56,421 nt of DNA from an uncultured Bacilli bacterium (lineage in GTDB: Bacteria; Bacillota_I; Bacilli_A; RFN20; CAG-826). The first letter of the stretch is position 1; every line of letters begins with the position of its first letter. Under the pieces are notes generated by a model. That model saw nothing but the letters and a program-made list of their open reading frames with translations. It did not search any database and was not told where the DNA came from. Of this stretch, positions 1-56,421 are shown in pieces. The DNA lies in assembly GCA_944336335.1 (NCBI GenBank), contig CALVLC010000036.1:1-56421 (forward strand), written 5' to 3'. The translations under genes were made by a program, and so were the position numbers.

Positions 1-2
1 AG

Positions 3-128
3 AATATTGATAACAATTTCAACCTCAAGTATCAACTTCCGGCCCCAGAGTCGATTACGCTAAAAAACAATAATGTTCCAATTTTGCAATTAACAGATTT
101 TGCCAAAGTTAATTTTTCTTTCATTTAA
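3..128 (+). CDS. Possible 3' end of a gene entering from the left edge (NIDNNFNLKYQLPAPESITLKNNNVPILQLTDFAKVNFSFI*)
   Basis: Open frame from base 3 to TAA at 126-128 with protein-like composition; no recognisable motif. Confidence 0.3.
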   Translation, partial: NIDNNFNLKYQLPAPESITLKNNNVPILQLTDFAKVNFSFI

Positions 129-279
129 GATTTCTGCAATTTAGTTATATCAGATGTAACATTAATTCAAATAAATTGAAAATCTGATTTTGGTTTATAT
201 AATTTCAATCACTCAAATTAATCTTTTAAAAACTCTAAACAATAAAAACTAGAACAATAAAAAAATCTTTTTCAAAGGA

Positions 280-915
280 TTATATAATGTCTTTATGTCT
301 TAAATACATCTCTATAGCTTTGGCTTTAATAAAACCAACTCTACAACTTCTTTGAATTTTAGCAAGATTCACATCTTCTTTCTTAACTCTCTTATTTTTA
401 ATATCTTCAATCAATAATTGAACAAGTTCGTCATCATCAAAAGTAAAAAGATCTTTATTTGCCAAGATATAGTCTTTTGCTGTTTTATAAACAAAATCAT
501 CTAAATCATCATCGTAAGCTTTAAGACATTTCAAAAAATCTTTTTCGATGTCAGTTGGAGCATTAATTTCAACTTCAATAATTTCATCATTTAGTTGAGC
601 TTTGAAGGGTTTTCTCTCACTAAATGGTGTTTTAATAATTTTTTCTTGTTCTAAATAAGTATAAATTTCTCCTGCTTCAGTGAAACTAATATTATATGTT
701 TTACGGATTTTACTTATGTTAAACTTTTCGCCTTTATTAACAATTCGATCGATGAGATCTTTAGTTATTTCCTTATCTTTCCATGAAAGTGCTTTTTCAA
801 CATAACTTATATAATCCTTCATCTTACCAACATATAAAGAATCTATAGTTGAACCATCTAGATTTAATAGGCATATCAAGTCATTATATTTTGATAAAGA
901 TAATGAAATTTTCAT
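280..915 (-). CDS. Hypothetical putative DNA-binding protein; two internal units, each RHH-like plus FtsK-gamma-like winged helix
   Basis: 211-aa ORF with AGGAG RBS. Segments NISKIRKTYNISFTEAGEIYTYLEQEKII and LAKIQRSCRVGFIKAKAIEMYL resemble the FtsK gamma-domain pattern. A paralogue lies at 42454-43042. Confidence 0.75.
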   Translation of the reverse strand: MKISLSLSKYNDLICLLNLDGSTIDSLYVGKMKDYISYVEKALSWKDKEITKDLIDRIVNKGEKFNISKIRKTYNISFTEAGEIYTYLEQEKIIKTPFSERKPFKAQLNDEIIEVEINAPTDIEKDFLKCLKAYDDDLDDFVYKTAKDYILANKDLFTFDDDELVQLLIEDIKNKRVKKEDVNLAKIQRSCRVGFIKAKAIEMYLRHKDII

Positions 916-1251
916 AATTAATAAAGCTCCTATCTTTTAATTAAATTATAAATGTTCTATTTTCTTTTTACATAGAAGTAAATTTTTGATTTAACGTTTT
1001 TTGACAACGAGGTCGGCGTATGAAAAAGAACAAGAAAATAGTCAAAAAAACAGTTATCTAGACTTTTATATATAAGTTAAGGATTTCGAAATATTTTTAC
1101 TACCTCCTCGAATGTAAAAAACACACGTGCATTTGGTGCAAAACTAATAGCTAACTACTCGTTTGATCACTCGCAATTAGTAGATGTTGTCATCAAACTA
1201 CCTTAAATAGTTTACAATAATGCCGAAAGAAATTGTTAAAACTTGTAAAAA

Positions 1252-1455
1252 TTATTTTTTAAAAAGGTAATAAACTAAATAAACAGTTGAAGCAAGATAA
1301 ACAATGATAGAAACAATAAGTACTATTAAATAAAATACAGTAAATAATTTTCCCAAAGTCAAGTTCTGAATATTAACATAAATAATGATTAAACAAAGGA
1401 ATAAACTTAGCACGGATAATACGTGTCCACATAGAATTATTTTAACTTTTTCCAT
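1252..1455 (-). CDS. Small two-helix membrane protein
   Basis: AGGAG RBS 7 nt before ATG; 67 aa with two long hydrophobic stretches. Confidence 0.55.
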   Translation of the reverse strand: MEKVKIILCGHVLSVLSLFLCLIIIYVNIQNLTLGKLFTVFYLIVLIVSIIVYLASTVYLVYYLFKK

Positions 1456-1465
1456 ATATCAGCTC

Positions 1466-1654
1466 CTAAAATCCAGTAATGCCCCTATATCTATATAATT
1501 GTGTTTCTTGAAACCACCGAAGAAGCGGATAATCGCACACTAATCCAATCTCAATCAGTAAAATCAATTGACTCAAAAACACACTATAATACGAATAATT
1601 TTCCCTACATAATTTACCTTTTTTTACAATAGCACTTTTTAGTGGAAACAACAA
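1466..1654 (-). CDS. Small hypothetical protein (TTG start)
   Basis: GGAG 6 nt before TTG; ends just ahead of the RBS of the next ORF; has a hydrophobic stretch and an in-frame CGG at 1517-1519. Confidence 0.35.
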   Translation of the reverse strand: MLFPLKSAIVKKGKLCRENYSYYSVFLSQLILLIEIGLVCDYPLLRWFQETQLYRYRGITGF

Positions 1655-1887
1655 TAGAAGCTCCGTTGATCCTTCAGTTTATTCCATAATCATTGTTAAA
1701 AAAAACACAACTGACCTCCTGATAACTAAAATATTAAATTCCTCATTTTTAAATTACCTAAAATGATTCAATTTCATATATTTTTTTTGATAAATGGTTA
1801 AAAGTAACTTTCAATATTCCTTGACAAACACTGTCTAACAAATTTTCTTTAAATTTAAAAATGCTAAAAAGATTTCTGTTTATTAAA

Positions 1888-3945
1888 TTAATTCAAAAAT
1901 TCCAATCTTTTAATAATATGATTTTGGTAAGCAAGGTCTAACTCATTGAAATAACCACTCCAACCCCAAACTCGAACAATCAAGTTTTTATGATCCTCAG
2001 GATGCTTTTGAGCGTCAAGCAATACATCTCGATTGACTGCGTTTAATTGAAGTTGATGCCCTTTTAAAAGAATAAAAGTTTTAACTAAAGACGCAACTTT
2101 ATCAATACCTTCTTGATTTCTAAAAAGAGTGTCATGAAATTCTAAAGTTAATGGTCCGCCATTACATGTTTTAGTTAAATCGGGTTTAGTGAAAGATTTT
2201 ATAACACTTAAAACACCATCAAAATTTCTATTCAAAGATGGCGAATAGTTGGCACTAAATGATTCTTTTGCTTTTCTTCCATCACTCGTTGCACCTAAAG
2301 TTTCACTATACCAAACATAATACATGGCCGAACCTGTCCCTGCTCTAAAAATTCCGCCTCTTCCATTCTTATATTTAGAACATTCCTCAGAAAACTTATC
2401 TAAAAGTTTGCAACCAATATTATCAACAAAATCATCGTTATTTCCCATTTTCGGTGCAGAAACTAAGTATTTTCTTAATTTCTCATAACCTTCATAATCA
2501 TTGTCAATTGCTTTTACAAGTTCTTCTTTATTAACAGTTTTGTCTTCAAAAACACATCTTTTAATAGCGGCTAAGCTATCAGCTGCAGTTGAAAGGCCGG
2601 CTCCGTGAAGACCAAAATTATTATATTTATTACCTTCTGAAATATCTTTTTTGTTCTCAACACAATTTTTCATTAATATTGATTGGAACGGAGAAGGAAT
2701 GAGGAAAATATTTCTAGTTTTATCTATTAAACGTTTGATCTCTTTTTCTATTTCTTTGTTCACAAGCTTTTCAACTTCCTCATAAGTTGTAGCACTTAAA
2801 AATCCCTTTGAGTGAATTGCTTTATCGACACATTTTGGGAAAGCTAGTGCTTCAACATTAGGAATATCCATACCATATTTTGGAATGATAAATTCCCAGC
2901 ATGCTGCGACAACATAATCTCTAGCATCTTCTTCCTTATACCCCATTTTAATAAGGGCAGGAATTACAACATCATCATTAGAATATTGAGGAAATCCTAA
3001 ACCAACTTTTGTTAATTCTGTTCCTAATTTAAACCATTTAAAATCGGTATTTTTATCAACTCTTAAGTTAATTTTAGGATCAATCAATTTTAATTCTAAA
3101 GATGCTCTTAAGCACAGTTCAGTAAGTTCGTTAAAAGCAGATGTTCCATCTCTTTTTATACCACCTAAAACAAGAGATTGACCGTTATCACCTTGTTGTT
3201 CTCCAGGATAAAGATCTGTATCAAAATTAAGAGAAATAAACAATTCTTCAGTAATATTTAAAGCGTCTTCTTCATCGATTATTTTTAAATCAATGTCATG
3301 CTTATAATATTTATACATATATTGGTCAAATCGACCAATTGTATTGTGCTTATTTCCGTTTAACCATAACGTATAGTTAATAATTCTTAAAAATAAAGCT
3401 GCTTCATAATAATTTGTGGCTCCTTCATAAGGAATTTTTTTAAGAGCTATAGCCAAAACTTTGTTATCAGCTCTTTCAGCTTCTTTTTGATATTTTTCAA
3501 TTAATGAATAAAGAGCTAAAATTGATTCTTCCATCGCTTTAAGCTCAATTTCCTCTTTATCAGTATTCTTTTCTTTAAGTTTTTCCCTTATTTCTGCAAG
3601 CCTTTTGTTAAAACCAACACTTATTGTATATTCATAATCACTAGAAATATTTGCAACTAAAGCATGATCAAAAAGAAGATAAGTTTTACTTAATTCTTCT
3701 TTTTCTTTTTCAGTCAAAATATCTGGAATATTTTTAACTGTTCTCATAAATCCAATGTGATCTTCTGGAAAAATAATAGGTTTTTCAAGCTCAACCATTT
3801 TCTTTAATCGATCACTAACTCTTAAAGGAAGTGGAACGTTATTTTTTTCATACTCTAAAGAATCATCAAATGATATATCACTTCTTAAATTACGATATTC
3901 TCTTTTCTTTAATCTTTCATAAATTTTGCTAATTCTTTCGTTCAT
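1888..3945 (-). CDS. Glycyl radical enzyme (PFL-like family, not canonical pyruvate formate-lyase)
   Basis: Gly-radical loop VRVWGWSGYF; single active-site Cys in ACWE rather than the PFL CC pair; GGPLTLE and HQLQLNAV C-terminal motifs. Likely start is ATG 3945 after AGGTG. Confidence 0.9.
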   Translation of the reverse strand: MNERISKIYERLKKREYRNLRSDISFDDSLEYEKNNVPLPLRVSDRLKKMVELEKPIIFPEDHIGFMRTVKNIPDILTEKEKEELSKTYLLFDHALVANISSDYEYTISVGFNKRLAEIREKLKEKNTDKEEIELKAMEESILALYSLIEKYQKEAERADNKVLAIALKKIPYEGATNYYEAALFLRIINYTLWLNGNKHNTIGRFDQYMYKYYKHDIDLKIIDEEDALNITEELFISLNFDTDLYPGEQQGDNGQSLVLGGIKRDGTSAFNELTELCLRASLELKLIDPKINLRVDKNTDFKWFKLGTELTKVGLGFPQYSNDDVVIPALIKMGYKEEDARDYVVAACWEFIIPKYGMDIPNVEALAFPKCVDKAIHSKGFLSATTYEEVEKLVNKEIEKEIKRLIDKTRNIFLIPSPFQSILMKNCVENKKDISEGNKYNNFGLHGAGLSTAADSLAAIKRCVFEDKTVNKEELVKAIDNDYEGYEKLRKYLVSAPKMGNNDDFVDNIGCKLLDKFSEECSKYKNGRGGIFRAGTGSAMYYVWYSETLGATSDGRKAKESFSANYSPSLNRNFDGVLSVIKSFTKPDLTKTCNGGPLTLEFHDTLFRNQEGIDKVASLVKTFILLKGHQLQLNAVNRDVLLDAQKHPEDHKNLIVRVWGWSGYFNELDLAYQNHIIKRLEFLN

Positions 3946-3954
3946 AACTATCAC

Positions 3955-4806
3955 CTATAACACTCTTACTTCAATATCATTCGCTTTAAATAAATCTAAA
4001 TGTGGGTTTGACTCCATATTTTCATCATACATCGGTTCAAACTTTAAACCGGCTAATTTATATTTACTACCTGCATATTTGTTATATGGAAGTAGTTCTA
4101 CTCTAACTAAATCTTTAGCTCCTTTAATTTTGTTTATGATTTCTTTTAAATTTTCTTTTGTATCAATTACACCTGGGATTAAAGGAACTCTAATTATAAA
4201 CTTCGTTTTTGAATTTTTAAGAATCTCCAGATTTTTAAAAATTAAACTGTTGTCAATCCCTTCAAACTTTTTGGCTTGCTCTTCGTCCATCACTTTCATA
4301 TCAAATAAAACTAAATCAATATTGTCGATAATTTCTTTAAATTTTTGAGAATTTCCATATCCAGAAGTTTGAAGAGCAATATGAGTTTTTCCTTTTAGAC
4401 ATTTAACAAGTTCTAGCGTTTCGTCAACTTGAAAAAGTGGTTCACCTCCACTAATAGTAATTCCACCGTTATTAATCTTTAATATATCAGCATTCTTTAG
4501 AAGCTTGCTTACTAATTCACTTACTTCATAATCTATTGCTGACATTCTTATTAAATCACGAGGACAGACATCAACACATTTTGCGCATCCAATACACTTC
4601 TTTCTATTGTATTCGCAAATTTCAATGCATCTGCCACAATTTAGACATCTATTAGGACTCCTTAATGAAACATTTCCAAATCTTTTCCCTTCAGGAGAAT
4701 GGCACCAATTGCAATTTAAAGGACAACCTTTAAGAAAAACAGTTGTTCTTATTCCAGGCCCATCGTAAACACTAAACTCTTCTATTGAAAAAACTCTAAT
4801 TTTCAT
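3955..4806 (-). CDS. Glycyl-radical enzyme activating enzyme (radical SAM with ferredoxin-like insert)
   Basis: DGPGIRTTVFLKGCPLNCNWCH, CxxCxxC insert, GGITISGGEP, ELLPYN; abuts the GRE gene. Confidence 0.93.
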   Translation of the reverse strand: MKIRVFSIEEFSVYDGPGIRTTVFLKGCPLNCNWCHSPEGKRFGNVSLRSPNRCLNCGRCIEICEYNRKKCIGCAKCVDVCPRDLIRMSAIDYEVSELVSKLLKNADILKINNGGITISGGEPLFQVDETLELVKCLKGKTHIALQTSGYGNSQKFKEIIDNIDLVLFDMKVMDEEQAKKFEGIDNSLIFKNLEILKNSKTKFIIRVPLIPGVIDTKENLKEIINKIKGAKDLVRVELLPYNKYAGSKYKLAGLKFEPMYDENMESNPHLDLFKANDIEVRVL

Positions 4807-4840
4807 TTTTAGCTATATATATCTTTAATATTTGAGTTTG

Positions 4841-4889
4841 AAAAAAGCAGTAAATTTGCAATTTAATATTGCAAATCACTGCTTTTTTT
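4841..4889. terminator. Long inverted repeat with A/T tails; intrinsic terminator or mRNA-stabilising hairpin
   Basis: AAAAAAGCAG..TTTGCAAT / ATTGCAAA..CTGCTTTTTT immediately after the GH127 stop. Confidence 0.7.
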
Positions 4890-4900
4890 CTTAAAAATTT

Positions 4901-7900
4901 CTATTCAGCTTCTTTAATCCAAACAACCATTTTTTGTTCTTGTGGATCTCTATTTCCTCTCAAATAGAATGGGATTAAAGTTAATTCTCTAACTCTTCCA
5001 TCTTTATTTCCATTAACTTTTAAGATGTTTGTTGGAATAGCGTAAGAGGTCTCTTCATCAATTTTTCTAACAAAAGTTGTTTCATCAAGTTCCACTCTTA
5101 CTTCTTCAGTTTTGGTGATAGTAATTGTATCATCATCGATAAAGTTTTTGTTGTCAATTCTTTCAGCACAATAAACTAATGGTCCATATTTGAAAGCAAC
5201 TCTACCTTGATTTTCTTCTTCATAGTCTTGATACATTCTCATTACTTGTCTATCAAAAGTAATTTCAACTTCATGTTTACCAGAAGCAAGTTCAAAGTTA
5301 ATGTATCCGTCTTCACTAACATTAAATGTATAAGTCAATCCATCAACTTTAATGTCAGCTTTTGTGGACCATGATGGCATTCTAACTTTTAAGTTATATT
5401 TGCCTTCACTTCTGCTTTCAAATTTCATAACGTTTCCTGTTGGAACATCAGAATATTGAATTAATTGAACCTTTGTATTTCCAACTTTTGAATCAAATGT
5501 TGAAGAAACATATTGATTTATAAATAATGTGTCTTCGCTCTTAGCATAAATAATTTCTGGTAACTCAGAATAATATTTTAAGAACATTGGAACACAACAT
5601 GGAGTGACATTTGAGAATTGTGGTCTAACATAGTTGTCTGAAATCATTGGGTTTGTATAATAGAAACTATTTCCATCTAAACCTAAGCAACCAAGAATGC
5701 CATTGTACATTTCAAGTTCAACTTGATCAGCATATTTTGCATCGCCAAAAATGTTAAACATATTTTGACTATAGAAAGCCATACCAACAGAAGCACATGT
5801 TTCACAATATCCATCATGCGGTAATTGATTTGTTCCACCATAAGCTTCATCACCATTCTTTGTTGAACCAGTTCCGCCTGTAATATACATTTGTGAATTT
5901 ACAATGTTATTCCAAATTGAATAAGCAGCTTCAGCAAATGAAAAGTTTTCTTCTTTGTTTGCTAAATATGCCATGCCATTGTACCAAAGATTTGCTCTAA
6001 CTGCGTGTCCTTGAGCTTCTGTAATTTCTCTATAATCTTGATTATCTTGAGCATAAGCACCATTTGAAGTATTGTTATATCTACCCTCTGTGTGACCTCT
6101 TTCAGTAATCCAAGAACAAGCGATGTCATTATATTTATCAAATCTGATATCTAAAGAATAATATCTATCTGATGGGCTGACTCCTTCAAGATTAGAATAT
6201 TTTTTCTCCATATATTCTACTAATTCTGGATTTTCTTTATATAAGAGATAAAGATTTTCCATGGCTTCTTCTGGGAGTTCATGAGGTGGAACAACCATAT
6301 AACCTTGGAAACCATCTCTTCCATAAATATAGTCAACAATAAATTCAGCAAAACGAGTTGCAGCAAATAATAATCTTGTATCGCCAGTGGCTCTATACCA
6401 ATAAGTTGCAGCTTCAGCTAAACAACCAAAGTTATATAAGTCATGGTGCCATCTTCCAGCTGCTTCAGTTTCATCACAAACATAATCATACTTTAATATA
6501 TTATATGTTGAGAAGTAGCCATCAACTGGTTTCCCTCTTCCATCTTTTGCTGTAGTTTTCTTACTTGCTTCAAAGATTTGTTCAATATATTTATCAACTC
6601 TTTCTTGTAATTGATAAGCACTACCAGATAATTTGCTATCATCTTTATTTGTATAAATAAATGCAGCAGCTGCTCTAATACCTTCATAGATTAAACCTTC
6701 TCTCCAAGGTTCATCAATCCATGTCCATGTTGTATTATTAACGTTAGTTGCATCATCTGGTCTTCTAACTTGTCCAGCATGATCAGATAAATTTCCTAAA
6801 ATATGTTTTTCACCTTTTGCAACGCGATCAAAGTTATCAAAAGAATTTGATAGTTCGAACATATCAAACATAAAGTTTACTGTATGAGTTGAATATTGTT
6901 CATACATGTTTGACCAGAAGCCATCGTTTAACTTGACTTCATTTGAAGTTGTTCTTTGAATTTCGTTGAAATCGTATTGCATTTTTTCTCCTTTTATTGT
7001 GTATGTTCTACTATTTTTTCCGCTTCCAACAACAACTTCAAAATGATTGGCGCCAACTTCATTTACAGTTGCTGTATCATCAGAATAATATGTCTCAAAA
7101 GCTATGCTCTCTTTTTTGATATCTTCTTCTAATAATAACGGATAAGAATATGTTGTTGGCGAGAACCCTTTTACTGTTTCACCATTAATTGTGAGATCAC
7201 TTAATGCATTTTCATGTAAATATTCTAATCCCCATTTGCTCTCTAAATAAGCTTCAACAGTTTGATATTCTCCATCTGTTAGACCCCTGTTAAATACAAG
7301 AATTTCCCCTAAATCTCCAGTAAAAGAATCGTTTTCTGCGCTTCCTCCAAGAGAAACAGGAGCTTCAATATCAGGTGTTTTTGTTGAGCCTTTAAATGAT
7401 GATTCAATTGTGCCATTGACACCTACATCAGCGTCTTCGCCACTCTTTCTTCCAGAAATAATTACTGGTGATTCATAATCAAATGATACTTTTGCTTGAT
7501 AATAACTACCTTCTTTAACAGCATCGGCCCAGCCATAATTTAGTTGACTACCTTCAATGTTGAAGAACCGTTCATGATTCCATGGTGAACCATTTGTTAA
7601 GTGCGAGAAAATATCGGCATGATCATAAAGTTCATCAAACTTAGCAACAACAAATATGGTCATATCGTCTAAATTGAATCCAGTATCAGCACCTACTTGC
7701 ATATAAGAATTTCTTGAAAATCTTACTGCAGGTTTCCCGTTTAGTTCACTTGATTTAACAAAACTTGGTTGACGTGCCGAATTATCTTGAGCCGCATCAC
7801 CGTTTCCTTCAAGAGTATATGGTGCTAAGTTTTCTAATGTTGAAACTTTACTTCCATCTTCTAAATCTAATGTAGAAGCATCAAATCTAACCTCTAACCC

Positions 7901-8035
7901 ATCAATTGTTGACAAAACGTCTTCATTTACTGTTTCTGCCTTTGTTTCTTTGCTACTAAATGGAGCTAAACTATTAACAGAACTTAGAATTGTTGATGCC
8001 GATATAACCATCAACGTACAAATTTTTTTAATCAT
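4901..8035 (-). CDS. Secreted multidomain GH127-family glycosidase (beta-L-arabinofuranosidase-like) with N-terminal LamG-like and beta-sandwich domains
   Basis: Signal peptide; HDLYNFGCLAEAA, GHAVRA, YCETCASVG and PCC motifs match the HypBA1-type E-x-C / CC zinc site; FKYGPLVYCAE; LIPFY. Confidence 0.85.
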   Translation of the reverse strand: MIKKICTLMVISASTILSSVNSLAPFSSKETKAETVNEDVLSTIDGLEVRFDASTLDLEDGSKVSTLENLAPYTLEGNGDAAQDNSARQPSFVKSSELNGKPAVRFSRNSYMQVGADTGFNLDDMTIFVVAKFDELYDHADIFSHLTNGSPWNHERFFNIEGSQLNYGWADAVKEGSYYQAKVSFDYESPVIISGRKSGEDADVGVNGTIESSFKGSTKTPDIEAPVSLGGSAENDSFTGDLGEILVFNRGLTDGEYQTVEAYLESKWGLEYLHENALSDLTINGETVKGFSPTTYSYPLLLEEDIKKESIAFETYYSDDTATVNEVGANHFEVVVGSGKNSRTYTIKGEKMQYDFNEIQRTTSNEVKLNDGFWSNMYEQYSTHTVNFMFDMFELSNSFDNFDRVAKGEKHILGNLSDHAGQVRRPDDATNVNNTTWTWIDEPWREGLIYEGIRAAAAFIYTNKDDSKLSGSAYQLQERVDKYIEQIFEASKKTTAKDGRGKPVDGYFSTYNILKYDYVCDETEAAGRWHHDLYNFGCLAEAATYWYRATGDTRLLFAATRFAEFIVDYIYGRDGFQGYMVVPPHELPEEAMENLYLLYKENPELVEYMEKKYSNLEGVSPSDRYYSLDIRFDKYNDIACSWITERGHTEGRYNNTSNGAYAQDNQDYREITEAQGHAVRANLWYNGMAYLANKEENFSFAEAAYSIWNNIVNSQMYITGGTGSTKNGDEAYGGTNQLPHDGYCETCASVGMAFYSQNMFNIFGDAKYADQVELEMYNGILGCLGLDGNSFYYTNPMISDNYVRPQFSNVTPCCVPMFLKYYSELPEIIYAKSEDTLFINQYVSSTFDSKVGNTKVQLIQYSDVPTGNVMKFESRSEGKYNLKVRMPSWSTKADIKVDGLTYTFNVSEDGYINFELASGKHEVEITFDRQVMRMYQDYEEENQGRVAFKYGPLVYCAERIDNKNFIDDDTITITKTEEVRVELDETTFVRKIDEETSYAIPTNILKVNGNKDGRVRELTLIPFYLRGNRDPQEQKMVVWIKEAE

Positions 8036-8055
8036 ATTAATTACGTCTCCAAAAA

Positions 8056-8904
8056 TTATTTTGTTTTAAGAAATAGTTCAAGAGAATTTGAATAAATTGA
8101 TCTCATTTTAGTAGGTGTCATTTTATAAAATTCTTTGAACTGCCTCATAAAATATTCAGCCGAACTATAATTCAAACTTATTGCAATTGATTCAATAGTA
8201 TCATCGCTATTTAAAAGCATCTTTTTTGCTTCTTCCATTTTCATTTTTAAAATATATTTTAATGGAGAAATGCCAAGATATTCTTTAAAAAGCATATAAA
8301 TATACTTCTCACTGTATCCAAATTTTTCTGCTAAATCTGCGATTTTAATATCTGCATGTTGAAAGTTGTTATCAATATAACTAACCATCGCATTAAATCT
8401 TTTATTTTTAAATGCTGGAACATTGATATTATTTTCTAGGGAGAATTCTTCAATTATTGTAGTTAATAATAAGTCTCTAATTCTCTTTGTATCTTTATTC
8501 TTATAGTCATATTGTTCAAGTTGATATGACAAAGTCAAAATATATTCAGGGAAGTTTGTTGAAAACTTGATTGGTAATATATAGTGATTGCCTTTCTTTC
8601 TATATTTTTCAACTTCATCTTCTTCAACAATTTTAGAATCAGCAGGTAAATAGAAATGATGCCAATGAAGAACGCAATCTGTTGCCTTAAGTCCATAATG
8701 TTTTATTCCTCCAGGAAGAAGAAATAAATCGTTTTTCTTTAAGCAATAATCTTCAAGATGATGGATTAATATTTCGCCGCTCACAATAAACATAAGCTCA
8801 GTTTCATTCATAGTTCTTGTTTCATGAACGTGATGCTTATTGTGTGCAATTCCGCTTTGCACGTGCTCAATTAATCCATTTTTCTTAAAGACAATATATT
8901 TCAT
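8056..8904 (-). CDS. AraC-family transcriptional regulator
   Basis: N-terminal cupin-like sensor; C-terminal double HTH (IADLAEKFGYSEKYIYMLFK; YFMRQFKEFYKMTP). Confidence 0.92.
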   Translation of the reverse strand: MKYIVFKKNGLIEHVQSGIAHNKHHVHETRTMNETELMFIVSGEILIHHLEDYCLKKNDLFLLPGGIKHYGLKATDCVLHWHHFYLPADSKIVEEDEVEKYRKKGNHYILPIKFSTNFPEYILTLSYQLEQYDYKNKDTKRIRDLLLTTIIEEFSLENNINVPAFKNKRFNAMVSYIDNNFQHADIKIADLAEKFGYSEKYIYMLFKEYLGISPLKYILKMKMEEAKKMLLNSDDTIESIAISLNYSSAEYFMRQFKEFYKMTPTKMRSIYSNSLELFLKTK

Positions 8905-8913
8905 ATTTTATAA

Positions 8914-11508
8914 TTAATGTTTTTTACGAATTACAAAGTAATAAACAAGTCCACCAATAAGGCCAACACCAGCAACGCCACCAACTACGCCACCAACAAT
9001 AGCTCCAACATTAAAAGGATCATCTTCTGGAACTATTGGTTCATTAGGATCTGTAGGATCACTTGGATCAGTGCCTTCTTCTCCCCAAACAGCATATAAA
9101 GTTACATTTCCTTCAGGAATAAATGTATCTTTATCATCATAGACTACTTCACCATCTTTTGATGTAGCCCAACCTTTAAATTCAAGTTCGCCATTTTCAA
9201 ATCCAACTTCTGGAAGAGTGACATAGGCTAAGGCATCTGTTGTAATGCTATCCATTGTACCAGTTCCACCGTTAGCATCAAAACTTACTGTATATGTATT
9301 GATTTGCCAAACTGCATATAAAGTAACATCTTCATAATCATTGATTGAACTTACTGTAGCTTTGTCTTCATAAGCAACTGTTCCTTCTGAAGTTAAACTC
9401 CAACCATCAAATGTGTAGTGTTCTCTTGTAAATGTATTTGCTGGTAAAGTAACGTCTGTTCCATATGTTGCAGTGATTGCGTCAAGCGTTCCTTCTCCAC
9501 CATTTGCATCAAAACTGATTGTGTAGTCTTTTGCTTCCCATTGAGCATAGAAAGTTGTATTACCAGAAATATTTTCAATTGTTGCACCATCTTCATAAGA
9601 TGTCCCTGTTCCATCAGGTTTGGTATTCCAACCAACAAATTCATGACCTAATTTTGTGAATGTATTTTTAGGTAAGGTTAATGTTGGATTGTTCTTTTCA
9701 ACATAAATTTGAATTGTTTCGCCGTTTCCAGTATTTGCATCAAGAGAAATTTCAAATGTATCTAAAGTCCAAATTGCATAGAGTTCAACTGGTTCTGTTG
9801 TAGAAATTTCACTACCAATTGCGTATGAAGTTCCTGTTCCATCAGCTTTTGTATTCCATGATGATAAGACATAACCTTCTCTTGTGAATGTGTCACCTTT
9901 TAATGTTAATGAATCAGCTGTAACAAATGGTTCAACAACATTATCAGTATCATAATTAGAGTGAAGTTTTACTGACTTAATTTCATCTCCAATGAAATCT
10001 TTGATATTGCTTGTATCAGCGGCTTTGGAGTAAACACGAATATTATCAAAATACGCGTTAATGAAATTGTCGCCTTCGTGAGAATTTGTTCCGAGCAAAA
10101 TATTACCTTCATTACTCTTTGCAAGATCATGTAGGAAAGTTTCACAACGTGGTTGATTATCTCCGATTGTTATTTCACTCATCAATTCACCATCAACATA
10201 AATAGCAATTTTATTGTCATCAAATGTTGTTGTAAAATTAATCCACTTGTGGTTTGTAAAATGGAAACCATTGTCACCGAGAAGTTGATTTTCGCCATTA
10301 TTTACATAAGAAACTTCAAAAAGTTTTTGTTCATTTCTTGGACAATAAACCATATAAGTAAGTCTTTTATCAATTGTAGCATATAAATCAATAAATCTAT
10401 CCCAATCTGATGAGTCAGAACTTTGTAAATTTATATCAAATGAAATTGTATATTCACTAAAGCCAGAAATGAAATTTGGATTTACGTCTTCTGTAAAACC
10501 TCTATCTGGATTTGCAGATTTTCCAGTTAAAGCTAATGCTGCACCATCTTGAATTGTTACATAACCATTATCAGAAACACTATCTTTTACGAAATGATGT
10601 TTTGTATTGTCTGGATCTTTATAAATACCTAAATCATAATCTCTTACATTATTGCTAAGATATGTTTCTTCACTATCAAATGTCCATTCATCTGTTAAGA
10701 AGTCACTTGCAGTGAAATTATAAAGAGTTTCAATTGAAGCTTCATCTAAAGCTTCGCTATAAATTCTAAAATCAGCAATTTGACCTTTGTAATCGTTATG
10801 AGGACCTTCATCGTGATATCCACTATAAGAAGATTGACCTAAGTAGAAATGCGCTGTTTCACTTGCATATTGACTTGGAGAAAAACTTGGATCTAATTCT
10901 TGTGTTAAAACTAAATCACCGTTCTCATAGACATTAAATTCATGATTTGCGCCATCAATAACATATGTCATGTGATACCAAGCATCATAAACTGGTGCGA
11001 CGCCTGTGTTAAGGTTAATACCACTTGGATTCCCAGCGCAAAAAATATAATCGTTATTATGAAAAGATGCATAAGGATCACTTCTGAAAGCGACATCATT
11101 TTCAGGTGAATAAATACCAATTTCACCTAAATATGATTCAACACCTGATGGCAAATAATACCAGCCAGAAATACTAACAACATCTTGCCCTTCAAAAATG
11201 TCAGTTGGTAATTCTAAATAATTTACTTTTTGAGTTCCACCAGGTAAATTAATACCTTTTTTACCTTGAGGACCATCAACTGATGTAATTGTATTGCCAT
11301 TTTGTAAAATAGCATCAGCAAATGCTGTTCCACTTGTGTTCTTTCCTAAATTATTAATGTCTGAAAAATCCAAAGCATAAAGCAAATTGCTTGAAGAATT
11401 TTCGCTAAATACATCAGGATTATCGAACGACGTACAAAATAAGCCGCCCGTTAAGAGTGTAGCCGACAAAAGCAGACATTTTCCGTGTCTAAACATTTTT
11501 TGTTTCAT
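8914..11508 (-). CDS. Membrane-anchored surface protein: two LamG/concanavalin-like domains, several InlB B-repeats, C-terminal TM helix
   Basis: Signal peptide; WYHMTYV and FDNIRVY LamG motifs; repeated F..W.....G and LYA.W B-repeat units; DPSDPTDPNEP linker; GAIVGGVVGGVAGVGLIGGLVYYFVIRKKH anchor. Confidence 0.82.
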   Translation of the reverse strand: MKQKMFRHGKCLLLSATLLTGGLFCTSFDNPDVFSENSSSNLLYALDFSDINNLGKNTSGTAFADAILQNGNTITSVDGPQGKKGINLPGGTQKVNYLELPTDIFEGQDVVSISGWYYLPSGVESYLGEIGIYSPENDVAFRSDPYASFHNNDYIFCAGNPSGINLNTGVAPVYDAWYHMTYVIDGANHEFNVYENGDLVLTQELDPSFSPSQYASETAHFYLGQSSYSGYHDEGPHNDYKGQIADFRIYSEALDEASIETLYNFTASDFLTDEWTFDSEETYLSNNVRDYDLGIYKDPDNTKHHFVKDSVSDNGYVTIQDGAALALTGKSANPDRGFTEDVNPNFISGFSEYTISFDINLQSSDSSDWDRFIDLYATIDKRLTYMVYCPRNEQKLFEVSYVNNGENQLLGDNGFHFTNHKWINFTTTFDDNKIAIYVDGELMSEITIGDNQPRCETFLHDLAKSNEGNILLGTNSHEGDNFINAYFDNIRVYSKAADTSNIKDFIGDEIKSVKLHSNYDTDNVVEPFVTADSLTLKGDTFTREGYVLSSWNTKADGTGTSYAIGSEISTTEPVELYAIWTLDTFEISLDANTGNGETIQIYVEKNNPTLTLPKNTFTKLGHEFVGWNTKPDGTGTSYEDGATIENISGNTTFYAQWEAKDYTISFDANGGEGTLDAITATYGTDVTLPANTFTREHYTFDGWSLTSEGTVAYEDKATVSSINDYEDVTLYAVWQINTYTVSFDANGGTGTMDSITTDALAYVTLPEVGFENGELEFKGWATSKDGEVVYDDKDTFIPEGNVTLYAVWGEEGTDPSDPTDPNEPIVPEDDPFNVGAIVGGVVGGVAGVGLIGGLVYYFVIRKKH

Positions 11509-11645
11509 GTTTTTTGTTCCTTCCTTTTTTAATATTCTAAAAATTAATAATTAGGAAATTTATGCACTAAAAGTAATATTTTATGTATAAAAGTACGATT
11601 TGATTAAAGTTTTAAATCTAGGACTTTTCTATTTTCTAGATAGTC

Positions 11646-11685
11646 AAAAAAAGACCTTAGTTCAAATTAAACTAAGATCTTTTTT
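11646..11685 (-). terminator. Intrinsic terminator
   Basis: AAAAAAGACCTTAGTT / AACTAAGATCTTTTTT inverted repeat just after the 11704 stop. Confidence 0.7.
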
Positions 11686-11703
11686 CTATATTATCTTTCT
11701 TTT

Positions 11704-12801
11704 TTATCTACGATATTCAAATTGTCTTCTGAAATACGATAAATTGCCTTCATCATCTTCGTAATACCACATTTCTCCAAATGAAGAATCACTAATATTA
11801 GAAGGATATTCTTCGGTAGGCAAAGAACCAATTCTTGTTAATTCAACTGGTTGATAGTTTGCATCAACTGCTGTAATAGCTGGTGCATCATTTAGTTGAC
11901 TAATTGATGAAAAACTATAAGTCGTTGAACCTTCAAAAACAATTCCAGTCGAATTAGCTTTTTTAGCCATTGGTGTCATTGAAATATCATCAATCCAAAC
12001 AGTGGATGGAGCATCGTCAACTTCTGTAAATCTTCCAAGAGTTAAACCTAATTTGACACTAGAGTAATTTTCATCAGAAGTATAATAGAATTTAAGTTCT
12101 GTGTATTCATTAGTCCCAGTTGGAAGTCCAACAGAGTTAGGCATACTAGATTCAATTACTTTGTAGCCTTGACTTGGGACTTCTACTGTGCAGCCAATGT
12201 TTCGTCCAGTTGTTGATTTAGCTTTGAAACTAATTTCATAAGTAACACCTTTTTTAACATCAAGTCCATTATATTCAACTTGATTAAGCCAATACGTGTT
12301 ACCACTATTTGTAATATTGATTCTCATAGCTTTATTAATGCTATCATAATCAAAATTCATGACACTTCCGTTATTTCCATTTCCTGACCAACCTTGAATT
12401 CCGTTATCAAAACTTCCATCAGGTATGTAGCACCCTTGAACTACACGAACAGTTCTTAATTGGGTTCCTGTATTTTTTTCATCAACAACGGTATCTCCAT
12501 CATAAGCTTTGAAAAAGACAACATAAGATCCTTCTTTTGTTAGATCGATTTCATCGCTCATTTCTTCATCAAGTTTTACAACTAAATCTTTACCTTCATT
12601 ATCTTTAGCAGAAACTCCTTGAGTTAAATCTGGAAGAGTTGTTCCCATATTAACTTCAATGTCTTCTAAACCTTTCCAAATTGCGTAACGTTCTTCCTTT
12701 TCTTCTGTTGGATTTTCAGGTGTTCCACAGGAAAATAAACTTACGCCAAGTCCTAAAGTTAATGTTGAAAGTAAACTCAAAGTTAAAAATCTTTTTTTCA
12801 T
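11704..12801 (-). CDS. Lipoprotein with Ig-like and CBM4/9-like domains
   Basis: LFSC lipobox; DGSFDNGIQGW, TYEISFKAKS and WIDDISM typical of CBM4/9; paralogue of the 30843 gene. Confidence 0.78.
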   Translation of the reverse strand: MKKRFLTLSLLSTLTLGLGVSLFSCGTPENPTEEKEERYAIWKGLEDIEVNMGTTLPDLTQGVSAKDNEGKDLVVKLDEEMSDEIDLTKEGSYVVFFKAYDGDTVVDEKNTGTQLRTVRVVQGCYIPDGSFDNGIQGWSGNGNNGSVMNFDYDSINKAMRINITNSGNTYWLNQVEYNGLDVKKGVTYEISFKAKSTTGRNIGCTVEVPSQGYKVIESSMPNSVGLPTGTNEYTELKFYYTSDENYSSVKLGLTLGRFTEVDDAPSTVWIDDISMTPMAKKANSTGIVFEGSTTYSFSSISQLNDAPAITAVDANYQPVELTRIGSLPTEEYPSNISDSSFGEMWYYEDDEGNLSYFRRQFEYRR

Positions 12802-12821
12802 GATATTTACCTACAATTTCA

Positions 12822-15800
12822 TTATTTAACGTTCCATGTGTTGGTGATGACATTTAAATCTTTATCTAATCTGACGAAGCTTCTAGCATCCTCAACATGT
12901 GGATTTTCAACGTATGATTCTGGATATTCTGTCCATTGACCCCAGTGATGACCGTTTTCGTCATCACATTCAACATTTGCTGCAACGCCAATTATAGAAT
13001 TTTCGTCAACTGAAGTTCCAGAATCTTTACCTAATAACTCATAAGGAATAAATGTGATAGATTTACTTCCTTTAGTATGGAATTTAAGACCAGATTCTGT
13101 CATTAAAGCAGCATAATCTTTATCCTGTGTATTAACATCACTACTATGATTAACGAAATATTTATAGCCCCATCTACCTTGAATGTTTGCCCAACGTGTA
13201 CATCTGTTATCAATTCCGTTTCTATTAAAGTCTTCTTCGTTTTGTGCAACATCAATAAAGACATTTAAAATGCTAGATGGTTTAATTCCTTGTAATTCTT
13301 GATTTTCGCTTTCAGTGATAATAAAGATACCTTCACTATTTTTACCAATTGACAATTTATAGCGGAAATCAGTATATCCTTCACCAACAACACCTAAAAC
13401 TTCACTTTGTTTAGTGATTTGGGCTTCTAATTCATCAAAAGCTGATGGGTTATTTGAAGTATCAAGATAGAAAGTTCCATCTAAACCACATCTTGTATAT
13501 GTGAATTGATTATCATATTCACTGTTTACACCTGATGGGTTAGTATTTGCTTTTGCTCCACTTTCTTCATGAGTAAATGTCATAAATCCAAATACTTCAT
13601 TTCTTTCAATTCTTAAGAACTCATAAGGAAGTTTAACTGATAAATGATATTCGCCATCAACTTCTTTTAATGATGCAATTGCTTCACCTGGTCCAAACTC
13701 TGTGCCTTGATAAGTTTCAAAACGAACTGTGCCATCACCATTTAATGTAAAGTTGCAATCTCTAGGATCTTGTCTACCATTATCAGAATGAAGTAAAGTA
13801 TCGCCAAAATCTAAGAATGTTTCATATCTAAAACCATTAATTTCTTGAGGATTAAAGTTACTAACGAAATCAAAAGTTAAAGCGCTTTCTTCTCTATATA
13901 CATAAAGGCTTGTTGATCTTGAATCAGTCTTATAAATTTCATATCCATTACTTTCATGAACAAGATAAATATCACCTAAACTGACATTATTATCTGCATC
14001 CATGACATCATCCATAATGTCTTGAATTGAAACAACATATTCACAAGATTCATATCCTTCTTTTGCAATTTGAAGAGTAATGTCACCTTTAAAAGTAAGA
14101 TTCTCAAAAATAAATGAGCCATCTTCTAAAGTGTTAACTGTTGTTTCTCCAATTGTAACACTAACTTCATTTAAAGCGCCATTTACGCCAATGATTTTTC
14201 CACTTACATTCTTAGTAAATTCGCTTTCTTCTTCTTTTAATAGAACAATGTCTTTTGTAGGGTTTTCACTTGAAAGTAAGCTAGAAATATTTTCTGTTTG
14301 AGAAATATATCCATCTTTTTCAAAGCTTATTTCACCATTTTCTGTTCCATCAAAATTAATTGAATAAGCACCTTCTTCATTAGTTGTTGTGCTCTTTTCT
14401 CCATATCTAACAGTGACATCACTAATTGGAGCATTATTAGAATCAGTTACTTTACCAGTAATTGTTCCTTCTTTAACTTCAACTTCAAAAGAATCTGACT
14501 TAGATGGATCTTTTGTTGAAGTTGCAGTTATTGTGGCTTTACCAACTTTGAGTGGTTTTAATAAACCATTTTCAACAGTTGCTATTGTTTCATCTGAACT
14601 TGACCAAGTTACACTTTGTTCAGCAGTTTCTGGAGTAACTTTAGCTGATAATTGAACTCCGTTTGATAAGGCTGTTAATTCACTTTGTTTATTCAAAATC
14701 TCAACAGAACCTACTTGAAATTCAGGAGAATTTTGTCCCCAAGTATTTGGAATAACTTTTAAATCTTTATCAAGTCTAACAAAACTTGCTGGCTCTTCAA
14801 CATGAGGTTCATTAACGTAACCTCCAACATATGGAGCTTGCCACTTGTTCCAATTACCAGCACCTTGTTCAATATTTGCAGCAATGCCAAAAGCAGAATC
14901 CTTGTTAAGTCCTTCACCTAAAACTTCATATGGAATATAAACAATTGTCTTTCCTTTAGTTGATTCGTGTTTTACGCCAAGGTTGATTAAATCATTGTTT
15001 TCTACCTTGTTATCAAAAACTGCATTAGGTCCTTTAACGTCGTATTTAACTAACCATTTTCCACTTTCTAACGCAAAATGTTTAACTTTACTATCGGTTT
15101 CTCTATCGAAATTATCTTGATTTTGTTCAGTATCAATAAAGAAATGATAATAAGTAACATCTTGAATAAATGGGTTAGTTTTATCGTCTTTATCAGCAAT
15201 GATGTATAAACCAGTATCACTCTTACCCATTGAGATCGAGTAAGTATAATTTCCATCTGTTCCAACGTGGCCTAAAACTTCACTTTTTGTAGTAATTTCT
15301 TTTTCAAGGACATTATTATTTACATTGCTTTGATAAATTGTTCCATCCATTGCAACGCGTGGATATGTATAGGTGTTATACCATTCTACATTATAGCCAG
15401 CAGGATTTTTCATATTGTAATCTGCTTCGCTTGGATAATGGTCAATTACATGGAAACCAAAAATTTCTTCACTTCCTGCTTTTAAATATGAGTAAGGGAA
15501 AGTAACTTCAACTACTGAAGTATTTGTTTCAAGATTTTCAGTATATAAATGAGTTGGCGTTCCTTCTCCAAAGCTTCCTGAATAATGAGTTGCTGAATCA
15601 AAACCTTTACTAGAAATACAGAATAAACTATCTCTATTATCTAAATGATCGTGATCAGAAGGTGAAGTTTCTCCAAAATCAAGGAAGAGCTCGAAATAAA
15701 AACTTGTTTCAGAAAGTTTAAAGTCACTTGTAAATTTAAATGTAACATCTTCTAAACCTCTATAAATGTTAACTTCACTATGACGTGTCCCATCTTCTGA

Positions 15801-16712
15801 TGCGTAAACATCATATGCTTCTGTTTCATTTTTTAAATCAATAGTTCCTAAATCTAAAGTTCTATTTCCAGCAAGAATTTGCGCTAAAAAGTCTTCAAGT
15901 TTATATGTTTTACTAGCGACAAGGAAATTTTCTTTTGAAGCAGTTAAAACAAATTCAGAACCGATTTCAATATTTTCGATCTTAAATGAACCATCTTCTA
16001 ATGTAGTTACTGTTGTATCATTAACTTTGATTTCAGCACCACCGATTTCAGGATCATTAATGTTACCAACTTTTCCTGTTAAAGTTACACTAACTTTTTC
16101 ATCAAGTGCATATAAAGTGACTGCTTGTTCAATTGAACCATCAGAAGTTTTAATTTCTTCTGTTAAATCAAAAGTACGGGAAGCATAACCATCTTTGCTT
16201 GCTTCTAAAATAAAATTATTTTCAGTGCCATCAAGTGTTAATGAATATTTTCCATCACTTCCAGAAGTTGCACTTCTCCCACCAATTGAAAGAGTAACTC
16301 CGCTAATAGCTTCACCATTTAATCCAGTTACAGTTCCACTTAAAACTGTTCCAGTAACTTCTAAAACAAAACTATCTTTTTTACTTGTATCAACGGTTGA
16401 TGTTGCAGTAATTGTTGTTTTACCAATTCCTTTTACAGACAATGTACCATCTGCACTAACTGTAGCAACTTTTTCATCACTACTAGTCCAAGTAACATCT
16501 TGTTTAGCATTAGTTGGATTAACAAGTGCTTCAAGTTTCACATCTGCACTTCCAATTCTTAAAGAAGTATATTTTTTAGTAATAACGACTGATTCAATGG
16601 TATTAGTTTCACCTTGGTTTTGCGATTCATTGCCACAACCTGCAAGAGAAACTAAAGAAATTCCACTAAGAAGTAAACACGAACTTAAAATTAGAATTTT
16701 TCTTCTTTTCAT
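12822..16712 (-). CDS. Large surface lipoprotein made of two homologous halves (Big_2 Ig, carboxypeptidase-regulatory-like domains, putative carbohydrate-binding domains)
   Basis: LAGC lipobox; VTWTSSDEKVATV / VTWSSSDETIATV; SGTVTGLNGEAISGVT / TGKVTDSNNAPISDVT; both halves end PHVE..SFVRLDKDL.V..NTW. Confidence 0.8.
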   Translation of the reverse strand: MKRRKILILSSCLLLSGISLVSLAGCGNESQNQGETNTIESVVITKKYTSLRIGSADVKLEALVNPTNAKQDVTWTSSDEKVATVSADGTLSVKGIGKTTITATSTVDTSKKDSFVLEVTGTVLSGTVTGLNGEAISGVTLSIGGRSATSGSDGKYSLTLDGTENNFILEASKDGYASRTFDLTEEIKTSDGSIEQAVTLYALDEKVSVTLTGKVGNINDPEIGGAEIKVNDTTVTTLEDGSFKIENIEIGSEFVLTASKENFLVASKTYKLEDFLAQILAGNRTLDLGTIDLKNETEAYDVYASEDGTRHSEVNIYRGLEDVTFKFTSDFKLSETSFYFELFLDFGETSPSDHDHLDNRDSLFCISSKGFDSATHYSGSFGEGTPTHLYTENLETNTSVVEVTFPYSYLKAGSEEIFGFHVIDHYPSEADYNMKNPAGYNVEWYNTYTYPRVAMDGTIYQSNVNNNVLEKEITTKSEVLGHVGTDGNYTYSISMGKSDTGLYIIADKDDKTNPFIQDVTYYHFFIDTEQNQDNFDRETDSKVKHFALESGKWLVKYDVKGPNAVFDNKVENNDLINLGVKHESTKGKTIVYIPYEVLGEGLNKDSAFGIAANIEQGAGNWNKWQAPYVGGYVNEPHVEEPASFVRLDKDLKVIPNTWGQNSPEFQVGSVEILNKQSELTALSNGVQLSAKVTPETAEQSVTWSSSDETIATVENGLLKPLKVGKATITATSTKDPSKSDSFEVEVKEGTITGKVTDSNNAPISDVTVRYGEKSTTTNEEGAYSINFDGTENGEISFEKDGYISQTENISSLLSSENPTKDIVLLKEEESEFTKNVSGKIIGVNGALNEVSVTIGETTVNTLEDGSFIFENLTFKGDITLQIAKEGYESCEYVVSIQDIMDDVMDADNNVSLGDIYLVHESNGYEIYKTDSRSTSLYVYREESALTFDFVSNFNPQEINGFRYETFLDFGDTLLHSDNGRQDPRDCNFTLNGDGTVRFETYQGTEFGPGEAIASLKEVDGEYHLSVKLPYEFLRIERNEVFGFMTFTHEESGAKANTNPSGVNSEYDNQFTYTRCGLDGTFYLDTSNNPSAFDELEAQITKQSEVLGVVGEGYTDFRYKLSIGKNSEGIFIITESENQELQGIKPSSILNVFIDVAQNEEDFNRNGIDNRCTRWANIQGRWGYKYFVNHSSDVNTQDKDYAALMTESGLKFHTKGSKSITFIPYELLGKDSGTSVDENSIIGVAANVECDDENGHHWGQWTEYPESYVENPHVEDARSFVRLDKDLNVITNTWNVK

Positions 16713-16732
16713 AATCCTTCTATCCTTTCAAA

Positions 16733-19378
16733 TTATTTAATATAGATTTTTATTATATTTTCTTGGTCTAACCCACTTGATACATCAACACTTAAAACAT
16801 CACTATCTCTAGATCCGCCTTCTGTTGAGAATGGGAAACCATTATCTTTTTGAATTATATTTGCTGAAACTAAGCTGTCGTTTACAGTAACTTTTTTGAT
16901 GTTTGCAAAATCGCCAACTTGATGAATTCTAAAGTTCATTTCTCTCTTTGAGAATGCATCGCCTCCATCAAATTCACCTTCACTCTTACCAACTTTAACT
17001 ACAAAACAGCCTTCTTCTTCATCAAAATAAGATTCATAAGGAGTTTTACGGTTTTGTCCGTATTTATAAGCTGTTGTTTCTGTGTCATCTTCATAAAGAT
17101 AGCTTGAAGAACTTCCAGTTTTACTTGGATAAACATCATATGTGATCTGGCTCCAATCAAATTTAGAAGTGTTATCTTGATAGTCAAGTAATGGAGTTAC
17201 ACTACCTAATTTCACAAAAATAGGGCTTTCTTCTAAGGTAAACTTCTCAATATATGATTTTTTACCTTCATAAACTTCTCCGCTAAAAACGTTTAACCAT
17301 TCGCCTTCTGGTAAATAGAAACTCTTTGTATCTAAACCACTTGTATTTTTATAATTCAAAGTTAAATAAGCATTACCAGAACCTTCATAATATTCAACTC
17401 TAATGTTATAAGATTTATTAGCTTTTAAGTCTCCAATTTCATAGGTGACGCTATCATTTGCCATCCATTTATCTAAAACTAATTCGTCATCGATATAAAC
17501 TCTAACACCATCATCAACAGTCAAAGCAAAAGATGTATCTTGAGTTGGAGTAATTTTAGCTTCAAATTTTCCAGAGAAATTATCAGCATTTACTCCGGCA
17601 ATTGGAGAAGATGAACCCCATTGGAAATCAAAAGTATTATATTCCATTGTTGCAGCAGGTTCGCCATCTAAACTTGTATTGTTGTAATAAGTTGCTTTAA
17701 CAGTTCCATCAATCCAATCAACAGGAATTGAATTATAAATATCATCTGTAATTGGAGCAAAAAGAATATTATCCCCTAATGTCCATTCATCATATCTAGC
17801 AGCATTTTTATCATCAGCCCAATTAAATTCAAGAGATCTTACTAATGGTAAACCAGTATCCCAGTTTTCATAAGCAAGTTGATAGAAAAGACCAAGAAGT
17901 CTATATCTCATCTTCATGTATTCTCTTGAAATATTTAAAGCTTCTTCTCCATATAACCATGGTTGTCTATATCTTTGATTATATTTCGATGAATGAGGTC
18001 TAAAAATAGGCGTTAAAGCACCATATTGAATCCATCTTGTGTAAAGTTCGTTTGATGGATTTCCTTGGTGTCCTCCAAGATCGCTATTAAGATATGCAAT
18101 ATCATTGATTCCACCTTTAATCATGTTTGCTACTTCTTGAGCAAGAGAATATGCAGGTGAATAAATATCACCAGTCCAGGTCATAGAGTAGCGATGAGAT
18201 GCAGTATTTTTAATATCTCTATATGCACCATGATAAATATCATCAGCATTAGCCATAATAATTGGTCTTCTATAAATCTGTTCACTTCCGGCTAACTCTT
18301 GGAAAGCATGTTCAGTAACATCATGGAAAAGATACATGCCCCAAGTTTCAGGATTAATTGAAGAAATTGGAGTATCCAAAGCAACGGACCGGTTACGATC
18401 ATACCACCAATAATCTAAACCCATCTTTAAATATTTAGTTAAATTATCTTCTCTATATTTAACATCGATTGGATCGAGTAAAGATGAAGATCCTTCAGCA
18501 GGTTCTGGGTGATCATTAAACATAATGTCAATGCCAAGTTCTTCACAATCAGTCAAAAAGCCTTCCATATCTGGGAATAAATCGGTATTAACATCATAGC
18601 CAATACCATCTGCACCATACGATCTTCTCCAGTCAGTATCGATGACCATATTATCTAAAGGAAGGTCATATTTATCATATTGAGCAATTTCTTCTAAAGC
18701 TGTTTTATCTGAATATGCGTAATACTTTGAATCCCAAACACCTAAAGTTTGAAGTCTTACCATTTCGGCTTTTCCAGTAAGATTTGTGTAAAGTTTTCTT
18801 AACTTGCGTCCATCTTTTAAAGGTGTAACAACATAAACATCTCTAACATCATCTTCAATAACATAATCACTTAATTCATCTGCATCACTTCGATATGTAT
18901 AACCACCATCTGGAATTAAAATACGAGGCGAATCAGCAATGGCGAAGGCATTTGGTGTCGCTCTAGGTGATGGTAATTCACCACTATTGGCAATGTCTTT
19001 ATACTCGTAAATTTTTGTTTGTTTATAAGTGATATAAATTCCTTCTAAAGTACCCGCACTTGGTACATAGATTTCAGTATCGCCTAAATCAATTACATGA
19101 TAGCCATCTTTATCTTCCTCTGTGAAAACTGCACCTTTATAATCATCACGGTTTGGAATAAAGAATGTGTTTTCATCTTCAAATCCACCTTTATATTTTT
19201 CTTCAAATCTAAAGGTATTTTCATCAAGAATTTGAACTCTAACGTCTCCAACAATAATGTTTCCAATTGATGGATTTTGTGGCTTGTTATTGTCATCATT
19301 ATTTACAGGTGTTCCTCCACAGGAAGAAAGTAAAAAACAAGAGATAATAAAGCCAACCGATAAGAACTTATGCTTCAT
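16733..19378 (-). CDS. GH31-family glycosidase lipoprotein with inserted PA14 domain
   Basis: LSSC lipobox; WWYDRN nucleophile region, HRYSMTWTGDI acid/base region, RWIQYGALTPIFRPHS; PA14 motifs VDDGVRVYID and RVEYYEGSG. Confidence 0.87.
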   Translation of the reverse strand: MKHKFLSVGFIISCFLLSSCGGTPVNNDDNNKPQNPSIGNIIVGDVRVQILDENTFRFEEKYKGGFEDENTFFIPNRDDYKGAVFTEEDKDGYHVIDLGDTEIYVPSAGTLEGIYITYKQTKIYEYKDIANSGELPSPRATPNAFAIADSPRILIPDGGYTYRSDADELSDYVIEDDVRDVYVVTPLKDGRKLRKLYTNLTGKAEMVRLQTLGVWDSKYYAYSDKTALEEIAQYDKYDLPLDNMVIDTDWRRSYGADGIGYDVNTDLFPDMEGFLTDCEELGIDIMFNDHPEPAEGSSSLLDPIDVKYREDNLTKYLKMGLDYWWYDRNRSVALDTPISSINPETWGMYLFHDVTEHAFQELAGSEQIYRRPIIMANADDIYHGAYRDIKNTASHRYSMTWTGDIYSPAYSLAQEVANMIKGGINDIAYLNSDLGGHQGNPSNELYTRWIQYGALTPIFRPHSSKYNQRYRQPWLYGEEALNISREYMKMRYRLLGLFYQLAYENWDTGLPLVRSLEFNWADDKNAARYDEWTLGDNILFAPITDDIYNSIPVDWIDGTVKATYYNNTSLDGEPAATMEYNTFDFQWGSSSPIAGVNADNFSGKFEAKITPTQDTSFALTVDDGVRVYIDDELVLDKWMANDSVTYEIGDLKANKSYNIRVEYYEGSGNAYLTLNYKNTSGLDTKSFYLPEGEWLNVFSGEVYEGKKSYIEKFTLEESPIFVKLGSVTPLLDYQDNTSKFDWSQITYDVYPSKTGSSSSYLYEDDTETTAYKYGQNRKTPYESYFDEEEGCFVVKVGKSEGEFDGGDAFSKREMNFRIHQVGDFANIKKVTVNDSLVSANIIQKDNGFPFSTEGGSRDSDVLSVDVSSGLDQENIIKIYIK

Positions 19379-19411
19379 AAATTTCTCCTCTATATATAAG
19401 TTAATTATGAA

Positions 19412-19427
19412 ACATTACCGGTAATGT
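19412..19427. promoter_or_regulatory. Perfect 16-bp palindrome ACATTACCGGTAATGT; candidate operator (ACATTA-N4-TAATGT family)
   Basis: Perfect dyad about 35 bp upstream of the GH31 start. Confidence 0.6.
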
Positions 19428-19440
19428 ATAAAGAGGAATT

Positions 19441-19460
19441 TTACTTTAATTTTAATGTAA
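19441..19460. promoter_or_regulatory. Second copy of TTACATTA-N4-TAATGTAA motif (1 mismatch)
   Basis: TTACTTTAATTTTAATGTAA. Confidence 0.55.
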
Positions 19461-19463
19461 ATG

Positions 19464-20411
19464 TTAGCAAATTTTTACATCAAAAATCTTCGTTTTTGTC
19501 GATAAATTACGTGTATTTTTAAGATCTTGAATCACTTCTAAAACATAATTACACATCATGTCAGTTGGAGCCTTTACGCTTTTTATATGTTTACAAAGTG
19601 AAATATAACTTGACACACCATCAAAACCATAAATTGTGTAATTTTTATAACCAGCTTTTTTAAGTTTTGTAATCACTTCATTTGCAATCATATCGCAATA
19701 AGCGAATATAAAATCATATTCTTTATTTAAAATTATACTTAAGTAATCGAAGTCATTGTTGTAACCAATGACAAGTTTATCTACATTTAAATTGTTTTTG
19801 TTTAATATCGAAGTAAAACCTTCTTCTCTTCTTTGGCTTGCTTCGACATCTTCCCAAGTGATATAGCAAACTTTTTTACGTTCGAGTTTTAGACATTCTT
19901 TGGCAATCAATTCTCCGCCCATTTTATCATCACTATAAACTGAGCAAATTCCAGGATAACGGCTTTGCAACCCATATAATATAACTGGAAAATTATTATT
20001 TTGAATGAAGTTATAGGTTTCTAAAGTTAAATCTTGAAAAGATATAACAGCCTGTACTTGATAATTTAAGAGGGTTTTTAAAACCTCAAAATCTAAATAA
20101 CCAGAATCAGTCAAAATTGTAATTGGCATATAACCAGCTGCTTTTAAAACTTTAATTAGTCGATCGATATTAATTGAATAGTAAGGATTTAAAAGATCAC
20201 AAGTTATTATCCCGATAAATTTAGAAATATTTTGTCTTAATAAGATTGAGGTATTGTTAGGAATGTAGTTCATTTCTTTTGCTTTAAGTCGAACCTTTTC
20301 CTTTAATGACTCACTGATATCAGAACAATCCCTTAAAGCACGTGAAACAGTATTTTTGCTTACTCCAAGTTCTTTTCCAATGTCTTCTAGACAAACTCTT
20401 TTGTTTTCCAT
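19464..20411 (-). CDS. LacI-family transcriptional regulator
   Basis: LEDIGKELGVSKNTVSRAL HTH; YIPNN hinge; periplasmic-binding-fold C-terminus (IYGFDG). Confidence 0.92.
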   Translation of the reverse strand: MENKRVCLEDIGKELGVSKNTVSRALRDCSDISESLKEKVRLKAKEMNYIPNNTSILLRQNISKFIGIITCDLLNPYYSINIDRLIKVLKAAGYMPITILTDSGYLDFEVLKTLLNYQVQAVISFQDLTLETYNFIQNNNFPVILYGLQSRYPGICSVYSDDKMGGELIAKECLKLERKKVCYITWEDVEASQRREEGFTSILNKNNLNVDKLVIGYNNDFDYLSIILNKEYDFIFAYCDMIANEVITKLKKAGYKNYTIYGFDGVSSYISLCKHIKSVKAPTDMMCNYVLEVIQDLKNTRNLSTKTKIFDVKIC

Positions 20412-20518
20412 ATATGTTATTCTAACATTAAAATTTAATATAACTAGCCTTATTTAATTAAAGGAAGTTGCTAGTAAACTCTATTTAAATTCATTATAGA
20501 ACCAATAAAAACCTATCT

Positions 20519-21010
20519 TTATAGATACTTTTCAATATAAGAATGGACTGCAGCGGCTCCTGAATAAACTTCATTTATTTTAGCTTCACTTATTTTAAAT
20601 AACATTGGAGTTCCGATTAAGTAAACTTCTTTAATATCGCTCACCCCAATCATTTCTTTGTTCATCTCAGCGATATCGTCTTTAGTAAAATTTTCTTTTA
20701 CTTTCTTAAACTTTGTAAACTCTTCTTCAGATAAATTTTGAGCGCCTAAAGTGTAGACTTTGTATTCTGAATTTTCTATAAAAGTTGAAATATCGCCTTT
20801 CATTTGAGTGCACAGATTGCAAAACAAACTATAATAATAAATATAATAAGTTTCTTCCTTCTGAGTGAAAAACCCTGCAGAATCGATATTATTTTCTCCA
20901 TTAAAAAAGGATTTATCAAACCAATTTACTTTTTCTTTTGCACATGAAGTCATTGTTAAAACAGCCCCTAAAAGTAAAATTCGTTTCGTAAATCCCTTAA
21001 TGCTTAGCAC
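20519..21010 (-). CDS. Thioredoxin-fold lipoprotein
   Basis: Likely GTG start at 21010 after GAGG; MTSC lipobox; YYYSLFCNLC CxxC; IGTPMLFKI cis-Pro region. Confidence 0.68.
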   Translation of the reverse strand: MLSIKGFTKRILLLGAVLTMTSCAKEKVNWFDKSFFNGENNIDSAGFFTQKEETYYIYYYSLFCNLCTQMKGDISTFIENSEYKVYTLGAQNLSEEEFTKFKKVKENFTKDDIAEMNKEMIGVSDIKEVYLIGTPMLFKISEAKINEVYSGAAAVHSYIEKYL

Positions 21011-21986
21011 TACTTTTTTCCTCTTTTTCCATTTCTTCATAGTTTTCATATATTGTAGAAGTCGCTTTATCTACGCATATTTCATTTGAAGAAATATCAA
21101 TTAAACTTCTTCGATCCTTATTAACAAAAATCACAATTATGTTAATAAGAAGAGGAATTAAAAATAAGTAAACAGAAATTGTATTTAAAATCAAAACAAC
21201 AATCGAACGCATGACTTTATTTGATATATGAACCTTATAACCATCCCTTGTTGAATAGCAAAGTTTTAAAAAATGCATAAACATAGTTTCACTATTTTTG
21301 TTAAGCATAATTGGTAAAATCATAACAATCAAAGTAGCGATTGCTGTTGAAATCATAATTTCAATTCTTTCAGCAACCTGAATTTGAGCTTGAATATTAT
21401 TAAAAGCTTCTGAAGTATCAGAAAAATCATTCAAAGCGTTAAGATAAACTCCATCAGTATTACTCATAAAGTAAGTTTCAATTGCTGAAACATATCCTTC
21501 ATCATCTTTTGAAACTTCTTCACCAGTATTTCGATCGATTACTGTATCAAGTAAAACATAATCATCAATTGTCGAGTCAATTGATGGAATAGAAAAAACA
21601 TCGCTTTTTAAGCTTTCTTCATCAAACTCAAAAAATTCAGTATTAAATTCTTTCCAACTCTTATCTTCACTTTCTTTATATTCAAAATAATAATAAGAAA
21701 TAACTTCTTTAAATTCTTCCACAGATTCATTTAAATTTTCTTTATCAAAAGAAATCAAATCAGCTGCATAAATTTCATTATTACTATTTCTAGAGATTAC
21801 AAAAAGATGAGTTTTTTCTTGCTCTTTAAATGTTTGAAGCTTTAAATCAGCATTGTGAAAGCCAATGTCCACTATTCCTCTAGAAAATAAAGTAAAGAAA
21901 GCAAGAGCGACACCAAATACGAAAAGATAGTCCAAAATACCAGCAATTATCCTTTTCCAAATCTTTCCGTAAAAAATATCGCCCAT
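20997..21986 (-). CDS. RDD-family membrane protein with large extracytoplasmic insert
   Basis: N-terminal WKRIIAGILD and C-terminal RRSLID RDD-type motifs with TM helices. Confidence 0.75.
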   Translation of the reverse strand: MGDIFYGKIWKRIIAGILDYLFVFGVALAFFTLFSRGIVDIGFHNADLKLQTFKEQEKTHLFVISRNSNNEIYAADLISFDKENLNESVEEFKEVISYYYFEYKESEDKSWKEFNTEFFEFDEESLKSDVFSIPSIDSTIDDYVLLDTVIDRNTGEEVSKDDEGYVSAIETYFMSNTDGVYLNALNDFSDTSEAFNNIQAQIQVAERIEIMISTAIATLIVMILPIMLNKNSETMFMHFLKLCYSTRDGYKVHISNKVMRSIVVLILNTISVYLFLIPLLINIIVIFVNKDRRSLIDISSNEICVDKATSTIYENYEEMEKEEKSSAKH

Positions 21987-22001
21987 GCTAAATATTACAA
22001 A

Positions 22002-23540
22002 CTAGAATATAGTTTTGTTGGAATAATCATCAAATAAGTGAATTTTTTCGACATTAAATACTAAATCAAGTTTAGCATTTTGAGCAATCTTACGATCATT
22101 GTCGATACGAGCAATAAACTCTTTATCATTTAATTCACCATGGATGTAATATTCGTTTCCAAGTAATTCTGGTATTTGAACATCAAGGCTGAAAACTGGT
22201 GAAGCTTCTTTAAATAAAGCTTTATTTTCCGCAAGTTCAATATGCTCTGGTCTGATACCAAAAGTGCAATCGAAACCATCTCTTAAACAATTTTCATAAT
22301 TTGCAATTAAATCATTCAATTCTTTTAAGAGTTTTTCTTTCACTTCATCAAATGTTGGCAATTCATTCTTTTTGAAAAGATTTTTGATGTTAAATTGATT
22401 TGTACCTTTTAAGACAGCTTTTGAAACAGCTAAGTGGGCTTTAATTTCAGATTGAGCGTCAGTTGTATATTCTGAAGTCTCTTCACTTGATTTTTCAGCA
22501 TCTAAAGATTTTAATTGATCTTTATCAATTTTATGTGGTAAAAGTTCAACTTCATAATTGATGTTAGCGATTCTATCTTTTAAAGTTGCAATTTCTTTTT
22601 CAAAGAAACTCTTAATTGCTTCTTGTTTTTCTGCACTTAATTTAAAGGAATAGCCATCTTTAAAAGTAACAACGCCATTTTCGTAATGTGCATCCAACAT
22701 ATTCATAGATGGTGTTCCAATAAATGTAGCAACAAATTTATTAGATGGATTTGAATAAATTTCTTCTGGTGTTCCAATTTGTTGAACGTGACCTTTACTC
22801 ATAACAACAATTCTACTAGCCATAGTCATAGCTTCAGTTTGGTCATGGGTAACATAAATTGTTGTAGCATTTAATCTTTGATGAAGTTTAACAATTTCAC
22901 TTCTCATAGTGACACGAAGTTTAGCATCAAGGTTAGATAAAGGTTCATCCATTAAGAATAATTTTGCATTTCTAACAATAGTTCTACCTAAAGCAACTCT
23001 TTGCATTTGACCGCCACTAAGTTGTCTTGGTTTACGATCTAATAATTGAGTTAAATCTAGGATTTCTGCAGCGTTTTTGACTCGTTTATCGATTTCTTCT
23101 TTATCAACATGTCTCATCTTTAGACCAAAAGCCATGTTATCATAAACGGTCATGTGTGGGTAAAGAGCATAACTTTGGAAAACCATAGCAATGTCTCTTT
23201 CTTTTGGCGTTAAATTGTTAGAATAAATTTGATCAATATATAAATCACCTGCTGTGATATCTTCAAGACCAGCAATCATTCTTAAAGTTGTTGATTTACC
23301 ACAACCAGATGGACCAACAAAGACGATAAATTCATTCTTGCTAATTTCAATATTAAAATCATAAACAGCATGAAAGCCATTTGGGTAAACCTTATTAATG
23401 TACTTTAAAGAGATAAAGGATTTAATATTAGGGTTACGTAATTTTTCTAATTTTGATTTTAATAAAGACTCTTCATCAACTACAGTTTCTTCTGTAGTTT
23501 CATTCATTTCATTATTAGATTTTTTAAATAAGTTTTTCAT
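22002..23540 (-). CDS. Sugar ABC transporter ATPase (MalK/MsmX type) with a long insertion
   Basis: [53 protein letters not shown]. Confidence 0.93.
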
Positions 23541-23554
23541 ATCTAACTTGTCTC

Positions 23555-25354
23555 CTATTTTACAAGAGTGATTAATGGAGAAACTAAATCATTAATCTTT
23601 TTAATTTCTTCAACATCAACTTTTGGTTTTCGATCATAAGTTAATAAACCATTAATTTCATGTTCAACATCATAAAGTTGAGTATAACAATAACCAACTA
23701 AACTCGTTGAATTATTAATTGCTTTATAAATTCTTGTTAATTCATCGATATAATCTTTTTCATTTTTAACTGTAGTATATCCCCAGTTTTTGTCTCCATC
23801 AGAAACGAAACTTACTCCTCCAAATTCGGTAAGCAAAACTGGTACTTCATCATTATGATAACCTTCAAGGAAAATATCTCTTCCTGCAGGTTTTGAACTA
23901 ACTAAACTTTCTCTATCTTTTAAGCTTTCTTCAAAAGTTGTATTAACTTTAAAATCACCTTTTTCACCATGACGATAATTGTGGATTGAACAAAGGTCAG
24001 TTTTTGACATTTCCCAACCATCATTTCCAACACATAATCTTGATGAATCAAGGGAATGAGTTAAATGATATAAAGAATTTTGGAATTCAACTTCTTTTGG
24101 ATCGGTTGGTAAATGTGGAACGCCCCAAGATTCGTTTAATGGTACATAAACTAAAATTGATGGGTGATTGTAATTTTGTTCAACAATAGTTGACCATTCT
24201 TTTAAGATCGCATCTTGTGTAAATTTATTAAATAATTGAGCAGCTGGTAATTCAAGCCAAGCAATAAAGCCAAGTTTATCACAAAGATAGTAATAATATG
24301 GGTCTTCAATTTTTTGGTGCATTCTTCCGCCATTAAATCCCATCTTTTTAGCAAGAACGATATCATTTTCTAAGTCTTTAACATCTTTATAAGAAAGGAT
24401 ACCTTCTCTAAAATAACCTTGAATTAGCACTAATTTTTGATAAAAAGGACGATTATTGAGGAAGAACATTCCATTTTTATAATGAACTTTTCTCATTGCA
24501 AAGTAAGTTGAAATTTCATCAACTACTACATCACTTTTTATAAGTCTAATTTTTAAATCATAGAGTACAGGATTATTTGGTGTCCAGCATAATGATTCAT
24601 CATGGAAACAACCAGAATAAACATCTTCATTGTTCCAAACCTTTAAAGTTTCTTTAGTAAGATAAGCATTTTCGCCTTTTGCTACTCTTACTTTATTGAT
24701 TGTTTTTCCTTTGAAGATAATTTCATATTCAATCCAGTCATAATCACCAACTGTATTTAACTCAACATCTAGTGTTCCTTTATCAATGTCACTAGTTAAA
24801 TAAAATTCATCGATATAAGAATCATTCAATTCTTCTAAATAGACACTTTTATAAATACCACTTGTTCTAGTATAAAAAATTCCTTCTCCATGGTCTTTCC
24901 AATATTGCTTACCACGTGGGAAATCTTGTCTTATACCATTGTCATAACAATAAACTGTTAATTTATTTTTACCACTTTTAACAAAGTCAGTAATGTCAAC
25001 TTTAAATCGAGTTGAGGCACCAGTGTGACTTGTAACTAAATGACCATTAATAAAAATTTCTGAATAATAATCAACACCATTAAAATTTAATATATAGCGT
25101 TTATTATCAATTGGTTTAACTTCAAATTCTCTTTCGTACCAAATATGATCATGACGTGTTACATCTCCAATTTGACTAAGTTTTGATTCAAATGGAAATG
25201 GAACAATAATTTTTTTAGAGAACTTGTGTTCGTTAAACCATTTTTCTTTATGACCAATGTTTCTGTCATCAAATTCAAAATCCCATTCTCCATTAAGGTT
25301 AACTAAATTTGAGTTTCTTAATAAATATGGTCTTGGATTTTCACTTCTTAACAT
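23555..25354 (-). CDS. GH2-family glycosidase
   Basis: [78 protein letters not shown]. Confidence 0.9.
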
Positions 25355-25374
25355 AATTAACTAACTACCCTTCT

Positions 25375-26244
25375 TTATTTAATTCCAGTTCTTGATACAC
25401 CTTCAATAATGTATTTTTGAGCAAAACAATAAACAACCATTACAGGAATTGCGCTAATAACAGCACCAGCAAGAGGAGTTGCATCACCTCCACTAATACC
25501 ACTAACAAGTTTAGCAAGTCCAACTGGAAGTGTAATGAGTTGGTTTCCTTCTTTTGAATCTTGAATTAATAAGGATGCTTGAGTTGGCATTAAGTAGTCG
25601 TTCCAGCTTCCTAAGAAAGCAAAGATTGCTGAAACAAATATTGCACTTTTGCCCATTGGTAAAACTACTTTAAAGAAAATTTGGAAATTACTACAGCCAT
25701 CAACTTTACATGCTTCGATTAATTCATTAGGAATTCCAAGGAAGAATGATCTAATAATAAATAAGCCAAATACACCACCAAGTCCTGGAAGAATTAAAGC
25801 AAGATAATATCTAAAATCATCAACACCTAATAAACCCATATTAAATAAGAGTTCGTAGTTAGGTAAGAATGTGGCAATACCAGGAATCATCATTGAAGAA
25901 AGAATAATTGTAAAAACAATATTTTTTCCTTTCCATTTGATGAAAACGAGAGCATATGCAGCAAAAGAAGCAATAATTAAATATAAAATTGTTTGAACGC
26001 TAGCAATAATAAGTGAGTTAAGCATCCATCTAAAAATTGGATATTCACTTCCTAAAAGAAAAGCATAGTTATTCCATGTAAAGTTTTCAATACTAGGGAA
26101 AAATTGATTAGCATCTGTATAAATATCTGGTTTAAAACTTGCGCCAACAGCCCAAATTAAAGGAATAATCCATAAAACGCCAAGTATTGTTAAACAAACA
26201 GTTGAAATAATACGAGCTGTTAAAATTGATTTTTTAGTTCTCAT
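25375..26244 (-). CDS. Carbohydrate ABC transporter permease (MalG-like)
   Basis: TM helices; IPNELIEACKVDG EAA loop; SWNDYL. Confidence 0.92.
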   Translation of the reverse strand: MRTKKSILTARIISTVCLTILGVLWIIPLIWAVGASFKPDIYTDANQFFPSIENFTWNNYAFLLGSEYPIFRWMLNSLIIASVQTILYLIIASFAAYALVFIKWKGKNIVFTIILSSMMIPGIATFLPNYELLFNMGLLGVDDFRYYLALILPGLGGVFGLFIIRSFFLGIPNELIEACKVDGCSNFQIFFKVVLPMGKSAIFVSAIFAFLGSWNDYLMPTQASLLIQDSKEGNQLITLPVGLAKLVSGISGGDATPLAGAVISAIPVMVVYCFAQKYIIEGVSRTGIK

Positions 26245-26246
26245 AA

Positions 26247-27251
26247 TTATTTAGCCCCTTCTTTTACATAAGCATGTTGCTTTTTGAAGATACGACGATG
26301 AGAATTAGATTTATCTCTTGTAACATAAAGTTGAATTAATGAAATTGCAACGATAAGTAAAGCAAAGAGAACGCACATTGCGCTAGCAATACCTGCAGTG
26401 CCGCTTCTTAAACTTGAAGTATGGATAAGTTGCAAGACTCTTTGAATGAAGACCATTGTTTGTTCGTTTGGTCCACCATTTGTAATTAAGTCAACTTGAC
26501 CATAAACGTTAAATGAAGCAATAAATGTTGTGATTGTACAAACAAGAATTTGGTTTCCAATTTGTGGTAATGTTACATAGAAAATTTGTTTAAATGGTGA
26601 GCAACCATCAATTGAGGCAGCTTCATATAAACTTTTATCGACTTGCTTTAATCCGGCGTTCATGATGACCATGTTGTTACCAACTGTCCACCAAACAGTA
26701 ACTATAACAAGAACAAACCAAGCACTCGCTAGATCACTTTCAAAGTTAAATCCTTTGATTAAGCCTCTTTCTGGATTAAAAACATATCTAAATAAAATAC
26801 AAACTGTTGAAACACTTAAAACATTTGGTAAGAAAAATAAAGCTCTGAAGAATGATTCTCCCCAAGGTTTTTGGTTCAAAAGTAAAGCCAAAATAAATGG
26901 CACAACAATTAAAAACGGAACTGTTAATAAAACAAAATAAAGGGTATGTAATAAACCCTCATCAAAATAAGTTTTATAAGTAGCAATATCTGCGTTTCCA
27001 ATTATTATGTCATGATAATTTTGCCATCCAACAAAGATACGATCAGGATTGCCAAAGTTGTAAGAATAAAAAGAATTGATAACACCTTGAATTATTGGAT
27101 AAACAAAAAACAAACAAAAGAAAAAAAGATATGGTCCAAAGAAAAGTAAAACTGTTCCATATCTAGAAAGCGTGGATTTTCTTTGATCGATTGTTTTTTG
27201 GGCTTCTATTCTTTGCTCAAATGTAAGTGCATTATTATTTACATTTTTCAT
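26247..27251 (-). CDS. Carbohydrate ABC transporter permease (MalF-like)
   Basis: FVGWQNY; LYEAASIDG EAA loop; likely ATG at 27251 after GGAG. Confidence 0.92.
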   Translation of the reverse strand: MKNVNNNALTFEQRIEAQKTIDQRKSTLSRYGTVLLFFGPYLFFFCLFFVYPIIQGVINSFYSYNFGNPDRIFVGWQNYHDIIIGNADIATYKTYFDEGLLHTLYFVLLTVPFLIVVPFILALLLNQKPWGESFFRALFFLPNVLSVSTVCILFRYVFNPERGLIKGFNFESDLASAWFVLVIVTVWWTVGNNMVIMNAGLKQVDKSLYEAASIDGCSPFKQIFYVTLPQIGNQILVCTITTFIASFNVYGQVDLITNGGPNEQTMVFIQRVLQLIHTSSLRSGTAGIASAMCVLFALLIVAISLIQLYVTRDKSNSHRRIFKKQHAYVKEGAK

Positions 27252-27269
27252 AAAATCTCCCATATAAGA

Positions 27270-27293
27270 GGGGTATTTTTAGAAAAATACCCC
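27270..27293. other. Intercistronic GC-rich hairpin between SBP and permease genes
   Basis: GGGGTATTTTT-AG-AAAAATACCCC, a perfect 11-bp inverted repeat. Confidence 0.7.
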
Positions 27294-27312
27294 AGTTTTG
27301 CACGTTTTTTTA

Positions 27313-28758
27313 TTAAATTCCAGTCATGTCCATCTTGACTTGGTCAAGACCATCATTATATAACTCAGCAAGCTTTTCATCGATTTGTGAATCGGTTGGT
27401 GCTGGTCCGTTTTGAGTGTTTGTAAAGTCTTTGACGTAAGTTGTAATTTGCCAAGATGGTGAGAAAGCAACATAACTATATTTATTTGGTTCAATGCATC
27501 TAAAGTTTTCAATATCACCAAATCCTTCTAAATGAGGAATAGCTTTATATTCATCACTTTCTCTTGCAGGAGCATAAGCTGCAATCTTACCTGATTTTGC
27601 CCAATCAGTTGAATGTTCTAACATCCACTTAATAAATTCCATTGAAGCTTGTTGTCTAGTTTCATTTTCACCATCATGGGTATTTTTTGGCATAACGAAA
27701 ATATGTCCATTTGTAGAAATATCACCAGTATAATCTGGGTTTGCAGTTGAGTTGAATAATGTTGAGGCAGGTAAGACATCAAATTCGTAATCCTTTTCAC
27801 CTGTTGTTTGGTGATTAATGAAGTCATTTAATAGCCAAATACCATCAAGATTAAATAAAGCTTTACCATCATAGAAATCTTGAAGACCGCCATCGGTAAC
27901 AATTCTTGGTTCAGAAACTTTTTCTTCATAGATTAATTCTCTTAATGATTGAGCTGTCTTTTTGGCTGCATCATTAACATAGACACCTGGTTGAGCAACA
28001 ACTACTCTACCATCAGATAATTTTTGATTTTCATCAAAATATTCATCGCCTTCTACAACAATTTCGTGTCCGCCATAATTATAGAAGCCATTTTGATAAT
28101 AATAAGTATCTGGATAACCAGTAGCAATTGGAAGACCAACATAGCCATTATCAACAGCAACTTTTGCGCATTCAATGACTTCTTCTCTATTAGTTGGCAT
28201 TTCAAGATCTAATTCTTCAAGTAAAGTTGTATTTACATAAAGACCTGCCATGTGTAAGTCAAAAGGAATACCATATTGGTGATCGTTGAAACGCATATTT
28301 TCCCAAATTTGAGGTGGAAAATCTTCAGCTTCAAGAGTGACTTTAGAAAGTTCCATAATGTCTTCTAATTCTCTAAAATAAGCACTTTCGCCTTCAACTC
28401 TTCCTTCTTGACCAGCAAATTGTAAAACGTGGTCAGCGTGAATTAACATAACATCAGCGTTTCTTCTAAATGATGTTAAGTTTGGTAATGAAGTGTATAA
28501 ATCATTTGGAGCAACAGAGTTAGCAACAACTTCAATTTTTCCTTCCCACTCTTCATTGAATTCATTAATTAGGTTAGTCAAATATGAGCTATCTGTGCCA
28601 GTAATAACGTGAGTAAATGTGATTTCAACATCTTCATAAACGATATTACCATCATCGTCTGTTGTTAATTTACCATCATCACCGCTACCACCACATGAAG
28701 CAAGTGTTGTGCCAATTAAAGCAAGAGCAGCTAAACTAAATAAAAATTTCTTTTTCAT
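27313..28758 (-). CDS. Carbohydrate ABC transporter solute-binding lipoprotein
   Basis: LASC lipobox; YGIPFD, FYDGKALF, DGIW and A.EFIKW family-1 SBP motifs. Confidence 0.9.
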   Translation of the reverse strand: MKKKFLFSLAALALIGTTLASCGGSGDDGKLTTDDDGNIVYEDVEITFTHVITGTDSSYLTNLINEFNEEWEGKIEVVANSVAPNDLYTSLPNLTSFRRNADVMLIHADHVLQFAGQEGRVEGESAYFRELEDIMELSKVTLEAEDFPPQIWENMRFNDHQYGIPFDLHMAGLYVNTTLLEELDLEMPTNREEVIECAKVAVDNGYVGLPIATGYPDTYYYQNGFYNYGGHEIVVEGDEYFDENQKLSDGRVVVAQPGVYVNDAAKKTAQSLRELIYEEKVSEPRIVTDGGLQDFYDGKALFNLDGIWLLNDFINHQTTGEKDYEFDVLPASTLFNSTANPDYTGDISTNGHIFVMPKNTHDGENETRQQASMEFIKWMLEHSTDWAKSGKIAAYAPARESDEYKAIPHLEGFGDIENFRCIEPNKYSYVAFSPSWQITTYVKDFTNTQNGPAPTDSQIDEKLAELYNDGLDQVKMDMTGI

Positions 28759-28781
28759 AATAAATTATTCTCCTTTAAGAA

Positions 28782-29849
28782 TTAATTTTTAAATACTGGA
28801 CCATCTTTTTCTTCTTCAAATGATGGTTCATAATTTTCAACATAAGGGAAGCCATTATCATCCCATTCAAGTTTATCGATATATAAATTTCTACCCATTG
28901 GGAACATAGCATCATATCCATGATAAACAATCCACCAATCATCGTTATCATCAACAATAATTGAGTTGTGTCCAGGGCCTGCAACGTATCTATTTCCTTT
29001 TACGACAAGTTCCCCTCTATCTTCCCCACGGAAGTCAACACCTTCAGCATCAACATAAGGACCAGTAATTGATCTACTTCTTGCAACTTTAACGTGGTAT
29101 GTAGAATTTGCACCATCACAACAAGTTCCTTGTGAAGCAAATAAATACCAATAACCGTCTTTCTTTCTTATATATGATCCTTCATAAGTTGCTCCATTCC
29201 AAGGGCCAACAACACCACCAATTAATATTTTATGACTATCTTCGATAGTGTATTTCAATCCAGTGCCATCCTCATTTAATGGAACAATATATAAGCCTTG
29301 GAAACTTCCCCAACTCATCCAAAGTTGTCCATCATCATCTGCGACAACGCATGGATCAATAGAGTTTTCAACACCAATTTCACCAGAATCAAACATTTTT
29401 CCATGATCTGTCCAAGGACCTTCAATATTATCAGCGGTCATATAACCAATTCCAGTTTCTTCAGTTGCGCCCCAGTTAGAATTTGAATAATAATAAATCC
29501 AAGTATCATTAACTTTGACAACATCTGGTGCCCAAATTGCACTTTGGCTAGGTCCCCAAGCTACTGTTCTAACAATTTTATTAAGTTCTTTAGGCCTTTT
29601 TGAAAATTCCTCAATTTTATATACATTTCCACCAGTGCAGAAAATATATACATCATTTCCAACTCTTACTGCTGTTGGGTCAGCGATATCAGAATTTGAT
29701 AAAGGATTTTCATATGAATTATCGATTTCTTCTGTTGGTTCATCTTTTCCTGGATCATCATCGTTTGGTGTAGAACCACCACCACAACTTGTAGTTGCAC
29801 ATAAGATGCTTGCAGTAAGTAAACCAACTTTAGCTAATTTATTTTTCAC
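28782..29849 (-). CDS. GH43-family glycosidase lipoprotein (arabinanase/furanosidase-like)
   Basis: GTG start overlapping the LacI stop; TTSC lipobox; ADP, WAPDV, SIDP, YEG and GPGHNS five-bladed propeller motifs. Confidence 0.9.
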   Translation of the reverse strand: MKNKLAKVGLLTASILCATTSCGGGSTPNDDDPGKDEPTEEIDNSYENPLSNSDIADPTAVRVGNDVYIFCTGGNVYKIEEFSKRPKELNKIVRTVAWGPSQSAIWAPDVVKVNDTWIYYYSNSNWGATEETGIGYMTADNIEGPWTDHGKMFDSGEIGVENSIDPCVVADDDGQLWMSWGSFQGLYIVPLNEDGTGLKYTIEDSHKILIGGVVGPWNGATYEGSYIRKKDGYWYLFASQGTCCDGANSTYHVKVARSRSITGPYVDAEGVDFRGEDRGELVVKGNRYVAGPGHNSIIVDDNDDWWIVYHGYDAMFPMGRNLYIDKLEWDDNGFPYVENYEPSFEEEKDGPVFKN

Positions 29850-30829
29850 TAATTATTACCTCTGTCTTTTTTATCTTCTAAACGAACGTTATAGCAAAGT
29901 GACAAGTGTCCTTTGCATTGATCTTTTTCACTGCTAATCATGCTGCTTACAGCCGCTTTAGCTATTGCGTCATAATCAAAGCCAATTGAAGGGATGTAAA
30001 CTGTTCCTTCAAGATTAGCATTTATTGCGTCATAACCAATAAATTTAATCTCATCGATATTTACATTATGTTTTTCTAGTATACTTTTTACTAAATAATA
30101 ATGTTCATCATTGTAGCAAAAGATGCCTATATTCTTATTCTCTTTAATAAAAGGAATATATTTTTCAAAGCATTCAATCATTACTTTTTTATATTTATTG
30201 GTTTTTAGTTTGTCACGAATATAATCTTTAAAACCTGAATATCTTCTTTCAGCACATTCACTGCCATTGATACCGACATAAATATAATTTTTAACACCAT
30301 ATTTAGATAGATATTCAGCTGCTAATTCACCACCATGATAATCATCAGTATAAATTTCATCACAATAATCATCATCAATGTGTCTACCTACTATTAATAA
30401 AGGAATCTTGTTAATTTTGACTACATCAAGAGATTCTTTAGTAGGTTCAACAAAAGAAATTATTCCATCAACTCTTTGATATATACATTCTTTAACAACA
30501 TCTACATTAAACTCATTTCCGAATAAAGGAATAATTACACCTAAATACCCTTCTTTTTTAAGATAGTATGTAAGTTTACTATTCATAATTGAGAAATAGA
30601 AATTTTGAATATTGTTAATAATTATTCCTATTAAATGAGAATCACTAGATTTCATTGAATAGAGAACAGAGTTAGGCAAATAGCCCATTTCAATGGCTTT
30701 TTGCCTAACTATTTTTTTGGTTTTTTCGGATATATCGTCACAATCACGAAGCGCTCTACTAACCGTATTAATGGATAGCTTCAACTCATAAGCAATAGTT
30801 TTTAAACAAGCGCTTTTCTTATATCCCAC
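29849..30829 (-). CDS. LacI-family transcriptional regulator
   Basis: LKTIAYELKLSINTVSRAL HTH; GYLPN; FIGYD. Confidence 0.92.
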   Translation of the reverse strand: MGYKKSACLKTIAYELKLSINTVSRALRDCDDISEKTKKIVRQKAIEMGYLPNSVLYSMKSSDSHLIGIIINNIQNFYFSIMNSKLTYYLKKEGYLGVIIPLFGNEFNVDVVKECIYQRVDGIISFVEPTKESLDVVKINKIPLLIVGRHIDDDYCDEIYTDDYHGGELAAEYLSKYGVKNYIYVGINGSECAERRYSGFKDYIRDKLKTNKYKKVMIECFEKYIPFIKENKNIGIFCYNDEHYYLVKSILEKHNVNIDEIKFIGYDAINANLEGTVYIPSIGFDYDAIAKAAVSSMISSEKDQCKGHLSLCYNVRLEDKKDRGNN

Positions 30830-30842
30830 TTTAACTAATTAC

Positions 30843-32483
30843 CTATTCTGTAACTTCAACGATATGTAATGAATCAATTGTTAATGTGTAATCGTCACTA
30901 TATTGGCCAAGAAGTAAAGTAATTCTTCTATCTCTATTAACGGTTACATCTTTTGTCATTGTGTAAACAGGTGATTCAATTGTCTCGAATTTATTAGCTT
31001 CAGTGAAGATAATATCTGTTTTTGGTTCTGCATTATTTATAGCAGCTCTATCAGCAGCTAAGAATTCCATTCTTAAATTAGTAACGTTGAGTTTATCAAT
31101 CTTTGCATTCATAACTAATTTATAGCTGTGACCTTCTCTTAAAACTTGACCTTCAACATTTTGATAAAGTTGAACTGTCCAGTCAGAAGTATCTGTTTTT
31201 TCTGTATATCTTGCTTTAATTGTTGCTTGAGAATCAGCGTATGAAACTGTTGCTAAAGCTTTACCATCTTTTGCGTAAGCAGCACCATCTTCAAATGTCC
31301 AATATGCACCATTATCATCAAAGTCAGCATTCATATAGTCATATTCATTCTCTCTAACAATTGAAGCTTTGTAGGTAATTTGTCTTCTAAAATAAGATAA
31401 ATTGCCTTCGCTATCTTCATATTTCCAAATTTCACCAAAGCAAGCACCTGTAAATGTAGATGGCCATGCTTCTGTTGGTTGAGCGCCTTCTCTAACTAAT
31501 TCAACAGGATTTCCAGCAGCATCAACTGCTGTAACAGGTGCAAGATTTTTATATTCTTCAAATGAAGTTACTGTAACATTGTGATCACCAGTAAATTCAA
31601 CGCCTGTTGTATTAGCGACTTTGTCCATTTTTTCGACTTTAACATTATCAATATAGATTTTTGCTGGAGCGTCATCTTTTTCTGTCCAACGACCAACCAT
31701 GATACCTAATTTAGTATCTTCGCAATCTACATCGGATGTATAGTAGAAATTAAATGTTTGCCATTCACTTGTTGTTGCATAACCAACTGAGTTAGGATTT
31801 CCAGATTCAATGACTTTATAACCTGCACCTGGATTTTCTAAAGTTACACCAACTGTATGACCAGTATCGCTCTTTGCAGAAATACTAACTTTATAAGTTA
31901 CACCTTTTTCAACTTGTAAGCCTCTTGTTTCTGCTTGGTTTTGCCAATATTCATTTCCAGAAGCACCAGTTGTTAAAACCATACAATGTTCTTCTTCGTC
32001 ATAGGAAGCTGAAACTGATGAACCAGTATTTCCGTTTGCTGACCAGTTAGCAATGCTATTATCAAATGTTCCGTTAACAACATAAGTTCCTTGGTTAACA
32101 ATAACCATTCTATCTGCATGAGCATCATCACTATTTACAAGTTCATCACCATCGAATGCATCATATGAAATATAATAAGCACCTGTTTTTTCCATGTTAA
32201 CGATATCACTTTGTTCTTCGTTAACTTTAACAGTCAATTCTTTACCATCTTCGGTTTTCGCACTTACACCGGCAAGTAAATCTGGTTCTTTTTCAAAAAG
32301 ATATGTTTCGATGTCTTCTAATCCAGACCAGATGACTTCGACTTTTTCATCTGTAGTGTCTCCTGGATTATTACCATCATTAGAATCGTCAGGTGTTCCT
32401 TGTTCTCCACAAGAAGTCATACCAACGATTGCTCCGAGTGAGAGTACACTTAATAGTGCTATTCCTAAAAATTTTCTTTTCAT
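30843..32483 (-). CDS. Lipoprotein with Ig-like domain and two CBM4/9-like domains
   Basis: MTSC lipobox; NGTFDNSIANW..YIDNVKV and NADFDDNGAYW..TIDSLHI. Confidence 0.8.
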   Translation of the reverse strand: MKRKFLGIALLSVLSLGAIVGMTSCGEQGTPDDSNDGNNPGDTTDEKVEVIWSGLEDIETYLFEKEPDLLAGVSAKTEDGKELTVKVNEEQSDIVNMEKTGAYYISYDAFDGDELVNSDDAHADRMVIVNQGTYVVNGTFDNSIANWSANGNTGSSVSASYDEEEHCMVLTTGASGNEYWQNQAETRGLQVEKGVTYKVSISAKSDTGHTVGVTLENPGAGYKVIESGNPNSVGYATTSEWQTFNFYYTSDVDCEDTKLGIMVGRWTEKDDAPAKIYIDNVKVEKMDKVANTTGVEFTGDHNVTVTSFEEYKNLAPVTAVDAAGNPVELVREGAQPTEAWPSTFTGACFGEIWKYEDSEGNLSYFRRQITYKASIVRENEYDYMNADFDDNGAYWTFEDGAAYAKDGKALATVSYADSQATIKARYTEKTDTSDWTVQLYQNVEGQVLREGHSYKLVMNAKIDKLNVTNLRMEFLAADRAAINNAEPKTDIIFTEANKFETIESPVYTMTKDVTVNRDRRITLLLGQYSDDYTLTIDSLHIVEVTE

Positions 32484-32608
32484 AGTATCCTCCTATTTTT
32501 AGTGATTTTAGTTTAAAACAATCTTTTTTAAATACAAAAAAACGACCTTTCACGACAACAATCGATAAATGCCTTATTTATCGTATTTTTTGATAATTTA
32601 ATAGAAAA

Positions 32609-32628
32609 AAACATTAATTTTAATGTAA
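32609..32628. promoter_or_regulatory. ACATTA-N4-TAATGT motif copy
   Basis: AAACATTAATTTTAATGTAA upstream of the 32483 start. Confidence 0.55.
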
Positions 32629-32661
32629 GCGCTTACCTTAAATTTTTTGGAAGCGCTTACA
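32624..32661. promoter_or_regulatory. Two cre-like / LacI-type operators (TGTAAGCGCTTACC at 32624-32637; TGGAAGCGCTTACA at 32648-32661)
   Basis: Each is one mismatch from the ideal palindrome TGTAAGCGCTTACA. Confidence 0.65.
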
Positions 32662-32796
32662 ATTTTACAACTTTTGCAAGTATTTTTTTCATTAAAATTT
32701 TTCAAGCATTCAAAAAAGACGATAATTATCGACTTAATAGTTTTTCAATTGAAATTTTTGCTAAAAATATTGTCGCTGATTTTAATTTAAAAAAAT

Positions 32797-32816
32797 TTAC
32801 AATAATTTTAATGTAA
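32797..32816. promoter_or_regulatory. ACATTA-N4-TAATGT motif copy (1 mismatch)
   Basis: TTACAATAATTTTAATGTAA. Confidence 0.55.
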
Positions 32817-32862
32817 ATAAAATTAGCATTAATTTTGGAAGCATGTTTTAGTACTTTTATGC

Positions 32863-32896
32863 AAAAAGAAAACGCCCCTCAATGAAGAAGGACGTT
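32863..32896 (-). terminator. Intrinsic terminator
   Basis: Minus-strand RNA AACGUCCUUC-UUCAUU-GAGGGGCGUU followed by UUCUUUUU, after the 32920 stop. Confidence 0.65.
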
Positions 32897-32919
32897 ACGA
32901 GAATACTAACCTTTAATAT

Positions 32920-33579
32920 TTAAATAGAAACAAATGTAGAAGGATTAGACCAATTGCAACCATTTCCTGTGTAATAAGCCCAGGTGCTATCAACATTATA
33001 TATATGTGTATTTCTTATAGCTGGGCAATAAACAATATTATCTTGCGCTTCTTCTTTTGTAAGGCCTAATAAATCATAAGACATATAAATCTCGGCATTA
33101 AAACCAGTTTTAACACCACCGGTTTCTATATAAATAAGTTTATAGTCAAGATTCTCACCTAAAACAATGCCCATTGATTTATCAAATCTATCACCTAATG
33201 AGTTAGCCCCAACCGCTCTTTCAAAATATATTTCACCATTAGCTGATAAAAGAAAATGATATGTTTTACCAACTTCCCAACTTGATGAAGCTGTTTTCTT
33301 TGAGATCAAGAATTCAATATTATCGTTATAGCCAATATCATATGTATTATCAACAATCAAAGCTTCTTCATCAACAAAGTTAACTTTAATCCTGATTCCA
33401 TCTTCTTCATAGGCACTTTCAAAAGTAGCATTTACAGTTGAAGATGAATTAGGGCTTCTAAAGGTAATTTGATTTAATGCTTCTTCTGCTTTTACTTCAT
33501 TTGCTTTTTCTACATCTTTGTTTATACTTGGTGCTACACACATCGCACCAAGTAAAACAGGTAATAATAATTTTTTCAT
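32920..33579 (-). CDS. Secreted protein, DOMON/CBM9-like beta-sandwich
   Basis: Signal peptide; DNIEFLI and FNAEIYMSYDLLG resemble CBM9/DOMON-type strands. Confidence 0.55.
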   Translation of the reverse strand: MKKLLLPVLLGAMCVAPSINKDVEKANEVKAEEALNQITFRSPNSSSTVNATFESAYEEDGIRIKVNFVDEEALIVDNTYDIGYNDNIEFLISKKTASSSWEVGKTYHFLLSANGEIYFERAVGANSLGDRFDKSMGIVLGENLDYKLIYIETGGVKTGFNAEIYMSYDLLGLTKEEAQDNIVYCPAIRNTHIYNVDSTWAYYTGNGCNWSNPSTFVSI

Positions 33580-33581
33580 AA

Positions 33582-36428
33582 TTATCTAATAACCAAACAT
33601 CTATAAGATTCTTTTGGAGAACTTAAAGACATGATTCCTCCTCTAATAGTGACTGGTACATTTTCATCATTGAATGCATCATAGAAAACATATTCACCAT
33701 CTTCAAAATTTAATTCTGTATTGATTAAATTAATTTGATAATCAATATCAACTATTGCGTAATTAAATATTGGCATAACTATTGAATTATTGTGCATATC
33801 TTTCTTTAAATATGCATAAATTTTACTTTCATTTATTGAACTTAATCTATAACGATGTCCAGTTGGATTTAAAGCAGCCATTGAGTTTTGTAAACCAAAT
33901 AATGAGTGGATTTGATTTTGTATACCTTCATCCCAAGTGGCCATAATATCTTGACCGATTCGAGCATCACTTCCTGAATGTAAGAAAGCTAAATGACCAG
34001 TTTGAGTAACAAGAGCTGCTTCTAAAACTCTATTATTTCCTGTTTCATTTAAGTAGTTATCTTCAAAATTCATACAACCCATTGAGACTCCACCTAGAGA
34101 AACAGTCATATCACGATTATTTTTAAGAACATTTTCTGTGTCATTAACACTATTAGTTTGAGCGTTATTTAACCCAAGTGAAAATGCACCACCACCCCAG
34201 CTGGAAAGACCATAATTTTGTATACAAGAATAATGGTAGCTAGAAATAAAACTATTATCTCCTGTACCTTCTGGGAGAGCAAATAAGTTTTTCTTAATCA
34301 TTGTTTTTGTAATTGTTTCGTAAGTTACTTTACTAGCATTTGCGTTTCCAAAGTAATAGACATTTGGGGCATCAAGAGCGATGCCATCAAATCCAATTGA
34401 TGACCAATAATCAATGTAGTTATAAACTTCATCTTGCCACTCTTTGTTTTCAAAATTGAAGGTTGGAATTTGGCCATTTTCTCCCCAATATCCATAGTAA
34501 TAAGCTTTTGCAATATCGCTATAGAACCATTTTGTTGGATCTGGACATGTGTCAGAGAAAACAAACCAATTTCTTTCTTTTGAATTTATACCTAATGCAT
34601 AATCTTTGCAGGCTTTTTTAAAATAATCAGCGGTATTTTTACCATAACCGACATTACCAAACATAAAGACATACATATCACGTTTATGAGCCTCATCAAG
34701 AAGTCTTAATAAATCATCAAGTGTACCAATCAGTGGGTCAACCATGTAGTTGTTTGTGCCACCAAGACCTGCCCAAATATCAGCTAAACCTTCATATGGT
34801 TGATGAAGTTCAATAACTTTGTATCCGCTATTTCTAAACTCATCAAGTCTAGAAGTTATTTCATTCAAACTTACTTTTTGTAGTTTAGGATAAAATCTAA
34901 TAACGCCACTATTGTCTTCCCACCAGTTTTCAACTTCCTTGTTTCCAAGTCCATATAAACTTAAGTTAACAATTTCAGCTTGTTTATCACTATGAGGAGT
35001 TACGGTTATTCTAATGTATCTACCTTCATTTATGCTTGCATTTTCAAGTTGTAATTTAGTTGTTTCATCTAAAATGCCCGCAAAAGTATTGTAATTTTGA
35101 TAAGTTTTGCCATCATTACTTACTTCAATTTCGACTTCAGATAAAACGCCAGCAGGTATAGAAAGCTCAAATTTATTAAGCAAACTAACTCTTCCTAAAT
35201 CATATTCAATTGTTTCAGTTTGACCAACTCTAGATGATTTCCAAGTTTTAGATGTGTTGTCTTTATGATTTTCGCTCATTGTAATATTTGATAATAAATG
35301 ATCATGATCTAAATAATCACTAACCATACCATCCATACCTTCTAAAAGTGAATTTTGAAGGACTGTTCCAAAAAGTTTAACGTCACTTCCAGCTCTTACA
35401 AATTTAGTGACAACTCCTTCGCTTTCACTATTTAAAGTTGACCAAGTCGAGCCATCCATTGAATATTCGATAGTTTCACTTCCACTAAATGAATCAACGT
35501 AAACTAATGAATCAAAAGAACGAACATTGTCTTCTAAAGTATAATCGCTAAGTTCTTTAAAACCATTAATTTCAAATTCATTTAAATTTGCCCAGCCAGG
35601 TCCAGCAAAAGTACGGTAAACAAAAGCATCATATTTGCCATTTACTTCAAAGCTAAAAGTTGAACCTGAAAATTTGGCACGTTCTACAACCTTTTCCCAT
35701 TCGCCATTTTCATTACGACCTTCAACTTCAAATTCATAACTACCGTAATCATTTAATCTAAGTACAATGTCTTTGACATAGTTAAAAGAACCAAGTTCTA
35801 CACTTAACCATTGGGAATAACTACCAGTACTTGCGCACCAATAAGTTGCACCATTTCCATCAAAAGCCTTTTCAGGACGATAACTAGTTTGAGAAGATGA
35901 AGCATCACCTTTTAAACCTAAAGCTAAATTTTCACCAGCACTTAATTCAGTTAAGTTTACATAAAATTCTTTACTTGATGGCATATAACCTTTTTCTGAT
36001 TTAATGATGTTTAGTCGAATATAACGAGCAAATGTTGTAACACTTTCTTCAAATGAACGCCCAAACGCACCTTTAGAATGATCAACTAGTTCAAAATAAT
36101 TTTCACCATCAACACTGGCTTCGATTGTGAAAAACCAAACATCTTCATCTTTAAATACTTGAGTTACTGAACTTAGTCTTTTAACTGAAAGTAAATCAAG
36201 TGTAATTGATTCATTTTCTTTCTTTGTTCCTTCCCAATAAGTATCATAGTCAAAATCATTTATAAGTGTCTTTGTGTGTTCGCCAGATTCTGAAGAAACA
36301 CTAATCTCTGAATCATAATTTAAATAAGATTTTTCCATCATTAAATTTGAAGTACCATTATTACTATTTCCTACACTACCTAAGAGCAATGTAAAAGGAA
36401 CTATACTTTTTAAATTAAACTTTCTCAT
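33582..36428 (-). CDS. Secreted protein: three F5/8 type C (CBM32-like) domains plus an atypical GH13-like catalytic domain
   Basis: AFDGNGATYW and ITLDL..RYIRL discoidin motifs; GTLDDLLRLLDEAHKRDMYV, PTFNFENKEWQ and GFDGIALDA GH13-like regions. Confidence 0.75.
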   Translation of the reverse strand: MRKFNLKSIVPFTLLLGSVGNSNNGTSNLMMEKSYLNYDSEISVSSESGEHTKTLINDFDYDTYWEGTKKENESITLDLLSVKRLSSVTQVFKDEDVWFFTIEASVDGENYFELVDHSKGAFGRSFEESVTTFARYIRLNIIKSEKGYMPSSKEFYVNLTELSAGENLALGLKGDASSSQTSYRPEKAFDGNGATYWCASTGSYSQWLSVELGSFNYVKDIVLRLNDYGSYEFEVEGRNENGEWEKVVERAKFSGSTFSFEVNGKYDAFVYRTFAGPGWANLNEFEINGFKELSDYTLEDNVRSFDSLVYVDSFSGSETIEYSMDGSTWSTLNSESEGVVTKFVRAGSDVKLFGTVLQNSLLEGMDGMVSDYLDHDHLLSNITMSENHKDNTSKTWKSSRVGQTETIEYDLGRVSLLNKFELSIPAGVLSEVEIEVSNDGKTYQNYNTFAGILDETTKLQLENASINEGRYIRITVTPHSDKQAEIVNLSLYGLGNKEVENWWEDNSGVIRFYPKLQKVSLNEITSRLDEFRNSGYKVIELHQPYEGLADIWAGLGGTNNYMVDPLIGTLDDLLRLLDEAHKRDMYVFMFGNVGYGKNTADYFKKACKDYALGINSKERNWFVFSDTCPDPTKWFYSDIAKAYYYGYWGENGQIPTFNFENKEWQDEVYNYIDYWSSIGFDGIALDAPNVYYFGNANASKVTYETITKTMIKKNLFALPEGTGDNSFISSYHYSCIQNYGLSSWGGGAFSLGLNNAQTNSVNDTENVLKNNRDMTVSLGGVSMGCMNFEDNYLNETGNNRVLEAALVTQTGHLAFLHSGSDARIGQDIMATWDEGIQNQIHSLFGLQNSMAALNPTGHRYRLSSINESKIYAYLKKDMHNNSIVMPIFNYAIVDIDYQINLINTELNFEDGEYVFYDAFNDENVPVTIRGGIMSLSSPKESYRCLVIR

Positions 36429-38761
36429 ATATTATCCTCAGACTTTAAAACTGGATAACCATTAGAACCATCAGTGAAACTACCATTTAAACTTGATGCT
36501 AATGTTTTCAATTCTTCTTCACTTACTCTATCAATATCAGTAAAGACAAGAGATTCACCTGCACTATATTTAATTTCATCGTTAGCAAAATAATAACAAT
36601 TACTTATTGTTTTTAAATTATCCCCGCTAAATCCCCCTAATAAATTAATTTTTGCTTCGCGATTATTTTCAATATTGGTTTTTGAATAGGAATCTTTAAT
36701 GTTTCCTAAATCAAAGTTAGCACCTGTAAATCCACCGATTGCTTTTTCTTCTGTGATATTAGATGATTTGATTTCACTAATAGCATAAGAAGATTCAATT
36801 GTACGATAGTTCTTTCCAACAAGTCCACCAAGATAAACAGTCGAACCTTTATCAACATTTATTGTTGATTCAGAACTTGTCATATAAAGTTCGCCACTAT
36901 TTCTACCCACGAGTCCACCAAGATAGGATTCAATTTCATTAGCCGATGCTTCAACACTTCCATTAGCACTTGAATTTTTAATTAATGAATCTTCATTAAT
37001 TCCAACAAGCCCACCAAAAACAACTCCGTTTGCATCAATTTCACTATCAAATTTGACGTTTACGTTTTTAATTGATGATTTTAAAGCATAGCCACTTAAA
37101 CCACCAACAATAACATTGTTAGATAAGTTTTCAATCTTTCCAGAAACTTTAACATTTAAATTCTTAACTACACCGTTTAAGAACCCAAATAAACCATCTT
37201 GACTATTTTTACTAGCAGCTGAAACTTCGTAAGTAACAGTATGACCAGCACCATCTAAAATACCTTTAAATGGATTTTGATAGTTACCAATTGGAGAATA
37301 ATTTTCAGCTGAAATTGTAATATCATTAGTTAATTTATATTTTCCATTTAAATTATCTTTAATTGCCAAAAATTCTTCAGCAGTTGAAATTTCTTGATAT
37401 TTTACATCTGAATCAATCTTTTCAAAATTTGAATGAACTGATGGTAAATATCCATCTTTAACATTGAAAACCTCACTAAATCCAAGTTTTTCTAAAAATT
37501 CTTTACTAGAAACTTCATCGTAACTTAACGATTCAAAATAAAGATTTTCTTTTAAAGAAGTTCTAGATCCATTATAGGAAATGATGTTTTGTTTATCATA
37601 GCCAAATAAGTTTTCAACTGTTCCACTGTCTGCTTCTAAACTACTTTTAAAATTTCTTCCTACAGTGTTACCACTAAAAACATAGCCACTATCTGAAACA
37701 ACATTTACATCACTTAATCCAAATGAATTGCTAACTTTTCCACCATTATTATCAGCAACTAAGGACGCACCAAAAGCTTGATAATCATGGCTTCTACTTC
37801 TAATAATTTTGTCGTTTGAATAAACATGAGTAATTTCGCCAAAATTAAAAGCACTTACTCCTCCACTATAAGAAGATGTATTGTGTCCAGTTGTATTTGA
37901 AACAATATAATCAGCACTTGAATAAGAATAAGTTAATTTACTATCAAAAGGATTTCCGCCACCATTATATGCAACAATTCCACCAGTAAACACGTTTACA
38001 TTAGAATAATTGGAAAGATTTGCAAAATTTTCTGAAAGTAAAATTTCTCCTTGATCATTACGCGCGTTGATAGCTCCTAAATATACTCCACCTCTTTCTT
38101 TTTCAGTTGAAATAGAGATATCACCATAAGCACTACATTCTCTAATTAAGCCACCTTTTTTAAGGTAAGCAACAAGAGGTGAAACATAAGTTGCTTCTTT
38201 AAAACTTGCTTTAATATTTGTTTCAACTTTTACATTAAAAATTGTACCTTCAACTACCCCAAATAATGCACTATATTCTTTATCTGGTAAGTTGAAATTA
38301 GATAAGGTGTGACCATTACCATTAAAATAACCTTTAAATGTGTTTGTATAGTCAAAACCTAAATCAATTATTTCTCCTTTAAAATCAATATCATTAACTA
38401 AACGATAATTACCTTCGCTTGTAATGTTTTTAAAATCTTCTGCTGTTGAAATTTCAATAACATCAGCACTAGATTCAGTTAAAGCAAAATAAGTTTCGCC
38501 TTCTTTTAAAGATGTAGAATAATCTGCTTTTACTAAAAAAGTGTCATCAGTATAAAAATCTATAACTGATCTATTTTCAATTTCAACATTAAATAAAGAG
38601 GAAAGAGTTTCTCCTTCCTTAAATGTAATTTCATATAGACTTTCTTGGTCTTTAATAAATGCTTTTAATTCTTTTTCCTCATTAGCGACTTCTCCGCCAC
38701 ATGATGTGGCGGATAAGGTTGCTAATAAAGGAATTGTTAACAACAATAATTTCTTTTTCAT
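36425..38761 (-). CDS. GLUG-repeat surface lipoprotein (two modules)
   Basis: ATSC lipobox; EISTAEDF..YRLVNDI..FKGYFNGNGHT and EISTAEEF..YKLTNDI..FKGILDGAGHT; many xGGLVGxN repeats; ATGA overlap with the next gene. Confidence 0.8.
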   Translation of the reverse strand: MKKKLLLLTIPLLATLSATSCGGEVANEEKELKAFIKDQESLYEITFKEGETLSSLFNVEIENRSVIDFYTDDTFLVKADYSTSLKEGETYFALTESSADVIEISTAEDFKNITSEGNYRLVNDIDFKGEIIDLGFDYTNTFKGYFNGNGHTLSNFNLPDKEYSALFGVVEGTIFNVKVETNIKASFKEATYVSPLVAYLKKGGLIRECSAYGDISISTEKERGGVYLGAINARNDQGEILLSENFANLSNYSNVNVFTGGIVAYNGGGNPFDSKLTYSYSSADYIVSNTTGHNTSSYSGGVSAFNFGEITHVYSNDKIIRSRSHDYQAFGASLVADNNGGKVSNSFGLSDVNVVSDSGYVFSGNTVGRNFKSSLEADSGTVENLFGYDKQNIISYNGSRTSLKENLYFESLSYDEVSSKEFLEKLGFSEVFNVKDGYLPSVHSNFEKIDSDVKYQEISTAEEFLAIKDNLNGKYKLTNDITISAENYSPIGNYQNPFKGILDGAGHTVTYEVSAASKNSQDGLFGFLNGVVKNLNVKVSGKIENLSNNVIVGGLSGYALKSSIKNVNVKFDSEIDANGVVFGGLVGINEDSLIKNSSANGSVEASANEIESYLGGLVGRNSGELYMTSSESTINVDKGSTVYLGGLVGKNYRTIESSYAISEIKSSNITEEKAIGGFTGANFDLGNIKDSYSKTNIENNREAKINLLGGFSGDNLKTISNCYYFANDEIKYSAGESLVFTDIDRVSEEELKTLASSLNGSFTDGSNGYPVLKSEDNI

Positions 38762-38768
38762 AATTTAA

Positions 38769-40793
38769 TTAAATAATTGGTGATCCAATTCCATGGATCT
38801 CTAATGTATTACAGTTAGTAAAACCACCTTTGTTATAAGTTTCAATTTTTAAATATCTAAAGCTTTGTTCTTCGCCTTCTAAAACAGCTGTGTAGGATTG
38901 TTCATTGCTACCACCATTTTCATTTGCAGTTGTATCCAAGACGTTAATAAATTCTTGATTATCTTTAGAGACGTAAATCTTTAATTGGTAGTTATAGTTT
39001 GCGCCTGGATCTTGATATTTATAGAAAATATCATTAGCTAAGACATTAATCCCAAGGTCAAGATTGATTGTTTCTTTTGTATCGCCAGCAAGAGCACACC
39101 AGAACCTTCCTTGAGCTTGCTTACAATCTTTATTCATAACCATCATATTTTCCCAGAAACCAGCATCTTGGCTTCTAGTTGATGCTGTTGGTTTTGTATT
39201 TAAAGCTAAATTATGAATAAATGATGCAGAATATACTTTAAATGTTGATAAATCAGCAGTTCCAGTTACTTTTACATATCTACATTCTTTGTTAAATACA
39301 GCATAACCATTTTCAATAGTAGGTGTAACAGCTTCAAAGGTTTTGTTATCTAAAGATGTTTCAAATGTTAATCCACTTGCTTCGCCAATATAAATTCTAG
39401 AAAGATATGATTGACTTCCTAAATCCATAACATTTTCAGCGACACTAACATCTTTATTTAATTTAAATCCATTAACTTTCATTTCAGACATTGCTGGCCA
39501 TGCATTTGCTGAATTAGCTTGATTATAATGAACAAGTAAAGAAGAAACCAAATCATTAATTTCAAGTTTAATATAATTAAATTCTTCTGTATTGTTTAAT
39601 AAATTCAATTCATCCTTTTGAATCCATTGACCACCATTTGCAACACTTGCATAATCAACATTGAATTTATGATCTGTTTCATTAGGGAAATATAGTTCAA
39701 TATTATCTACATAATAATCTTCATTAGTATCAATACCCATATAATGGTTATCATGCGGTGAATTACAACAGTGATAATTTCCAGTATTACCATCAAACAT
39801 TTTTTCAGGTTCGAATCCTCCAGCATGGCAATCTGCTAAACCTTTTTGGCCATAAGCAAGATTGATTCCTTCATTTAATTCAGTAAATTCAACTTCAAAT
39901 TCCTTACTGGTTGCAACAATATCACTTTCAGCGATATCCATTTTGATGTAACGATAATAACCAGTTAAATTTCTTTCAAACTTTGAACCAACTGTAGCTT
40001 CTGAATTATCTAATAATGGTACATATGTTGTTCCATCGATGGATCCTGAAATTGTGAAATTCCAAGAAGCCATATCGACAAATTCTTGACTAATATAATT
40101 AACTGATTTTGTAGCACCAAGGTCTAAAGTTAAAGTTTGCGCACTTCCATCTTGTGCTTTCCAATATGTTTCAGCATTTCCATCGGCAGCATAATCAATA
40201 CGATATTCAACACCTGCTTCACTAGTAACTTCAATATTGTATTTTACTTCAACTGGGACCAAGTCAAATTTTGCATATAATTTAATATCACTTGTAATAA
40301 TAGTTGTTTCAAAATCAAATTCTATAGTTAATTCTTTATCACTTGCCCAAAAATCAAACGTGTATCCATTTTTTGTAGGATCAGTAGGTTTTGTGACTAA
40401 TTCTCCTTCAGTAATTTCAAAACTTGTTTCGCCATCAAGTGTTCCACCATTAAGTTCTAATGTGACCGTGAAAGTTTTAACTTCTTCTTCTACTTTTTCA
40501 AATCCAGCATATAAAGTTAAATTTGATGTAATTGCTGTATCGAAGCTAAATTTATCTTCTTCTTTACAATCTGCAGAAGTATACCAGCCAGTAAAAGTAT
40601 AACCATCTTTTTTTGGCTCTTCTATTGCAGTAACTTTTTCTCCTGCTTCTACTGTTTTATCTGTTTTGACGCCATCAACGTTGAATGTAACTGTATAAGT
40701 TTGATTCTCTTCGACTGTAGGTTCAGCTTGACAACTACTCATAGATAATACGCCAAAAGTAGTTAAAGCTAATACTAATAATGCTTTTCTCAT
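38769..40793 (-). CDS. Lipoprotein with two InlB B-repeats and three F5/8 type C domains
   Basis: MSSC lipobox; PKKDGYTFTGWY and PTKNGYTFDFW; ADGNAETYW, MFDGNTGNY and RYLKI discoidin motifs. Confidence 0.8.
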   Translation of the reverse strand: MRKALLVLALTTFGVLSMSSCQAEPTVEENQTYTVTFNVDGVKTDKTVEAGEKVTAIEEPKKDGYTFTGWYTSADCKEEDKFSFDTAITSNLTLYAGFEKVEEEVKTFTVTLELNGGTLDGETSFEITEGELVTKPTDPTKNGYTFDFWASDKELTIEFDFETTIITSDIKLYAKFDLVPVEVKYNIEVTSEAGVEYRIDYAADGNAETYWKAQDGSAQTLTLDLGATKSVNYISQEFVDMASWNFTISGSIDGTTYVPLLDNSEATVGSKFERNLTGYYRYIKMDIAESDIVATSKEFEVEFTELNEGINLAYGQKGLADCHAGGFEPEKMFDGNTGNYHCCNSPHDNHYMGIDTNEDYYVDNIELYFPNETDHKFNVDYASVANGGQWIQKDELNLLNNTEEFNYIKLEINDLVSSLLVHYNQANSANAWPAMSEMKVNGFKLNKDVSVAENVMDLGSQSYLSRIYIGEASGLTFETSLDNKTFEAVTPTIENGYAVFNKECRYVKVTGTADLSTFKVYSASFIHNLALNTKPTASTRSQDAGFWENMMVMNKDCKQAQGRFWCALAGDTKETINLDLGINVLANDIFYKYQDPGANYNYQLKIYVSKDNQEFINVLDTTANENGGSNEQSYTAVLEGEEQSFRYLKIETYNKGGFTNCNTLEIHGIGSPII

Positions 40794-40854
40794 TTTGCTT
40801 TTCCTCGCTTTGTTAATTCAATATTATTGCATTAATTTTTGTAAGTCAATAAAA

Positions 40855-40876
40855 TTTAGGTTATCGTTAACCTAAA
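40855..40876. promoter_or_regulatory. LacI-type operator candidate (22-bp imperfect palindrome with central CG)
   Basis: TTTAGGTTATCGTTAACCTAAA in the divergent promoter between 40793 and 40948. Confidence 0.55.
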
Positions 40877-40918
40877 ATTGAATAAAATGCGATAACCACC
40901 GATAAAATCTCTATTGCA

Positions 40919-40938
40919 TTACATTAAAATTAATGTAA
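40919..40938. promoter_or_regulatory. Best-matching copy of TTACATTA-N4-TAATGTAA
   Basis: TTACATTAAAATTAATGTAA ending 9 nt before the LacI start. Confidence 0.6.
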
Positions 40939-40947
40939 AATAGAGAT

Positions 40948-41934
40948 ATGAAAACTCAAGCAAAACCTACTTTAAAAGACATCGCAAAACTAGCTGGAAT
41001 ATCAGTAAATTCTGCTTCTAGAGCCTTAAAAGGAAAGAAAAATATTTCCAAAAAAACTCAAGAAAAAGTAAGGCAAATTGCTGATAAATTAGGCTATATT
41101 CCAGATAAGAGGGCCAGCGCTTTAAGAGCAGGTAAAATGGATGTAATAGCAATCATTTATGATAACTTAAATAACCCTTATTACTCCATGATGCTTGATA
41201 AATTAACAGGTAAACTTTTCGATTATAAATACGAAACGATGATATTTATTGATCGACATTCAATTGGATATTTATCACTTGAAATTGCAAAAAGAGTTAT
41301 CTCTTTTCATGTGTCAGGAATTATCACTTTTATTGAGCCAACTCCAGAAGCAAAAAGCATAATTGATAAAAGTAAAACACCAATTGTCTTACTTGGAAGA
41401 GATGGTTCTAAAACAAATACAACTAGTGTTTTTAGCGATGACTATGAAGGTGGTAGGCTTGCTGCAAAAACACTTATCGAAAAAGGATCATTAAATCTTT
41501 TGTATTACACAGAACATAAAGACTTAGATATTGATAAAACAAGACATAAAGGTTTTGAAGATTTTGTAAAAGATAATTTAAATAAAGTTCCTTTTGAAGT
41601 TGTTGGAGATGAAACTCATAAGGCAAAAGATTTATTGATTGAAAAGCTTACCACTCAAACTATAGATGGAATCTTCTGCTTTAGTGATTTATTAGCTTTT
41701 GATGTTTTAGAAGTTTTAAGTGATTTAAACTTAAAAGATAAAGTTAAAGTAATTGGCTACGACAATATTAAAGAATCTTTCCCTTATCCAATTAGAGTTA
41801 GTAGCATCTCTCCTGATATCACTCAAACAGTTTGCGAAACAATTTCGACCATATTAAATATGATAGAAACTAAAAATCTAGATTTTAAACTTACTAAAAT
41901 ATCCGTCGCTTTTTATGAAGGTACTACTTGCTAA
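40948..41934 (+). CDS. LacI-family transcriptional regulator (divergent)
   Basis: TLKDIAKLAGISVNSASRAL HTH; GYIPD; VIGYDNI. Confidence 0.93.
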   Translation: MKTQAKPTLKDIAKLAGISVNSASRALKGKKNISKKTQEKVRQIADKLGYIPDKRASALRAGKMDVIAIIYDNLNNPYYSMMLDKLTGKLFDYKYETMIFIDRHSIGYLSLEIAKRVISFHVSGIITFIEPTPEAKSIIDKSKTPIVLLGRDGSKTNTTSVFSDDYEGGRLAAKTLIEKGSLNLLYYTEHKDLDIDKTRHKGFEDFVKDNLNKVPFEVVGDETHKAKDLLIEKLTTQTIDGIFCFSDLLAFDVLEVLSDLNLKDKVKVIGYDNIKESFPYPIRVSSISPDITQTVCETISTILNMIETKNLDFKLTKISVAFYEGTTC

Positions 41935-42002
41935 ATTATCAATTAATTCTTAAAAACACATTAGTTTTGCAAGGATTTTGGAGTCAAATCCTAGTTTCAA
42001 TT

Positions 42003-42048
42003 TTAAAAAGTTCCCTTTTCAAACTAAGTTACAAAGGGAACTTTTTAA
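42003..42048. terminator. Bidirectional intrinsic terminator
   Basis: AAAAAGTTCCCTTT / AAAGGGAACTTTTT between convergent frames. Confidence 0.75.
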
Positions 42049-42059
42049 TTCGTTAACAA

Positions 42060-42453
42060 CTATTTTGTAGATCCAATAATGTCTCCAAAATCAGTACCAA
42101 CAGCTGTGATCTTTCCATGGTTTTTATTGCTTGCATCAGCAGTGCCACCAGTTAAAGCTCCGCTTATACCACCAACTTTATTGTTACCTGAAATATCTCC
42201 AAAGTTTTGACAGTTTGTAATAGTTACATTACATGTATTTTTAATGGTTCCTCCTAGTATACCACCAACACCATTATCACTACTTTCAATGTCGCCATTA
42301 TTAAATACAGCCATCAATGTTTCCTTGTGAATTAGTAACTGCGCAACCAGCAATACCACCAGTATAAACAGCTTCATTTGTTACTTTGCCATTGTTCACA
42401 TTGTTCTTTATATTTCCACTCTTGAATGTACCAACAATGCCACCAACAAATCT
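42060..42453 (-). pseudogene. 3' fragment of a GLUG-repeat protein gene, frameshifted near 42306
   Basis: RFVGGIVGTFKSGNIKNNVNNGKV..YTGGIAGC.. then a 1-nt shift into FNNGDIESSDNGVGGILGG..VGGISGAL; no start codon or signal peptide. Confidence 0.72.
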
Positions 42454-43042
42454 AAAACCACAATGAGACAGTATTTAAATTCTTGCTATTGTCAACTCTT
42501 CTTTTTTAATAGAGTCACCTTTAAGTCCAGCAATAAGGTTTTGAACACATTCATATTCTAATAAAGAATCATCAATTTGATTTTCTTTTAGATATTCATA
42601 TATTGCATCATAAAAGTATCCTTCTAAAGTTTCACCATATACTTTAGTATACTTTTTAAATTCTTCCTCAGCTTCTTTAGATAGGTTTATTTCTACTCCA
42701 ACTTCTTCGTTATCTTTTAAATAATTTTTATATTTATTTTCATCTTTTTGTTTTGCTTCAACAAAACCAGCTTGTTCTAAATAAGTATATATTTCTTCTG
42801 CTTCAACAAAAGTAATCTTATAAATCTTAACTATTCTAGAAAAGTTAAATCTTTCATTATTATTAGTGATTCGATTAATAATGTCTTTTGTAATTTCACT
42901 ATCTTTCCATTTAAAAGAACTTTTGATCAAAGAAATATATTTATTCATTCTTCTTTCAATCATTCCTTCTAGAGTTGTATTTTCTTTGTTAAGTAACTCA
43001 TTAAGTCTGTTATAAGCTTCTTTTTGATATTTTAATTTTCAT
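42454..43042 (-). pseudogene. Pseudogene paralogous to 280-915
   Basis: ATG at 43042. Removing one A from the run at 43021-43025 gives MKIKISKEAYNRLNELL.., colinear with 280-915. TAA at 42475-42477 falls where the paralogue has Gln. Confidence 0.8.
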
Positions 43043-43479
43043 AATCTCTCTTCCTTTACTAGTACTTTAAATCATTTGAGGTGAAAATGGAAATATATTC
43101 TAAATATAAATAATATTTAAATAAGATTTCATATACTTAAAACAAAAATTTAAGTCAAATTGCATATAATTACAACTTAGAAAACACAAGAGTTGTCTAT
43201 AATTACAAAATAAGAAGAATTATATAGGTAATTTTACTGGCGAATAGTGGATGATAATAAAAATATCAAAGAACCAAGTTTTAACAAGAAAAGAGATATA
43301 TAGTTACTAAATAAAAATATTTCTAAAGATTGTACTAAAGCATTTAGGGAAAATTGAAAATAAAGATAAAACTTTAATAAGGTTACCAATAATAGCAAAT
43401 GTAATAACAACTAAAGCTCTACTACGTTTTTAAAAATTTAGGTTAGTTTTGTGAGGTTTTTGGAGTTTTTTAAAGGTTT

Positions 43480-45050
43480 TTAATACCTTCCATAATCAAA
43501 CATATCTTTCATTTTCTTAGACCAAGGTAAGACTTCCTCAATGTCGAAGCCTTCTTCGTAACCTAATGTTCCTATAAGATAAGAAAGATATTCAATAGTG
43601 TCTAAATCATTCTTCAAAGAGCTTTCTATAAGGCTAAATAATGATGATGTAATTGGAGCAAAAACTTTACTATTTCCTTTACTTACATAGAACTTAGCCC
43701 CACCTAAAAGCACTTTATAGGATGAGTAATCTATGTCTATACTAATTTTCCCATTATTTAAAAATGCATATATATTCGCTTTTGCTTTTAAAAGTAGTTC
43801 TAACTTTTGCTTTGTTGATTTACTCCCCTTTTCTTTGATGGATTCTACATAATCAAAGAACTTGTTAATTAAAGGAATCAATATTCGATTTCTTTCTTTT
43901 GCAATAGCTTTTTCATCATTCTTATTTTTTCTTCGATTTCTTGCGCATTAAGAATCATATCAAAGTTCATTTCATTAAGATCGATTAACTCTTTTTCAAG
44001 TTAGGTATATTTAGTAGAAGTTAAGAAAGTATCGATTTCTCTAAAAGTAACTACTTCTTTAATCTTTTCTGAATTAGTAATTCCAACTTCATCAACATCA
44101 AGGATAAGATATATTAAGTCTTGATTGTTACTTAACTCATTTAATTTTGAAATCAAATCATCTGATACATCAAAGATTGAAAATTTCTTTTCACTTATTG
44201 CTGAACCAAATATATTCAAGTAGATTTCTCCAGCTTTACGAACTTTTTGGTTCTTAACATCAAGAATATCAATTGGTAATCTACTTAACTTAAAGACATC
44301 TATATCTTCAGCAGCTTCTTTTACTCTATTTATAACTGGTTTAATAATCTCATAGGCTCTAAAAAAGTGATTTGCTAAAGTTTCTTCAGTGATTTCAATT
44401 CTACAATCATCTTTTAAATATTTTGTAGCAAGATATAAAGGATAGTCATTTAAGAAGCATTCAAATAGCAGAAATGAAATTAATGATGGAGATATAAGTT
44501 CATCATCAAATAACTTAGTAGCCTTTGTATCTTCTTCATATATTACCTTACCTTGATTACCATCCTTTTTAAGATACTAATATGTATTGCAACGAGCAAG
44601 ATAAACTTTGTCCTTTAGATTAAATTCTAATTTCTTTGCTATAGTTATTTTATTTAGTTTCTTTAACGAAGGATCATCATCAATTGTTATATTAATATGA
44701 GTTTTCTTTAAATGACTTTCATCAATTTTAACAAATGGTTTAAAGGCCTCGGGACTCTTTTTAATGAACCCACTTGGTAACTTTTTAACTGTCTCATTTA
44801 TAGACGATGAATTCTTATATAACTCATAAGAATCATCTATATCACTAAAATAAATAAGTTTTGAATCACTATTTACATTCTTTTGAAGTATATAAGTTAA
44901 GATTCGTATTAATTTAAGTGATTCTTCTTTGCAATCATTAATTTTTGTTAAAGCTACTATCAAAAACTTTTGTTTTCTATGTTTTCCTGAAGCTTTGTTA
45001 TTTCTTCATCAAAATTTATGTTCTTCTCTTCTTACTTCATGTATTTAATT
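43480..45050 (-). mobile_element. Highly diverged, disrupted IS66-family TnpC-like transposase remnant
   Basis: ISPSLISFLLFECFLNDYPLY..ITEETLANHFFRAYEIIKPV, FLNNGKISID and SLFSLIESSLKNDLDTIEYLSYLI..IEEVLPWS match IS66 TnpC patterns; in-frame TAG at 44577-44579; frameshifts around 43880-44000. Left boundary is approximate. Confidence 0.62.
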
Positions 45051-45339
45051 TAAGCATTAATTAATATGAAAATCTATATTTCTTGTTTAACATAAACCGT
45101 ATGCTAAAATTATCGGAAGAAACAACATAACACAATAAACAATTTTCCATTCAAATTAATAACTTTTTGTGGGTAATTATTTAAATAAAAAAATTGAAAA
45201 ATTTGAATCTGTAATAATGTACTTGAATTTTGCCATATAGAATATCCTCCGTAATATCTTTATTTGGTATGATTTGAGTTAACATATTTAATTAATAAAA
45301 CCTAATATAAATAAAACATTTAAAAAACCTTATATTTCG

Positions 45340-46614
45340 TTAATCAATTTCTTTTATAGGCAAATATGGAATTCCAAATTTTAAAACTTTTTTTCTAAGA
45401 TTGCTTTCTTTATTTGCATAATAGGATGATAAATAATTTCTTTTAAGTTCTGTAAGAGTTGAAATCGAAATATCACTTAGCCCGTTTTCTTTACAGGAAA
45501 AATAATGGTCTTTTTCGCGTTGCATTTCTTTTGGTAGAGAATCAAAAAGTGCGGATCCTATCATATAATCTAAGATTTTAATGTTAATTTGATCTAAATG
45601 CAAAGAAGAAATAAAATCAAAGTTTTCTAAAATCATTTCAACGGTTTCAATAGGAGAACCAATAATAAAATTACCAACTGTAAAAATGCCTTTAGTATTT
45701 GCATAAGTAATAATATCAATTATTTTTTCCTTTGAAATGTTTTTGTTATAAAATCTTAATACTTTTTCAGAAGAATTTTCTAATCCAAAACTAATAATTT
45801 TTACATTAGCATCGTAGGCTAAATCTAATAAATCAAAATCAATGTTTACTGTACTACTTAATGCGATATGCATATCATCAGAAATATTAAATTGTTTTAG
45901 CGCGTTTAAAATATTTTTCGCTCTATTTAAATCAAAAGTAAAATTATCATCTATAATCCAAACATTTTTTACACCCCTTTTTTTTAAATCAAGAAAATCT
46001 GAAATTATATAATCAAGCGAATGTGTTTTATATTGTGAATACCGCCCTTTTCTCTGACAAAAAGAACAGTTATTTAAACAACCTTGAGATGTTTGTATAA
46101 TGTTGGAAAAATTATTTAGTTTATAAAAAGGAATTTGATTTAATAAATCTCTATCAGGAAGGGGTAAGTCATCATATCTTATAATGTCAGAAAAATTGTT
46201 GTTTCCAATGAAATTACCTATAATTTTACAGATATTAAATCTTGGATCTGACTTACAAGTAAAATCGGCATAAGGTATATCTTCTTTTTTTGTTGCACAT
46301 AAATATCCAAACGCAATTACATTAGCATTTGTTGATTTCTTAATCTTACAAATTAAATCATAACCAGAATAAATGTTTTCTGATCTTTTAAGCGAAAAAG
46401 AATCAAAATCAACGAGCACAAAATCTATTGACTTAGAATTAATAAATTCAACTATTGTTCCATCATCAATTTCTTGGCATGATAAATCAAAAAAATAATT
46501 GTCAGATTGGAATGTTTTTTTTAGAATAGCAGATAAATAAGTAATATTAATAGAATACCCGAAACGGAAATGCTTTTTTTCGGTAGGTTTTGGATATATA
46601 AATAAACATTTCAT
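45340..46614 (-). CDS. B12-binding-type radical SAM protein (putative class B methyltransferase)
   Basis: N-terminal Rossmann-like domain (LFIYP..ITYLSAIL); QTSQGCLNNCSFC; IDDNF; SFGLENSSE; GNFIIGSPIET. Confidence 0.82.
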   Translation of the reverse strand: MKCLFIYPKPTEKKHFRFGYSINITYLSAILKKTFQSDNYFFDLSCQEIDDGTIVEFINSKSIDFVLVDFDSFSLKRSENIYSGYDLICKIKKSTNANVIAFGYLCATKKEDIPYADFTCKSDPRFNICKIIGNFIGNNNFSDIIRYDDLPLPDRDLLNQIPFYKLNNFSNIIQTSQGCLNNCSFCQRKGRYSQYKTHSLDYIISDFLDLKKRGVKNVWIIDDNFTFDLNRAKNILNALKQFNISDDMHIALSSTVNIDFDLLDLAYDANVKIISFGLENSSEKVLRFYNKNISKEKIIDIITYANTKGIFTVGNFIIGSPIETVEMILENFDFISSLHLDQINIKILDYMIGSALFDSLPKEMQREKDHYFSCKENGLSDISISTLTELKRNYLSSYYANKESNLRKKVLKFGIPYLPIKEID

Positions 46615-47390
46615 TTTTTCTCAACCTCGATCAACGCTCTTAGACCCCATGCTCCTCCGTCTTCTATCTCATGGTAAGGCCATAATCCATTAGTAATTTG
46701 AGTATTAACTAAAAAGTTATAGGCCTTCCTAATAGGCGAATCATAGTCAATATTTAAATATTCAATCAGAGCAATAATAGCTATTCCTGTGCAGTAAACG
46801 TTCGAACCTACAGGGTGCCCTTTCCAAGGCGCAAATCCTCCATTATCTTCTTGTTGTGTTAAAAGCCACAAAAGTGTATCATGTACAATTTTTTCTTTGC
46901 GCAAGGTCGGTTTTTTTGAAGCAGCCATTAAAAAATAAGCGGCTTTATAAGTAAGAGAATTTTTTTCGGACTCCCACAATTTTTTAAGTTCATTATATTT
47001 TTCTTCACTTCTTAACTCAGGAATCAAATAAAGCAAAATTCCAGTTACAGGAATTCTAGCAATATCCCTTTTTGTTCTTCCCCGAATTAAATTTTCTTTT
47101 TGAGATTTGAGCCGCTCAATTGCCTTTAATCTATTTTGTTCAAATTCTTCGAAATGAGAAAGAAAATATATTGTCCATATAGTATCAGTGTTGCCAACAA
47201 AACCTCCGTCATCTCTTTGCGATGAAACCACTTTTTCAATAAAAGCTTTTGGAATTGATTTAGTAGACATCCCGGCTAACAACAATTGAGAAAATAACTT
47301 GATCTGTCTCCCTAATTCTAAATCTTTCTTTCTCATTTCTTGTGTCATTTTATATAAACACATAAAAGCTTTATCGCTATAAACACTCAT
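46611..47390 (-). CDS. Prenyltransferase/squalene-oxidase-repeat (alpha/alpha barrel) protein
   Basis: QW-type repeats: VSSQRDDGGF, WLLTQQEDNGGF, FLVNTQITNGLW; AIE[CGG]LKSQ. Confidence 0.78.
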   Translation of the reverse strand: MSVYSDKAFMCLYKMTQEMRKKDLELGRQIKLFSQLLLAGMSTKSIPKAFIEKVVSSQRDDGGFVGNTDTIWTIYFLSHFEEFEQNRLKAIERLKSQKENLIRGRTKRDIARIPVTGILLYLIPELRSEEKYNELKKLWESEKNSLTYKAAYFLMAASKKPTLRKEKIVHDTLLWLLTQQEDNGGFAPWKGHPVGSNVYCTGIAIIALIEYLNIDYDSPIRKAYNFLVNTQITNGLWPYHEIEDGGAWGLRALIEVEKK

Positions 47391-48243
47391 AAAAATTAGA
47401 TTCCTTATTTAAAAAAATATCATTAATATCAGTAATATCCAGGAGCCACATAACAAATCTATCAATTCCAAAACCAAAACCTGCTTTTGGTTCTATATTG
47501 TTTTTAGCTGCATCTAAAAACCAACCCATCTTATCGGCAAACTTTAAAAAAGTAAATTTTTTTAAATAAAACTCGTAAGACGTTTCTCTTACTGAATATT
47601 CCACTATCTCACCAATGCGAGGGAAAATTAAATTTCCAGAAAAACCCTTTTTTGCTCTCCACGAAAACGATGTCGGTAGATTAGCCAAAAAAATAGGAAT
47701 TTTTGTTTTTTTACATAAAATATTAGAAACTTCATCAACATTGCCGCGCGAATCTCCAAGCAATTTATCCACCTTTAAAAAATCATAAACGGGGAAAAAA
47801 TTTTTAAAAATTTCCTTTTTATTAATAATAGTTATTTGATTACTTTCTAAATAATTATTAAATTTTTGTATCAAAAAATTTATAAAATGAAATAATAAAT
47901 TTTCAACTTCTATTAAAGTCCCGCAATTCCATTCAACCTCAAGTAAATGGAACTCAGATAAATGTGTTTCATCATTTAAATCATTTCTAAAAGCATGTGT
48001 AACTGTATATATATTCCCAAAAGTCGAAGATAAAGCAGAAAGTTTTAAAGAATTCGATGGTGTCAAAAATAGTGAGTTATTTTTTCCAAAATAAATTGTG
48101 TTTTTAAGGTTATCTACATATTTTTTTTGAACTATGTTTGTATCAACAAAAACAAAATTTTCGTTTTTAAAAAATTCATGAATATATAAAATAACATTTG
48201 AAAGAATCACAAAATAACAATCCTTTTTATTCAACTTTTCCAT
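47377..48243 (-). CDS. Class II aaRS (AsnRS/AspRS-like) catalytic-domain-only paralogue
   Basis: Motif 1 region (HEFFKNENFVFVDT), motif 2 AFRND..HLSEFHLLEVE, motif 3 GFGFGIDRFVMWL; 288 aa with no anticodon-binding OB fold. Confidence 0.85.
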   Translation of the reverse strand: MEKLNKKDCYFVILSNVILYIHEFFKNENFVFVDTNIVQKKYVDNLKNTIYFGKNNSLFLTPSNSLKLSALSSTFGNIYTVTHAFRNDLNDETHLSEFHLLEVEWNCGTLIEVENLLFHFINFLIQKFNNYLESNQITIINKKEIFKNFFPVYDFLKVDKLLGDSRGNVDEVSNILCKKTKIPIFLANLPTSFSWRAKKGFSGNLIFPRIGEIVEYSVRETSYEFYLKKFTFLKFADKMGWFLDAAKNNIEPKAGFGFGIDRFVMWLLDITDINDIFLNKESNFYECL

Positions 48244-49420
48244 AAGTCCAATTCAAAATCCTTGTGCCAAATGACATTTCAAATCCAAAAGAAGTAAAAA
48301 GTCTTATTATTTTTTCATTGTTTGAAAAAGTCTTAGCAATTATATTTGGAAAAATATTACAAAAAAATTCCAAAGCAAATTTAGAAATACCTTTTCCTCT
48401 TTCTTCAGGGAATATGTATATTTCCTCTAATACATGAATATTATGTAATCTTCCACTTTCTCTCATATAACCTACTAGTTTATCTTTTTCTAATATTGCA
48501 AAAGTATGCTTACATGAATTTAAATCTTTTAAAATAGAGCCTCTTTTATCATTAAATGATAAAAACTTTTTATCAATCTCGCTCATTTCTAATAGTTTCT
48601 TCTTTAATATATTTAAATAACAGGGCTTCATTATAACAACGGAGATTTTTGGCAAAGGCTTTTGATCTAAAAAAAGTTTCTTTGAAGTATTATAAAAAAT
48701 ATCTTGTAAAGTACCATTGTCAAAAAAAGAACAAAAAGACTTTATTTCTTCACGATAAGTATATCCTTTCGTAAAATAAATTTTTCCGAAAGGATAATCT
48801 GTACCAAACAAAATCCTGTTAGAGCCAACTATTTTAATTGCATCTAAAATAGTTTGATAATTTCCAACAGTCGACGTCTCAAAATAAACGTTATCGTAGT
48901 TTTTTAGTTTCTTTACATTTTCTAAAACCATATCACTTTCATAAATATGCCCTCTACCCATATGAGCTAAAATGATATCTAATTTAGGTGCAACTCTCAG
49001 TATTTTTTTGATTTGCTTTGGCTTATCAAGAAATGCCGCGTGTATAATAAGTGGTCTTTTATAATACTCTAAAATTTTATAATACAAATAAAGAGAACTT
49101 GAGGGTATCTTTTCGTAGACTACATGGTATTTAGCGCCTTTGAATCCGTTAAAAATATTTTCAACCAAAAAATCATCAAATCTTACAATTGGTAAAATTC
49201 TACCATTAGAATTTATCATAGCCGAAAGCAAGTATTCATTATTTTTATTAGAATCATATCCCATGTCAGGAATCGGTAATCCACAACAAAAATCAACACC
49301 ATTATCATCCATTATTTTTAAAAATGAAGGATAATCATTGTTTAAATTATAATGAAAATTGCTCTCCGAAATTTTGAAATCTTCTAAGCCAAAATGAACA
49401 TGACTATCAATTATTTTCAT
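48227..49420 (-). CDS. Amidohydrolase_2-family metallohydrolase fused to a C-terminal GNAT-like domain
   Basis: IIDSHVH, IIHA, ILAHMG, LFGTDYPF; C-terminal IYIFPEERGKGIS acetyl-CoA motif. Confidence 0.82.
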   Translation of the reverse strand: MKIIDSHVHFGLEDFKISESNFHYNLNNDYPSFLKIMDDNGVDFCCGLPIPDMGYDSNKNNEYLLSAMINSNGRILPIVRFDDFLVENIFNGFKGAKYHVVYEKIPSSSLYLYYKILEYYKRPLIIHAAFLDKPKQIKKILRVAPKLDIILAHMGRGHIYESDMVLENVKKLKNYDNVYFETSTVGNYQTILDAIKIVGSNRILFGTDYPFGKIYFTKGYTYREEIKSFCSFFDNGTLQDIFYNTSKKLFLDQKPLPKISVVIMKPCYLNILKKKLLEMSEIDKKFLSFNDKRGSILKDLNSCKHTFAILEKDKLVGYMRESGRLHNIHVLEEIYIFPEERGKGISKFALEFFCNIFPNIIAKTFSNNEKIIRLFTSFGFEMSFGTRILNWTYGKVE

Positions 49421-49700
49421 CTATTTCTACTAAAAATATAATTTTCTTTTGCAATGCTTCGGAATAAAACAATAATATATCGTCTTTTAAAGTGGTTTTT
49501 TCCACATCAAAAATTTTTGTTAACTCATTTACAATATCATCAATATTTCTTTTTCCATCAGCATTTTCAAGCATTTTAAATGACACTAAGTTTAATCTAT
49601 ACTGATTCCCATCATTCACATTTAAAGCCCGAAAAGAATTGTTTACACTTTTTAGAATAACATCATCATTCAACTTTAAAATTGTTCTTCCATCCAACAT
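49407..49700 (-). CDS. PqqD-family RiPP recognition element
   Basis: 97 aa; GNQYRLNLVSFKMLENADGKRNIDDIVNELTKIFDV..DILLF pattern; GGAGG RBS inside the upstream gene. Confidence 0.87.
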   Translation of the reverse strand: MLDGRTILKLNDDVILKSVNNSFRALNVNDGNQYRLNLVSFKMLENADGKRNIDDIVNELTKIFDVEKTTLKDDILLFYSEALQKKIIFLVEIDENN

Positions 49701-50713
49701 TGAGGATCCTCCGCTAAATAATCATTTGTTAAAGCAAAAGCTACAGCACGGCATCCACCACATTTGCTAATATTTTTGCAATTATGGCACTTACCTTTTA
49801 AATTATTTTTATCTCTAATATCCCATAAGATTTTACTTGAATACCAAGTTTTAAAAATTCCATCAGTAAAAATATTGCCAATAGGTATTTCAAGTCTACG
49901 GCAAGGTAATAAAGTACCATCACACAAAATTGCTAAACAAGTAAAGCCAACAGGGCAAAACCCGCCGACTTTATTATCAAAAGAATTTTTTGACAAATTC
50001 GCCCATAATGGTCTAGTTCTTCTAATTGCTATTTCGTTAGAAAGTTTTTCAGCTTCTAAATTAATTTGTTCATAAATGCGATGTATTTCATCACTAGAAA
50101 TAATATCTTCATTAGCGCTATGCCCACACGGAGTAACTCTTTCTAAAGAAATATAATCAATATTCTCTTTAATGGCTAAACTAATAAAATTAAAAATGTC
50201 ATTTTTATTTTTATTAGTAATTGTAAACATGCTAGATACTTTGAAGTTATATTTTTTTAATAACCTAATACCATCAATAGCCTTATCAAAATTACCTTCG
50301 CCACGCGTAGCATCATGTACATGTTGTGTGCCACCATCAAGAGAGACCTGAATTTCATCGAGTTTATTATATTTCAAAAGTTTTTTGCATATTTCATCAT
50401 CAATTAAAGTTCCGTTAGTAAGGATATGGATAGAACAAATTCTATCTTGCTTATCAAGATAATCAAGCAAAGCAAAAAGAGATTTGCTCATGAAAGGTTC
50501 GCCGCCAGTAAGTGAAATTCTTCCAAACATGTTCCATTTATTCAAAGCTTCAATAATTTTATTAGCAATTTCAATCAACTTTTCAAAAGGTAACTCAAAA
50601 AAATTGTAATCTCCCTGATAACAATGACTACACCTTAAATTACAATAATTTAAAAAATGCCATTGAAAATAAAATTCATTGGCAGAATTTCTTTTATTCT
50701 GTTTATTTTCCAT
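49676..50713 (-). CDS. Radical SAM/SPASM-domain peptide maturase
   Basis: CNLRCSHC, LTGGEP, TNGTL, SLDG; full SPASM CPVGFTCLAILCDGTLLPC..CHNCKNISKCGGC..DPQC. Confidence 0.92.
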   Translation of the reverse strand: MENKQNKRNSANEFYFQWHFLNYCNLRCSHCYQGDYNFFELPFEKLIEIANKIIEALNKWNMFGRISLTGGEPFMSKSLFALLDYLDKQDRICSIHILTNGTLIDDEICKKLLKYNKLDEIQVSLDGGTQHVHDATRGEGNFDKAIDGIRLLKKYNFKVSSMFTITNKNKNDIFNFISLAIKENIDYISLERVTPCGHSANEDIISSDEIHRIYEQINLEAEKLSNEIAIRRTRPLWANLSKNSFDNKVGGFCPVGFTCLAILCDGTLLPCRRLEIPIGNIFTDGIFKTWYSSKILWDIRDKNNLKGKCHNCKNISKCGGCRAVAFALTNDYLAEDPQCWMEEQF

Positions 50714-50741
50714 TTAAAAAATAAAAATTGTTTGATTTAAA

Positions 50742-50885
50742 TTAGTTACAGTTACAGTTTGAGCAGCCAAAACACCAATGACCATTATTAAATTCGTCCC
50801 AAACTTCCTTTGTGAAAACCATGTTTTCTTCTACTAAAAGAATTGGTTTTTCATAAGTAATTTTATTATCCAATTTTTTTTCCAT
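50742..50885 (-). CDS. Putative RiPP precursor, 47 aa: MEKKLDNKITYEKPILLVEENMVFTKEVWDEFNNGHWCFGCSNCNCN (absent from the ORF track)
   Basis: AAGGAGG RBS 8 nt before ATG 50885; YxxP leader motif; Cys/Trp/Asn-rich C-terminus; stop 28 nt before the rSAM/SPASM start. Confidence 0.88.
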   Translation of the reverse strand: MEKKLDNKITYEKPILLVEENMVFTKEVWDEFNNGHWCFGCSNCNCN

Positions 50886-51139
50886 TTTCTTGTCCTCCTT
50901 TTTTATTTTACAACTATAGAAATGATTTTTTCAACAACCAATAAGTAGAATAGTAATGACTGAAAAGAGATTTAATCTCATCAAGTTTTGTCAAATATTA
51001 AGAAATTATAGATTAACTGACGTTTAGTTTTAATAATGGGTTCATAAAATTAATGCAAAAAATCTTAAAAGGGTAAAATCATTATCAAATTTTAGGAAGT
51101 AACTTTAATACAAGTGAAAAATATTATTTAGTTGCTTTC

Positions 51140-52558
51140 CTATTTTAATCGCCAAGATAATTCGCCATCTGCCATTAAAAGCTCTTCTCGTATTGCATCA
51201 TAATATTTTGTAACAACATAATCATCAAAGCGTCTAGCTTCAGAAAGGTATCTTAATGCTGAGTCTTTATTAACATCAACTCCTTCACCATAATAATAAC
51301 GTAAAGCCTTAAATTTATAGACTCTTGAATCTCCTCTAACATCAGCCAAAGAGAAAAAGTGTTCCGCTCTCTCATAATCTTGTTCTACGCCTAAACCATA
51401 ATAATGACAAACACCTAAACAATAGAGAGAATCTACATTATATTTAGCACTACCTTCTATAAAATACTTCACAGCTTCATCATATTTTTTTAATGAGTAA
51501 TAAAATCTACCTATAAGTGAGGCCTGACTCGGATAGGGATATCTTTTATAACCATAAATTAATAAATCACAAGCTTCTTCAACTCCTTCTCTATCTCCTA
51601 TTCCATGATCTAAATACAATTTCAAAATACTTTCGTATAAATTTTCATAATAGTGGTTTCCTACAAGATTATAACGTCTAATTAAAGCAAAACACGTTTT
51701 TGCCAAAGTAGTTGTTTGAAAATAGTCATGTTTCTTTAATAGCCAAAGAAAATCTACTAAATAATCTAAACCACCAATCTCAATTGCTTTTAAATAATAA
51801 GAAATAGCTTGGTTAATATCTACTTTTGGACCATAAAGATATTGGTAAGAATAAATTTCACCAAGTCTTTCGTATGCTTTTGCAGATCCTATAGAACTAT
51901 ATTTTTTCGCCAGTTCCAATTCAGCTGGTATATTCCTTTTATTATAAGTCTTTGAGTATTCACATTCTTGTTGAAAACGCTTATCTAAATCGGTTAGTTC
52001 AGTTCTACGAATGTAATTAGGTAATTCAATCTTAAAATCTAATTTTTTGATATCTTCACTCTTATTAGAAAAATTTGCGTCACATGTTTTTGAGTCTGAT
52101 TTAATTCTTTCAAAATAATAATCAAGTATCTTATCTTCTTCATTAAGATAATGCTTTTCTTCGTTTGGCTTTGGAACAACGATAGTAGAAAAATTAATAA
52201 GATTCTCCTTTGAATGATCTTCAGTAATATTTATACCATTGAAAAAACTCAATAAATTTTCTTCACTGCCATAAAGAGCCTTAACAAACCACTTTAATCC
52301 TTCATGTGCAAACTTTTCATCCATTAAGTAATTTTCTTTTACGTCATAAACAATACTTTGAAGATCTTCTTTAGATTTTATTGAGCAAACAGCTTTTAAA
52401 ATATCATCTTCACAAAATATTTTTAATATTCTTAATTCTTTTCTTCTATCAGGAAGAAAGTCGCTAAATAATGAAAATAGTCTTTTTCCATCATCAAAAA
52501 TATCATCAGAATATTGTTCTTTAATTTTTTTAATAATCTCAATGACATAATCATCCAT
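51140..52558 (-). CDS. Sel1-like repeat protein
   Basis: LYCLGVCHYYGLGVEQDYERA, YYYGEGVDVNKDSA, AYERLGEIYSY..GPKVDINQAISYY. Confidence 0.85.
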   Translation of the reverse strand: MDDYVIEIIKKIKEQYSDDIFDDGKRLFSLFSDFLPDRRKELRILKIFCEDDILKAVCSIKSKEDLQSIVYDVKENYLMDEKFAHEGLKWFVKALYGSEENLLSFFNGINITEDHSKENLINFSTIVVPKPNEEKHYLNEEDKILDYYFERIKSDSKTCDANFSNKSEDIKKLDFKIELPNYIRRTELTDLDKRFQQECEYSKTYNKRNIPAELELAKKYSSIGSAKAYERLGEIYSYQYLYGPKVDINQAISYYLKAIEIGGLDYLVDFLWLLKKHDYFQTTTLAKTCFALIRRYNLVGNHYYENLYESILKLYLDHGIGDREGVEEACDLLIYGYKRYPYPSQASLIGRFYYSLKKYDEAVKYFIEGSAKYNVDSLYCLGVCHYYGLGVEQDYERAEHFFSLADVRGDSRVYKFKALRYYYGEGVDVNKDSALRYLSEARRFDDYVVTKYYDAIREELLMADGELSWRLK

Positions 52559-52656
52559 AATGTATTCCTCTAAAAAATAAAAATAAATGAAGTTTTGCGA
52601 CTTAATTGAAAAAATTTAAGACTAATCAGAAAATTAAAACTGATTCAAAGTCACCA

Positions 52657-53955
52657 TTATTTCTTTTTCGTCAAAACCAAATATTTCTTTTCTAATCTTG
52701 CTTTTGATTTCTCTAAACCATCATAAACTTTTTTATATTCAAAATATTCCTTCTTAGCATTCTTAAATACAATTGAATTCTTTTCTCTTTCAGTGGCTAA
52801 TTCTTTATATTTATGATCGAATTCATCATATGTACTCAAAAGAAAACTTCTAATTAAATCACTGAAAAAAGTATTTCTTTTTTTGTAATCTTTCTTTAAG
52901 TCAGAAAATTGATTCTTCGTTTCATCAAATTTTTCTGAAGTAGCATCAAGTTTATTCTTAGCTTCTAAATACTTGTTTTCCAAAAAAGATAACTTACGAT
53001 TCATTGAATTTAGCTTTTCGCTTATTCGATTAATTTCTTGTTTGCATTTAAGTTCTTCTTTTTTGCTTTGATAAATAGCAAGCAATTTTTTGTCGATAGA
53101 TTTACTAACAATTCCTACAACGCTAATATCATCTTTACTACCATTTACACTTAAATAATCAAGATTAGTAATTAAATTACTTTGCAAATCCTCATTATTT
53201 TTGTAAGAATTTAGCAAAAGTTCTATTAAGTCACTGTAAAAATTACTTGTTGATTCTAACGATGAAAATGAATCTTCAACACCATCTGTCCCCATTAAAC
53301 AAGCAACTATATTTTCTTTGCATTCAATTAAAACATGTCTCATTTCATCTAAAGCGTTTTTGTCAGACATTGATGTTGTAACATTAGCAACACAGTTCTT
53401 ATCAATAGGCATTGGATCAAAACTATTACCTTTTTCATCGAAAATAAATATATGCCCATCGCCTTGTTGAATTAAAATTAAATAGCCATCAATTAATAAT
53501 CCACCAAGAAGAGTTGTACCATAAGCTTTAATAATCTCATCATTTGTTAAGCCTTTAGTTGTTTCTATTTTAAACTTAACAATTTCATCCTCACTTATTT
53601 GGTTATTAAAATAATGGTTAGTTACATTTTCAGTCCACCTATTTAAAATTGAAAGCTTTAATTTATAGAAGAAATCTAACTCTTTTTTCTTGTCATTGAA
53701 CAACGTTTCTAAAAACGTCAAATCAACGTCATTAACAATGGATCTTAAAGTTTCAAGCAATACTTCGCATGCAATTTTTGAGCCAAATGCACTTCGAAAA
53801 CATCTTCTATCACCATGTCCATCAGCAACTGCAAAGATTAAAAACTTACCATCACTATCACGATAAGATAAAGAATAATCTTGGCATGGTAAACCTTTTC
53901 TTTTATGCGAGTTTCCTAAAACTGTTTGATTAAATATCAAATAATTTGAAATCAT
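52657..53955 (-). CDS. PP2C-like phosphatase (TerY-P type) with C-terminal coiled coil
   Basis: GNSHKRKGLPCQD, AVADGHG, MGTDGV, KDDISV. Confidence 0.88.
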   Translation of the reverse strand: MISNYLIFNQTVLGNSHKRKGLPCQDYSLSYRDSDGKFLIFAVADGHGDRRCFRSAFGSKIACEVLLETLRSIVNDVDLTFLETLFNDKKKELDFFYKLKLSILNRWTENVTNHYFNNQISEDEIVKFKIETTKGLTNDEIIKAYGTTLLGGLLIDGYLILIQQGDGHIFIFDEKGNSFDPMPIDKNCVANVTTSMSDKNALDEMRHVLIECKENIVACLMGTDGVEDSFSSLESTSNFYSDLIELLLNSYKNNEDLQSNLITNLDYLSVNGSKDDISVVGIVSKSIDKKLLAIYQSKKEELKCKQEINRISEKLNSMNRKLSFLENKYLEAKNKLDATSEKFDETKNQFSDLKKDYKKRNTFFSDLIRSFLLSTYDEFDHKYKELATEREKNSIVFKNAKKEYFEYKKVYDGLEKSKARLEKKYLVLTKKK

Positions 53956-53959
53956 TTAA

Positions 53960-54748
53960 TTACCAATTACTTTCATCTAAATCAATAATAGTGTAATCAC
54001 TTGAATTATTATCAGTCTTCTTTGTTTCAGAAGATGAACTTTTATTTAAAGTAACACCTTTACAAGGGAGCATTTGCATAGTTTGATTAATAATCTCTAC
54101 TGCATTATTTGTATCAGAACTTGTTCTGCTCTTACTATTAACCATTGAAGATGTGATTGAAGCAACTTTAATTAAAGCTTTCAAGGTATCGTTATCATGC
54201 ACACTTATAACTGCTTCGCTATTTCCAACAACTCTAGCTAATGCTTCTTGATCAGCGTCTTCTCCGACTGCAATTCCAATTTTAGTTGCATGTCTAAACC
54301 AAGTATTATTTTTATTAGCATTTTTTAAAATATTAATATACGAATCAGTAGGATGACCATCAGTTAAAAATAAAATAACAGGAATACAGAAACCAACTTC
54401 ACTTTTAAGAAGTTCACTTCTTGAAAGTTTTTTATCTAATTCACTAATAGCATTACCTAAGTCGGTTGTCCCGCCCGCTACAAGATCGGTCCAAACAAAA
54501 TCTTCTAAATCTTCAAGAGTGTTTTCGCTAGTAATCCATCTTGATCCAGTCGAAAAAGCTAATGCAGCAATTTTTACCTGGGCATCTGGATTCTTTTCAG
54601 AAATATCTTTTAAAACATCTACTGTTTCATGCATTGCTTCATTAACTGCAGCAATCTTTTCTCCAGACATACTTCCAGAAGTATCTAAAACGTAAATTAT
54701 TGGTAAAACTTTCTTTACCATTTCAGTTGTATCGATTATATTTGGCAT
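53960..54748 (-). CDS. TerY-like von Willebrand factor A domain protein
   Basis: VLDTSGSM MIDAS, GGTTDLG, FLTDGHPTD; likely ATG at 54748 after GAGGAGG. Confidence 0.88.
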   Translation of the reverse strand: MPNIIDTTEMVKKVLPIIYVLDTSGSMSGEKIAAVNEAMHETVDVLKDISEKNPDAQVKIAALAFSTGSRWITSENTLEDLEDFVWTDLVAGGTTDLGNAISELDKKLSRSELLKSEVGFCIPVILFLTDGHPTDSYINILKNANKNNTWFRHATKIGIAVGEDADQEALARVVGNSEAVISVHDNDTLKALIKVASITSSMVNSKSRTSSDTNNAVEIINQTMQMLPCKGVTLNKSSSSETKKTDNNSSDYTIIDLDESNW

Positions 54749-54765
54749 AACTTCCTCCTCCTTTG

Positions 54766-56067
54766 TCAAATAATTTTTATTTCTTTATCAAAAACAATAA
54801 ATTTTATACCTGTTAAAACTGGGACAAGTTCATTTGGTTTAACCATTCTAACTTGCCCTGAAGTAGTTATTGCTTTTAATTCTTTTCCCATTTCATTTTT
54901 TAGACATAAAACTTTTTTACCATTACTAATTACATAAACACTATGCAAAATAGGATTAAGGGCTTCAGTATCATTACAAGAACCAAGTTGACAACGATAA
55001 AGCCAAGTTCCTCTAGCAATTGTTAGAGAATATTCTGGTAACTTTAATTTATGTTTGACGTTATAAATTCGGCCGCACTTTTCACATTTAGTATCACTTG
55101 CATCGTGAATAAATATTTCATTTCCGCAATCGCATTTTACAATTTCACTTTCAAATCTAGTTAAAACTTTAAGCCAGTCTGTTTCTCTTAAACGTTTACT
55201 TGGGTTTAAAATAGCTTCTCTTGAAAATGATTTTTTAAAAGCATCTTTAATATAATCAGGCATATATTTCCAGCGTAGAGCAACATTAGGTTGAAGTCGA
55301 TCAACCGGAGCATTACTTCTATCATTTTCATCATAGATGAAAAGGGCATTGTTTCCATAGATTTGTTCAGCAAATGCTGGAGTCATACAAGGTATACTTA
55401 CCCATCTTTTCCCTTCTAAAGGATGATTATTACATAAGATGATAAATAATATTATCGCTAATGAAAAACGATCAGATTGTGTGTTAGGCAAAACTTTATT
55501 GTGACCTGAAACAATTTCAGGAGCCATATAGCGTGGCTTACCAATAATACCCATATTTGTATTATTAGGTGCGACGTTATCGTTATCACAAATTAAAACA
55601 TCGCCAGTATCGGGATTAATAAAGAAATTGCCATCGTTTAAATCTTGATTACTATAACCTTTGTTGTGCAAAATTCTAAAAGCTGAAGTAATTTTTAAAC
55701 AAACTTCTATTGCTGCTTTAAATGAAGGAAATTTTACGCCACGAGCAATAATAAATTCAGATAACTCATGATATTCTTTTGGTCTTAATTTCATGACATA
55801 ACCGAAACTATTATTTATAGTTGTTGTTAAAGCTTCGGGCCATAAAAAATTCTTATCTGGTGAGCCATTAGAGATGTTGTTCTTTAAATTTTCATAAAAT
55901 TTCTTTTTATTTGTTCCAAAAGTCCTATACCATTTAAGAGCTTTTCTTTCACCTTTATATTCAACTTCATAAACATCACCTTGCCCACCACTTGCAAGGA
56001 ATCTTATGATTTTAATATTATTGCCATCGATTGATTTTAATATATCGCCTGGTTTAAATTCAGTCAT
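54766..56067 (-). CDS. Ser/Thr protein kinase (TerY-P triad type) with C-terminal zinc-ribbon-like motif
   Basis: LASGGQGDVY, ALKWY, QDLNDGNFF, CDNDN, YMAPE, DRFSLA; CDCG..CEKCG. Confidence 0.88.
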   Translation of the reverse strand: MTEFKPGDILKSIDGNNIKIIRFLASGGQGDVYEVEYKGERKALKWYRTFGTNKKKFYENLKNNISNGSPDKNFLWPEALTTTINNSFGYVMKLRPKEYHELSEFIIARGVKFPSFKAAIEVCLKITSAFRILHNKGYSNQDLNDGNFFINPDTGDVLICDNDNVAPNNTNMGIIGKPRYMAPEIVSGHNKVLPNTQSDRFSLAIILFIILCNNHPLEGKRWVSIPCMTPAFAEQIYGNNALFIYDENDRSNAPVDRLQPNVALRWKYMPDYIKDAFKKSFSREAILNPSKRLRETDWLKVLTRFESEIVKCDCGNEIFIHDASDTKCEKCGRIYNVKHKLKLPEYSLTIARGTWLYRCQLGSCNDTEALNPILHSVYVISNGKKVLCLKNEMGKELKAITTSGQVRMVKPNELVPVLTGIKFIVFDKEIKII

Positions 56068-56295
56068 ATCTCCCCTTTCAAATTATTTATAAGTTCAAAC
56101 TAATTTTGTTTTTCTAACCTTTATAACGATCTTTAATGGAAATAAATATTCATTGTTTTGAAATAATTATTTAGCAAGATTGGATATAACTCTATTATAA
56201 ATCAATTAGTATTCTTCATGAATTGATTTCAAGAGTAATCCAACCTTTTTGCTAAATAGTCTTTCTTATGTAATTGCTTAGTTTTAACTCAGTTA

Positions 56296-56421
56296 TTAAC
56301 GACCTAAGAAATCAAGTATTTTCTCTTTTTGATATTTTATCTTTGCATTAAAATTGGCTTTTCTTTTTTGCTCATCATTAGCTAAATTATTAAATGTTTT
56401 GGCTAATTTGCCAAATAGACC
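56296..56421 (-). CDS. 3' end of a gene entering from the right edge (..GLFGKLAKTFNNLANDEQKRKANFNAKIKYQKEKILDFLGR*)
   Basis: Open frame from the window end to TAA at 56296-56298. Confidence 0.45.
   Translation of the reverse strand, partial: GLFGKLAKTFNNLANDEQKRKANFNAKIKYQKEKILDFLGR

Follow-up and report, generated by a model that had tools for sequence, protein, structure and literature searches.

The locus and its operon

We analysed a 56,421-nucleotide stretch of DNA from an uncultured Bacilli bacterium (contig CALVLC010000036.1 of assembly GCA_944336335.1), hereafter the window. On its minus strand lies an ATG-initiated open reading frame of 47 codons that encodes MEKKLDNKITYEKPILLVEENMVFTKEVWDEFNNGHWCFGCSNCNCN, is preceded by an AAGGAGG sequence 8 nt before the ATG at 50885, and is followed on the same strand by six ORFs, each of which overlaps the next by 4–25 nt. 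The genome holds a single copy of the short gene. A promoter-like site (TTGAAA, 18 nt, TAAAAT) is well placed in the 254-nt gap upstream of it, but this is a consensus match only and weak evidence, as the region has no more such sites than shuffled sequence. The features of the locus are listed in Table 1.

Table 1. Features of the peptide locus and its operon in the window.
Position	Strand	Feature	Length
50905–50934	-	Promoter-like site (TTGAAA, 18 nt, TAAAAT)
50894–50900	-	Ribosome-binding site AAGGAGG
50742–50885	-	Precursor-type peptide gene	47 aa plus stop
50838–50855	-	Residues 11–16, YEKPIL: YxxPx[ILF] leader motif, inferred docking site for the PqqD-like protein	6 residues
50781–50822	-	Residues 22–35, MVFTKEVWDEFNNG: second conserved leader block (residues 26–36 predicted helical)	14 residues
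50745–50777	-	Residues 37–47, WCFGCSNCNCN: probable core peptide	11 residues
49676–50713	-	Radical SAM (rSAM)/SPASM enzyme, inferred maturase	345 aa
49407–49700	-	PqqD-like protein (RRE), inferred to bind the peptide	97 aa
48227–49420	-	Amidohydro_2 domain fused to a GNAT acetyltransferase	397 aa
47377–48243	-	Class II aaRS catalytic core without an anticodon domain (AsnRS/AsnA-like)	288 aa
46611–47390	-	Predicted single (alpha/alpha)6 toroid protein	259 aa
45340–46614	-	B12-type (class B-like) radical SAM enzyme; last gene of the operon; cobalamin binding inferred	424 aa

The observation made in the sequence-only reading holds in full: the ORF translates exactly as proposed there, with 2 Trp, 4 Cys spaced CxxCxxCxC and 5 Asn in its last 21 residues, a YEKP motif at residues 11–14 and the ribosome-binding site described. 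Only its label of an unannotated gene is partly true, as gene callers have called the ORF in public assemblies, always as a hypothetical protein.

Pfam searches identified Radical_SAM, Fer4_12 and SPASM in the first enzyme and PqqD (5.4e-9) in the second. No NCBIfam model reaches its cut-off for any of the six enzymes. For the rSAM/SPASM protein the best-scoring models are WgkB (164 against a cut-off of 650 bits), the ACGX system (157 against 400), SbtM (148 against 350), MftC (106 against 265) and PapB (93 against 340). No significant Pfam or NCBIfam hit was found for the peptide or for 49 of its relatives.

The peptide belongs to a large conserved family

A word-indexed search found two relatives of the peptide. 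One lies on a 6.4-kb contig (L002) that carries the same seven genes in the same order, with a peptide 76% and an rSAM 77% identical to those of the window, and with GGAGGA upstream of the peptide gene. At the DNA level the flanks of the window and of L002 do not align while the ORF does. The rSAM has more than 1100 homologues with E<1e-30. Contexts at 53–61% identity, namely two gut metagenome contigs, Lachnoclostridium sp. An131 and a Synergistaceae MAG, carry the same enzyme cassette, but there the short ORF, ending WCF[G/A]CTNCNCN, sits between PqqD and the hydrolase rather than in front of the rSAM. A profile built from five such peptides retrieved at least 165 clusters at 90% identity, all of them unnamed or labelled hypothetical protein.

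Members share a fixed 37-residue module, YxxPx[ILF]xEExxMxF[TP][KE]E[VI]WxxFxxGxWCFGC[TS]NCNCN, preceded by an N-terminal extension that varies from 3 to 43 residues before the Tyr. In 119 members, numbered from the tail Trp as position 0, we found Y(-26) in 115, P(-23) in 112, I/F/L(-21) in 108, M(-15) in 108, F(-13) in 119, W(-8) in 116, F(-5) in 118, G(-2) in 113 and W(0) in 119, while each of the four Cys is kept in 118. The tail WCFGC[TS]NCNCN is exact in 100 of the 119, and the Y-to-W spacing is exactly 26 in 112. Among eight loci, the last 11 codons differ by 2–10 synonymous but only 0–2 non-synonymous codons, indicating purifying selection on the peptide and not on the nucleotide sequence.

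Linkage of the peptide to the enzymes

A scan of JGI/ENA metagenome contigs returned 79 more loci, which were searched by tblastn with the six proteins of the window. An orthologous rSAM/SPASM (at least 44% identity) lies beside the peptide gene in 45 of 51 loci with at least 1.5 kb of upstream sequence. In the 18 loci with at least 8.5 kb downstream, the toroid was present in 18, the B12-type rSAM in 18, the amidohydrolase in 16, the GNAT domain in 9 and the aaRS-like protein in 9. PqqD is adjacent to the peptide gene in most loci. The short ORF is thus co-located and co-oriented with an RRE protein and a putative core-modifying enzyme, and this arrangement is conserved across taxa. The presence of a conserved short ORF with orthologous SPASM genes had been set beforehand as a condition on which the precursor reading depended, and it is borne out by these counts, although the ORF usually sits after PqqD rather than upstream of the SPASM gene.

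The peptide gene occupies three positions: after PqqD (most loci), before the rSAM (the window, L002 and locus L031), and after the last gene (loci L035 and L040). Other cluster types add an LVIVD propeller, a second rSAM/SPASM and a SAM methyltransferase. No transporter, exporter, immunity or peptidase gene or Pfam family appears in seven annotated contexts.

Leader and core

An exhaustive profile search of 1.84 billion representative sequences found 79 proteins. These include sister groups that keep YEKPxF...M.FP.E[I/V]...FNGG but end differently, in FC[I/V/M]QCS[G/S]CHGC[R/K], FQC[F/Y]HCNC[K/S/T]G or WCFGCTNC[T/Q/S]CR. They too have no curated family in Pfam or NCBIfam. One sister-group contig (L021) carries two such precursors next to PqqD, Amidohydro_2-GNAT and the toroid, while another (L020) has PqqD, the peptide, a 1011-aa TPR + metallo-beta-lactamase (MBL) protein and a toroid homologue. 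Since the sister groups retain the region up to F-N-x-G and swap the last ~11 residues, we infer that the leader runs to about G35 and that the core most likely starts at W37, and that the common denominator of the cores is the Cys spacing (CxxCxxC) and not Asn or Trp. The core proposed in the sequence-only reading, which began at EVWDEF, is probably too long.

The leader motif, YxxPx[ILF], matches the YxxPxL described for actinobacterial lasso leaders that bind a PqqD-type B1 protein (PMC6784204). It is duplicated or triplicated in some members (peptide clusters P0211, P0142, P0206 and P0223), which fits a modular docking site, and its role as a docking motif is supported by conservation, with binding itself being inferred. 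Single members weakly hit lasso precursor models (E 0.13–0.24), and some weakly match an Fe-S region of sulfhydrogenase ShyB (E 0.0012–0.002).

AF2 on 49 sequences predicts a helix at residues 26–36, with its best confidence over residues 11–20 and a disordered tail, at only moderate overall confidence for the free peptide (mean pLDDT 68). We also considered a thurincin-like beta-hairpin register, because the Cys at +1, +4, +7 and +9 and the invariant F-5, W-8, [K/E]-11 and F-13 all satisfy i+j = -4 around G-2. The prediction does not support this idea, although it is not excluded for the modified peptide.

Predicted properties of the enzymes

The closest solved relatives of the rSAM/SPASM protein are the thioether synthases SkfB (5.9e-14, only 55 bits) and CteB. 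The hydrolase keeps the amidohydrolase metal ligands (HxH, H, H, D): D5, H7, H9, H99, H127, H153 and D208 are invariant in eight homologues. Its nearest solved relatives, at weak E-values, are gamma-resorcylate decarboxylases, and PF04909 enzymes are mostly decarboxylases or lactonases rather than peptidases.

The AsnRS-like protein keeps the ATP-binding residues of motif 2 (FR..HL.E) and motif 3 (G.G.GI.R), which are invariant among homologues. It is the same size as archaeal asparagine synthetase A/AsnRS-related proteins (PDB 3p8t, 1nnh), likewise class II cores without an anticodon domain, and it matches these chains and EpmA. However, the matches are weak (E about 1e-3 to the archaeal proteins, and NCBIfam scores far below cut-off), and the substrate here is presumably a peptide. 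Homologues in cassette loci L018 and L162 still carry an OB anticodon-type domain. A scan of genome contigs with this protein returned only a phytoplasma AsnRS-like match at 26% identity. In a comparison of its presence with a C-terminal Asn in the peptide, 26 loci had the Asn and the aaRS, 12 had the Asn without the aaRS, and the single locus with another terminal residue was without the aaRS.

The toroid is predicted with confidence (AF2 pLDDT 90) to fold into a single barrel, for which the best Foldseek matches are class II terpene cyclase barrels (TM 0.67–0.70). A prenyltransferase beta subunit or a LanC was considered and rejected, as Rab GGTase beta appears only at E about 0.09 in a sequence-profile search and no LanC is among the matches.

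Distribution and genomic surroundings

The rSAM is absent from 40 related genomes. Of 399 genomes of the host phylum that were scored for the peptide (two further genomes could not be scored), only the window's own genome carries it, and the other 398, in 171 genera, do not. Homologues occur in Lachnoclostridium sp. An131 and in Synergistaceae, Dysgonamonadaceae, Bacteroidales and Spirochaetaceae records. The same cassette is present not only in the Lachnoclostridium and Synergistaceae records but also in Bacteroidales records and in other metagenome contigs. Flanks of the cassettes include integrases, transposases, toxin-antitoxin genes, Cas1/Cas3, HipA, Fic, a type I R-M system, NERD/nSTAND and TPR-CHAT, and in the window a kinase-vWA-PP2C triad, whose kinase hits PD-T4-6 models, plus an IS relic. 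Nothing in PADLOC 2.0 matches the cassette proteins specifically, with only generic radical-SAM similarity to pVip and PDC-M51A. The GC content of the operon (25–29%) is not clearly foreign to that of the window (26–35%). We read this distribution as that of an accessory island that looks horizontally acquired; its defence-island flavour rests on neighbours listed without comparison to a background.

Orphan copies in viral genomes

A search of the 2.9 million viral contigs of IMG/VR with the profile of the window's subgroup gave two loci. One is a provirus record with the whole cassette. The other is a complete 117,752-bp record with direct terminal repeats and a CheckV completeness of 100%, which encodes a single orphan peptide ending in YEAPLYERELESELSQEIWEEFAGGSWCFGCTNCNCN (E 2.6e-20; tail WCFGCTNCNCN) and has no radical SAM domain, no toroid and no rSAM orthologue. 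The neighbours of this orphan match no Pfam or PHROG family. With the sister-group profile, 57 viral contigs were found to carry YEKP...C[R/K/V]QCS[G/S]CHGCR peptides, and none of these 57 loci (495 kb in all) has any cassette enzyme within 6 kb. Of six records at least 90% complete, five have no radical SAM gene, and four of those five have terminal repeats. tblastn of the window's peptide against 50,697 GenBank phages and against PLSDB plasmids gave no match. Orphan phage copies are therefore common for the sister group and rare, but real, for this subgroup.

Comparison with known systems

Sactipeptides and ranthipeptides (SkfB, CteB/thermocellin, PapB/freyrasin, thurincin H) likewise have a short precursor with a regular Cys spacing, CxxCxxCxxC in thurincin H, and an rSAM/SPASM maturase with an RRE of the PqqD type, and SkfB and CteB are the best PDB matches of the present rSAM. 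However, the PapB (NF047865) and StsB models score 92.9 and 84 bits against cut-offs of 340 and 625, no ranthipeptide, sactipeptide or other curated maturase model reaches its cut-off, and no SCIFF-type or other precursor model is hit. In addition, the Cys cluster of the present peptide lies at the extreme C-terminus, its core is invariant rather than variable, there is no exporter or protease, and the Amidohydro_2, terpene-cyclase-fold toroid and B12-type rSAM partners are not known in those classes.

The mycofactocin (MftA/B/C/E) and PQQ (PqqA/D/E/B) pathways share a tiny precursor with an invariant C-terminus, a stand-alone PqqD protein, an rSAM/SPASM enzyme, a metal-dependent hydrolase and the lack of an exporter. 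MftC (TIGR03962) scores 106 against 265 bits, PqqE 69 against 381 and PqqD 32 against 46; the tail is NCNCN and Cys-rich, with no GVY or E-x3-Y motif, the cassette is sporadic and mobile, and no user enzymes were seen. The lasso systems share the leader motif and a PqqD-type RRE, but no B2 protease or AsnB-like cyclase domain occurs in the operon, the lasso PqqD model scores 25.5 bits against 80, and an rSAM enzyme would do the core chemistry. WgkB and SbtM, of the streptococcal WGK Lys-Trp system and a thio(seleno)oxazole pathway, are among the best-scoring curated rSAM/SPASM models, and N43-x-x-C46 formally forms the NxxC of the streptococcal beta-thioether system. All scores are nevertheless far below cut-off, that of the partner model WgkC being 19.6 against 110, and sister-group cores lack Asn.

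Interpretation

We hold with fairly high confidence that the ORF is the precursor gene of an apparently undescribed family of ribosomally made, radical-SAM-modified peptides. The analysis establishes that it is a conserved coding gene under purifying selection, that it is the first gene of a seven-gene, translationally coupled operon, and that across phyla it travels with an orthologous rSAM/SPASM enzyme, a PqqD-like protein, an Amidohydro_2 hydrolase, an alpha/alpha-toroid protein and a B12-type rSAM, with the GNAT domain and the AsnRS-like ligase as lineage-specific extras that are both present in the window. What these components do to the peptide is inferred from sequence and predicted structure alone. 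In this view, a peptide with a variable N-terminal extension is gripped by the PqqD protein at YxxPx[ILF], a short amphipathic helix (E-V-W-D-E-F) acts as a second recognition element, and the rSAM/SPASM enzyme, delivered by PqqD, acts on the Cys triad/tetrad of the 11-residue core. The metal-dependent hydrolase would then trim the peptide, although this role is a guess, its fused GNAT would cap the new amine, the AsnRS-like enzyme would use ATP to activate a carboxylate for ligation, the B12-type rSAM would methylate an unactivated carbon, and the toroid would supply a further obligatory step.

The interpretation given in the sequence-only reading is thus supported in part. Its precursor call and its YxxP docking motif stand, the latter in the extended form and by conservation, but of its three chemical options, namely ranthipeptide-like Cys-to-Asn/Asp thioethers, triceptide-like aromatic crosslinks and a Cys-rich metal-binding tail, Cys-to-Asn thioethers and Trp crosslinks are weakened as the family-wide reaction, since Asn and Trp are absent from sister-group cores in which the Cys spacing is kept. 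Intramolecular thioether crosslinks of the sacti/ranthi type are our best, though tentative, guess, resting on weak homology; other Cys-centred chemistry is less likely. Carbon-carbon or carbon-nitrogen crosslinks on W37 and F39, as in streptide, WGK or triceptide systems, with the cysteines serving as disulfides or metal ligands, are improbable: WgkB is the best NCBIfam match of the rSAM and both residues are invariant within the subgroup, but the WGK scores are far below cut-off, W37 becomes F, V or another residue in sister groups while the Cys spacing persists, and the closest solved structures are thioether synthases. That the ORF is a chance frame or a small unmodified, zinc-binding Cys-rich protein is very unlikely; although it is short, lacks a family annotation and contains CxxC pairs that can bind zinc without modification, it is under purifying selection across phyla, is linked to the rSAM/PqqD pair in three gene orders, and carries a leader motif of the type that RRE proteins bind.

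As the cassette carries no exporter or immunity gene and its core is almost invariant, we think that the product is not an ordinary hypervariable bacteriocin; these features fit a cofactor-like or conflict-related role at least as well as a secreted peptide. Two such roles, neither of which excludes the main reading, are possible but on present evidence doubtful. The peptide may be the scaffold of an intracellular peptide-derived cofactor or metal-binding molecule, in the manner of PQQ or mycofactocin, whose C-terminus would be crosslinked, cut off by the hydrolase and further tailored, or would hold a metal or Fe-S centre. The separate RRE, the presence in the sampled contexts of a hydrolase (Amidohydro_2 or, in the one sister-group locus seen, an MBL-fold protein), the CxxCxxC spacing typical of metal sites and the weak ShyB matches agree with this, but the cassette is sporadic and mobile, no conserved partner enzyme that would use a cofactor was seen, the MftC and PqqE scores are low, and phages would have little use for a cofactor precursor without its enzymes. 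Alternatively, the matured peptide, or the act of maturing it, may restrict phage, and orphan phage peptides would act as decoys that occupy the PqqD/rSAM machinery or would exploit it for the phage's benefit. The orphan viral copies and the defence-type genes among the cassette neighbours, listed without comparison to a background, agree with this, whereas only one orphan phage copy was found for the window's own subgroup, no defence model matches the cassette specifically, and mobile islands gather all kinds of accessory genes. If this unlikely reading were true, the WCFGC[S/T]NCNCN and sister CxQCSxCHGCR cassettes would form a new class of peptide-maturation system, built on an rSAM/SPASM-PqqD pair plus an obligatory terpene-cyclase-fold protein, that operates in phage-host conflict. 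The orphan copies in complete phage genomes raise the question of whether viruses use precursor mimics against, or together with, host peptide-maturation enzymes.

Radical-SAM peptide natural products are a major source of new chemistry, and their families are usually defined by the precursor. While rSAM/SPASM + RRE RiPPs are known as a general kind, this family, its enzyme set and its invariant core have no curated model in Pfam or NCBIfam, and literature searches for the tail motif and for the enzyme combination found nothing relevant, albeit leaving out about 1.7 million PMC articles and most subscription journals. The family is large, with at least 165 precursor clusters and more than 1100 close rSAM homologues, spans Bacillota, Bacteroidota, Synergistota and Spirochaetota, and occurs in gut and sediment anaerobes. 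Its combination of a terpene-cyclase-fold toroid, a PF04909 hydrolase, a B12-type rSAM and, in half the clusters, an AsnRS-derived ligase has no known precedent among described peptide pathways, and its nearly invariant core points to a conserved molecular target or role rather than an arms-race antibiotic.

Orphan peptides in viral genomes

A complete 117.8-kb virus record (direct terminal repeats, CheckV 100%) encodes one orphan peptide ending WCFGCTNCNCN. This record has no radical SAM gene, no toroid and no rSAM orthologue, and the ORFs neighbouring the peptide gene match no Pfam or PHROG family. In IMG/VR, 57 viral contigs (loci L104–L160) encode sister-group peptides (YEKP..M.FP..I....C[R/K/V]QCS[G/S]CHGCR) with no cassette enzyme within 6 kb. 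Four complete records with terminal repeats have no radical SAM gene at all.

Genomic surroundings and variation of the cassette

A Ser/Thr kinase, a vWA protein, a PP2C phosphatase and a Sel1-repeat protein lie directly upstream of the operon, and the kinase matches PADLOC PD-T4-6 models (E 2e-12). Other cassettes also sit beside Cas, R-M, HipA/Fic, NERD/nSTAND or TPR-CHAT genes, an association seen in these neighbourhoods without comparison to a background. Within the operon, the short spacer between the precursor stop and the rSAM start is AT-rich and includes no recognisable Shine-Dalgarno sequence or terminator hairpin, unlike many RiPP operons that attenuate transcription after the precursor.

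In the sister-group locus L020, a 1011-aa TPR + metallo-beta-lactamase-fold protein, with a faint Anti-Pycsar Apyc1 Pfam hit, takes the place of the Amidohydro_2 hydrolase next to the peptide and is followed by a toroid homologue.

Coordinates of features in the window and in related loci
Locus	Coordinates	Strand	Feature
L101 (IMGVR_UViG_3300028028_000007)	8001-8138 (44963-45109 in record G435)		Orphan peptide of the complete virus record
Window	51140-56067	-	Ser/Thr kinase, vWA protein, PP2C phosphatase and Sel1-repeat protein
Window	50714-50741	-	28 nucleotides between precursor stop and rSAM start
L018	11721-12899		AsnRS-like enzyme with OB domain
L162	4549-5673		AsnRS-like enzyme with OB domain
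L021	645-990		Two precursor ORFs
L033			Two precursor ORFs
L020	439-3474		TPR + metallo-beta-lactamase-fold protein

Some cassettes, such as those of loci L021 and L033, carry two precursor genes in tandem. In L021 the two have different tails (WCFGCSNCSCR and VFQCYHCNCKG), so that one enzyme set apparently serves two core types. In some cassettes, here those of loci L018 and L162, the AsnRS-like enzyme is 374–392 aa long and keeps an N-terminal OB (anticodon-binding type) domain, which suggests stepwise descent from a true AsnRS/AspRS and, possibly, tRNA dependence in those lineages.
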